Shown here: positions 1 to 64,000 of the stretch, piece after piece
Layout of the letters: the number at the start of each line of letters is the position of its first letter
Position numbering within the stretch: the stretch's first letter is position 1
Assembly: GCF_006345805.1 (NCBI RefSeq)
Contig: NC_043000.1
Coordinates: 22,940,001 to 23,004,000, forward strand
Origin: Octopus sinensis
Taxonomy: Eukaryota
Reading direction: 5' to 3'
DNA length: 64,000 nucleotides
Program-made: the position numbers and the translations under genes
The notes under the pieces: model-generated
What the model saw: the letters and a program-made list of their open reading frames with translations, nothing else
Database searches by the model: none
Told to the model about the DNA's origin: nothing

Positions 1-650
1 TTTGACTTTCTGATGTTTGGCTTATGTTACAGCTACAAAAGTACTTAAGCTGGTGTGGCCCAACTCCTAATCACACAGACACATGTGGAATTGAACTCAA
101 AATTACAAGGCCAATCAAGTCACTTGTCAGTTTTACATTGCTACAACTGCTTAAGGTAGTGAGCTTTATCTGTTTACAGTTAAATCAATTGGGCTGTTGA
201 GAGCTAAGTCTCTTAGCCATGACAGCTCCTCAAAGCCCATACAAAATACAAACCACGATTGTAAGGTATCTTATTAACTCGTTTCCAGTGGTTCCAGCAA
301 CATTCATATACACTGGTCAAAAATCCAGCCTCTATGTGGTTGCTTGACTTTCAAGAAAAAGCAACTAAAATCTCCAAATCAAACTTTATCATCTTAGAAA
401 TATTGAACAATATAGTCAGTCCTAAGATATAAACTGGCTACAAAAAGCCATGCGCCTTCACTGAAGGGTTAAGAGTAAAATAATACAAAATTAAAACTTA
501 AAATGAAAGGGCTGAACTATGTCATGCCATACAGGAAGTAGATTAATATAATTATATTTTTAAATATATGTTGCTAAACATTATCAAAAGTAATAAAACA
601 GAAAAGAGATTAATTTTAGAATATCAAAACCAAAGAAATGGTTAACTTAC

Positions 651-779
651 AGGAAGGGCCTCTCCAAGCATATACATTAACATAATTGGCATCTCAACAT
701 CCCAAAACTCCAAAGTTTTCCACTGAGAGACCATATTTGACAAAACTGAATGCACAGTCATTAAAACCATATTTGAATC
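651..779 (-). CDS. XPOT: XPOT coding exon 12
   Basis: DSNMVLMTVHSVLSNMVSQWKTLEFWDVEMPIMLMYMLGEALP; 129 nt. Confidence 0.92.
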
Positions 780-1747
780 CTGAAATTAAAGAATATGCAT
801 AAATTATATATTCGTTTGTTTTTACATCTGTTTTTCCATGCTGGATTGGATTGGACGAAATATATTGAGGCATTGCTTTACAAGATACTTTATCTGTTTC
901 TTGAAAGTGCAGAGCCACAAGATTGCAAATAGGCAGAGGAAATAAAAACATCACTGCTTACACAAGTGCAAGTTTTGTAGAAGTACAAATGTAAACACCT
1001 CTGGTGCCGATGGGACATAAAAAAGCACCATCCAAACATGGCCGATACCAGTACCCTCTGACTGACTCCCGTGCCGGTGGCACATAAAAAGCACTATCTG
1101 AACGTGATCAATGCCAGGTTGCCTGACTGGCCCTGCCAGTGGCACGCAAAAAGTATCCACTACACTCCTGGAGTGGTTACCAGATTAGATTGGAGCCTGG
1201 TGTAGCTGCTCCAGACCACAGTCAAACCATCCAGCCCATGCCAGCATGGAAAATGGATGTTAAGCAATGATGATGACATACAGACTATTGCCACATAAAA
1301 AGCATCCAATACTCTCTGTAAAGTGGTTGGCATTAAAAGAGCATCCAGCTAAAGAAACCATGCCCAAAATAAATAAATATAGCCTGGTATAGCTATCAGG
1401 CTGTCCAGAACCTGTCAAACCATCTAACCCTTGCCAGTATGGAAAATGGATATTAAATGATGATGAGGATGATTGACAGCAGTCTACTTTCAGTTTCCAT
1501 CGACCAAATTCAGTCACAAGGGTTTGGTCAGCCTGGGGCTAAAGAAGACATTTGCCCAAGATTCCAAGTGGGACTGAACCCAAATCCATGGAGTTGGGAA
1601 GCAGACTTCTTAGCTACACCACAATGCTTGTGCCCATATACACAGGCTTTCCCTCGGATACACATCTGTGGCTTAGAGGGGAAACTTGCAAGCATGGGAA
1701 ACTGTTAGTCTTACTAAAGAAAAGGATAAATTCTTGCCCAGGCTTGC

Positions 1748-1786
<39 letters not shown>

Positions 1787-4700
1787 CAGATATGACAATA
1801 AAGGCCATATATCTTCAGGAAAAACAATTTATAAGTATGCATGCATTGTGTGTATATGTATGTGCATGCTTGTTTGCATGTGTGCATGCATTTACATCTG
1901 TCATCTTCAAATGAAACCATTTGAACAAATATAATATTAAGTTGACTGTCCACCTGACTGGCTCCTATGCTGGTGGCATGTAAAAAACATTGATTCCTTT
2001 TAGCAGATCATTCTGCAGCTCTACACTTTCCAATGATAAACAAAAATATAAATTCTTTGTTTGAAAATCATAAGGGTTAGCAAACAAGAATTGGCATTAG
2101 GTTGTAAATTAATGCTGCAACAAGAACTACTCATTGAACCCATGCTAGCATGGAAAAAGAGACATAAAAATGAATGAACAAATGAAGACTGTTAAAGGAT
2201 AAACACTTACCAGCTGAGCAAGGTTATTGAATATGATCTTCACCTGCTTTCTGTAATCTTGGAACATAGCTTCTTCCTCTCCCTGAAAGAGTTAAAAATA
2301 ACACCTTAAAACTGCATATTAGCATAAAGCAGGAGGTTTATGCTATGTAAAAGAAGCCCCATGTCACACCCCCCCCCAAGCCCATGTGCCAGGACCCCCA
2401 CGCGGAAAGCCCACGTGCCGGGCCCCCCATGCGGAAAGCACACGTGCCAGACCCCATGTGAGAAGCACACATGCCAGCTACATGTTGAAAGTATCCATGC
2501 AGGTGCCACATTAAAATCACCTGTGCTGGTGCCACAATAAAGGCACTAGTGCTGGCATCGAGTCAAAAAGGCCCCCAAACACTTTGTAAAATGTTTGGCA
2601 TTAGGAAGGGCATCAAGCCATAGAAACCATGTCAAAACAGATGACTCCACCTTGACAGCCCCTGCCAAACCTTCCAGCCTACACCAACAGTGATGATAAT
2701 GTTACATAGTTTCTTTTTTTTAACCCTTTTGATACCAAACCCTTCTGGAGGGTCTCTAGTTCTGGATTTCCTGCACCAATGGACATTTTATGGAATAACA
2801 TCATCAAATATCAATATTAATGTGTAAATAGCCAGGACTTACCTCAATGTCAAAGTTATATGTTTCATCATACTTCAGTTTGTTGATTATGATAATTAAC
2901 ATTTGCTGAAAATTAAAAAAAAAAAAAAATAGGAAGATATTCATAAATCATTAAAAGCTCCCAAATATTGAAACAAATTTTATAATATGAATCAGTGGTT
3001 TTCAACCTTCTTAATACCCAGGACAGGTCCAAAACATGGATTTTTTTAGGGGGACCACACCAAAAAATGTAAAACATAAGTCAAAGAAAAATTCATATTT
3101 ATAAAGGGAACTCCATCCAGAGCTATCAGAAGGAAGCTTCAGGGCAGCTTGCAGTCCTGGGAGCCACAGTTGAGAACCACTGATATAAATTCAATCCATA
3201 AGTACTGGCTGAAATATTGGAAAAGAAAACATTTGGCTTCTATCACCTACACCAAATAAAATCACCCTTGTTTTCTTAATGCTTTAGTCAAAGGAGAAAA
3301 GGAAGGACTCCTGACCATTTGATGAGAAAAAGACAGTTTGTGTCCAACCTCAAAGAACCATGTGACACAATATCATGTGGCTTCACAGTTTTCCTAATTT
3401 AGCCCCCTGAACTGCTACATCTGGGCCTCACTGTAAATGCAGTGGTGGTGGGGAACATGCAATTACTTCTATGGTCACATAGCGAGTTAAGACTGATTTA
3501 ATTGAATGGCTTGTTTCTTTGTTCTATCACTCTTTCTGGGAGTGAGTTATTTTGATGTGTTGTTTATTTTCTCGCTCGCTCGCATGCCGGTGGCATGTAA
3601 AAGGCACAATCTGAACATGATCGATGCCAGGGCCGCCTGACTGGCTCCTGTGCCAGTGACACGTAAAAAGCACCCACTACACTCTCAGAGTGGCTGGCAG
3701 TAGGAAGGGCATCCAGCTGTAGAAACATTGCCAGATCAGATTGGAGCCTGGCGCAGCCACAAGATTTCCACACTTCACACAAACCATCCAAATTCATGCC
3801 AGCATGGAAAACAGATGTTAAGCGATGACGATGATGGATTTCTTTTAGCAGATCATTCTGCAGCTCTGCACTTTCCAATAGAAAATGATGAAACTGTAGT
3901 CAATCTGAATCAAATATTGAATTCCAAGGCAGTGAACTGGCAGAATTGCTAGTGCGTCAAACAAAAATGTTCAGTGGCATTTCTTGTGGTTCTTTCCAGC
4001 TTGATCTCAACTCCCACCAAGATCAAATCTGCCTTTCATTCTTTCGGGGGTAGATAAAATTAAGTACCAGTTGAGCCCTGGGGTTGATGTAACGGACTTC
4101 ACCCACCCCTTAATACTGCTAATCGTGTGCCAAAATTCTAAAAAAAAAATTACTGAATTCAATGGTGAAGAGATTCATTTATTTCACTTACCTGAATATG
4201 TTCTCTCTGTCTTGGAGTCAAGTTTGGAGACTGTTTCAGGAGTCCAATATAATCTTGTGCAAAACCAATCACAGCCTCTGAGATGTCGTCATCTTCATGA
4301 CTAAGGAAACGGAGTACAAGAGGCAGCTTCCTCTCGATGGCTTGTAAACAGTTCAATGCTGAATTTATGTCAGTTTTTAACATTCTGAAGAAGAAAAATG
4401 AATTTTATAATTTTTTTCTTTTATTTATTTCAATGATTGGACTGCAGTGATGCTTGGATATATCATCATTATTGTTAACATCCGCTTTCTATGCTGGCAC
4501 GGGCTGGATGGTTTGACTGAGGACTGACAAGCCAGTAGGTTGCACCAGGCTCCAGTCTGATCTGGCAAGGTTTCTACAGCTGGATGCCCTTCCTAATGCC
4601 AACCACGCCAAGAGTGTAGTGGATGCTTTTTACATGCTATTGGCACAAGAGCCAGTCAGGTGGCACTGGCATCAACCATACTTGAATGGTGCTTTTTACA

Positions 4701-6837
4701 TGCCACCAGCACGGGTGCCAGTCAGGTAGCATTGGCATCAGCCAAAAAAGAAAATACTAAACTGAAGAATATGGGAATTAGTTAAAAAATAATTTCCCTT
4801 TAGCATTCAGATTATTCTGTTAAATCTAATGCTTATTAATTCGCATTGTTTTGAATTAATCACAGCTTATCTCATAGCTTTGAGATTTCAATGACGTGAT
4901 TATTTAATTTTAGAATGTCATTGTGAGGTAAGTGTAAGAGGCTGGATCTGGCTGGTTTGAACATAAAACAATATTTTGGACTGATTCGACTGACTTAAAT
5001 GCTGAAGAATTACACATTTAATGCCAGCGTGGACTAAATAATTTTATATATTCATATTTCAATATGGAAGTCCAATCCGTGCTAGCATGGAAAATGGACG
5101 TTAAATGATGATGATGAATGTTAAAACAGTTTTTACAGCTGCATGTACTTCCTAAACAGGAACCATTTAAGAAAAAAAATGACAGAATCAAAAGAATGAC
5201 AGCACCAACAGCATCAAGTTACCAAAGTAGTCAAAACCATGAACCTTCCAGATATCAAACTACTTGAGATCATCTCTGATTCTCTGATACAAAAACCTAA
5301 TTGTTTTCAAGTTTCCATCATCATTTAATGACCACTTTTTCCATGCTTGCATGGGTCTGACAGAATTTGTTGAAGCAGATTTCCTATGGCCAGATACCTT
5401 TTCCCCATCACCAACCCTCACAAGTTTCCAAATAAGGAAATACTACCCCCTGACTAGACATGTCTTCGTAGAAGATTGCAAAGGGCACCACTTGCTTGAT
5501 GGCAACATTCACTTATAACTATCATGGGAACACAAAGTAAAGGGACAGTAACAGACACATATGCATACAAATACACACACACATACGCATGCAACAGACT
5601 TTTTCAGTTTCTGTCAATCAAATCCACTCACAAGGGATAGAGTAGAAGACACTTCAAGGTGCCATACAGTGGGACTGAACCCAAAACCATGTGGTTTGAA
5701 AGCAAACTTCTTACCAGACTGCCAGGCCTGCTGTTAACAATAGCCCCGTTATTTACATCCATGTTTTATTTTGCAGTAATTTTACAATTAGAAAATCAGT
5801 AAATAAACTTGGTAAAATTTATTTTATACGAAGAGTAAGCAGAGAAAAGAAAAAAAGATTTTTATACAGAGAGTATATTAAGAACATCCATGCTGCTCTT
5901 TGCAGGAAGCAGTGACTTCCATTTTAAAAGGTCACGGGACATTTTTGAAATTACTCAAACACAAAATTATCATACTTACTTTTGATAACAGGAAAACAGA
6001 TTCTGACCCATTCCATTAACGAGCTTTGCTAATTTCGCCATGTAGTCACCCTCTTCATCCTACAAGGCAACATAAAAGATTAATTCAACTTTATTTTCCC
6101 TTCACAAACATGAAATTATTTAGGACAACAGAGTCTGACATTTAGACACATTATTTAACAATGAACAGTTTGGTTAGAGTAATAAAGTGAACAGTGAGTA
6201 TTGGGGACATGGAGACGGTGACGGAATAGAAGAGTTAATGTTCTAATGTTGACAACAGTAGTGACAACGGAGACAGCAGAAATGGGTCGTGGGGTGGGAG
6301 AACAATGGCAGTGAAAATGATACCACTGCAACAATGACAACACCACCACCAATAAATATGATATAAAGTTTCTATATATATATATATATATAAATAAGGA
6401 TAAGATCGATATTTAAATGTTGACCTTATCAAGTGGCCAGCATGGGAATAAAAACCTTTCAAAGGTAATAATTACTTAAACTTATAATTTAGGGTATCGG
6501 AGAGACTGCTATTTTCAGCATGGTCATATCTCTCAGATACCCTAAACTATAATTTTATTTTTATATATATATATATATATTGATAAAAATGGTAAGACAA
6601 CAAAAAGAAAGAGACCTCGATATTATGTAAATCGAGGAATTTATCTGTAAATGTACATTTACAGATGTATATATATATATATATACACATACATATAGAG
6701 GCACAGGCATGGCTGTTTGGTAAGACGCTTTCTTTCCAACCACATTGTTCCAGGTTCAATCCCACTGTGGCACCTTAGGCCAACCAAAGCCTTGTGAGTG
6801 GATTTGGTAGGCAGAAACTGAAAGAAGCCTGTCGTAT

Positions 6838-6868
<31 letters not shown>

Positions 6869-9800
6869 ACCATCATTAAACGACGATGGGGAATGTGTGT
6901 ATATATGCATGTGTGTCTTCTGTGTCTGTATTTGTACCCACCACCATTACTTGACAACCGATGTCTGTGAGTTTACATCCCCGTAAGCTAGCGGCTCGAC
7001 AAAAGAGACCGATAGAATAAGTACTAGGCTTACAAAGAGCAAGTCCTCAGGTCAGTTTCATCATCATCATCGTTTAACATCCGTTTTCCATGCTAGCATG
7101 GGTTGGACGGTTCAACCGGGGTCTGGGAAGCCAGGAGGCTGCACCAAGCCCAGTCTGATCTGGCAGTGTTTCTACAGCTGGATGCCCTTCCTAACACCAA
7201 CCACTCAGTGAGTGCAGCGGGTATTTTTTACGTGCCACCGGCACAGGTGCCAGGCGAGGCTGGCAACGGCCATGAGCGGTTGGTGCTTTTTACGTGCCAC
7301 CAGCACCTTTGACTAAATAGTCCTTTAAGGCAGTGCTTCAGCATGGTCACAGTCAAATGATTGGAACAAGTAAAAGAATAACAGAACACATAAACAATAC
7401 CTCATTGGGACACATCACTCCAGCACTGTTCAGTACAGTAGCAAATGATTCTATTAACTTGGTTTTCGCTACAGGCTCCATGCCCTTTGATATGATTTCA
7501 TAGATGCAATCACAGGTACATTCTCTCAGTTGGGGGGAATTTAAAAAAGTCAGCAGTGCAGTAACAAACTGGTCATTGGCCACAAGGTTTATATCTATCC
7601 AAGATATAAACTTTCCAACAACCTCTAAACACAGACAGGCAATATCTGGTTGGCTCGACTGGTATGTCGTCTGGAAGGAAAGAAAAACAAAAATGAAAAC
7701 AATGTTAAGTTGATCAAAAGACTAGAAAATAACTAACCATAAAAAAGTGACACTGCAGATGTGTCTGTGTGTGTGCATATGTATCTCAAACATAATACCG
7801 GTGGTCCAACCCACTCAGCATGAAAAACAGACAATGATGATGAACATACTCATATTAGAGACAAAATATGGGATATATTTATTACTATCTTTACAATAAA
7901 TACTATTACAGAATTTTACAATCGGAATTCTGCATAAACAAATACAGATATACATTATTTACATTCGACAGATATTTGTCCTCATTTTGTTTGTTGTTAA
8001 CACAAAGTTTCAGCTGATATACTCTCCAGCCTTCATCAAGTGTCTTGCAGAAATTTCAAACCTGGGTTCTCATTCCTAGGTACTTTTCATCATTATTATT
8101 ATTGTTATTGTTCAGGTCACTGCTTGGAATCAAACTCGAAATCTTGGGGTTAGTAGCCCACACTCTTAACCATTACATCATATGCAGAGAAGCAGGCATA
8201 GTCAGCTGTAAACATTAACTTATCTGTGTTGGCTATCCTTCAACATAAAAATAACAATCATGGACCAACAAAGGAGCCACTTTGTGACTCCACTGATTTG
8301 TGATTGCTGTTTTTAAAAGAAAGGATAATCAACTGTAAACATTAAAAATCTCGGCCAAATCTCTCTCAAATAACATCCAACCATCTGGAAAAAAAGGCAC
8401 ATCTGGTGATGTCTAGGGACAAAGAATGCCTAAAGGGGAGACAGGATGATCACTGTTGAAGACTTTTCATCACAAATCTGCTGAATCAGGATTAGCTGTG
8501 GATCAAACAACCTCAATGGCCAACCTTACATTGATAGCTATCATGAAGTAACACGTGTGTGTGTGTGTGTGTGTGTTTAAGGCTGCTCCCTCTCATGAAG
8601 GGGACTAGCCTACAAGAGTCTTGTGTCAGTGCCACTTAAAAGCACCCAGCACACACTGTAAAGTATAGAAATGATGGCAAATCAGACTAGAGCCTCGTGC
8701 AGCTCCCCAACTTGCCAGTTCTGGTAAAACCATCCAGCCCTTGCCAGCATGGATAACGAACATTAAATGATGATACACACATGCTGGTTTGAGGACTCTG
8801 GTTTGCAGGGTTTTGAGGAGTATGAACTACCTCTTAGCCATGTCTACTCTGACCCAGAGTAGTAGTAGCAGCTGTCAGGACAATCCATCTGAGCATGGTG
8901 ATGTGGAAATACCCTTGCTTGGTACCATGATACATAGTGAAACCACCAGGACAAAAGGATGCCAAGCTATTGTCACAGCATCCTCCTATGAGAGTGACAC
9001 CCTGATGTAAAACCCATAGTTTCACATATTTATTGGTCAACTTGCTTCAGCCTGTCACTAAATACTAATCACAAAGAATACTATAATAATCCAATGGTAG
9101 ACAGATGTCTCTTTATGGCGACCTCATATATCATTCCATCTACTGAAAGTCAGATGAGCATAGAAAACTAGTGAAGTGTGAAGCCCTAAGAAGGAAGCAT
9201 GCAACAAGATACATCTTTTGTCCATTATCTACCAAGCAGATCTGCAATGGGACTAAATAGTCATGAGAGGTCATGCATGGAAAGATAGGAAGCACAGAGA
9301 CAGCAATCATCTGTGAAGGATTAATCACCATATACACCTTTTATTATTTACTTGTTTCAGTCATTAGACTAAGGTTATGCTGGGGCACCACCTACAATGA
9401 TTTCATTCATTACCTAAGGCCAATTGTGTGTAAGGGAATGGTACAGACAATTCCACAGATTCCCATTGTATTCATAAAACAGGAAAATAGAGGTCAGCCA
9501 ATAGGATTTCAACTCAGAATATAAAATTTCAGTAATAACAATGATTTCTAACAAACAGAAAGAGAACAGCTGATTAAATCAATCCTAACATTTAGCTTAT
9601 TTTATCAACACAAAAAGGAAGTAAAAATTCAAACATCAAAGCCATGTTTAGTGCAGTCAGCCCCTCACTTGTGAGCAAGTATGGCCTGGTATCAACCATA
9701 CTGTCGCTGATAGTTTTAGGTGCCTAATGTAGTCACAAACAGACTCTCTTTGCTCCCTTCCTTTTGACCAGGAGTCAGAGTCAGAAACAATTAAGGGGTA

Positions 9801-12800
9801 GCTGGAGTCAGAGTCAGTAAAACTATACCAACTAATTCCAACTCACAATATCTTTATTCTTTAATATAAACCAGTTATAATATATAGGCCTACTCAGAGT
9901 ACATGCGTATGCATATGCTTTATGACATATGTAGACCACAATCACTTAATTACATAAAGAGGAGTCAAAGTTGGAGTTGCAGTTTTTGTTTCAACTCCAC
10001 AGCTCTGTTTTTGACCCAATGGGAAATCCAGTGACAGCTAGAGGGATAGAGGGCTGCACCTGCTCTTGGCTGGCACTTAATACAGCAGGAGACTAGTACA
10101 ACAGGAAATGAAATGCCTTACTCAAAAGCACAACTCACAACACCCATTCAAGGAATTGAACCACAAACACTATGATCACAAATCAAACACCTTAACCACT
10201 AACCTATACATCTCCACATCCACATGTTTATTCTGATGACAATTTCTTTTGATAGAAAGCCTTTTTTAAGAGGTAAAGTAGTTTAGTGATTTGATTCAAT
10301 ATATCACAGATGGTAACCCCACCAAAACAATAAAGATTACTGACTGAGATATTTATTTTCATTGACACATTATGGTCCCAGACAGGAATCATATTGAAAT
10401 ACTGAACTCTTCTGTGAGTTTTAATCACAATTGTGGCAACAATGATACAGTCACACAAAATCTCGTTTTTGACATCAGAAATGTTTCAATCATCTCTCGC
10501 ATAACTCGTCATCTTTCAACTCTGAGATGGCCAGCTCTTTTAGTATCAATCTGCCTGAGACCATTCCTAGTCCTATGACACAAAACCTCCTGTCTATTCT
10601 TCATCAGATTCTTATGTTATAGTTATCATCATCATCATCAGTATCATCAATGTCTGCTTCCCAAACTGGGATTGATTGGAAGAATTGTTGTTACCCAAAT
10701 TAGTGTATTTATTTGAACTTACTGACCTTTGTAGATTGATGGGCAACCATATTTTAAATTTAGTATTTTTTAAATTAATTTAAGAACGTAGTGTATTCAT
10801 AGGAAATGTGAAAATGTTTTTCTCAAACAATGTCATGTCATATCACACAGAATGTAAATATTCTGATGAAGCAAGACAAAACTTCAAAGTAACTTAACCT
10901 TTGACTTGTAAAACTTTTATAAACAAGCACTCCATAAAAAAGTATTGAGTAAGCCTAAACAAACAATATTACACAAACACAGAACTGGTTTCCATTCTCA
11001 AAGCATGTTAAACTCAATGTTATAAGTGACAACTGCCCATGGTGCCACACAATGAGACAAAGTTCCAAACATGTGATTGCAAAGTAAACACAAGTTATAA
11101 AAGGGTTAACCCTTTCATTACTGTATTTATTTTGAGATGCTCTGTGTTTCTTTCAATTAATTTTAGATATAACAAAGAATTTAGTAAATTAACTTAGTTA
11201 TTATTAAGCTAGTGTTAGGAACATAAATTGTGACTCAGGTTTGGTGGAAGATTTTAATTCAAAATTTATGAAAGCAAGACATTTGTACTACAGAGCCAGA
11301 ACTAGTTTCAGCCAGGTTGGTAACAAAAGGGTTAAATTAATGATTTGTTAACCCTTTTGTTATCATATTTATTTTGCGATGCTCTGTTTCTTTCAATCAA
11401 TTTTAAATATGACAAAGAATTTAGTAAAATAACTTAGTTATAATTAAGCTTGTGTTAGGAACATAAATTATGACTGGTGGAAGATTTTAATTCAAAACTA
11501 ATGAAAACAAGACATTTGTACTACAGAGCCAGTTTCAGTCAAGTTAGTATTGAAAGAGTTAAGAGCTCATCTAAAGAACTACAAATTTAGCCACTTACAT
11601 TCAGGCACAAAACAAGGGTAGAAAAATAAGACAAAAAAAGTGTAGAAATGTCAATTTACCATGATCTGTAACCAGGAATCTACTAACTGGTGTATACAGT
11701 GCTCCCTCATAGCATCCTTTAAGTTTGAATTACGATCAGCTTCCTGGAAATAAAGATGGTGTGTCAATCATAACTGTCAGACAACAATGGAATGATTTAA
11801 AGCAAAGAGGAAATTGGAATGATTTGAAGTCTGGAAATATAGATAACTGTCATGCCAGATCCAACAACAGAAACATTAACTCAATCTAGGGTTTGTAACA
11901 AATCACTACTTCCTACCTTAAGGGGCCACCTGGATACCTCATCATCACTATATCTTTGTAGTTCCTATGATATTTCTCACCCTCTCTTCTAAATGTGATT
12001 AGCCATGCAACTCCTCTACAAGAACCTGCTCTGCCTCCTCTCTCTCTAATACCTTAACTCCCCACCTCGTACACAGCCTCCTCCTCCTTCTCCCTCGGGA
12101 TTCATAGTTTCGCAACCTACACAGTGGTGTGATGATAATGTTTCTAGTATAGACACATGGCTTGAAGTGTGGGAGAAGGGGATGGTTGAATATATCGGCC
12201 CCCAGGACTTGACTGATTCTTTATTTTATTGATGCCGGAGAGCTGAAGGTAAAGCTGCAACGTTGACCTCAGCACGACTTAGAATCAGAACTAACCAAGT
12301 CAGAAGAAAACCCAAAAAGCACTTTTTCCAATGTTCTAAGGAGTCTGCTAATCTACTGCTGAATTTTGCATCCCATTCTAGGTAATGACCGGTGCTTTTG
12401 TTGTTGTTTTTCATACTTTCTGTTTACACTTAATCTAAGTCCATAATTCCATTCATCTTTCAACATTCGATCCCATGCTGGCATGGTTGGACAGTTTGAC
12501 AGGATCCAAAGATTGAATCAGTATCATCATCACAAATTATATAATAAGCCAGCATTAAATGCAGCTCAGGTAATTTTTGCTCCTGGCATATTAGTGTAAC
12601 AGTTGTTTAACCCAATAGTTCTCAAAGCCATCATCATCGTTTAACATCTTTCCATGCTGGCATGGGTTAGATGGCTTGACTGGAACTGGTAAGCCGGAGA
12701 GCTACACCAGGTTCCAGTATGAATTTGGTTTGGTTTCTACAGCTGGATGCCCTTCCTAACACCAACCATTCAGTGTAGTGGGTGCCTTTTACAGGTTACC

Positions 12801-15800
12801 ACACCGTAAATTTTTGCTTACCCTTTTTTATGAAAGAGAGAACAAAGTTTATATCCACATCATTTTTCCTCCTCTGCCATAGTGTCAGACAAATTAAAAA
12901 CCATCTTAATTAAACACTGCAATCTGTTTACCAACACAGCCCCTTCTTTCAGAGAAAGACTATTTAAACCTATCTTCAATTTGGACATGGTTAAAGGGCA
13001 ATAACTGTAACTTAAATGACAAACATCACTGAGTTGATCACGAATCAGTCTCTGGGATGTTGACTGTATACGGACCAAGGTTTACTAATGCTCTCAAACG
13101 TTCAGGGGAAGGGGGGGCAAGTCGACTACATCGACGACAAACATCACTGAGTTGATCAATCAGTCTCTGGGATGTTGACTGTATACGGACCAAGGTTTAC
13201 TAATGCTCTCAAACGTTCAGGGGAAGGGGGCAAGTTGACTACATCGACTTTACTGCTCAACCGGAACCTATTTTATCAACCTTCAAAGAATAAAAGCAGA
13301 GTCAGACTCAGAGGAATTTGTACTCAAAACGTAAAAACAGAGAAAATGCTGCTAAGCATTATGCCCAGTATGCTAACAATTCTTATTTCTTTACTGCCCA
13401 GAAGGGACAAACAAGGACAGACAAACGGATTAAGTCGATTACATCGACCCCAGTGCATAACTGGAACTTAATTTATTGACCCCGAAAGAATGAAAGGCAA
13501 AGTCGACCTCGGCGGAATTTGAACTCAGAACGTAACGGCAGACGAAATACCTGTTTCTCTACTACCCACAAGGGGGCTAAACACAGAGAGGACAAACAAG
13601 GACAGACAAACGGATTAAGTCGATTATATCGACCCCAGTGCGTAACTGGTACTTAATTTATCGACCCCGAAAGGATGAAAGGCAAAGTCGACCTCGGCGG
13701 AATTTGAACTCACAACGTAACGGCAGACGAAATACCACTAAGCATTTCGCCTGGCATGCTAACAATTCTGCTAGCTCCCTCACCACTTTAAACAAAGGTT
13801 TGACAATGCCTATCTTTCTGAGGTGAATTAAAAAAAAAAAAAGGAATGGAGGTTCTTAACAGTACAATTTAATACAATTGGCAACGTTTGAACCCTGAAT
13901 TTTCAGTTATGTATATGGAGACAATTTATCTATTAAAGAACAAATCATTATTAATCAATCTGCAAACAGACCAATAATGACTAACAATATTTTTCAGAAC
14001 ATTTCACAAATTAAATGTAGAGGAAGAATACACAACTTACATGATCTGAATGAATTATTTCTCGATCAACAACATCGTAATCAATAGCAGTTAGAATTCG
14101 CAAATACATTTCAATAGCCACATGGCCATAGGAGGAAGCCTGGAGGAGGTCAGAAAAATATGTTGGCCAACGATGGGGAAAGTCATTGAGGAATGCCAAA
14201 GAGAAAAGCTGCGCAATTTTGTTTTTCAAAAAAGACTTGTCTTTTGTAACACTCGATGCCTGAAAAAGACAAAAACAGAAAAACACATTTCAGGGCCCCA
14301 TTGAATACAAGAAAAGTGTAAAGTAAGACAAACTACATCTTTCTAATAAATGATTCTCCACCTTTTGCTAGCTTGAATAAAAGTGACTCATTTCTTGACC
14401 AATGTTCTTGTTTAATCCTTTCACCAACCATCCTCAGACCAACCTTGGTCCTATGATACAAACAGCATGGTGTAAAGTGATCTAAAAGACCTTCCATCAA
14501 AATGTCATGCTAATTAATGTACTGAACATCAGTTTAATAATTACAGCTATTTAATTACATTATTATTTTCAAAATTAATTGAAATGAAAGGCAGTGAATT
14601 TCAACAGAAATACAGTAAAAAAAAAAAAAAAAAAAGGATTAAGAACCACAATCTCTGACAATTTCTCAGATTCCACCCCAGCAATATAACCCACTGGAAT
14701 TCCCTGACTTCCTACTAAAGTTCAGATTGAACATCTATTGTTTTAAAGACATATTGGAGAGAGCCACAAAGTCTATTGGTGCTGCCCCTGATCTGATTAC
14801 CAAAATTAATTATCCATTGTGCTTAGTTTAGACACCTGTTCCTATTGCTCCATCACCCAGCATAAAGCTACCTCCCCTCAATACTTCACCCCACCCTCAC
14901 TTGACAGGTCTTGTCTTGCAAAAGAAAACACAGTACATTCTAAAGTGGTTGGCATTAGGAAGGGCTTCCAGCCATAGAAACTATACCAAAGCAGACACTG
15001 GAGGTTCATGCAGTCCTTTGGTTCACCGGCTCCAGTTCAACTATCCAACCCATACCAGCATGGAAAACAAACATTAAATGATGAGGATATATTGGCTGGT
15101 GGAGATATAAAATCTTTAGACTACTGGATAAAATGCCTCGCAGTAGTTCTTGGGGCACTTTACATTCTAAGTTCAAATCCTACCTTTTTCTTCAGAGATC
15201 AATAAAATAAAAAAACTAGTAGAGGAATCAATGTAACCAACAAACCCCTTCCCTCAAAAACTATTGAACTTGAATCTAAATTAAAAACAATACTATTCCA
15301 ATGTTAACACTATCTCCATAACTACAAAACTCTTGAGGAGGAGAGCAACTATCACTGCTTGGCCATTCCCTCCCGTTGTGAATCCCCGCTTCTTCAGGTT
15401 TCAACCTTATCCATTCAGCCCACATCTACATATTTGCTCTTTGGCACAAATAAGTTAAAGAAAGACCAAACACACCAAACTAAATAAAAATCTATTGGAT
15501 TAGTGTCTGAATTACATTCTCAATACACAAGAATGAATGAAGAGTGTAGTTGAACAAACAACACTAAGAGCTAGGAGACATTTTCTGACAATTCATACTG
15601 AATTCCTAAAGCTGTCTGAGCCAAAAATAATACAACAGATGTTGGGACAATAAAATGGTTATGCAGTTATTGTCAATTTTCATAATGGCTACCACATTAA
15701 TTATTGTTAACGAGAAAAATAGAATTAACCTTTCTGATACCAACCCACCTGAAACTGCCTCTGGTCCTATGATATAAACTTATTGTTTTAAACTGATCTA

Positions 15801-18165
15801 AATTAAAACTGTCCCTCAAAATTTCATATTAATTTATGTTCCAAGTACCAGGTTAATAATGACAAAATTATTTAACTAAGTTACTCGTTATTTTCAAAAT
15901 TAAATGACACTAAAGTAATGTATTTTAACCCTTTCATTAACTGTATTTATTTTGAGATGCTCTGTTTCTTTTAATTACTTTAAATATAACAAAGAATTTA
16001 GTAAAATAACTTAGTTATCATTAAGCTGGTGTTAGGAACATAACCTGTGACTAAGATTTTAATTCAGTAGATTTTAATTCAGAACTTATGACAAGACATT
16101 TGTACTACAGAGCCAGTTTTAGTCGGGATGGTATCGAAAGGGTTAAATTAATCATTTGTTAACCCTTTTGTTACCATATTTCTGGTGAGATGCTCTGTGT
16201 TTCTTTCAATTACTTTAAATATAACAAAGAATTTAGTAAAATAACTTAGTTATCATTAAGCTAGTGTTAGGAACATAAATTATGACTAAGGTTTGGTGGA
16301 AGATTCTAATTCAAAACTTATGAAAACAAGACATTTGTACTACAGAGCCAGTTACAGCCAGGTTGATAACAAAAGGATTAACAAAAATATGGTAACAAAA
16401 GGATTAAGTTATAAAAAGAAACAAAAGAAATCAAGAAGAAAGCTGCTTTCAAATGATTTTGTTGTGTAACCAGGAAATTTAACTATTGCTAACTAACCCG
16501 AATATTAAATCATTCAGATATGATGAGTTTCTTCCAGTTTCCATCCACCAAATCCACTCCCAAGCTTTTGAGTCAATGCAAGCAAAACCTTGTGAGTGTA
16601 CATTAACAAAACTAAGCTTGATCCATAAAATAAGTACAATGGGGGGGGGTGATCAATAAAAGTTAATGGTCATAGTCAAATGAGTGAAAGAAAAAAACGG
16701 TAAAGAATACTGACCTGCATTTGGAGACATGTCATCAAGAACTCTCTCACAATCTGCTGATCCTCAGACCCTGCAGTTTGGTACCTAAAAATCAAAGGAG
16801 AAATATTTATTTAGATGAGGTATAAATTTGATTTTTAAAAATATCCAAATTACATTACTTGAAAATTTGGTAATCAAAATAAAATTATTGTCAGTCATGT
16901 TTTATTTCCCCATTTTGTTGATTAAACTTTAAGCAGAAGCATATAGGACAGCTTCTATAAAGATAGATATTGTTTTATGAATCAACATTCCAACCAGACT
17001 ATTTTCATTCAAGAACTAAAAAGAGTTTAAAGTAGGTCGCTAAAATGCACTTTAGACCTGGCACAGCAAAAATAAATTAAACTAAATTAACCACTTAATG
17101 TTTAATCCAGCCTAAATATTTTATCAGTTTTATGTCAAAACTGACTAGATCCAACCACCTTACACCTACTCTACAATGTCATTCTAAAAATATACAAACA
17201 CATCATAGAAATCTTGAAACTACAAGGTAATGGGTGATTAATTCAAAACAATGTGAATAAATAAATGATACATTTGACAAAGAAATTTGAATGCTGAAGG
17301 CTTAAATACACAAAACAATGGCAAACAACTGTCAGTACCTAAGCTTGCTTCGCAACTGTATGGCCTCAGGTTCAATCCCACTGTATGGCAACACGGGCAA
17401 GTGCCTTCAACTAAAGTCCCAGATCAACCAAATTCTTTGTGAGTGGAATTTGCGTGTAGCCTTGTCTTGACATCACATGCTGGTTGTAAATAAGCATCAC
17501 CATCAAACAAGCAATATTGTTCATTTCCAACCTTTTATAAAAGCATGTCTGGCCATGGAGAAATATTACCTTAATTGGGAACAGGTGAGTACTGGAGACT
17601 GGAAGGACATCCAGCAATGGAAAATCTGCCTCAACAATTTCCATCTAACCCATGCAAGCATTCACTGACCAACAGCCTTCAACCATTAACTCACAGACAT
17701 TCAAGTTTCTTCTCTCTGCCTTTTCTCTCAATACCATGGCAATCTCTGCTGGTTGTGTGAACCTTCCACTCAGGCCTATATGTCTCTTCAAATCCTGCAA
17801 CCCTTGCTATATATCCCACACTCTTACTGAACACATCACCTGGTCATTTATCCTGGGAGCTACAGTCCCCCAGAGTCCATCAACCTATTCATGCTCAATA
17901 TGATCAAATGGCATCAAATCCAGTTTCATTAGGGATGGAAGTCATGGGCACGACATTTCCTTCTTGTATTTTCTTATCTTCCACTTATTTCTGCTACTTT
18001 GCTGGGGCACTGCCTTGAAGAGTTTACATGAACACATCAACACCAGCACTTAGATTTTTTTTTAAATTTAGTACTTATTCTGTCAGTCACTTTTGCCAAA
18101 ACCCTGAAGTTATGGGGGATGTAAATAAATAACAGTTGTCAAGCAGGGAGGGGTACATACACAAA

Positions 18166-18200
<35 letters not shown>

Positions 18201-21200
18201 ATGAGGGAGGGAATAACTAGGATGTATAATGGTCAGTAATTAATATGAATAAAAACCGTGTTTCTTGGAAAGAATTAAAATAGAGAAAGAATAATCTATA
18301 ATAATACTCTTGTATTTTTCTGTTACAACATATGAGAAAGGAAGGAGTGATAGATGAATAAGGAAGGAAAGGGTAATGGCAAACTGGTAGTGGGAGTGTT
18401 TCAACTGTGTGTATGTGTATGTAAAAAGGAAGTGAGTGTAATTGAAGTGGGATAGTGAACAATGCTGAAAAGAAAAATCAAAGAGCGTTTCAACTGTGTG
18501 TGTATACAAGGGTAGTATGTGAATGTGTGAACCAGTGTTCTTTCAATAATAAACGATGATTGATGTCACATCTCAAAAGAGAACCATGAGATAACACTGA
18601 CAAGTGTATTAATTTGATTTACCATCCATAGTTATATATATAAAATACTACAATTAGCCATCATTTTTGAGAAAAAAATATATTAAATACCTTTGCTTAA
18701 GATATGACTCCAAAACTTGAAGGAAGAAAAATCTGGCATTATCACTGAAACAAATACATAATCGTTATCACAAATGATTATTGTTAAACAGACAATGTAA
18801 TTACATGTCTGAAATGAAGCAATGCATGTAAACATTATGTACAAGCAGGAAGAAAAAAACAGCCAACAATAAATGACAGTTACCAGTGCACCATACTGCA
18901 AATGCTACAATGGCCTAGTCTATTCAGGTATGTGAAACAAGGTCATTGTATGTCTGAGATGGGGGTTTATTAGCTTGCAGTGTTGAACTGAACACTTCTT
19001 GTGAGACACTCATAATATTTATTATTATTATTATTGAGTGAGAGAGCAGTGCATGCCATCAAAGTGACACTGGGGTAAAATATGCGAAGCCCAGTATACC
19101 CATCATGACTACCCATCTGATAAGGGTACACTAGGCACAAGCATCACAACTATGTGCACGACATGGTGATCTCATATCAAGATAAACAGCACAGGGCCTT
19201 GCAGGTGGGGCCCAGTTAGAATTTTCTTCTGGTCAAGTAACCAATCCTGCTCAAAAGACCCCTGAATAAGAGTTGTTTAAGGATGTTGAACGAAATACCC
19301 ATGTTTCCAGAAGTGAATTATTCAAACCCCAAAGAATCCCTCTCAACACATGGCTATGATGCTCCCCCACTACTTCTGCTCGTGATCAGAGATGCACATA
19401 TCGTCAACCACTAAGGGACATAGTCAACTGACAAGCAAATCTGAATATTGAGCAGAATATTTGCTGTAGCCCAGCTTTCATAACCAAGACAAAACAATGT
19501 ACATGATAACACTTCCAATCAGTTAAGATCAGAAGCCATGAGAGCCACTGCCTGGTACTGCATTATTATCATTATTATTATGGTGGCAAGCTGGCAGAAT
19601 TGTTACCATGCCTGATAAAATGCTTAGCAGCATTTTGTCCGTCTCTATGGTCTCAGTTCAAATTCCGCCAACGTCAACTTTGCCTATTATCTTTTCAGGG
19701 TCAATGAAATAAGAGCCAGTTGAAAACTGGGGTCAATGTAATCAACTTATACCCTCCCCCAAACATACAGGCTTTGTACCAACATTTGAAATCATTACTA
19801 TTATCATTATTATCCAAGAAACTAAAAAAAAAAAACAGAACTTTACTGATCAATTCCTTTTGGATACAAGATCGACCAATCAAAGATGTTCTACAACTGA
19901 TACATAAATGGACAACCACTCTTCAGTGACATTAACATCTACTTCATTTCATACCAAAACACCTGTGCTTGTCCCTCTATCATACTTTAGCCTATCAACA
20001 CCAGGCATAAAGCCACCCCTTTTCTCAGATACTCCCTCACTTAGTCAAAGAGCTTTTTCTGTCTTGTGAGTTACCTGAAAATCCCACTGGTGCTGGTATC
20101 ATGAAAAATCCACCCAGTACACACAATAAAATGGTTGGTATTAGGAAGGATATCCAGCCTTAGAAATTATGCTCAATCCAGCCCTGCAGCTTGCCAGATC
20201 CTATCAAACTGCCCAACCCATACCAGCATGGAAAATGATGAGTAATGTGAAGTGACTGAAGACAAACCATTGTTCAAAGTGAATTTGGTTGCTCACTTGA
20301 GACTAATGTTCAAAGTTTATCATAACTCTACACCAAAATGCGTTCAGGATAAATTTATAAAGAATATTCACTAACATCCAACAAAGTATTCTAGGGTAAC
20401 ATTCTAATGTAATAGTTATGCAATAACAAAATTTAATAAATTCAGCTATCCTTATCGTGGAAGAATAGTCTGGAATCATTTTGTATGCAAAGATGCAAAT
20501 CTCCCAGACTTAAAAGATATGAAAAAATGTTAAAAAGATGCTGTTGTGTAATCAACAAACCTGTTTGTGATAAAACCCTACCATTTTTAGTAACATTAAA
20601 AACATATTTTTAAATTTGCAAGAAAAATAAAAACATGACTTTGCATACAGGGCCAGCTCAAGGTACTGGCAACTCAAGCAGTCGTCCAGGGCGCCAAAGA
20701 CAAGGAAACTTCCACAACCATCAGTTTGTACAAGCTTAAGGTCCCAGTAACCCTAGAGCCAGTCCTGTTTACAGACAGTGCTCCCCTCACAATGATAGCT
20801 TTTTTTTTTATTATAATCCTTTTCAATGACCTCACTAGCCTGACCAGTGAAATTCTCAATAATGAACTACTACATTCCATTCCTAAGAACATTTTATTCT
20901 CTTCTTTGTAAATAGTGTATCATGCTTTTTTATATCTTGATTTTATACACAGCTAGTGAAATGTAAAGAACAAAAGAAAATGAGTCACTGTCTTGAAATA
21001 GTTAAAAATACCAAGTAAACCAGCATAAGTTTGTACTGACAGTAAATAATCCAGTGTGGTAGTTCAAATAAATTACTGACAAAATGAAGAGATCCAATAT
21101 TTGCAGACCCTTCATCAAGGAAGAGAGAAAAAGTTCAGCATTTTGTGGTTGAAATATATCTGGTGGCACATAAAAAGCACCAACTGATTGTGGCCGTTGC

Positions 21201-24200
21201 CAGCCTACCCTGGCACCTGTGCCGGTGGCACGTAAAAAGCACCAACCGATCGTGGCCGTTGCCAGCCTACCCTGGCACCTGTGCCAGTGGCACGTAAAAA
21301 GCACCAACCGATCGTGGCTTTTGCCAGCCTACCCTGGCACCTGTGCCAGTGGCACATAAAAAGTACCAACCGATCATGGCCGTTGCCAGCCTCCCCTGGC
21401 ACCTGTGCTAGTGGCACGTAAAAAGCATCCACTACACTCACGGAGTGGTTGGCGTTAGGAAGGGCATCCAGCTGTAGAAACACTGCCAGATCAGACTGGA
21501 GCCTGGTGCAGCCTCCTGGCTTCCCAGACCCCAGTCAAACCGTCCAACCCATGCTAGCATGGAAAACGGACATTAAACGATGATAGTGATGATATAACTT
21601 ATGGACACACAGAATTTTTGTTTCTCTTTTTTGATAAAGAAGACAAAGCCTAAAATGTCAGACCCAACCCTTCATTTTCTCATCAAGTAACGACAGATAC
21701 TTAAATTCGCACACTATTCTGCTCAAACTTCTTTATTCTTGTCTCTAGAATTATAAATTTATTAACAAGCACAAGTTTAATTTCAAGTTTCATTGTCCTA
21801 ATCTTTTAGGTTCCTTATCTGGCAGAATAATCCTCAAAAATATATATTTCTTTACTGCCCACAAGGGGCTAAACATAGAGGGGACAAACAAGGACAGACA
21901 AAGGGATTAAGTCGATTACATCGACCCCAGAGCGTAACTGGCACTTAATTTATCGACCCCAAAAGGATGAAAGGCAAAGTCGACCTCGAACTCAGAATGT
22001 AAAGACAGACGAAATACTGCTAAGAATTTCGCCCGGCGCACTAGCGTTTCTGCCAGCTCGCCGTCTTTCTCAAAAATATATTTAAAGACATTTTTTAAGA
22101 CATTCACAAAATTCCAATCTCTAGAAGCAACAATCATTCTAACATAACACCCATCTTATAGTTATGTAAAGCTTTCATAAGCAAACTAATTTTGCACTGA
22201 AACACACACACAGGAATTCAAACAAGTCAATACAATGTTATTTACAGACTGACCTGTTGTATTTGCCACAAGTAAAGGCAGTAATACAGAGTTTCCAACC
22301 ATCGTCTGATCTCTTCAGCAGTTCAAAATAAGTCAATATCTGAAATAGATAAGAAAACAGAAATAACAAAAAAGGAAGGCAAGGATTAGTTTTAGCAAGT
22401 AGTGAACTGGAAGTTAGGGTGTTGCCCTCATAATCACAAGGTCATTGTTTCAATTCCCAGACTGGGTGATGCATTGTGTTCTTGAGCAAAACACTTTATT
22501 TCCCCTTGCTCCAGTTAGTGTCTTGAGACAGCATTCACCTGGGGTGGGTTGAGCTGGCTTCATTCATCCTCAAAATGAGTAAACCTGTGATGGACTGATG
22601 TCCTGTTCAAGAGAAATGTTGTGATCTTGGTCACGTACATGCCATGGAAACCAGGTAACCAGCCCCCTGAGTCCTACAATTGAAGTCAGAATATCCAGGG
22701 GTTGATGATGAAAATAATCAGGGTCCCCTGCTGCTTCCCAGGGAATGCATAAAAAAAAAATAGAATAGGTTTAAATTCTATATGTATTCATTGTTAACTA
22801 TGGATGCACAAAGAAAAAAATTAACTAAACACCCGCTATAAGAGGTGTACTGTTAATGTGTATGAATGGGGAAGGACAAATAAGCCGAAAGAAAAGCTGT
22901 GCGTGGGAAATTAGATGTAATAAACGAGAAGAAAAACAATGCTGGTTCAGCGATGTGATGTATATAGAGGATGACAGCTGTATTAAAAAGTGCCAAGAGC
23001 TCAAAGTAGTTAGAAGAAGGGCACTTTGGCAAGCATGGGATGAAGCTGTGAAAACTGATCTCAAACTGCTGCTGGAAATGACAAGGGAGTAATAATTAAC
23101 AAACAGTGCTACAAAAAACTTGCTCAAGCATGACAGAATGAATGTTAAAATGGTGGTAGTAATGGAGAGACTAGGACGTATAATACATCGACACCAGCTC
23201 TCAAACTAGTTATGCTCCTGTAAAGCAATGTCTCTCAACCATGGTTCCACAAAAGGTTCCTAGGGGTTCCATGAGAAAGAGTGAGATAAGTTAATGCTAA
23301 TTTCATGAGTGTAATATTACTATACCTGCACAACATATTATTGGTTATTGTAATATAGACATCATCCTATCTAACCTATTATGTTATCATAAAATTAAAA
23401 CCATATAACGATATTTATCATGTGAACTACAGTGAAAAAAATATGAGAAAGAAAGATATAGTATATAATTGTTTGTGTGCAGGGGTTCCGTGAGACATGT
23501 AATATATTTTAAGGGTTACGCAAGGGTAAAAAGGTTAAGAAACACCTGTAAAGTTTCCATTTGCTGCAAAACCTCCCCACACCCCTTCTTTCCTATTCAA
23601 TGTACAAAGCCACCAATTACAAGGTATGCTCCTGTCAATATGAAATCCTTATTGTTCCACATCTCTCTCCAGTCACAATACCTGGGTAGAGAGTGATTAC
23701 ATTAAATCTATCCTTCCCCAATACACCCTACCATTACCCTCCTCTATTGTTAACCAACCACGCCCTCTCCCTCAGCTCACTTCATCATCATTTAACATCC
23801 GTTTTCCATGCTGGCATGGGTTGAACGATTCAACAGGAGATGACCAGCTGAAGATCTGCCATAGCTCTATGTCAGTTTTGGCATGGTTTCTATGGCTGGA
23901 TGTCTTTCCTAATACCAGCAACTTTACAGAGTGTACTGGGTGCTTTTTACATGCCACCATCACCCACAAAATTATTAACACTCAGCTGAAGAGGAGTGCA
24001 GGGCACATACCTATATGTAAAGACAACCACATGTGTAACACATGCCTCACTGCACAGTATTTTCAGCTATACAGTTACACATGCCTCACTACACAATGTG
24101 AGTGACCTAGATACCTTACTGGATAGCATTTCATCATATGGTCAGTATATATTGCACATTAGTTATATAGTCTCACTATACTTTGTTTAATCTTTTCGCA

Positions 24201-27200
24201 TTCAGTACTATCAAATGTAATGCTTATATCTATATATATGAAAAAAACAGGATGTGTCTGTCTGTGCGTTTGTCATGTCATTAAAACTGGAGATCCACCA
24301 ACCGATTTTAATGAAATTCCACACATGCATTATATAGAGTCGATGAAGTGTCTGTCACGGGCCAAAAAAATTTTCAACTTCTTGCCTTATGAAGGCCCAG
24401 GGGCAGATAAACTGCATTTTTAAGCATTTTCGCAGCATCCAGTTGCTTTCCTTCAAATCTGCAACAAACATTTACCAGGCTCCTCAAATAGCTGTTGACT
24501 AAAAAAAATTCCAGACGCCAACTATGCCCCCCCCCCAAAAAAAATGCAGATTAATCAGATTTGAGTATACTGCACTGGGCTTTATCTTTGTTTTAGGTCA
24601 TTTTCTGGCAATAAAATATTGATACTACTTCTGGATTATAAGAAGCTTCATGTTACCATCCGGCCATGTGCAGGTGTGCGCAGCTGGGCAAAGGAACAAC
24701 AAACTCATTCATCCATTCTTCAGAAGTGCCCTGTTGGTGTTTCACGTTTCCAATCCTATGCAACACACCATGGCCCAGCAACATGTCTGCTTTCTATGTC
24801 ATCCATGTCTGAACTATATAATGCAAAATGCTTCATATAAAAAACAAGCTGCTAACTGTTGTGACTCACAGTTTGACCATGTGACCGTTTCTGGAAGCTA
24901 CACTCGCCACTTGCAATTAGTCCCCCACCCCATTTTTAGTCAGACGAGTAAATACAGGATGTCCCAGAATTAATGATGATTCGAGTGAAATCAGATGCAT
25001 TATTTTTAAAAATCTCTTTTATTTATGTTTATCTTGTTTAATGTATTAAAAGTGTATAAATTTTGAATTTTTGCTTATAATTGTACTTTCATTCCTGTTG
25101 GACTGCTCTTATTTGTCCATGACGGCTTTTTTTCAATTTGATAGCAATCATTTTCTTTATTTCCATCATCAAGATGGAGCAATCATTTAGCTGAGCTTAA
25201 AGAACACATTCAGTTAGCAGTGCAGGAGCTAACTACTGAAATGCTTCAAAATGTGTTTCACAACGCTAAGGAGAGATTTGAAGTATGTAGGGATACAGGA
25301 CATGATGAAAATTTTCAATAAAAGTTTGACACAAGATTTAAAAATCTCAAATTTGATGACTGGCATCTGTGCTAGTGGAGCGCTAAGAGCACCAGCCAAG
25401 CATGATTGTTGCCAGAGCAGCTAACTGGCTTCCGTGCCAGTGGCATGTAAAAAGCACCATTCGAGTGTGATCGTTACCAACGTCGCCTTACCGGCACATG
25501 AAACAACATTTGAGCATGGCCGTTGCCAGTACCGGTGGCATGTAAAAGCACCCACTACACTGTCGGAGTGGTTGGCGTTAGGAAGGGCATCCATCTGTAG
25601 AAACTCTGCCAGATCAGACTGGAGCCTGGTGCAGCCATCTGGTTAGCCAGTCCTCAGTCAAATCGTCCAACCCACGCTAGCTTGGAAAGCGGACGTTAAA
25701 CGCTGATGATGACTTCTGTTGGTAATAAACAAAATTGTCAGTTTTTTTTTTCTTTTAAATTTGCTCAGTTTCATTGAAACAGATAATTAATTCTGGAAAA
25801 CCCTCTTGAGTAAATATGAAAATCAAAGGTCTTCTCTCCATAAACATCCCATCTTTTTGTTGAGCATATTGAATCAAGGAGTATATTATCCAAAATGTAC
25901 CTCTCCTTTATAGGCGTGGTTGAGAAGCTTGCTTTCCAACCAGGTCACCTTGGGTTCCATCCCACTGTGCAGTACATGTTCTTTTAGTTCACATCTACCA
26001 AATTCCACTCACAAGGATTTGGGCGACTTGAGGCTACAGTAGAGAACACTTGACCAAGGTGCAACGCAGTGGGACTGAACCTGAAATCATGTGGTTGGGA
26101 AGTAAGCTTTTTACCACCAGCTATTTTGATATAGATCCCAGTAGTAGGTCTCTCCCAGTGTGTACAAATTGTTTTTATTCTTCATTCAAAGATCAACACA
26201 GAATAAACCTTCTGTTAATTGCTTGCATGTGCGTTTTTAATAATTTTACATGCAGCCCTAGAAAGACATTTTCATTCTCCACAAACATCAATGAAAATCC
26301 ACAACATTGGAGGCGCAATGGCCCAGTGGTCAGGGCAGCGGACTTGCGGTCGGAGGATCGCGGTTTCGATTCCCAGACCGGGCGTTGTGTGTGTTTATTG
26401 AGCGAAAACACCGAAAAAGACTCCACGAGGCTCCGGCAGGGGATGGTGGTGATCCCTGCTGTACTCTTTCACCACTCTAAAGGCGGTGCTCCAGCATGGC
26501 CGCAGTCAAATGACTGAAACAAGTACAAAAAAAAAAAAAAAACAGAAAACATCTCACAGCATTCCCTTTCGAACAACCACCCATTAGTGTGGCTCTTGAG
26601 ACCCTTAGTTCTGACTCAATACATTGTACAATCAGTAACCATGAAGGAAACTTCTCATTCAGTAGGCTCAATAATTACATCAACAAAAATTGGGAGCAAA
26701 TGATGGAGCTTAGTTTCCAAGAGGGCTTGCTAGAGAGACTATATAATTGATGCAGTGCAGTGCCTTATATCCCTTTGGTCGACACAGTGTATAAGGTACC
26801 TAAATGATTACAAATTCTGGTGGAATCGCAATTAAAACCTATCAAAACACCTTAATTTCCCAAACAAATCTTCCTCTTCGACCAATTTTCATGTCACACG
26901 CCAATGGCCACAAACGTCGGTCAAAAGATTTGCACATAAAACCCGTCACTTACACCATTCCAAATGTAAGTATTGATTACACCCGCTAACAAACAACTTC
27001 AACCTCCCCTCCACACACGCGTGTCATCGTCACGTAACCTCGACACATTTGCGAACATGTTAAAACTTCTATAAATAGAAAATGCAAACATCATAATACA
27101 CGTCTCATTCAATGTGTTTACTAAATGAGCAGAGACTGGGTCATTCGCTGCACATACTTCACACATTCACGACTATTCGACTTTCTTCATACTCATGAAT

Positions 27201-29091
27201 TATTTGCAACTAAAACCTTCCAAAGTTTAACCCTGAACAATACTTCAGACCAACCACACACTTATAACCCTAACATTCTAAAAGCTTCCATTTCAGGGGG
27301 TCAGGAAAATATTTCTAAATAATAGGTGACTATGTGCAATCCACAAAACATCCTTGTGTCTGTACACAAACATTCTATATCGTTTCATGCAGTTCATATT
27401 TATCACAACTAAGATCTCCAACCTGCACCCAACCAATGCACCAGTTTAGCTTCTCCATTTCACACAAATCTTTACCTCCAGGACTGCAACCCCTAAAACT
27501 TACTACCCGCTCACATTTTCAATACTTTCTTCAATTTCACCTTTCCTTAAGACAGTGCAGTATACAGTACAGTGATTTTAGGGAAATTCGGTTGCTATTT
27601 CTAGCAGGTTAAACGACCACATAGGAACTTCCTTAGGTTGTTTAGTCCACGTCAACAGATTGTGCCAGACTGTGGCTCCAACGCATTCCAGTCATTACCA
27701 CTTCATCTTATTCCCTAGAATCTGGATTACATGTAGTTAGAACGGTAGGGTGTAATATGAGATTTGGTTCTGTTTCTAAGAGGGAGAAGTGACGATTTAA
27801 GAGACTCCTCGAGCAGTGTGTGGCTGAGTGGGAGGGTGTGCTACATTTGCAAGTTTTTGACAGTGTCTACATACTTAAAGATATCAGGGAAAATAATCAA
27901 GTGGTGCCAAGTAGCATACAAGGAGGTGGGGAGAATCGGGTATTATTCTGTAATTTATCACTCGATTAACAACAGCCACACTCGACTGTATTTCTCGCCT
28001 TGGTGTTATAGGGACACCCCGTGACTTTAACGAACTCATCCCTCCCCTGACCGGACCATAACTGATTTCTAAGAAGAAAAAAAAAGAGAGGGTATAGAAT
28101 TAATCTCGGTGCTTTATTCATTGACTCCAAATTAATGAATGGCAAAGTCAACCACGGCAGAATTTCAACGGTCAACATAGAATAATGTAAGCATAAGTAC
28201 ATGAAGTCCATGTATACAGGTTTGAAAAAGTGCCTCGAGGTCAGGAGTTCGTTGCAAAATGACATTGCAAAAGACAAAAAAAAAATTTCAGACGTTTTTC
28301 TTTCTTCTTTCTTAGTGTCTATTCTTTTATGGACGCCTGCAGGTTTCAGTTGGAAAACTGGTTTAATTCTCGAACATTACAGCTGATAGCGTTGGTGGAT
28401 GTAATATTTCTTTGGTATAGAATTAGATTTTTTTTTTCTTCCTGAAATTCGATATACCGAAGAATATCGGATAGAAAAACGAAACGCAAGGTGTGGAGAG
28501 GTCCAAGGGTCATGTTGTCAAGTGTTTAATATCTCCCATAAAAAAAATTGCTTTATATTATTTCCAAAATGAATACTTAGTCAAAATAGAAACAATGGAC
28601 TTGATTTTTTTTTTTATTAAGCACCCAACAGTGAGTCTGACTGTCCCCTTAGGTATTCTTAGCTGTCGCCGTTGTGGCTGTATATATCCAAGTTCCTTGA
28701 CATTCAACAACAAATAAAAATGATACTAATTCGGCCCATGATTTAAGGAGGTACGTGCCAACAGAGACGTACACATAAACTCGTAAGACAGCTCTACACA
28801 GCTTATAATGGTCTTTTTTATTACAATAATACAAAGAGACCATGATTTAAAGTCCCACTCACGACTAATGATGACATCTGCTAATGAAATGGCGCAAATC
28901 AACCTGTTTAATGCGGAAATGCTACGTTTCCCTCTATTTTTCCAATGATGTCTTTTACAAAACACGACTTGAATGCTAATTCGTGCAACAATTTTTATTT
29001 TAGAAAAATCTGCCATGTAATAACATAGTATTTTGTAAAATACTAAATAATCCTTGTCTTGCAAAGTAAATAAACAAACGTTGATAAATGC

Positions 29092-29127
<36 letters not shown>

Positions 29128-30645
29128 GGGCAAGACTTAAAAATCAATTACCATAAAGTCAGAATATACAAATATTAGAATTTAAAGTAAACTTGGGGCT
29201 CAGTTTGCTTATGAAGTCATCTTTTATAATTGCTTTTCCATTTCGGATGGTTTTATTAGGAATAAAACTAGATCGACTCGTAGGTGTTCACTAATTAGTG
29301 TTTAATCTCAATTAAAAACACATGAAAACAAATAATTACAAGTTCTAAAAATAGGACCGATTTACTCCATTCTGACCAAAGATCTTTGATTCATAGACTA
29401 TTTCTGCAATCATGTGTAATCCAGTCGGCACCCCGCAAACACAGAATATTAATAAGTCAGGAATGGATTATAATACTTATTCAGTAGCATGTTTTTGTTA
29501 TCTACTCATCGTACTGGTGGCATTGTTAGAGTAAATAGAATTTTTTCATAATAGCAGACAATTATTGCATCAGTTTTATGAGAATCGGTGCAATATTATG
29601 AAATAGTTCTGTTTTAACGGTCAGAAAAACTTACATGCAAACTTCTCCAGATAGATCTCGATAAAACAAACCGGTTATTTGTTAAATCTTCATTAAATAT
29701 TAAGTGCGTGCGTGTTAGTATATGATCTATAATGAAAACTTTAGTATAACCAAAGCATGTAAATTTGATGGGCTTTTTTTAATGATGTGCGAATTAGTAA
29801 ATACACATCGTAATTTACAAAATGTTGAATTCTACAAAGGAGCATAAAACAATATAGAAAAGCTTACAGCATGGTGTGGTTAAAATAGTGATGGTGTCAG
29901 AGGGCAAAATGCAACGGTATGTGATATGTATACGTGTTTGCGCACATATGCATCCACATGTGTGTGTACATATAAATATATAGAACACACACGCGTTATA
30001 TATATATATATATATATAAATATAAGGATGGTATTATTAAAATACCATCACAAATGGTAAGCGAATTATCAGCCGTACAGACAAATTAATAAAATATATA
30101 CATATATGTGTACATATATACACAAGGGTACTACATGAGTACCTATATACAGATATATATTTAAAAGGAGGGTGAGAAATTAGATATTAATTTAATTAAC
30201 ATCGATTTCACACCAGTGGTCTAGCATATAAAAAAACTGAAGGTTCAGTAAAATTGTATTATATACATATTAGAGAGAAACCACTATGTGGATAACCATA
30301 TGCTAGAAATAGATCCGCTATGGTCTTACCATTAAGAAATGTTCTCAAGAAAAATTTAACAAAACAATACATATATATGTTGTTTTGCTAAATTTATATA
30401 CTTTGCTCTATATATATATATATATATAATGTCAGTAAAGATGGGTGTGAATGCAAAAAGTTTCGCGAGAAATTTGGAATATTATGAGGAAAAACTGCAT
30501 TGATCAGCATGAATAAGTTTTTAAAAGCAATTTCCTATTTGTTGTTGTTATTATTGTTACGGTTGAAATATGAACTTACCTTCTCTTGAGCTCTCCCGTC
30601 TCCCAAGTGGGGTCCATCAAGAAAACTAAGAGCTTGTTCATCCAT
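651..30645 (-). CDS. XPOT: Exportin-T (tRNA exportin), 5' part: 12 coding exons, gene continues beyond the left edge
   Basis: Exons in gene order: 30580-30645, 22254-22339, 18691-18744, 16715-16784, 14041-14259, 11660-11743, 7401-7670, 5980-6059, 4192-4384, 2843-2905, 2211-2282, 651-779. All GT-AG with consistent phases, 1386 nt = 462 codons. Peptide MDEQAL...KNKIAQLF...YLRILTAID...VVDREIIH...ISWIDINLVAND...KGMEPVAK...HEDDDIS...GEEEAMF...MLGEALP is collinear with vertebrate XPOT as I recall it. Confidence 0.95.
2211..2282 (-). CDS. XPOT: XPOT coding exon 11
   Basis: GEEEAMFQDYRKQVKIIFNNLAQL; 72 nt. Confidence 0.93.
2843..2905 (-). CDS. XPOT: XPOT coding exon 10
   Basis: QMLIIIINKLKYDETYNFDIE; 63 nt. 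Confidence 0.92.
2993..3182. mobile_element. hAT MITE
   Basis: CAGTGGTTTTCAAC...GTTGAGAACCACTG; TSD ATATGAAT/ATATAAAT. Confidence 0.7.
4192..4384 (-). CDS. XPOT: XPOT coding exon 9
   Basis: MLKTDINSALNCLQAIERK...HEDDDISEAVIGFAQDY...REHIQ; 193 nt. Confidence 0.95.
5980..6059 (-). CDS. XPOT: XPOT coding exon 8
   Basis: DEEGDYMAKLAKLVNGMGQNLFSCYQ; 80 nt. Confidence 0.93.
7401..7670 (-). CDS. XPOT: XPOT coding exon 7
   Basis: TTYQSSQPDIACLCLEVVGKFISWIDINLVANDQF...KGMEPVAKTKLIES...MCPNE; 270 nt. Confidence 0.95.
7951..8185 (-). mobile_element. tRNA-headed SINE with (AAT)n linker and a hammerhead-like motif in its tail
   Basis: Head 8111-8185 with decayed A/B boxes (TGATGTAATGG, GAGTTTGATTCC); hammerhead-like motif at 8000-8043. 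Confidence 0.6.
11106..11562 (+). mobile_element. Tandem pair of TTAA-flanked piggyBac-type MITEs
   Basis: Units of ~220 bp, TTAA-CCCTTT...AAAGGG-TTAA termini, no ORF. Confidence 0.8.
11660..11743 (-). CDS. XPOT: XPOT coding exon 6
   Basis: EADRNSNLKDAMREHCIHQLVDSWLQIM; 84 nt. Confidence 0.93.
13018..13248. repeat. Direct tandem duplication (118 + 113 bp)
   Basis: GACAAACATCACTGAGTTGATC...GACTACATCGAC occurs twice, head to tail. Confidence 0.9.
13384..13780 (-). mobile_element. tRNA-derived SINE family B, tandem dimer
   Basis: B-box-like GTTCAAATTCC and central GCCTTTCATCCTTTCGGGGTCGATAAA (Nin-like domain, inferred). Other copies at about 3925-4140, 19580-19790, 21845-22062, 35248-35420, 44364-44567, 51795-52000, 58915-59140. 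Confidence 0.8.
14041..14259 (-). CDS. XPOT: XPOT coding exon 5
   Basis: ASSVTKDKSFLKNKIAQLFSLAFL...DVVDREIIHSDH; 219 nt. Confidence 0.95.
15925..16381 (+). mobile_element. Second tandem pair of the same MITE, nested in an older opposite-orientation relative (~15725-16407)
   Basis: TTAA at 15925 and 16378; the host element resumes CAAAAATATGGTAACAAAAGGATTAA. Confidence 0.75.
16715..16784 (-). CDS. XPOT: XPOT coding exon 4
   Basis: YQTAGSEDQQIVREFLMTCLQMQ; 70 nt. Confidence 0.88.
18691..18744 (-). CDS. XPOT: XPOT coding exon 3
   Basis: (S)DNARFFFLQVLESYLKQ(R); 54 nt; phases 2/2. Confidence 0.88.
19037..19562 (-). mobile_element. Interspersed retroposon-like repeat inserted in an (ATT)n tract
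   Basis: ~525-bp GC-richer block bounded by (ATT)n on both sides; family not identified. Confidence 0.45.
21161..21595 (+). mobile_element. SINE-like retroposon family A with internal 62-bp tandem array and (GAT)n tail
   Basis: Core TGGCGTTAGGAAGGGCATCCAGCTGTAGAAAC and tail CCATGCTAGCATGGAAAACGGACGTTAAACGATGATG. Other copies at about 995-1280, 3584-3836, 4463-4745(-), 7058-7306(-), 25355-25712, 40280-40763, 47920-48420(-), 49662-49925(-), 60670-60912. Confidence 0.85.
22254..22339 (-). CDS. XPOT: XPOT coding exon 2
   Basis: ILTYFELLKRSDDGWKLCITAFTCGKYN; cag/gtcagt boundaries; 86 nt. Confidence 0.9.
22856..23092 (+). mobile_element. RTE-clade LINE 3' ORF remnant
   Basis: Degenerate peptide WFSDVMYIEDDSCIKKCQELKV..R..WDEAVKTDL resembles the RTE C-terminal WxGHVxR...GRPxKTWxxxVxxDL. 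Related minus-strand relics near 10450-10620 and 17660-17900. Confidence 0.6.
23226..23545 (+). mobile_element. hAT MITE, same family as 54114-54456
   Basis: Internal sequence near-identical to 54114-54456; 8-bp TSD CTGTAAAG. Confidence 0.8.
24955..25805 (+). mobile_element. Internally deleted Tc1/mariner relic interrupted by a SINE (~25355-25712)
   Basis: TA + TIR CAGGATGTCCCAGAATTAAT / ATTAATTCTGGAAAACCCT; residual transposase peptides FHHQDGA and LAELKEHIQLAVQELTTEMLQNVFHNAKERFEVCRDTGH. Confidence 0.7.
26309..26545 (+). mobile_element. tRNA-headed SINE (family D head joined to family C tail)
   Basis: A box TGGCCCAGTGG, B box GGTTTCGATTCC; tail CTAAAGGCGGTGCTCCAGCATGG...CAAGTAC + poly-A. 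Confidence 0.7.
30580..30645 (-). CDS. XPOT: XPOT coding exon 1
   Basis: MDEQALSFLDGPHLGDGRAQEK, followed by GTAAG donor. Confidence 0.92.
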
Positions 30646-31499
30646 GCCGAGCATTGGAACAGAAACCGTTCCCATCTGTTTTGAACTTCACCAACTCTGC
30701 CACACACACTCTTTGCCAAATTACTTGTCCTCCTTTTAAACTTTGTACAACGAGAACAAATGAAGTGTTTGAGGTTCTAAGTATATATCAAGAAAGAATT
30801 GTGTTTGCCGTTGTCGATATGGGAGGACAAGATGTTGGGTTGGCAGAGCATTTGGTAACTATTTTATTTAAAGGACTGGTTTTATTAACCAGCAAAAAAA
30901 ATATAGAGATATATATATTTATATATATAACGGTTGATAGATGTTTCAACAAATTAACAATTAAAATTTAGTGCCCATATTTGTATTAACAATTACTTTT
31001 CTGAATGTTCCTGCGTAAACATAATTTGAATATTTTTCATATCACATTTAACAGTTAATTGTTAAAACGGTTTTTTTTCCTCTCTTCTCTGTGTAATAAT
31101 AAATGGTAAAAATGTGAATAATTTTTCTTTTAAATCTATTTCAGAATTTAGAGCAGGTAGATAAAAATGCTATATAAATGATGTAATAATTGTGATTTTC
31201 TTTTATATTTGGGGCTGCTGTTGTTATATTTTCAAATCCAGTCGGTAAAAATCTGGGGAGTCTCTCTTCGTCTCTTTAGACACGTGGAACACAAACTTAA
31301 TGGATTAAAAGCAAAAAAAAACTAATAACTACACAATTATGTGGCTACACAGGCTGTTACTGTGGCTTCATAATAATGGGTAATTGTTGATAGGGTAGCT
31401 AAAGTATTATAGAGCTTATTGTGTCATAGTTTGTAATCTGGTAAATTCAAATTGTTGTCTTTTTTTCCCATCTTCAATTGTTTGCATTGAGACATGAAG

Positions 31500-31990
31500 A
31501 CAACCGTATCACAAAGTCTCGTTTCGGTCGCTCCACAAGCGTGCTTTAATATATCGAGTGTGCGAGATCTCGAGCAGAAAACATGGAGTTCATTTTTAAA
31601 TAGTTCTTTTTTTAGTTTTATACCTTTTTAAATTATACATAATTCATCATCGATGTGTTAAGCATGTTTTGAATAAAATTCGACGTAAAATTAAATATCG
31701 ATGTTAATCCAAGTAGTTCCGTCCCTGTAAAGTCTCGTTTTCGTCACGTGATCTACCTTTCTACATCACCCGTCAAGATGAGAGCCCGTGGTCAGGTAAC
31801 CTCCTCGAAAAATATTTCTTTCCTTCATTATTTCCTACGTTTCCCACTTTAAATATACTTTTAATGGAACAATCGCAGATTAATTAACCGCTTCAGCCCA
31901 TCTATTGTACAGTAAATATTGTGAAGATGACCTATTAGCGATAAATTCCTTGGTTTTCTCGCGGTTCCTTCATCAAAATGGCGCTGTAGC
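31500..31990 (+). promoter_or_regulatory. RPL18A core promoter region (probably shared bidirectionally with XPOT)
   Basis: CpG-rich. TCT/5'TOP-like CCTTTCT at 31756-31762, ~20 nt before the ATG; E-box GTCACGTGA 31743-31751; DRE-like TATCGAT 31696-31702; AAAGTCTCGTTT twice (31513, 31729); YY1-like CAAAATGGCG 31974-31983 in intron 1. Confidence 0.65.
31778..31795 (+). CDS. RPL18A: RPL18A coding exon 1
   Basis: ATG AGA GCC CGT GGT CAG|gtaac, preceded by a pyrimidine-rich TCT-like start. Confidence 0.9.
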
Positions 31991-34900
31991 CACATGGCAG
32001 AATGGTTCCAAATATTCAGAAGCAAAAATGTATATTTGTGAGAAATGCTGTGGGGTATTCGTTCCCAAACCTATTCATTAGTCTTACGTGTTTTATTTTT
32101 TATTTAACTATAGCCTTGCTGTTGTTAATGTACAATTAACTATATTTTCTATCGGTCGTTTTCCCTACGCACATGTCCCTTTACTCAGCAGTTTAAAAAT
32201 ATTGTTGATGTCAGAAAAATTGTGCTACAATAAATTCAACCTGGTCGTTTCACTCTTAAGTTAACAAATTTACGGGATTGAATTAGGTTGATACACCCAC
32301 GAAGAAAATTGGTTTTGTTTTATGCCCTATTTGTGAAGATTGTAATTTACGGTTCTTTATTTTTTTTTCCTTATTACAGTTGAACGAATATAAAATAATC
32401 GGGCGAGAATTACCGACAGAGAAATGTCCGATTCCACCCCTGTTTCAGATGAGAATATTTGCATCTGAACCATGCAGTGCTAAGTCAAGATTTTGGTATT
32501 TTGCCAGTCAACTTAGGAAATTAAAGAAGAGCAGAGGAGAAATTGTTTGTTGCCACAAGGTAAGTCTGCAAAAGAAGCAGAAATGTCAATCGCTTTAAAT
32601 TCGTTGCACATGGGGAGATGAAGTAAAAGAAAATTTATTGGTGCTCTTCCGTTTGGAAAGTTTTGACAAAATCTGCTTAACGCTCGTCACTACCTCGAGG
32701 GGAAGGAAAGGGACAAGAAACTGAGTGGTTGTTTCTTTATATAGTCATTTCTGTCCCAAAACTTTTACATTGTTTTTTCCTCTACCTCTTCAATTCTATG
32801 CTTCCCACACACCTCACCCCAATAAATTTTGTTACTATTTACACCCGTCTCACTAGGCGGGTATAACAGAATAACATGCTAAATATTGAAAATGTTTCTT
32901 ACTGATTAAACTTGTGTATACAAATTGTAAGTTTACGACATTTTAAGATGCACTATACTGTGTATAATGACTACTACACGCCTTCCAATTTTTTTTTTAT
33001 CCTCTAATCTTTCGACCACTATTTATAGCTGTATTTTTTAATAGATTTAATATTGGTGCTGCTGAGATACGTTTTTGTCGTTTCCTTAATACCAGCAGTT
33101 CATAAAGCAAAGTTATTTTCTCGCGGGGGATTCTTCATGGACAAAGGCTTAACACAGTGTTAAGGTTTTTAGGGACCTCTGTATTTGAGTAATACCCAAA
33201 GAAAGATAGCGTGTTGATCATTTTAATTCAGTGATAAATGGAAGTGGTGTAATTTCGAAAAGATGGAGTGTGATAACATGAAATCCTGAGACAACGAAAT
33301 GTACAATTGACTATATTTTCTATCGGTCGTTTTCCCTACGCACATGTCCCTTTACTCAACAGTTAAAATATATTGTTGATGTCAGAAAAATTGTGCTACA
33401 ATAACTTCAACCTGGTCGTTTCATTCTTAAGTTAACGTATTTCGGGATTGAATTAAGTTGATACACCCACGAAGAAAAGTGGTTTTGTTTTATGCCCTGA
33501 ACATTTGGGTGACTCAAGCTTTTTACACCATCATGAGTAAAAACGTGATGTATTAAATTATGGGCTCCCTTAGGTTTGCAGTTTCACTGTTTTTCATACT
33601 GACGGCTTTCCATTGTAGCATATGCACATACCCTTAAACTCGGCAATTTATTGTTTTTGAAGTGTTCCAGGATTATGGGGTTGAATACAATTGTCTAGTA
33701 CTTTTCCCTTCCATCAGTCTTCGTAGTCACACACCCTGCTAGAAATAGCAGCGCAAATCACTTTTCCCCATATAATATCACATGAATTTGTAGAGATGTG
33801 ATTGAGATAATTGTATTGAAACTGGATAAAGTTAAAACATTCAGGTAATAATGGTGTTTATGTGTTATGTACTTAAGAGACTTGTGAGATCCCTTACTTG
33901 AAAGACAGTGGTTAGTGTCAGGAAGGACATCTGACTGTAAAGCAAAGCCAGAATAACAATCATCTAATCCATGCTGGTGTAGTGAAGTGGATATAGGATG
34001 AGCAAAAACAGGCGATTCAGATGTTGGACTAAAGTTATCTCAATGTCAGTGTTCAATTAACACTTAACTAAGCTGGTTAATTCATTTGCTTAAATATATC
34101 TTTCTACATTTACACACATGAATAGTCATGCCTATTAGCCTTAATCAATGACCCTGTCCATTGCCTATTGGGTGGGAAACCAGCATTCTGAAAGTGTTCA
34201 AAAACTTTAGTTTTGTGGTCGTTGTCCAGTTTTGAATTTAATTTTCTCTGAATTCTAATTTGATATTGGTAAATACTCTGGTTCTGAACATGCTAGTCAC
34301 TAATCTTATCAAAGTCCAGTGACATGATGCGTGTTCAATGTTATTGTAAGAAATGGTAGGTCTGATAGCAAGGGTGGGGAATTTGTAGTCATTTGAGCTT
34401 TAGAAGAACTGTCTGACAGTATTTGTTTTTGCTCTTTACATTCTGAAGTCGACTTTGCCTTTCATCTCTCTTGTTTAAGTACTAGTGGTGATATAGTTGA
34501 CCGGCGCCCTCCCCTCAAAATTCCTGGCCTTGAGCCTGATTGAAACAAGTATTAGAAAGGGTATATGGACTTCCACTAACTTTTTGGTTCCATAGGAATA
34601 TCTGACTCACTATACGTTTGTAGCTCTCAGTAGGTAAGATGATATTTTGGTGATTGATGTCTGTTAGATGACAATTTGATTATTAAATGTCTTAATATTT
34701 TGTATTAAAATTTATTTTCTAATTTATTGTTAGATTTTTGAAAGAAAACCTGGGACCATAAAGAATTATGGCATCTGGCTTCGTTATCAATCTCGAAGTG
34801 GAATCCACAACATGTACAAAGAATACCGTGATCTCACTGCTGCTGGAGCTGTGACTCAGTGCTGTAAGTATATATATATATAGATATTCCAGAAAGTTTA

Positions 34901-37663
34901 GAAGTAACTAATAAAAGAAGGCCTGAAGCCAACACCCACACCAGCTTGAATTCAATATCTTCGAAAAATAATTCACTATGTCACTGGATAAGCCAAATAA
35001 ATTTTTTAAAAATGCTGTAACTAGAAAAATGAATTTCTCAGTGAGCAACAACTGCAAAATATTAAAGTCACCTTCAATCTTGTGGATGGGATTCATGCAC
35101 TCTAACCGTTTACATGGGGATTTCTTTATATTTCCCTATGTCAGAAATGTGTGCAATAGTAATATAGCTGTTCTATTTTGGTCACTGGTGTAGACCAAGA
35201 GGGTTAATGGCTATGACATAGTTTTTCTATTATCTGTGAATGTTTCAATGGCAAGCTGGCAGAAACGTTGGCACGTCGGGCGAAATGTGTAGCTGTATTT
35301 CGTCTGTCGATACGTTCCGGGGTCAACTTTGCCTTTCATCCTTTCGGGGTCGATGTAGTAGACTTAGTCCCTTTGTTTGTCCCCTCTGTGTTTAGCTCCT
35401 TGTGGGCAATAAAGAAATATATATGTGTGTGTGTGTGTGTTTTTAGTTGGTTTGTGCTCTGGAGAAATATCAGTGACTTTGCAGTTTTGTGCACTATTCA
35501 ATATTTGTTTTCGATAAATTTTGTACTTATCCATATCTTGATCAGAGTGTGAAGAGTGAAAAATGGCTATAAGTTTTGGCTTGTCTACCTAGGAGCAGGG
35601 TAGGATTGTACCATCCTGGTCTAAGGATCTAGTCAGTTAATTTACCCTTTGCCTAGCCTATTTCCTTTAATAACACATTGCTTTTCTTCATAGCTATTCT
35701 GAAGTTTGTCTTGAATGTAATGCAAATATTTTCTTTGCTAATTGTTTCTGTCCTGATGGTGTTCGAGAATTGTTTTCAATTGGTCAGTGAACACCAGTCC
35801 ATTTTGTGTGTACCTTACATACAAGCTCTTTCTTCCTTGTGTTTGATACTGTTGTTATGGCTTAAATATTCCTCAACTCCGTCTTTTCCTGGTCATTTTA
35901 AGTAGTATTTCTTGATAGCAACTTGGTTGGTGCTCTCTCTTTCTGTAGTAAATATTTTCTATTTAAAGTTACCTGAATAACTTTGCATCAAAATTCAAAC
36001 AAGGGCAGTGCAGTTCAACAGAAATATAGTTACAGCTTGATATTCAGTTAATTACCTCTTAGTTATATCTGTTAAGAAACAGCTGTAGTGAAGAGTAGTT
36101 GCTGTTGTAGTATTCTTTAGTATAATAAGCATGTTTTCTGTGCTGGTATGTTGAAAGTGGTTTGGTCTTTCTTGCTTTTCAAAGGTGACTTCAATATTTT
36201 GCAGTTGTTGCTCACTTAGGAATTCATTTTTCTAGTTACAGCAATTTTTAATTTATTTAGCTTATCCAATGACTAATGAGGTTGAAGATAGCGAATTATT
36301 TTTCGAAGATATTGAATTCAAGCTGGTGTGGGTGTTGGCTTCAGGCCTTCCTTTATTAGTTACTTCTAAACTTTCTGGAATGTGTATTCTACAATAAATT
36401 TAATATTGACTACCTTTGTACATATATTTACATACATATACACACACACACACGCCTGTTATGACCCCATTTTGAAGAATTGTTTTAGTGTTAGTTTTTG
36501 CAAATGTTTCAACAGGATAATTCTTGCTATTAGTGTTGTCTCTGTCCTGTCACTAAATTTGTGAATTACTGCATGAAAGTTTTTCTCCAGCATTGCAAGT
36601 ACTTTGGTTGATGTTCTTTTTTTTTTAATTTAGGATCTTGTGGATGGGATTCATGCACTCTAACCGTTTACATGGGGATTTCTTTATATTTCCTTGTGTC
36701 AGAAATGTGTGCAATAGTAATATAGCTGTTCTATTTTGGTCACTGGTGTAGACCAAGAGGGTTAATGGCTATGACATTGTTTTTCTATTATCTGTGAATG
36801 TCTCAACTGGAGGTGCGGCACCTTCCAGTGACTGGTTACTTGTGTTTCATTCAGTTTATCACTATGCTTCTGTTCCTTACTCTGGGGTCTAGTCACCACC
36901 ATTTTTGCTTCTATAACAAAACACCTGACATAAGACTACCTTTCTTCCTCTCAAACACTTTCCTGTTCAGTTGAGGAAATTTTTTGTCGTGCATGTTAGT
37001 GACCTTGCCAGTGTCACAAAACGAAAAAGAGCACAGCATGGTTGGCAATGTGAAAGACATCCAGCCATAAAATCCATCCTAGCTTGCAAAGTGGATATCA
37101 AAAAGCTGATTTTCTGAAACAGTTGTAGAATTCATGATACTTAGTCTGAAAAGTGTTAAATGCATTGATTTCCCAATGTTAGTCAAACAAAGAGGGATTT
37201 TGGTTGATCTGTTTTGAAGATTACAGCTCGTATATTTCTTCTATTTATTGAAATTAAATCATGATTTATTTCTGCCTTTAGACCGTGATATGGGAGCTAG
37301 GCATCGTGCCAGGCCTTCAGCTATCCAAATCATTAGAGTGGAAACTGTGCCAGCCAAGAAATGCAGAAGAGCTTACATTAAGCAGTTCCATGTAAGTGAA
37401 ATTCGATTATTTATTTTGGTGGTGGGATGCATTCTAATCATTTGTTGGATGTGATATTTCTGTCTCAGAAGTGTGTGTGTGTAATCTACTTCAGCCTTTT
37501 GTGAGGATCTAGAGAATGAATAAATGGTTGTGGCAGCGCTTGACTTTTATGTTTGTCTTTTCTTTTGCAGAATGCCAAAATCCGCTTCCCATTGCCTCAT
37601 CGCGTGGAAAGGAACTTACAAAATCCTAAATTCACTACTAGGAGACCATACACCAATTTCTAA
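31778..37663 (+). CDS. RPL18A: 60S ribosomal protein L18a (eL20), complete, 5 coding exons, 176 aa
   Basis: Exons 31778-31795, 32380-32559, 34734-34863, 37282-37391, 37571-37663 = 531 nt. Peptide [15 protein letters not shown]...AKSRFWYF...[24 protein letters not shown]...[11 protein letters not shown]...[15 protein letters not shown]...RPYTNF*. Confidence 0.98.
32167..32298 (+). ncRNA. Box H/ACA snoRNA candidate, family 1 copy A (RPL18A intron 1)
   Basis: Hairpin GCAC...GTGC, H box ACAATA (32227-32232), hairpin TCAACCTGGT...ATTAGGTTGA, ACA (32293-32295) + 3 nt. About 132 nt, ending ~80 nt upstream of the 3' splice site. Confidence 0.8.
32380..32559 (+). CDS. RPL18A: RPL18A coding exon 2
   Basis: [15 protein letters not shown]...[12 protein letters not shown]; 180 nt. 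Confidence 0.97.
33338..33468 (+). ncRNA. Box H/ACA snoRNA candidate, family 1 copy B (RPL18A intron 2)
   Basis: Near-identical to 32167-32298; H box 33398-33403, ACA 33463-33465. Confidence 0.75.
34734..34863 (+). CDS. RPL18A: RPL18A coding exon 3
   Basis: [43 protein letters not shown]; 130 nt. Confidence 0.97.
34885..36381. repeat. Inverted repeat pair in RPL18A intron 3 (34885-35075 vs 36182-36381)
   Basis: ATTCCAGAAAGTTTAGAAGTAACTAATAAA...AAGTCACCTT is the reverse complement of AAGGTGACTT...TTTATTAGTTACTTCTAAACTTTCTGGAAT, with scattered mismatches and one ~13-nt indel. Confidence 0.9.
35095..35221 (+). ncRNA. Box H/ACA snoRNA candidate, family 2 copy A (RPL18A intron 3)
   Basis: Hairpin TGCAC..ACATGGGGA/TCCCTATGT..GTGCA, H box ATAGTA (35156-35161), hairpin ATAGCTGT..TTTTGGTC/GACCAAGA..ATGGCTAT, ACA (35216-35218). 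Confidence 0.8.
36653..36779 (+). ncRNA. Box H/ACA snoRNA candidate, family 2 copy B (RPL18A intron 3)
   Basis: Near-identical to 35095-35221; H box 36714-36719, ACA 36774-36776; both stem substitutions give G-U pairs. Confidence 0.8.
37282..37391 (+). CDS. RPL18A: RPL18A coding exon 4
   Basis: (Y)[36 protein letters not shown]; 110 nt. Confidence 0.97.
37571..37663 (+). CDS. RPL18A: RPL18A coding exon 5
   Basis: [30 protein letters not shown]; AATAAA 30 nt downstream. Confidence 0.96.
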   Translation, partial: NAKIRFPLPHRVERNLQNPKFTTRRPYTNF

Positions 37664-37692
37664 TCTGTTCAGAAATTGAGCCGATTGTGTAC

Positions 37693-37698
37693 AATAAA
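37693..37698 (+). promoter_or_regulatory. RPL18A polyadenylation signal
   Basis: AATAAA 30 nt after the stop, followed by a GT/T-rich tract. Confidence 0.75.
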
Positions 37699-38526
37699 CA
37701 AAATTATAAGTGGTTTGCTTGTGTTTGTTTTTAATTATTTGAAGCCCTGCTAGAGGTGACCAAACAAGAGATCTTGTTGCATGCTTCCCACTGTACAGGT
37801 ACACTAGACACTTTTTGCTTGGTAAATATTTCAGTCCCCAACCAACAAACTGGTGTAGTGTCTTTCTCACTGCTACCTAGACTCTTACCTTCACAACTAA
37901 GGCACTCCAGCTCAGTTGTATCTCTGATTTATTGCATGCATTCCCAAATAGTCTGTTCAGTGCTTTCTCCCTAGAACCCATATCTTCTGGGATTCTCATG
38001 CTTTCCTGCTGGTTTTCACCTGTTAACTGAGTAGTAATGGCATCAATCTAATTTGTCCTCAGGAGACCTGCAACAATTGCAGGCTCTGTTCCTCCCAATT
38101 CAGCAAGTATAACTAAAAACATGGTTATTTGTGTAAACTCAATTTGTAAGGGAGGCAATTTTTTACAGATTATTTTTTAATTTCTCTGATTACAAGTTAA
38201 GTTTCGTGGATGTACATTGTTATTCTGCTGATATTTAATAGTCTAGTAGCTTCCATCCATTTGTTGCTATCTGAGCATGGCCCTTGGTTTATTTCTAGGG
38301 GTTATTGTGTGATAGGTTAACCCAGCTGTATTTTTCTACCAAGAAAAAAGAAGCCAAATTATGTCTTAGCTTGCACTTCTTTTTTCTGGTTAAGTTGGAG
38401 AGCATTTGACCTACATTGCAAACCAATGGTGTATAGAATAACAAAAATTTTATAGAAGATAAGCCTTTATTATATATACACATACAGACAACTCTGATTA
38501 ACGATGAATAGAACTTCATGCCATTG

Positions 38527-38627
38527 TTACCAGTTGCGAGTCAAGGGATGTTCAGCAGCATATCCATGTGCACTGATTATTCGGTCTGATATCTGTCTCA
38601 GGTTTTCGTCATAATTCAGAACGCTTC
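38527..38627 (-). CDS. ACAD9: ACAD9 last coding exon
   Basis: [32 protein letters not shown]; minus-strand AATAAA at 38466-38471. Confidence 0.9.
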
Positions 38628-41600
38628 CTATACAAGATAAGAGAAGGTTAAAACCATCAAAATGAATTTATTTTGTTTTTTTCCTTATGGAATTTTTTTG
38701 GGGAAAAATAGTATACTCACCCACACTTAATTCTTGCACTTTGTTAGCGATTCTTTGGCTGGCATGAGCACAGAATGTTTTTGTTATTGTTATCTGCAAT
38801 AAGGAAAATTTCAACAATGATTACCTAAAAAATTGTTGTTTAGCTAATGAAATAAATGTTTTAGGTTCTTCGTCAATATGTTTAGGCAATTTCTGTGTAC
38901 CAACCTAAAATTTTGTTTTATTGTAAGTTATCTCCACAAGGCACAATCCTTATTCTCTAAGCTGGATTAACAGACCACTTGAGATATTTCCCCTGCCCAG
39001 GCAAATTACTAGCTTTTTTTTCCTGACCACTTTGATATCAAGGCAATTTTGGATAAACTACTATGCCAGTGGGTTCCACAGAAGGCAAAAATATTTAAAC
39101 CTACCTCCTTTGCCTGCAGATTTTTCTCTTAAGCTTATAAATTAGTTTTGTGGGATTAATTTGTAATTTCATAGTTACTTACACCCTTCTACATGAGAAC
39201 TGCTAAAAATTTCCACTGGGGGTTATGCTTCTCAGAAAGGAAATTTAAATTGGTTGAGAATTGATTTTTTTTTTTGACTACATCATTCAGTACATAACTT
39301 TAATCAATTACCCCAAATATATATTTAACGCCGACATTACCCCCTTGATTTGAAAGGAAGATAATCAGATTCTTTGAATTCAAAAGGCTTATTGAATCTA
39401 TTTGCATGTCTATTACATTGGACAAATGCAGTATTGCCAGAAGAAAATTTCCTGTTGTAACAAGGAACACGTTTTTATGTAATTTTACTTATGTCTAATG
39501 AGTCCTCATTATCTCCTAAAATATCATTTTTAACCCTGGTTCACCAACACCTGCATTAGACCAACTGAGGAGACCAGAGAATGGTGAGTGACTTCATACC
39601 AATCAGTCAAAGAGCCTTTTTATAGCCTCAACCAATAAATTACTTGTAAGTTTACACAAGCATAAAGTTCACCCACAATTTCATTTAATATCTGAACAGA
39701 CACTGGCTAGTTTTAACTGCATTTAGCTCAGAGCGTACTTTACAGTTCTGATTTCAGAACCCACCAAAACCAGCTTTCATCTTCTAGGAACACAAGGTAG
39801 CATTTCTGTGTTGATAGAGCGGGGATTCATTCAGTTAATTATACCCTTCCTCTATTGCTTAATCCAAGAAAAAGACCGATGTTTTTCATTCAATTTATAT
39901 TGAACTCCTCATTGGATTTTAGAAACCATTTATTTATGCATTAATACCAAAAAAATTCTTTAACCAAGAACACATTAATAATGTGAAAAAAAATATTAGA
40001 AATTTTGTGGCATTAACTAAATTTTTGTCATCTTAAATATTGAAAAAAGAAAAATGTCCTACTATACCTCATGGTCAGCATTACGCAAGCCAATGGAATA
40101 AGAACGAGATGCACGGGCAATACATGATGTCATAGCATACAAATCTATAGCAATGTCTGCAATACGTTGGACATCCAACTGTTGATCAACAATTTTCTGC
40201 AAGAAAATAAAAAAATACAGAACATTTTACATCAGTGTAAAAAAGAAAAATAAACAGTGAGGTTGGTAAACATCCAGCAAGACAAGACACCTGGCATTAT
40301 TACTTATGTTGGGTCTCACAGAGGCAATGACCGAGTCCTCTGGAGATGTGCTGTGACTGCGAAGACCCAACAAATGGAGTGAATTCATGGCTCGCAGGCT
40401 GGCCTGCTGTGCTTAAGGAGACCTATTGAGTCAAGTACATCAACATCAAACTAAAAATCAAATGGAAATTGTAGTTCTGATACCCATGCCGGTAGCACGT
40501 AAAGAGCACCATCCAAACGTGGCCAATACCAGCGCCGCCTTGACTGGCATGTGCTTGTGGCACGTAAAATGCACCAACTGAACATGGCTGTTGCCAGCCT
40601 CCTGTGGCACGTAAAAGGCACCTACTACACTCACAGTGGTTGGCGTTAGGAAGGGCATCCAGCTGTAGAAACACTGCCAGATCAGACTGGAGCAGCTTCC
40701 CAGACCCCGGTTGAACCGTCCAAACCATGCTAGCATGGAAAACGGACGTTAAACGATGATGATCTGTATAGCCCTCATCTAATCTTCTGTTGCTCACTTC
40801 ACAACCTCGCAAATTGATCTGTTGTCTCTATACCCATCACCTGTCCCCATCTTCCTCACTTCCACCCTCTTGTTCCTTGGGAGTTCATCATGACACCCAC
40901 ACCACCATCTCTCCTTTTCCAGCTGTGGTAGCCACATATCTCCTCTACTGCAAGACACCTGTTCCTCTTCTATCATACCCTCCTCAATCAAGGCATTGAG
41001 TTTTGCAAGCTACTTCATGACCACAGGTGACATGAAATATACCCAATACACTCTGTGAAGCAGTTAGCATTAGGAAAGGTATCCGGCCACACACAGCCAA
41101 CTCTGTAAAGTGGTTGGCATTAGGAAAAGCATCAAAATGTAAAGACCATGCCAAAACACTGAAGCTTGGGACAGTCCTCAGGCTTGCCAGCTCCTGTCAA
41201 ACCGTCTCACCTATACCAGTATGGAAGACATATGTCACGTGATGGTGATTAAACCAAACAAAGATAGGTCTGCTGGATCTGAGCTGATTAGGGGCTTAAA
41301 CAACAGTGAAAAGTAGAGCTCAATAAAATAAATTATTAAGTAATATTAATCATAGTAGCAACAACAAACGAATTAATAATGAAATTAATAGAAGAGACTT
41401 ACTTTTCCATGTCTTGCTAAAATAATTTCTACAATTTTTTTGAACTGAGCAGTACATTTCTCCAACATGTCTGCTTCCCTCTGAAATAAACAATTACAGA
41501 ATTATTTGAAAACAAAGATTCATGGTTTTCAAGATAATATATTCTTTTACTCGTTTCAGTCATTTGACTGCAGCCATACTGGAGCACCAACTTTAGTCAA

Positions 41601-41731
41601 ACTAATCGACCCCAGAACTTATTCTTTGTAAGCCTAGTACTTATTCTATCAGTCTCTTTTTCCAAACTGCTAAGTTAAGGGGGCGTAAACACACCAACAT
41701 CGGATGTCAAGTGATAGGGGGGGGGCAAACA

Positions 41732-41772
<41 letters not shown>

Positions 41773-44700
41773 AGAATTCACAAAAAAATACAAAAGACGA
41801 AGACAGGTGGTGTAGACAACAAACAAATGTATTAGTATAATGCTCAAGAAGTAAAAAAGTCTTTAACATTTCGAGCCCACGCTTTTCCACAGAAAGGAAC
41901 AAGGAGAGAAAATAAAGAATGTGTAGTGGCTAGCAATCTATCATGGTGAATATATATATATATATATCAAAATAAGCAACAAGTATATCCGAGGTAATGT
42001 GGTACAATCGTTTCATGCTACTTCATTTTATTAAACACTGTAAGTATTACATCAGTTTTAAAATGTCAAGCAATCTTCAGCCACTTATAGAAATTTTCCA
42101 ATCAAACGAACAATGCACATTCTTATCTCTATTTCATTTGCCAACATTATAAAGAGGTTGAAATTTCAAAGTTGCTATCATGCTTTTTATACGAATATAT
42201 GTGTGTGTTTCTTTTAGTTACCATCAACCAAATACACTCACAAGGCTTTGGTTGCCCCAAGGCTACAGCAGAAGACCTTTGGCTAAGGTCCCATACAGTG
42301 GGACAAAATCCAAGGCTACATGACTGAAGTAAAAATTACAGTTTTATCTTAATTAAAATTCATTTTAAAGAATAAAATGCATATGCTACTTGGAGAATTG
42401 TTAATAGAAAGTTTTAGGTCGGATGAGGTATATATGTATATAAAGCAGAGAACTGATAAATAAAAGATGATAACCTTCAAAGATGGATGTACAGCCTCAG
42501 CAAGTTCATGAGTTATTTTAGGCTCAGTCACTTGGTTCCTCATGTTGGAGTAAATGGTACGGAAAAGAAGACCGGGATTATTCAGAGGGTTTCTTAATTT
42601 CCTGCAATTTAAAACAATCAGTCATTAGAATTATATAATCCAAATAGCACACACATATATAATATTATTTATAGGAAGGGCATCCAGCCGTAGAAACACT
42701 GCCAGATCAGACTGGGCCTGATGCAGCCTTCTGGCTTCACAGACCCCAGTTGAACCGTCCAACCCATGCTAGCATGGAAAGCGGACGCTAAATGATGATA
42801 TAATATATATCATTTTTAATACCAGATATACATCATCATCATTGTTTAACGGTCGCTTTCCTTGCTGGCACCCATATCCCACCCATGTCAGCATGGAAGG
42901 CAGATGTTAAACGACGATGATGTATGTCTGGTATTAAATGATATACAATATATATAAATATATATTTATTTATGTATATTATATATCATTTAACATCCGC
43001 CTTCCTTGCTAATTATGAATAACATGCCCGTTTCTTTAAACCAGATCTAATTAAGTTGCATCTTTCTCTCTCTCCCCCTCTACAATTATATGAACACAAT
43101 TCTTTACTATGAAAAAAAGGCTATCCAGAATGTTGGATACTCCACTCTCCACAACAATTTTACTGTATTGTCATTTTTACCAGATAATGGGCATTAGACT
43201 TATCTGTTCCCATTAAAGCAATTAAATTAATTTCAAGGAGTGGTGTTTGCTCTAATTCTTAACTGAAACAGTTCATAATAGTGCTACAGTGTAGCTTTGC
43301 TCTAAAACCATTACAGCTGACAGCAGAGAAACAGTCATTGTTCACACCTCTATCAGCCAAATAACTCCATGTTATTTAACTTCAGTAAATGGTAAATCTA
43401 AAGTAAGAAACTTGGTTTAGATTTCCAACAGTAAATACAAAGATACTCTCTTTTACTTGTTTCAGTCATTTGACTGCGGCCATGCTGGAGCACCGCCTTT
43501 AGTCGAGCAAATCGACCACGGGACTTATTCTATCGATCTCTTTTGCCGAACTGCTAAGTGACGGGGACGTAAACACACCAGCATCGGTTGTCAAGCAATG
43601 CTAGGGGGACAAACACAAACACATACACATATATATATATATATATACATATATATGACAGGCTTCTTTCAGTTTCCGTCTACCAAATCCACTCACAAGG
43701 CATTGGTCGGCCCGGGGCTATAGCAGAAGACACTTGCCCAAGATGCCACGCAGTGGAACTGAACCCGGAACCATGTGGTTGGTTAGCAAGCTACTTACCA
43801 CACAGCCACTCCTGTGCCTATAGTGTATATAATGTTTTACTTCACCAAGATATTTGATATTAGTTTCAGTATGTTTTCATGATTCTAAATAGTAATATAA
43901 TTGGTGCAGGCTACACAGAATCACATTGCATACTTTATTACCTCTGACTTAGCAAAGGCAGAGGTATTGTTTTCAGTAGTGTTTGCTTGTCCATGAACAA
44001 GATATTTCAAGAACCGCAGCATGGATTCAGATGAAACTTTCAAGGATGTTTGGTCTCATGACTGGCACGGACTGATTAGATTTTGGGATTGATCCGGGAC
44101 CGGACAAAGATTCCGGATTATTTGTTATATTTACTTTACATGAAGTTTTTCTCTGATTATCTCCCTTATATTACATAACACTTTACAGTATACTTCCATA
44201 CATACATAATCTTATACATCGATCTAAACCAACAGGAATACGAAAGGAAGGCAAGAATTTAAGAGAAGAGAAAACCAAAAGGCCTCATGCTATTCATTTA
44301 AAAATTCTTGAGAAGACAGCAATCGAGTTTATTTCAGATATTCTCATTTTAAAAATCATCTCTTATTTCTTTATTGCCTACAAGGGGCTAAACACAGAGG
44401 GGACAAACAAAGTGATTAAGTTGATTATATCGACCCTAGTGCGTAACTGGTACTTGATTTATCGACCCCGAAAGGATGAAAGGCAAAGTCGACCTTGGCA
44501 GAATTTAACAGCAGATGAAATACTGCTAAGCACTTTGCCCAGCGTGCTAACGTTTCTGCCAGCTCGCTTTTAAAAATCATCTCTGGTTAATCATTGAAAG
44601 GATGTTGGTGCTGCCTTGTAATTAGTTCAACATCTCTCATTTGCTAACTCAGTAAATGAATTGAATAGTCTTCACTTTACATTACCACAGAGGGAATAAT

Positions 44701-47700
44701 ATGTATCGGTCCTAGTAATATACAACATCTTAAAAATAGAAAACATTTACTAATGAAGTTCTAGATAGAGTTTTTTCTAAAAATAAGATGAGATGGTTAC
44801 AGATTCCACAAACTCATGGTAAATTAAAATAAATTCTACTCACTTGATAAGTTCCTTCAAAGATACACCAGCATGTTTTAAACCAGTGAGTCCAACAAAC
44901 AGCCTCAAAATTTCATTGGTTCCCTAGAAAATAAAAAAAGATTAAATTAAATTAGAATTATCAAACTGCTCCAACAAAAATATAGTTAATTAAATCAAAA
45001 ATCTGCATAACAATTTCAAAATCTATTGGTTATGACGCTATGACAACATATTTAGTATTAAGGCATACAATCAGATTTCTTGGGGAAAAAAGATATCTCC
45101 AACAAGTCTAGAACATCAACATCATCATTGTTTAATATCCATCTTCCATGCACTGGCATGGCTTGGACAGTTTGATAGGAACCAACAAGTTACATAAGTT
45201 CATAAGCAAAAAAAAAAATCAAAGTGAGCTAATTTACCTTGAGAAGTGAAAGAAAATCTACCATTTCAGATGCATGCTCTTCTTCAGAGCAGAAAAAATA
45301 TTTTAGGCCAATGCACATTCTAAACATAAAAACATTTTCTCTTTAATTTGTCTTACACTAAAAGTTCTACAAGATATCCAAGTCATAAAAGGAATTGTTA
45401 ATGAGGTCCTATAAAGTTGAAATATATTCACTATGAACATCAAGCTTACCACACCGTATTCTATTTTTCATCAATTTAAATTCAAAAGTTACCTCCCCTA
45501 CCTTTTTTATCGGAATTGACCATTACATTTATGGTGATTTCTCCTCACTAAGCAGGTTATTTTTAATTCAAATTTTTTCGCTCACTATAATAAGCATGAT
45601 AACATCCACTTTACTATTAGTTTTTCATACAGCACATGCCTCTGGGTATTTTCTTCCTAGCCATTCCATTTAATTCCATTGACCAAATTCCTATATTCTC
45701 TCAAGCCATTTTAAGATATGGGAGCAATAGTTGGATTAAACTTCATTGATGACATCGAAAAAGACTGAAACATGTCCGATGTTGTCATTGCACTGACAAT
45801 GACGAGACCCATTCCTTACTACATTTTATTTTCAATTCATTTAAATTCCAGGGTTGTCTCCCTTACCTTACTTGAGTAGAATTAATTATGGGAAAGATTT
45901 TTTTTTTCTCTCCAGAGTACAGGCATAATTTTTAATAATTCAAATTTCACTATATTAAACATAGCATCCATTTTACTATTTGTTAACATTTTCATGATCA
46001 TATTTCCATTGAAATACACTGCCCTTCTTTCAGTTTCTGTTTAAAATAACCAAAAAATTAGTAAAATCATTTTGTCCTTATTTATCTGCTGTTTGGAACT
46101 TTTTGATAGGTTTTTAAATCAGAGCCTTTAAAACAGTAAGTTTGTGTCATAGAATCAAGGACAGTCTTGGGCAGGTTGATATCAAAGGGGTTACTGCATT
46201 GTTATTGATGAGAATACATCAATCCCAATGGACATATCTAATGTGGATTGCAATCAATCCACGGTAGATGTAATTCTTTCTCCATAAGTCAGTGGTTCTT
46301 AACCAGAGTCCATATAAGATTTGGTTAGTGCACATTACCCTGTAAGGAGCATAGAGCTGGTTTCCTGGTATCTCTATTCTATATATTCTTTCCTGGATAG
46401 ACGCCAATCCATTGCAGGACTACCTTAATGAGTGGACTAGGGCATTGTGAAATTAAGTGTTTTGCTCAAGAACACAACACACTGCCCAGTCCAAGAATGG
46501 AAACTACAATCTTACAACCATGAGTCCAACAGCCTAACCACTAAGCTATACACCTCAACCCATATAAAATTTAGTTGTTAAATATGAGTAACAAACTGGC
46601 CATACTTCTACATTGTACAAAATATTTTAACAATTTTCTTTTATACAATTCCTAATAATATTTGATTATAAAAATATAATGGGATTTTTTAAACTTCAAA
46701 TGTCTATGGGAGTCCAGTAGGAAAAAAAGGGGGTCCATAAATTTAAAAAAAAAAACAGTTGAGAAACACTGCTGTAAGTCATCAAGAGTATGCATGGCAA
46801 AAACCAATGTTTGTCATGTTCAACAGAATCGCTACAATCTGTTACAGTTTTGAGACTCTTCTGAACATTCTCAGAGTAAAGAATGACAATAGATACCATT
46901 CAAATTATGGTTCAGTTTAAGAAAGTTATGGTTTCAGTTAGAATAATAGAAAACCCTTATAACTGAGGACTTACTTCAAATATCATACATATACGGCAAT
47001 CACGTAGAGACCTTTGATATGGATATTCTTTCATGTAACCCAATCCTCCAAGAATCTGTAAACATTCACTTGTGGAATCCCATGCCTTTTCTGAACTGAA
47101 TATCTGAAAACAAAAATAGTTATATATACATATGTATATATTAGGTAATGAGCAAAAAAAAAAAAAAAGACAAAATGAGAGGGAAATGTTTTTACAAATG
47201 TTGTATTAGTTTCATGCTGTAAAGTCTTGACATTTCAGACAATAATCCTTCATCAGAAAATAGGAAAGGAAAGAATGGGAAAACATGAAGAAGGAAAAGT
47301 AATGAGAAAGAAAGAAAGGGCTTAGGGGCTACTTGGGAATGCAGTGCTGGTGGGAGGAGATAGGAAGAGAGGTGGAGCTGGAGTGGTCACAGCCAAAGTT
47401 TTTATGATCTGAAATGGATCGACGATAATCATCATCATCTAACATTTGTCTTAGGATTAAATGGCATGGATTGAATGGTTTAACAGAATTTAAAGGGTCA
47501 GAGGACTTTGTTATGCTCCAATGGCTGGATACCCTTCCTAATAGAGTACTGGGTGCTTTTTTCATGGCGCCAATACTAGTGAGCTCACCATAGAGTCCAC
47601 ACAACTAAGATCCCTTTCAAATGAATTACAGTAGAGAGAGAGAAAGAGAGAATGATAATTTTTATAACTTAATTATTAAATTTAAACAAAAAGCTTAATA

Positions 47701-50700
47701 TTTTAATAACTTTCACTCACTGTCTCTCTCTGAACATTCCCTAAAGTATCTCAATAACACAGGCAACAAATAATTATTCCTTGAACATGAATATGAGGAA
47801 ACTGTGAGTTGGAATCACTAGCGTTGCTGGAGTGTATGCTGCCGAGGGTGACCTTTCCATCTGCTACTCCCAGACCCCACAAAAAACATACATATTTTCC
47901 CAGTGAAACACAAAGAATTCATCATCATCATTGTTTAACATCCGCTTTCCATGCTGGCATGGGTTGGACGATTTGACTGAGGACTGGCGAACCAGATGGC
48001 TGCACCAGGCTCCAATCTGATCTGGCAGAGTTTCTACAGCTGGATACCCTTCCTAACTCCAACCACTACAAGAGTGTAGTGGGTGCTTTTACATTCCACT
48101 GGCAGGAGGGCCATGCTCAAATGGTGTTTTTTACATGCCACCTGCACAGGAGCCAGTCCAGTGGCACTGGCAATGACCTTGCTCGAATGTTTTTTCATGT
48201 GCCAGTAAGGTGACGCTGGTAACGATCACACTTGAATGGTGCTTTTTACATGCCACTGGCACGGAGGTCAGTTAGCTGCTCTAGCAACGATCATGCTCGG
48301 GTGGTGCTCTTAGCGCTCCACTAGCATGGATGCCAGTCATCGAATTTGATTTCAATTTCACTTGCCTCAACAGGTCTTCGCAAGCAGAGTTTAGTGTCCA
48401 ATGAAGGAAAGGTATGCATAAGTGGGCTGGTTACACCCAGCCCACTTATTAAGAAATCTATTTATTTATACACTACACATGTCTATCCTTACCTTGACAA
48501 TAGCTGCCTCTAAAGAAACATCCACATCAGGATAGCTGTCTATAATCCCAGATGTCATGTAAGCCATACTTTCCATCACATAGATATTCACAGTAATATT
48601 TGCCAACTTCTCCTGAAAATAGAAAATACAAACATTAACAGCTTTTTCACATCAGTGTTTTTCTGAAGACACCAATGCTTTTAGACCAAAGATAGCATTA
48701 TTCCAAAGGATATCATATCTATATATTATTCTTAAACAAGATTATTCTTGACAGTGATTTCAGAGTTTCAGCCAATAAGGGATTAACTGGCTGAAACTTT
48801 GCAGTCATTGTGAATAATATTCTTGTTTAAGAATAATAAATTTGTACTCTTTTAATACTCTTTTATTCGTTTCAGTCATTTGACTGTGGCCATGCTGGAG
48901 CACCACTTTTAGTTGAGCAAATCAACCCCAGGACTTATTCTTTGTAAGCCTAGTACTTATTCTATCAGTCTCTTTTTGCCTAACCGCTAAGTTACAGGGA
49001 TGTAAATACACAAACATCAGTTGTCAAGCAATGTTGTGGGGACAAACACAAACACACATTTATACATACATATATACAACGGGCTTCTTTCAGTTTCCAT
49101 CTACCAAATCCACTCACAAGGCTTTGGTCGACCCTTGGCTCCAGTAGAAGACACTTGCCCAAGGTGCCACGCAGTGGGACTGAACCCAGAATCATGTGGT
49201 TGGGAAGCAAGCTACTTACCACACAGCCACTCTTATGCCTAACGTAAAGACAGAAGAAATACAGTTAATCATTTAATCAGGCGCGCTAATGCTTCTGCCA
49301 GCTCGCTATAGATTGTCAAGTGGTAGTAGATTTTGTAACCCATCAGATTAATGTAAAATTGTTTTTATCATAACTGAACATAATAAAACAAACACACACA
49401 CACATACATACATATCTTCTCCAAAAGGTTATTGGACTTGCTGGATAATGTTTTAATTTGTTACGAAAAGTGTTTCCAGAGAAGTCATACCTATCCTCTA
49501 AGTATTGATTCTTTCACAGAAAACAAAGAAGTCTGCAACATGTCTTTCTAGGAACTAAAAGTCCTTTACTCTTCTGTAAAGTTTGTTTTTTAGTTCAGGC
49601 ATTGAAATTATGACTCCCATCACATCAACATTACAATTTAAGAGTATGATTGAAGAAGAAATCATCATCATCGTTTAATGTCTGTTTTCCATGCTGGCAT
49701 GGGTTGAACGGTTTGACTGGGGAATGGCAAGCCAGTAGGCTGCACCAGGCTCCAATCTGATCTGGCAATGATTCTACAGCTGGATGCCTTTCCTAACGCC
49801 AACCATTCCAAGAGTGTAGAGGGTGATTTTTACGTGCCACTAGCACGGGAGCCAGTCAGGCAGCACTGGCATCAACCACATTCAGATGGTGCTTTTTATG
49901 TGCCACTGGCACAGGAGCCAGTCATCCCTGACAATTCAGACATGTTTTTCTTCTCCAAAGCACTCCCTATCACTTAAGTATTTCACCAATAAGTGTCAAG
50001 AGAGAAACATCTGGGATATTGAAATGGCTGAACACTTTGAACCCAATATTTTTAATATGAAATTCCAGTTTTCCTGTGCAAATCAACAGGAACATTCTTG
50101 AAAATTAAGATAATTTTCAATACTGTTCCTTTGGACCATTTCAAATTGATAAACACTTGTGCTATCCATGAGTACCAAATACAAATGTGAAGAAAAAGGC
50201 CTAGTGATGAAGATGTTGCACTCACAATATGATGATTATGGGTTTGATTCCCAGGCTTGGTGGCATGTGTTCCTGAGCAAAATCTTCATTTCATATTGTT
50301 ATAGTGCTATGTGGGGACAAGTATGTCAAAGAGTAGACCTAACGTTTCCTCTGTATGTTGTAAAAGGCAACTAAAAGAGGTTGAAAGAGGATTTTCACTC
50401 CAACCTCGTGAAACCCTTCCCAGCATTTATTACCCAAAATAGACCCACAGCCTGGAGGGTTGTCATCTGTGTGATGCAAAGATGTCATCTAATAGCAGCG
50501 GGAAATCACCAACAAATGGTGGATGCAGCAACATGCTATTACAGTGCAAGCCCCAACATTACTACTATTGAATACAAAATCTCACAATTACAATAAACAG
50601 TACTCATAACAATGTTATAGGGAAGTTTAATAAATTAATTTGACATGCTCAAAAATTGAGTTAGCATAGTTAAATGTGGAAACTTCCATAAAATTTTTTT

Positions 50701-52391
50701 AAACCTAAACCACCAAAATTAAATAAAGTAAAACAAAGGAAAATTAAAACTGCAACAAATACAAGAACAACAAATGCAAAAAAGGAAATACCTTGATGAT
50801 TCCAAACTCATAGAGTTTTTTCCCAAACTGAGATCGGGTGATTGTATGTTCAGTGGTGCTTGCTGCAATAAATATACAATTAATTTACATTAATAAAATA
50901 TGCATTCTAATGAACTAAATATTCTTAACCCTTTCGTTACCATCCCGGCTGAAACCAGTTGTCCCTCTTTGGCTTTTAGTTCATGCAATTGAAAAACCAC
51001 ATTATTTATGAGATTACCCAATATATACACACATATATACAAACACACACATTATATACAAACACAGACACACAACAGGTTTTTTTTTTGTTTCCATCCA
51101 CCAAATAGCTGCGTAAGTCATTGGTCAGCCTAGGGCAACAAAAAAGACATTTGCCAAGGTGTCACACAATAGGACTGAACCCAAAGCCACATAGTTTGGA
51201 AACAAAATTGTTAACCACCTGAACAGTTATGAAACATGGCTTTGTGGCCCTCAAGACAAATATTGCCACATGTATTATACTACATCCTTAAATAAATACA
51301 TATGCATACACACACACACATGTAAGTTGTCTAAGAGTCCATAAGTCAGAAACAATGCATTCATATATCTATCAATATACTTCAATACGGGAATTCAGCA
51401 GCGCCATCTAGCCAAGCAGCTACTCTGTGCTGAGAAAGAGCAAATAACCCAGAAACCAGTCCACAAATGTTGCTTTATGCTGGATGGGGGTGCTAAGCTC
51501 CCCTGTTTGAAAATATAAGAACATAGATATTGTGTCATATACCCAGCTGGAAATGATGTCTCCTGGGGCTAAACAACAGTAACATTCGCCCCATCCAAGA
51601 CTGCCACATTATGTTGGCAAATAGATTTTACTTTAAAGTACTGTTAGTGAATATCTCTCTTTGAGTGATTTAGTAATAATAATGTTTATATATATATGTA
51701 TATATATGCAATAATAAAACAATATAAAGAAATAAACAAATACTATTTTCATCATCACTTCTGTAATTATTTTCTTTTTTTCTTTTTTTTTTCTACTCTA
51801 GGCACAAGGCCTGACATTTTGGGAGAGGGAGCCAGTCAATTAAATCGACACCAATATGCAGTTGGTACTTAATTTATTGACCCCGAAAGGATGAAATGCA
51901 ACGTCAACCTCAGCGGAATTTGAACTCAGAACATTAAGGCAGACGAAATACGCCTAAGTATTTCGCCATGTGTACTAACATTTCTGTCAGCTCGCCACCT
52001 TATTACTTCTGTAATTATAACACAGTAATGAGAAATAACAGAGAAGAAAAATATATTTAAAGATTTACCCAGAAGCTTCTTGAGGGCGCCAGAGTTGGAA
52101 CTCCCCATACTGAACCGACCACTGTTAAGAATATTGACTGCAATCTAAAAAGCAAAAGAGTTCTTAGTAATAGAGGGGAAAATAGTAGTATTAATCAAAA
52201 TTAAGCTAATACTCAAATGCCAAGAGTTAGTTTTACTGCTCTGCCCTGAAAATTAATGAAAACATATGCATTATTAAATACATAGTCTACAGTAAGTCAT
52301 TAATACAAAGTAAATCTATATAAACATATGTATATCATCAGCATCATCATTTAGCATCTATATATATACCAGGTTGAACCAAAAGTTTTTT

Positions 52392-52437
<46 letters not shown>

Positions 52438-55400
52438 TACATATATATTCTCATTTGGTGATACACACAGGAAAATAGAACTCAAAACATAAGTACATAT
52501 ATATTTTTATATCATTAATAATTGGTAAAAGTTATAGAGTGGTAAAGATGACTAAGACTATGGAACGTTGACCTTGTGACTATTTCATTACTTTACTACT
52601 CAGAGTTTAAATCTTACATGAATCAAAAATGGAAAAGTACAACTAATATACTATCAACCAGCTCTTCCATTAAAGATTAGCTTTGTACCTTATCTCATCA
52701 TCATCATTTAATGTTCATTTTCCAAGCTGGCATGGGTTGGACAGTTCAATAAGAGCTGAAAAACCAGAAAGCTACACTAGGTTCCAGTCATTTGGTTTGG
52801 TATGGTTTCTACAGATGGCTACCCTTCCTAATGCCAACCAGTTGCTGGAGTGTACTGGGTGCTTTCTATGTGGGTGGCACCAGCAGGGTTGCCAAGTAGC
52901 TTGCAAGACAAAGAACTCTCAGCTGAGAGAGGGGTAGGAACAGAGGATTTTGGCTGTGAACCAGGTAAGATAAAAAAAAAATCAATATTTTTAAAGGATT
53001 ATTTAAAAAATATAAGTTGCAAAAACTTATACCAAAAATACACACCTTAAATCCTTCACCCACTTGACCAATAACATTTTCTACAGGAACTGGAGTGTTT
53101 TCAAAATGGACTTCACAAGCTGGAAAAATTTAAATGGTTGTTTAAATTTGAATCAGAGTAACATTTTATATCAACCAACATATGATAAATATATTTATAA
53201 ATTAAATTAAGCTGAAAGATTTTTTTAATACTTAAAACTGCAAATACTATTATAATATGTGTAATATTTTCAATAATGTTCAGACATTTAAAACCTTACT
53301 CAAAGTAGTTTCCAAGACTCTGGCTTGGATTTTTCGTTTTAAATACACACGAATAATTTATACATCGCTATTAAACAGAGTAAGGTTTGCCATTTAACAG
53401 ATGGCATAAATCAACTCCATATTAGTACAAGTGAAAAATTATTACAAAAAAATCTAAATTTAAAAGGGATTGGCTGTTGATAAATGAGATCTCCCTGTCA
53501 TCATTATCAACATTGTTTTACACCCATTTTTCCAAGTTTGTATGGAACAAAACAAAATTATTCCTTGAAAAGTTAGTTAAATGGTTAACCATTTGACAAA
53601 TAAGTAGTGAAATGAAAGCAGTGCATGTGTCTATTATTGGCATAATGACCCTCCCAAGACATAACAAAGAATCACATCAAGAATCTTGCAAACCAAATAC
53701 AAAAATGTATAAGGATTCCAAGTTTGGGAACCACTGAGCTAGAGTAATAAGCATTTTATACAAGATAATCTTGTAGCTGCAGGTTGCCAGGAAAGAGGGG
53801 GGTAAAAAATTGAAAACAATGTTTGCAAAGAAGAAAAAACCAACAAGGAAATTATAAAATATGATGAGAATTATGTAGGTGTTCATTAATAAAATATAAT
53901 GGCTGTTTAAGAGTGAAATTTTATTGACAATCAAATAACTGATAAGGTTCATTTAAGGTTAGTATTAGACATGTAAATGTTTTCTAAACGTAAAAACAAT
54001 GTTGAGAACAAACTGGAAAAGTATGACATGAAAATAGTTTATCAAAGACCACCCAATGAAACATCATCACCTTCCCATGAGTGACAGCCACTTGTTGAGA
54101 TGTCATTCTAGATCAGCATTTCTCAACTGGGGTTCCCTGGAACCCTAGGGTTCTGCAAAAGATTTCTAGGGGTTCCATGAGAAAGAGTGAGATAAGCTAA
54201 TGCTAATTTCATGATTGTAATATTACTATACATGCACAACATATTATTGGTTATTGTAATACAGACATCATCCTGTCTAACTTATTATGTTATCAAAAAA
54301 ATACAACCATATATATATGTGTATATATTTACCATGTGAAATACGATGAAAAAATATGAGAAAGATATGGTATATGATTTTTTTTGTGCAGGGGTTCCTT
54401 GAGATATGTAGTTTATCTTAAGGGTTATGCAAGGGTAAAAAAGTTGACAAACACTGTTCTAGATACTCCAATAGTCAGCAACTGCCATTGATCCCTTCTC
54501 ACTTGTCACATGTAGCAGGGTCACAGTAGTGAAACCTACCCAATCATTGATGTTATCAGATCAGGATTTACTTTACATTTTCTTTATCCTCCTGTTCCCC
54601 GAAGAATGGGTTTGGAAAGGGACTCATAGCACAATACGTGCATGTACCAAGTGAACTTTGGGTGTTTCACTGAAGCAAAGAGTGGTTTCTACCCATCAGC
54701 ATATTTAGTCACTTGTCTGAGGAGACCATCTGTTCTATGCTCTGTATACATGATGCCCAATAACCTTCTGAAGCACCTGTGCACAAATGCTAGATATTTT
54801 TCAAATCAGTTATAAGTTACCAACTTTTACTTAACAATTCAAAAAAAATCAAATTCACCAGAGACTTGTACCGTTTGAGCTTCATGGGAAAAAAACTGAT
54901 GCAACTACTTTTTCATAAGACAAGTTTTATTTCTTTCTTCTTTATTGAGCTTCCAACTTGGCTCAAAGGGAATCTACTTCTTTCAGTGTTTGCCCTTTCA
55001 GCATGATGTTGCTTACTGTACTCATGTTGTGGTTACTGGTTAGAGCCTTGCTCTTTCTTGCACTATACACAATTCTGTATACTCCTAATGACCATTCAAG
55101 AGTGGTGGTGAATTCCTGAGTTCTGCTTTGCTGCCGCTCATTAAGTCAACAACATCAGAAAAATACAGGCTTCAAAAGAACTTCCTTTAATGGAAATGTA
55201 CATGTGGACGTAATGTAGCATCTTTGCATGATGTATTCCAGAAAGACACTAAAACGTACAGGGCAGATGAAACAGCATTGATGAACTCCAACTATTGTCC
55301 TGAGAAAGACACCAGGACTGTTGCTATTCGAACTGCCATAGAATGCCTGAACCACCTGGAAGAGGTGGTATTCAAAGTTGAAGTTCCTTATTGTTTACCA

Positions 55401-58400
55401 CAAACCATCATAATAATAATGGCATGAGCATTCGTGACAATGGAATGCAAGGAGTGTTATAAACCAAAGAACCAAGACACAGAAAAGGAGGTGCAATATC
55501 ATCATCAATAGCATAAAATTATATTCATTAGCCAAAACAACAAAAATATTACCATGAATTAGCAAAATATTTGCAAGTATTATTAGACAAAAAGTTTCCA
55601 ATGTTTAAGGAAACCTTCTGTAAGTATTTAAAATATGAGTGTGGAAGAAATAATTCAAATAATGCTAGATGTTCTATTGTAACTAGTTTAGTTCTACATT
55701 GGTTAAAGTTCAAATGCCATCAAAATTAACTCCAAATTTCAGTTCCCTGTAGATCAATAAAATATTAATTAATAGAAATCAACCAGTTCTTCTTGTACAA
55801 AACTTGGTTTTATGCCTTGTCAAAAATATCCACGAATAAACCTTAAAGATGGACATGAATTTTTTTGTATTTCTCCAGTTACATCAATACCTGTTGTTTT
55901 AGCCTCAAATAAGTAATACTTTACCTAGGTGAAACATAAGTATATATGTTTAGAAAGAGTTCAGTAAAAGAAGGTAAAATAATATTGAAATGAAGGAAAC
56001 ATTTAATAGACCAAAATACATATTAGTTTTTAACATCACCTACTATCATTGCCATAATCTGATGTGTCGTGTCTCTAAAGAGTCAATTTAGTTACTGAAA
56101 CAGCTGAGAAATATAAAACACATTGTAAGAAAATATTTATTCAGCTATTTTCTGAAACAACTGAATGAAGGAAACTGAGGAGGACAGTGCATATGAGTTG
56201 TCTAGGTTACTTGTGTATTGGATGAGAGCTCAAGTTAAAAACAGTGATAGATAGAAAGATAGGCCTTTTAAAAGAAGTAGCTTAAAACAACATTGAAAGT
56301 AAAAATATGAATCTATCTCTCTCTTTGTCTTTCTCTATATGACACACACTGATACATTCTTTAGAATATGACAACAGTATCATCTATCTCTCTCTCTCCC
56401 AGAATGCATGAATGTATGTACACAGATAAATATGTAAATTTCTAAACATGATCATTGAAAATATTAGTTAAGTTATAAAGCTAACAAGAAATTTCTTATT
56501 TTCAATAGTTGTATCATGTTAACTAATATTGAAATGATTCTTAATGATCCTGTTGACAGACAAACAAACAAGCAAGCATATATATATACAAATATGACAA
56601 CAGTATTAACTGTCTGTTTGACTGATTGATGGATGGATGGATGGATGGATGGATATAAAATACAAAATGGGACAAGAACACAAAACATCCGGACAGCTAG
56701 GTGATACAAAAAGGGACAAAACATCCAGCGAGACAATACAAAAAAACACAAGGACAGGTCATTCGAAGCCCTCCAGCCTCAGTCATGCACCAGATTATCG
56801 TCGCAATTTATGCATGTATGCATATGTGTGTGTGTGTGTGTGCATACATGCATACATACATACATAAAATAAATAAATAAATCAAACAGATAATACTGTT
56901 ATCATATTCATACATGTATGTCTATACAGATGTCATTTTACAGATAGAGAAATATGGACAGAATAGAGGTTCATGTTTTTGTTCTAATGTCTTTAATGAT
57001 AGTGTCAAGAAATACATGTGTCTGTGTACATACATACACTCATACAGAGGGATGGAGAGAGGGTAAGTTGCAAAGCAAACTGGAAGCTAAGATAAAGATG
57101 GACAGATTTCACAAAAATTATAATAATGATTGGAATGAAAACCGAAGTACTTTCTGGTTACTTATAAACAAATTCAATATTGAAATTAATACAATCAAAA
57201 ATTGTAATTTGGCAATAGTCTCCAATATTTTAACCCTTTTGTTACCATATTTATTTTGAGATGCTCAGTGTTTCTATCAATTAATTTTTAAATATAACGA
57301 AGAATTTAGTAAAATAACTTAGTTATCATTAAGCTAATGTTAAGAACATAAATTGTGACTAAGGTTTGGTGGAAGATCTTAATTCAAAACTTATGAAAAT
57401 AAGACATTTGTACTATAGAGCCAGATGGTGGTTTCAGTTGGTATGGAAAGGGTTAAAAACACTTCTTTGCCATGTAATAGGCATATTGTCAGAAAAGAGA
57501 AAGTGAGCTTATACAAAACTTTTCTTTCACTATTAACAGATTCTCACCTTTAGATCATTCTGACCATCCTAAACCTTACCAAATCTAATCAACGAACCTG
57601 CTACTTCAATTCTTATTCCCCATACTGATTTTTCTGTTCCTAGATTCACAACAAACACTACATGTAGTGATTTAGCTTGACCTGTTTACTGTGGAAATCT
57701 GATATATCCACTCAAAATTTCATTACTCTGAACTGTGAAAAAGCAGTTTTATAAACCAATCTATATTTTGTTGAGGAATGTCATGTTTGGAACTATTCCT
57801 TGTTAAGATATGTAAAGGTTATTGAACCAACGTTGTAGAAAATACCAATTCTATCTTTTGGTAGATATTTAACATCAATACTGGAATAACCATGAAATTT
57901 AATTTCACAGTTAAAGGATTAATGACAATACAACAAACAAATTCCATATTAATGACATTGATCTCATTTAACTGTTCCATTCTACAAACTCAAACACTTC
58001 TCCAAAAGAAACAAGAAATTCTCTTCTCCATTGAATTCTTAGAATTTTGGGTTACACCATTATGGTCCTGGTCATGTTGATAAACATACAAACATTAAGA
58101 ATACTTACTATTAGAGCCTCGAATACCAAGTTTGTCTTCAGGTTTACCATTTGTAATACCACCAAAATTCCTCTCTACAATGAATGCAGTAACTTTATCT
58201 ACTTTTTCTCCCTGTAATTAAAAAGTAAGTAATAAAGCCATAATTGATACTTCAGATGTATTGCTGAAACAACAAAAAATAGGGAAAAAAATTAAAACAA
58301 AATTTTAATCTAAAAACTTTGAACTATGTTTCATCAGTAAACAAGATGAAATTCAACTTGTCCTATTACAAGAAGTATGTTATACTAAAAAACTACCAAT

Positions 58401-59562
58401 ATTAGTGTAGTAACCTAAACCGTGAAGTAATTTGAGTTAAAATATTTGAAACCTGTCAGCAAGTTGACAACCAAAGACCCTGATCTATATCCATATCGTC
58501 CTGCACATTCCACTTATACATAGTATTGTAATATAACACTTGTTCTGTTTTGTCTGGTTGACAAACTACATGTTATACTCTAATTTCATCCCTGAGTTGT
58601 TATCAATCATCTTAATCATCATTTCAGGTCTATTTTCCATGTTGGCATAGCTTTGATGGTTTGACAGGATCCAGAGAGCCACAGAGCTGCACCAAGCACC
58701 TACGTGATACGAAAGGCAATGACTACAAGCTATTTGGCTCAACATTCTTACAGTTCCATCGATTCCCCACCTTGCACCGCTACTTTTTTTTTTATCAACC
58801 TCAAAAGGACAAAATGCAAAGTTCATTGTGGAAAGAACTTTTCTACTAACAAGTTTCAATTCTATATTTTCATATTTAGTCACGTTAGATGATTTTTAAT
58901 AGAACAATGGTTTTTAAGCTGGCAGAAACATTAGCACGCCACGCGAAATGCTTAGCGGTATTTCGTCTGCCGCTACATTCTGAGTTCAAATTCTGCCGAG
59001 GTTGACTTTGCCTTTCATCCTTTTGGGGTCAATTAAATAAGTACCAGTTACGCACTGGGGTCGATATAATTGACTTAATCCGTTTGTCTGTCCTTGTTTG
59101 TCCTCTCTGTGTTTAGCCCCTTGTGGGTAGTAAAGAAATAGGTTTTTACAGCTTTTTGCATTTCCTATTACCAACCAGTAGTATAATCTGTTTTTGTTGA
59201 TTAGACAAACTAGAAAAAGAAGAAGAGGCTCACTCAGCAACACAATAATGACTGTGTGGCCAGCAGTCAGTAGTAACATAGTTCCTAACCTTGTAGCCAT
59301 TATACCTCACAGGAATCCCCATCATCATTTTAACATCCACTTACATCCATACTTGCATGGGTCAGAGGAATTCACTGAAACAGATTCTCTACAGCTGGAT
59401 GTCCTTCCTGTTGCCAACTCTCACCTGTTTCCAGATAAGGTAATATTTTACCTTGGCAGGGCATACTTTCATGGCAGACTGGAAATGGATGATACTGCTT
59501 GTATGACATCATCACTTGCTAACTACCACGAGATGTCAAGACAAGGAGATACATACACACAG

Positions 59563-59600
<38 letters not shown>

Positions 59601-61552
59601 TAGAAAAAAAACACCTTTTATCAATTCAATAATGAAAAATTATATTATACCATTTAGAAAAATTACATATTATAGAAAGGATTAAATACAAGATAAAACA
59701 TATAACAATGATTAAGTAATGAGCAAAATAATAAATAAAATGTATATATACCAAATATATACATTTTATTTATTATTTTGTACATTACTTAATCATTGTT
59801 ATATGTTTTATCTTGTATTTAATCTTATATTTAATTTATATTTAATCTTTCTATAATATGTAATTTTTCTAAATGGTATAATTTAATTTTTCATTATTGA
59901 ATTGATAAAAGGTGGGTTTTTTCTAATTTATAAATATATATATTTTTTTGTGAAATTTGATTTAGTATTTCTAAATTGAATTTTTCCGTGTAATTTTGGA
60001 ATATTCCCTCAAATAATTATTATATATATATATATATGCATGGACACACGCACACACAGCAAGCGTCTTTCAGTTTCTGTCAACCAAATCTACTCAAAAG
60101 GCTTTGGCTGGCCAGTCTTTTATAATAGAAGACTCATGCCCAAGGTGCCAAGCAATGAGACTGAACTTGAAATCATGTCATTGAGAAGCAAATGTCATAA
60201 CCATACAGCCATACCTTTCACATATACACTTGATTACTTTATTTTCCTTTTTAAACGAGATGGTATATAAATTTAAGGAAGTTTGAGCTTTAACTTCACA
60301 GAATATCATACCTTATCATTTATCAATTCTGTTCTAGCAAAAACTGTGAAGACATCAGCAATGCCTCCATTAGAGATCCATATTTTGCCACCATTAAGTA
60401 AATATGTTTTGCCATCTTCAGAGAGAGTTGCTCGAGTTTGGATAGATGCTGCGTCACTTCCACTAAAAGAAGCAATGAATCAGAAATTAGTAGAAAATAC
60501 AAACAAAAGAATTCTGTAAACATTTCGATACCAGCCTACATGAGACCACCTCTAGTCTTGTGATATAAACTCTTCATTTTAATGTGTTCGTATTTAAACT
60601 GAAATCTTCCATCATATCTTCAATCTTTGCTGAGCTCCAAATAACTACTTAATGAAAAACTTGATTATTTCTGTAAAAGATTCGAGCAAGGTCATTGCCA
60701 GTACCGCCTGACTGGCCCCATGCCAGTGGCACATAAAAAGCACCCACTACACTCTTTGAGTGGTTGGCATTAGGAAGGGCATCCAGCTGTAGAAACTCTG
60801 CCAGATCAAGATTGAAGCCTGGTGCAGCCATCTGGTTCGCCAGCCCTCAGTCATTCGTCCAACCCATGCTAGCATGGAAAGCGGATGTTAAACGATGATG
60901 ATGATGATGACAGTATTTCCTTTATCACTTATAAAATTATGGTTTTAGACAAGATTAATTGAAAAATATTTCGTGAATACAACAGATTTCAAGACCAACA
61001 ATATTACAGTTGTCCTGGTCAGCCAAGTAAGTTCATTGTTTTGTTCTAAGATTTAAGTAGATCTTTAATATAACTGGCTCTCTGTCAGTTATGACAATGA
61101 GGGGTCCAGTTGATCTGCTCACGAGATTAATGTGTAAGAGGTTGAACACTCCACAGATACGCGTACCCTTAACATAGTTCTCAGAGAGATTCAACATGAC
61201 ACAGAATGTGACACGGCTGGCCCTTTAAAATACAGCTACTACTCATTTTTGCCAGCTAAGTGGACTGGAGCAAAGTGAAAATAAAGTGTGTTGGTCAAGG
61301 ACACGATGCCTCACTGGGAATCAAACTCACAGCCTTACGATTGTGAGTCAAATACCCTAACCACTAAGCCACGCACCTCCATAGATCTTTAATTCACAAT
61401 AACTTATGACATCTAGTTTGAACAACAGTATTTTTTAAAGTAATTTCTTACCTGGAAGGCTCTGTCAAACAAAAAGCAGCAATTTCTTCCCCAGCAGCAA
61501 GTTTGGGTAAATATTTCATCTTTTGTTCTTCATTTCCAAACAAAAGAATTCC
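38527..61552 (-). CDS. ACAD9: Acyl-CoA dehydrogenase family member 9 (complex I assembly factor), 3' part: 14 exons, 5' exons beyond the right edge
   Basis: Exons in gene order: 61452-61552, 60312-60462, 58109-58211, 53046-53119, 52069-52144, 50792-50862, 48493-48612, 46975-47103, 44844-44923, 42475-42601, 41403-41480, 40068-40196, 38721-38793, 38527-38627 = 1413 nt (470 aa + stop). Motifs [60 protein letters not shown] (catalytic Glu present), [24 protein letters not shown]. These read closer to ACAD9 than to ACADVL as I recall the two proteins. Confidence 0.92.
38721..38793 (-). CDS. ACAD9: ACAD9 penultimate exon
   Basis: [24 protein letters not shown]; 73 nt. Confidence 0.88.
40068..40196 (-). 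CDS. ACAD9: ACAD9 exon
   Basis: [43 protein letters not shown]; 129 nt. Confidence 0.93.
41403..41480 (-). CDS. ACAD9: ACAD9 exon
   Basis: [26 protein letters not shown]; 78 nt. Confidence 0.9.
42475..42601 (-). CDS. ACAD9: ACAD9 exon
   Basis: [42 protein letters not shown]; 127 nt. Confidence 0.9.
43447..43820 (-). mobile_element. tRNA-derived SINE family C with internal (TA/TG)n
   Basis: Head GGAGTGGCTGTGTGGTAAG...GGTTCAGTTCC, TTGGGCAAGTGTCTTCT, tail CAGTCAAATGACTGAAACAAGTAAAAG. Other copies at about 6699-7375, 41545-42330, 48858-49240, 63415-64000. Confidence 0.8.
44844..44923 (-). CDS. ACAD9: ACAD9 exon
   Basis: [26 protein letters not shown]; 80 nt. Confidence 0.93.
46290..46771. mobile_element. 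hAT MITE with a nested SINE fragment
   Basis: CAGTGGTTCTTAAC...GTTGAGAAACACTG; degenerate TSD CCATAAGT/CTGTAAGT. Confidence 0.6.
46975..47103 (-). CDS. ACAD9: ACAD9 exon
   Basis: [43 protein letters not shown]; 129 nt. Confidence 0.94.
48493..48612 (-). CDS. ACAD9: ACAD9 exon
   Basis: [40 protein letters not shown]; 120 nt. Confidence 0.93.
50792..50862 (-). CDS. ACAD9: ACAD9 exon
   Basis: [23 protein letters not shown]; 71 nt. Confidence 0.92.
52069..52144 (-). CDS. ACAD9: ACAD9 exon
   Basis: [25 protein letters not shown]; 76 nt. Confidence 0.93.
53046..53119 (-). CDS. ACAD9: ACAD9 exon
   Basis: [24 protein letters not shown]; 74 nt. Confidence 0.93.
54114..54456 (+). mobile_element. 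hAT (Charlie-like) MITE
   Basis: CAGCATTTCTCAAC...GTTGACAAACACTG TIRs; perfect 8-bp TSD TTCTAGAT. Confidence 0.85.
57230..57456 (+). mobile_element. piggyBac-type MITE, single copy
   Basis: TTAACCCTTTTGTTACC...GGAAAGGGTTAA. Confidence 0.8.
58109..58211 (-). CDS. ACAD9: ACAD9 exon
   Basis: [34 protein letters not shown]; 103 nt. Confidence 0.93.
59594..59932. repeat. Long AT-rich fold-back palindrome (~160-bp arms)
   Basis: Arms reverse-complementary around a 5-nt loop near 59750; one ~25-nt insertion in the right arm. Confidence 0.9.
60312..60462 (-). CDS. ACAD9: ACAD9 exon
   Basis: [50 protein letters not shown]; 151 nt. Confidence 0.93.
61452..61552 (-). CDS. ACAD9: ACAD9 exon
   Basis: [33 protein letters not shown]; 101 nt. 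Confidence 0.93.
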
Positions 61553-63739
61553 CTATAAAATTGGAGAAATTCAATATTAAAAATAAAACTTTCATTTCAC
61601 ATTGCAAAATGTACATTATAATATAATAATAATGAAATTATTGTATACAGTGCTCAGGTGCACCACAACTTGTCAGGAAATGCGTATAAAGTATAGGCCA
61701 GTAATGTACAAATGTCTGGAAAGCGAACAATGTATGAGTCAGATACATGCTTGTGTGTGTATGGAGGGGAGAAAATCAGGTGTAGTGTTGGTGAATCTCA
61801 GAAAGCATGGAAGTTTAAATGGAATAACTGTATCTTTTATTATTAGTTCATTGCTTCTGATGAATTACGTTGATTTCATTTGTGAAGTAAATTAAGAATT
61901 AAAATAAGAAAAATAATAGAAGAGGATAAATAAATAATACAGGGTAAAAATAAAAGATTGATGATTATAAGTAATTAATAAAACAATTTCAATATCAAAA
62001 ATTAGGAAGATTAATTGCTAACAGAAAAAAAAAATCACTTAGAAGATACGGATTGAGTATTTCAAGATGGATCAAATACATTTTCAAAAAGAGAATTTTT
62101 TTACGATTTTTGCAGGATCTAATTATTATTAGAGAACTAAAAATTAATGAAATTAAATAATATTTAAAAAAAAGTGGGGTGGAGTATGAATATGATTATA
62201 ATATGGGATCATATCAGAATGCTTTGACTATAAACCTCCCCACAGCTATAGGCATATTGAGAAAGCTACTGAATCTGTCAAACATGATGTAATTGATTTC
62301 GGTATCCAAGGAAATTATCAGTCTACAAGCATTTGCTCACAACTCATCCAAAGACTTGACTGTATTCCTTCAATAATCATTCACGACTTTGACCAGCCAA
62401 GGTTCAAACTCAGACTAGTTACATTGAATTTTGAGCTCTACTGGCACACGTCCATGTTGATCAGTCTCTGATAAGGCTAGGCATTAAAATAGAAATTCCT
62501 TATCAAACTCATCCTGGTTTACTTTCTGATATATGCCCAAGACTACGCAGTGAAGCTCCCTTGAATCATAATTCAGTTTTAGCTTATGTGATGATGAACA
62601 GATATGGAAATTTGTCTTAGCTAATAACATGTAAAAAGGCAATGCAAGCTGGTCTGATGACAACACAAAGCAACAATGAGCTGTAATGAAACAGCCATGG
62701 AAAACTAACGAAGTCATCTATGAATCATAATAGTATTAAATTCAGGTACAAACTACTGTTTTAAAATGCCTGCAGTTTATGAAATAAGGCTCATCTTAGC
62801 ATGTAAACCGGCAATATCCGGCCAAAATATTCTACCTGTTTTATGTTCAGAGTGGCCAGATCTGGTCTCTCACACCAACCCTACAATATCGTTTTAAAAT
62901 TTAACAGCTACCTCATCAAATAATGCATGATTAGTTCAAGACAAAGTGGATAAAAAAGCATTCATTTTGGCAGAATAATGCGAACACTAAAGGGTTAAAA
63001 GTAGTGATCCCAATTTCATTACAGTCATAGAAATCTGGTCACATCTTTTACAATAGTGTTTTTAGCATGGCTGATAACAACTTGTTTCGCAACAGCAACT
63101 TTAACGCCATACTTTAGCCAGCCACATTATCAATGTTTGTAACAAAACCCTCTTCCAATTTGTTTTTACACTCATCAATATTTTTATTATTTTTGGCATT
63201 AACTGATTGGCTCTGAAAGTGGGAACGATTACATGAAATGCTGAAGCAAAAAATTTTAGCGAGTCGGGTTTTCTAAAATCAATCATTAAACAATAACTGA
63301 TATCAAAAATACCAGAAAATTTCCAAATTTGAATTAATTTATAAACAATATCACAATTGGATTTTTTTTTTAAATAGTATTTTCCTACTTTGGACACGTA
63401 GGCATGATGATAGGTGCCGGCATGGTTGTGCAGTAAGAAGTTTGCTTCCCAACCATATGGTTCTGGGTTCAGTCCCACTGCTTGGAACATTGGGAAAGTG
63501 ACTTCTATAACCTGAGGCTATAGTAGATCTGTGAGTAGATTTGGTACATGGAAACTGAAAGAAGCCCATCATGAATATGTGTATGTGTGTGTTGGTGTCT
63601 GTCCCCACCACCACACTGTTTGATAACTGATGTTAGTTTGTTTACATCATAACTTAGCAGTTCAGCAAAAGAGACTGATAGAATAAATACCAGGCTTAAA
63701 AAAAAAGTACCGGTGTTGATTCATTCAACAAAAAGTTCT

Positions 63740-63968
63740 TTAATCCTTTCGTTACTGTATTTATCTTGAGAAGCTCTCTGTTTCTTTCAGTTACTTTAAA
63801 TATAACAAAGAATTTAGTAAAATAACTTTGTTATCATTAAGCTAGTGTTAGGAATATAAATTGTGACTAAGGTTTGGTGGAAGATTTTAATTCAGAACTT
63901 ATGAAAACAAGACACTTGTACTACAGAGCCAGAGCCGGTTTCAGTCAGGTTGGTAATGAAAGGGTTAA
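63740..63968 (+). mobile_element. piggyBac-type MITE inserted in a SINE
   Basis: TTAA duplicated at both ends; host SINE sequence is continuous across the site (TTCT-TTAA-GGTGGTGCCCCAGCATG). Confidence 0.85.
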
Positions 63969-64000
63969 GGTGGTGCCCCAGCATGACTGCAGGCCAATGG

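What the first reader, a model, noticed from the sequence alone, without database searches (positions are those of the whole stretch)
32127..33498. Duplicated intronic H/ACA snoRNA in RPL18A introns 1 and 2, predicted to guide the 18S site equivalent to human Psi1445
Seen: a ~200-bp segment occurs at 32127-32328 and 33298-33498. Its core folds as hairpin - H box (ACAATA) - hairpin - ACA+3 nt. One upper-stem difference (TCAGCAGT vs TCAACAGT, opposite ATTGTTGA) swaps G-U for A-U. The 5' pocket strands are TGTCCCTT and AGAA, the latter starting 14 nt before the H box. Knowledge: these pair with the conserved 18S sequence AACUUCU-U-A-GAGGGACA, placing the target at the U that I recall is Psi1445 in human (guided by SNORA67/U67). 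Vertebrate RPL18A hosts SNORA68 instead. Inference: a lineage-specific guide that changed host gene and duplicated in cis. The 3' pocket (CGTTT / TTGAATT) may target 28S AAUUCAA-U-N-AAGCG, with weaker support.
Basis: partly seen in the sequence, partly recalled or inferred. Interest (0 to 1): 0.75.

Follow-up and report, generated by a model that had tools for sequence, protein, structure and literature searches.

The report
Octopus two-site ribosomal guide RNA, duplicated
Two recent copies of a predicted small guide RNA sit in introns of an octopus ribosomal-protein gene and are predicted to mark the same two small-subunit rRNA uridines that the frog guide SNORA67 is predicted to mark, so this is likely an ordinary, old guide that hints the two-site form predates vertebrates.

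Summary
The duplication is real: 202 bp, 94.6% identical, only two copies in the genome, in introns 1 and 2 of RPL18A. Both copies have box H/ACA anatomy. The 3' pocket's best uridine is instead the 18S position of human Psi1347 (yeast Psi1290). A published table, read after that scan, assigns exactly this pair to Xenopus SNORA67. The element is therefore likely an SNORA67-like dual guide rather than a lineage-specific one. Orthology is inferred from targets alone: Rfam SNORA67 does not match and the host differs (EIF4A1 in human). Each pocket alone is only borderline against shuffles (35 and 25 of 600). Expression and modification are untested, and copy 2 has a weakened 3' hairpin. The scan's index holds no look-alike; it noted other cis-duplicated H/ACA RNAs in this genome. 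A second duplicated H/ACA-like RNA lies in intron 3.

The parts
31778..31795 (+). RPL18A (eL20) coding part of exon 1
   Evidence: five exons give a 176-aa frame with one terminal stop
32380..32559 (+). RPL18A exon 2
   Evidence: 59 of 60 residues as PDB 9EHO chain S; junction to exon 3 in runs X4, X1, X16
34734..34863 (+). RPL18A exon 3
37282..37391 (+). RPL18A exon 4
37571..37663 (+). RPL18A exon 5 to stop codon
32127..32328 (+). Duplicated segment, copy 1 (intron 1, 31796-32379)
33298..33498 (+). Duplicated segment, copy 2 (intron 2, 32560-34733)
32167..32298 (+). Predicted H/ACA RNA A1, about 132 nt (ends inferred)
   Evidence: fold
32174..32181 (+). A1 5' pocket, left strand: 8 pairs (6 Watson-Crick, 2 G.U) with 18S downstream of the uridine equal to human 1445
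32213..32216 (+). A1 5' pocket, right strand: 4 Watson-Crick pairs with 18S; starts 14 nt before the H box
32227..32232 (+). A1 H box (ANANNA)
32243..32253 (+). A1 3' pocket, left strand: 11 pairs (8 Watson-Crick, 3 G.U) with 18S downstream of the uridine equal to human 1347
32277..32281 (+). A1 3' pocket, right strand: 5 pairs (3 Watson-Crick, 2 G.U); starts 16 nt before ACA
32293..32295 (+). A1 ACA box; 84 nt upstream of the 3' splice site
33338..33468 (+). Predicted H/ACA RNA A2; 5' pocket identical to A1 (33345-33352, 33384-33387), H box 33398-33403, 3' pocket 33414-33424 and 33447-33451, ACA 33463-33465; 3' hairpin weakened

Best explanation
Introns 1 and 2 of RPL18A each carry a copy of a predicted box H/ACA snoRNA that likely guides pseudouridylation of two 18S rRNA uridines, those equal to human 1445 (5' pocket) and human 1347 (3' pocket). 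Shown: the two copies, their intronic place, boxes, spacing, fold and complementarity to this genome's own 18S. From established H/ACA biology (recalled): the RNA would be released from the spliced intron by exonuclease trimming, bound by dyskerin, NOP10, NHP2 and GAR1, and each pocket would hold pre-18S so that the unpaired U sits 14-16 nt from the box. Inferred: it is the counterpart, probably the ortholog, of the two-site SNORA67 described in frog; the second copy arose by a recent duplication within the gene; copy 1 is the better-preserved one and copy 2 is losing its 3' hairpin.
For: 5' pocket: best of all uridines and of all bases in the rRNA set, score 27 against 23 for the next site. 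3' pocket: best uridine scores 32 against 22 for the next rRNA uridine, with both antisense strands abutting the upper stem. Both uridines map to human pseudouridines by landmarks: 10 nt after the ac4C1337 cytidine and 45 nt before Gm1490, and by the printed human-frog alignment. A shuffled pocket picks the same uridine as best site in 17 of 500 (5') and 5 of 500 (3') trials. The table row assigning both sites to Xenopus SNORA67 was read after the scan. In chicken the 1445-type site is listed for a 5' pocket and the 1347-type site for a 3' pocket, the same order as here. Of 11 differences between copies none touches a box or the 5' pocket, and one in the 3' pocket keeps pairing as U.G.
Against: Each pocket alone is borderline: shuffled strands reach the observed score somewhere in the rRNA in 35 of 600 (5') and 25 of 600 (3') trials. 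No Rfam family reaches its cut-off in the window, and SNORA67 and SNORA4 are not among the weak hits on either copy. The 3' model needs 5 G.U pairs of 16 and the longest usual spacing (16 nt). With any base allowed at the apex, non-uridine sites score 31. The copies are not more alike inside the RNA (9 differences in 132 nt) than in its flanks (2 in 70 nt), so the duplication is no evidence of selection. No distant ortholog was obtained, so there is no covariation. The frog assignment is itself a base-pairing prediction; SNORA67 is not among the activities listed as tested.
Confidence: 0.7

Rival explanations
1. Real H/ACA RNA whose 5' pocket guides the 1445-type site, but whose 3' hairpin descends from an SNORA31-type domain for the 28S site equal to human 3713 and is now without a substrate because that base became C.
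For: A weak Rfam alignment (13.2 bits, cut-off 40, E 4.3) lays the 3' hairpin on the SNORA31 3' half with similar pocket strands. The pocket pairs 7+5 with that 28S site, with only one G.U (score 26). The site is a pseudouridine in human and frog. U-to-C change alongside loss of modification is described in vertebrates.
Against: No uridine at the site in 27 of 27 genomic matches, so nothing would maintain the match. Score 26 is near the shuffle mean of 24.8. The 18S uridine scores higher and completes a published target pair.
Confidence: 0.12
2. Both 18S targets are right, but the pairing of the two domains arose independently of vertebrate SNORA67 by domain shuffling or point mutation.
For: No sequence similarity to Rfam SNORA67 and a different host gene. 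Antisense elements move between unrelated snoRNAs in vertebrates. In chicken the 1445-type element is listed in an RNA hosted by DKC1.
Against: The same two sites, probably in the same order, out of roughly a hundred rRNA pseudouridines is an unlikely coincidence (inference).
Confidence: 0.2
3. The 3' pocket acts, alone or as well, on U6 snRNA U86.
For: Best snRNA hit, 3+8 pairs, score 25, in this genome's U6; U6-86 is a known vertebrate pseudouridine.
Against: Only 3 pairs on one arm; the score equals the shuffle mean; lower than the 18S site. U1, U4 and U5 were not scanned.
Confidence: 0.07
4. A duplicated stretch of intron with no RNA product; boxes and pockets are chance.
For: A loose 5'-pocket-plus-H-box pattern occurs 5,399 times in the genome against 5,087 for its control, and the two left strands together 25 times against 68, so the motifs alone prove nothing. 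No Rfam match at cut-off.
Against: Fold z -2.73, correct box spacing in both hairpins, two best hits on known pseudouridine positions that form a published pair, and a host class that typically carries snoRNAs.
Confidence: 0.08

Closest known systems
Xenopus tropicalis SNORA67 (Deryusheva, Talhouarne and Gall, PMC6984369, supplementary table row seen)
   Same: One H/ACA RNA predicted to guide both xt18S-U1403 (human 1445) and xt18S-U1309 (human 1347).
   Different: Host region is next to SNORA48 (EIF4A1 in human), not RPL18A; single copy in the table; sequence not compared here because it was not available to the tools.
Human SNORA67/U67 (Rfam RF00272)
   Same: Guides 18S Psi1445; intronic H/ACA RNA.
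   Different: Hosted by EIF4A1; assigned only the 1445 site; the Rfam model does not detect the octopus RNA.
SNORA4/ACA4 (RF00394), yeast snR83, Drosophila snopsi18S-1377 (RF00543)
   Same: SNORA4 guides 18S Psi1347, from a 3' pocket in chicken, with snR83 as yeast counterpart. That the fly RNA targets the same site is recalled.
   Different: SNORA4 lacks the 1445 element (its frog 5' partner is 28S-U3451); neither Rfam model reports a match in this genome.
SNORA68/U68
   Same: H/ACA RNA in RPL18A introns in human; two copies in frog.
   Different: Its 28S target (human 4393) is C in this genome (4 of 5 copies read this way, the fifth has a 2-nt insertion and also no U); the pocket scores only 21 there.
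snoRNA cis-duplication in vertebrates (Shao et al., PMC2653536, section 13 read)
   Same: Paralogs in neighbouring introns of one host gene.
   Different: None of kind; this is a routine example.

Membership tests
Box H/ACA snoRNA | Hairpin-hinge-hairpin-tail fold of about 130 nt | tested here: met
   Free fold of copy 1, z -2.73; copy 2 weaker, z -1.53
Box H/ACA snoRNA | H box (ANANNA) in the hinge and ACA after the second hairpin | tested here: met
   both copies
Box H/ACA snoRNA | Bipartite pocket placing a target U 14-16 nt from the box | tested here: met
   14 nt (5') and 16 nt (3'); shuffle controls borderline
Box H/ACA snoRNA | Stable RNA ending 3 nt after ACA, bound by dyskerin, with guide activity | not testable with these tools
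   Only assembled contigs were available
SNORA67 (RF00272) | Score above the Rfam cut-off of 45 bits | tested here: not met
   No SNORA67 hit at E up to 10 on either copy; the genome search reports only an unrelated 26.5-bit place
SNORA67 (RF00272) | 5' pocket for 18S U1445 | tested here: met
   (prediction only)
SNORA67, frog form | Second element for 18S U1347 | tested here: met
   (prediction only)
SNORA67 (RF00272) | Host gene EIF4A1 | tested here: not met
   Host is RPL18A; the eIF4A introns of this genome were not examined
SNORA68 | Pocket for a uridine at 28S 4393 | tested here: not met
   Base is C here; score 21
SNORA31 | 3' pocket for a uridine at 28S 3713 and Rfam score above 40 bits | tested here: not met
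   C in 27 of 27; 13.2 bits

The most novel reading that the evidence does not exclude
The octopus RNA is the true ortholog of SNORA67 and keeps the ancestral bilaterian state, one RNA guiding both 18S Psi1445 and Psi1347. Vertebrate SNORA67 (in EIF4A1) and SNORA4 (in EIF4A2) would then be duplicates that divided these two jobs, with frog SNORA67 keeping both. That gives a direction to a case published only as 'antisense element shuffling', and shows a guide conserved in targets across the protostome-deuterostome split while invisible to Rfam.
Probability: 0.45. Interest if true: 0.5.

Novelty: new member of a known kind. Interest (0 to 1): 0.33.

Why it matters
My paper searches found no cephalopod or mollusc H/ACA guide annotation, and Rfam misses this RNA, so it adds two concrete pseudouridine predictions for a ribosome that now has a cryo-EM model (PDB 9EHO). 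Its value beyond annotation is as an outgroup: if the target pair is inherited, the two-site SNORA67 is older than vertebrates and the mammalian split between SNORA67 and SNORA4 is derived. It also shows that octopus 28S has C at two positions that are pseudouridines in vertebrates, so guides predicted from vertebrate rRNA mislead here. No new mechanism is involved.

Tried and rejected
Rfam at cut-off on the whole window: none; weak scans of the gene and of each copy gave only sub-threshold H/ACA hits. Genome searches with SNORA67, SNORA4 and snopsi18S-1377 models did not report this locus and score only 40-52 candidates each, so they do not show absence elsewhere. SNORA68 orthology, suggested by the shared host, was rejected. 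A pattern for the vertebrate form of that 28S site found nothing. Orthologs from other animals: a metagenome scan with exon 2 gave only 2 short loci at 62% identity, not examined further. Sequencing runs: no RNA holder listed on record; holders are four coded organisms. In run X16 (RNA only guessed) one 194-nt contig of depth 4.8 spans 32104-32297 with no difference and stops 1 nt short of the predicted 3' end; a single contig cannot show an end, so I do not count it. None of the four runs showed cover beyond 33358 in copy 2, which is not evidence either. Organism D differs too little and covers too little to test conservation: no change in 32259-32298 or 33298-33358, 13 substitutions in 905 nt of intron 2. 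Loose genome patterns for other guides with these pockets were at or below their controls; the 23 other matches were not folded. Pfam on exon 2 alone gave no family. The octopus ribosome preprint has no occurrence of 'pseudouridin' or 'snoRNA' in its main text; its supplement was not seen. Figures of the Xenopus paper, including the drawn base-pairing, were not visible.

Full report
Observation. A search of the 2.7-Gb genome returns only these two places, so this is not a dispersed repeat. It is not an assembly artefact either: in run X8 one contig with no difference runs from 32204 to 33339, from copy 1 into copy 2, and contigs of X8 and X13 break at matching places in both copies. The host is RPL18A: exon 2 is 59 of 60 residues identical to chain S of PDB 9EHO, an octopus ribosome model (passages seen); five exons give a 176-aa frame; three junctions appear in run X4. 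Copy 1 lies in intron 1 and copy 2 in intron 2.

Anatomy. Positions 32167-32298 fold freely into hairpin, hinge, hairpin and tail, with an H box at 32227 and ACA at 32293. The fold is more stable than 298 of 300 dinucleotide shuffles for copy 1 and 274 of 300 for copy 2; with rougher ends the signal was weak. Rfam finds nothing at cut-off. On copy 1 alone the four best weak hits are all H/ACA families, far below their cut-offs; on copy 2 there is none.

Targets. I took 18S, 5.8S and 28S from rDNA copies of the same genome. The 28S came in two parts because the copies are interrupted by insertions, so a short stretch may be missing. Every uridine (1,412) was scored against each pocket. It lies 45 nt before the guanosine equal to human Gm1490 and matches Psi1445 in the printed human-frog alignment, where it is modified in the vertebrates listed and unmodified in yeast.

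The 3' pocket. The best uridine is in 18S, 5+11 pairs at 16 nt from ACA, score 32 against 22 for the next rRNA uridine. It lies 10 nt after the cytidine equal to human ac4C1337, which makes it Psi1347, modified in the vertebrates listed and in yeast. The site is intact in 13 of 17 matches among the fetched loci, which overlap in part.

How strong this is. Alone, each pocket is borderline: 35 and 25 of 600 shuffles reach the score at some uridine. The weight comes from which sites were hit. A shuffled pocket picks the same uridine in 17 and 5 of 500 trials. After the scan I read the supplementary table of Deryusheva et al. (PMC6984369; discussion part 1, passages and supplement parts 1-3 read, figures not visible): Xenopus SNORA67 is assigned 18S-U1403 and 18S-U1309, the second noted as human Psi1347, which SNORA4 modifies in mammals. 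In chicken (PMC2653536, passages and section 13) the 1445-type site is listed for a 5' pocket and the 1347-type site for a 3' pocket. The order of the frog domains is inferred from table order, and the frog assignment is a prediction.

The duplication. Nine of 11 differences fall inside the 132-nt RNA and two in 70 nt of flank, so the likeness of the copies reflects recent origin, not selection. None hits a box or the 5' pocket. Copy 2 loses a C-G pair in the lower 3' stem and one base in the upper stem; with the pocket held open its 3' hairpin is worth -0.4 kcal/mol against -7.7 for copy 1. Copy 2 may be decaying in that half (inference). Cis duplication is the usual route of snoRNA expansion in chicken, and earlier, unchecked notes of this scan describe it in RPL35A of this genome.

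Mechanism. Most likely a standard intronic guide: spliced out with the intron, trimmed, loaded with the four H/ACA proteins, and used on pre-18S at the two uridines. These steps follow from known H/ACA biology (recalled) and are untested here. I put a real H/ACA RNA at about 0.9, the 5' target at 0.85, the 3' target at 0.7-0.75, and descent from the same ancestor as SNORA67 at about 0.55-0.6.

Works like versus member of. It works like frog SNORA67 by predicted targets. It fails the Rfam score and the host-gene test, so I do not file it in RF00272. Human SNORA67 lies in EIF4A1 and chicken SNORA4 in EIF4A2, which suggests that the two are duplicates that divided an ancestral two-site guide; this is a hypothesis that I could not test, as no vertebrate or other mollusc sequence was available.

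Verdict. A credible, unannotated member of a known class. Searches for prior reports in cephalopods, molluscs or invertebrates found none, within a library that lacks most subscription papers. Interest 0.33.

Noticed in passing
window 35095-35221 and 36653-36779 (intron 3): A second duplicated H/ACA-like RNA (B): 172 bp, 97.7% identical, two copies in the genome, fold z -2.9 and -2.3. Its 5' pocket pairs 4+7, all Watson-Crick, with a 28S uridine equal to human 4180, which is unmodified in human and frog; a G.U-rich site ties in score and 83 of 600 shuffles do as well. No convincing target for the 3' pocket in rRNA, U2 or U6.
   Followed up: partly
window about 37413-37553 (intron 4): A full-length diverged paralog of B (alignment score 94, 0 of 500 shuffles) that has lost the H box and ACA and has no good target: likely a dead copy.
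   Followed up: partly
window 32167-32232 against 35095-35161: The 5' hairpins of A and B resemble each other (whole-RNA score 62, 6 of 500 shuffles), with a shared 10-nt stretch at the right pocket strand. B could be a retargeted paralog of A, but generic H/ACA features are not controlled for.
   Followed up: partly
window 34880-35074 and 36182-36387: Inverted duplicate, 87% identical over 209 nt, directly upstream of B copy 1 and 250 nt upstream of B copy 2; it could pair in the pre-mRNA across B copy 1.
   Followed up: no
G000 rDNA, loci L016, L021-L030, L033: 28S has C at two positions that are pseudouridines in vertebrates (human 3713 and 4393); many 28S copies are interrupted just after helix 69, as by R2-type insertions.
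   Followed up: partly
L017, L018, L030: 18S is about 2,640 nt and 64% G+C; ITS1 holds three tandem copies of a unit of roughly 300 nt.
   Followed up: no
window about 35250-35410: High-copy repeat (SINE-like) in intron 3, with very high contig depth in all four runs.
   Followed up: no
window 31975-31985: A YY1-like motif (label recalled) in intron 1, as is common in ribosomal-protein genes; seen.
   Followed up: no
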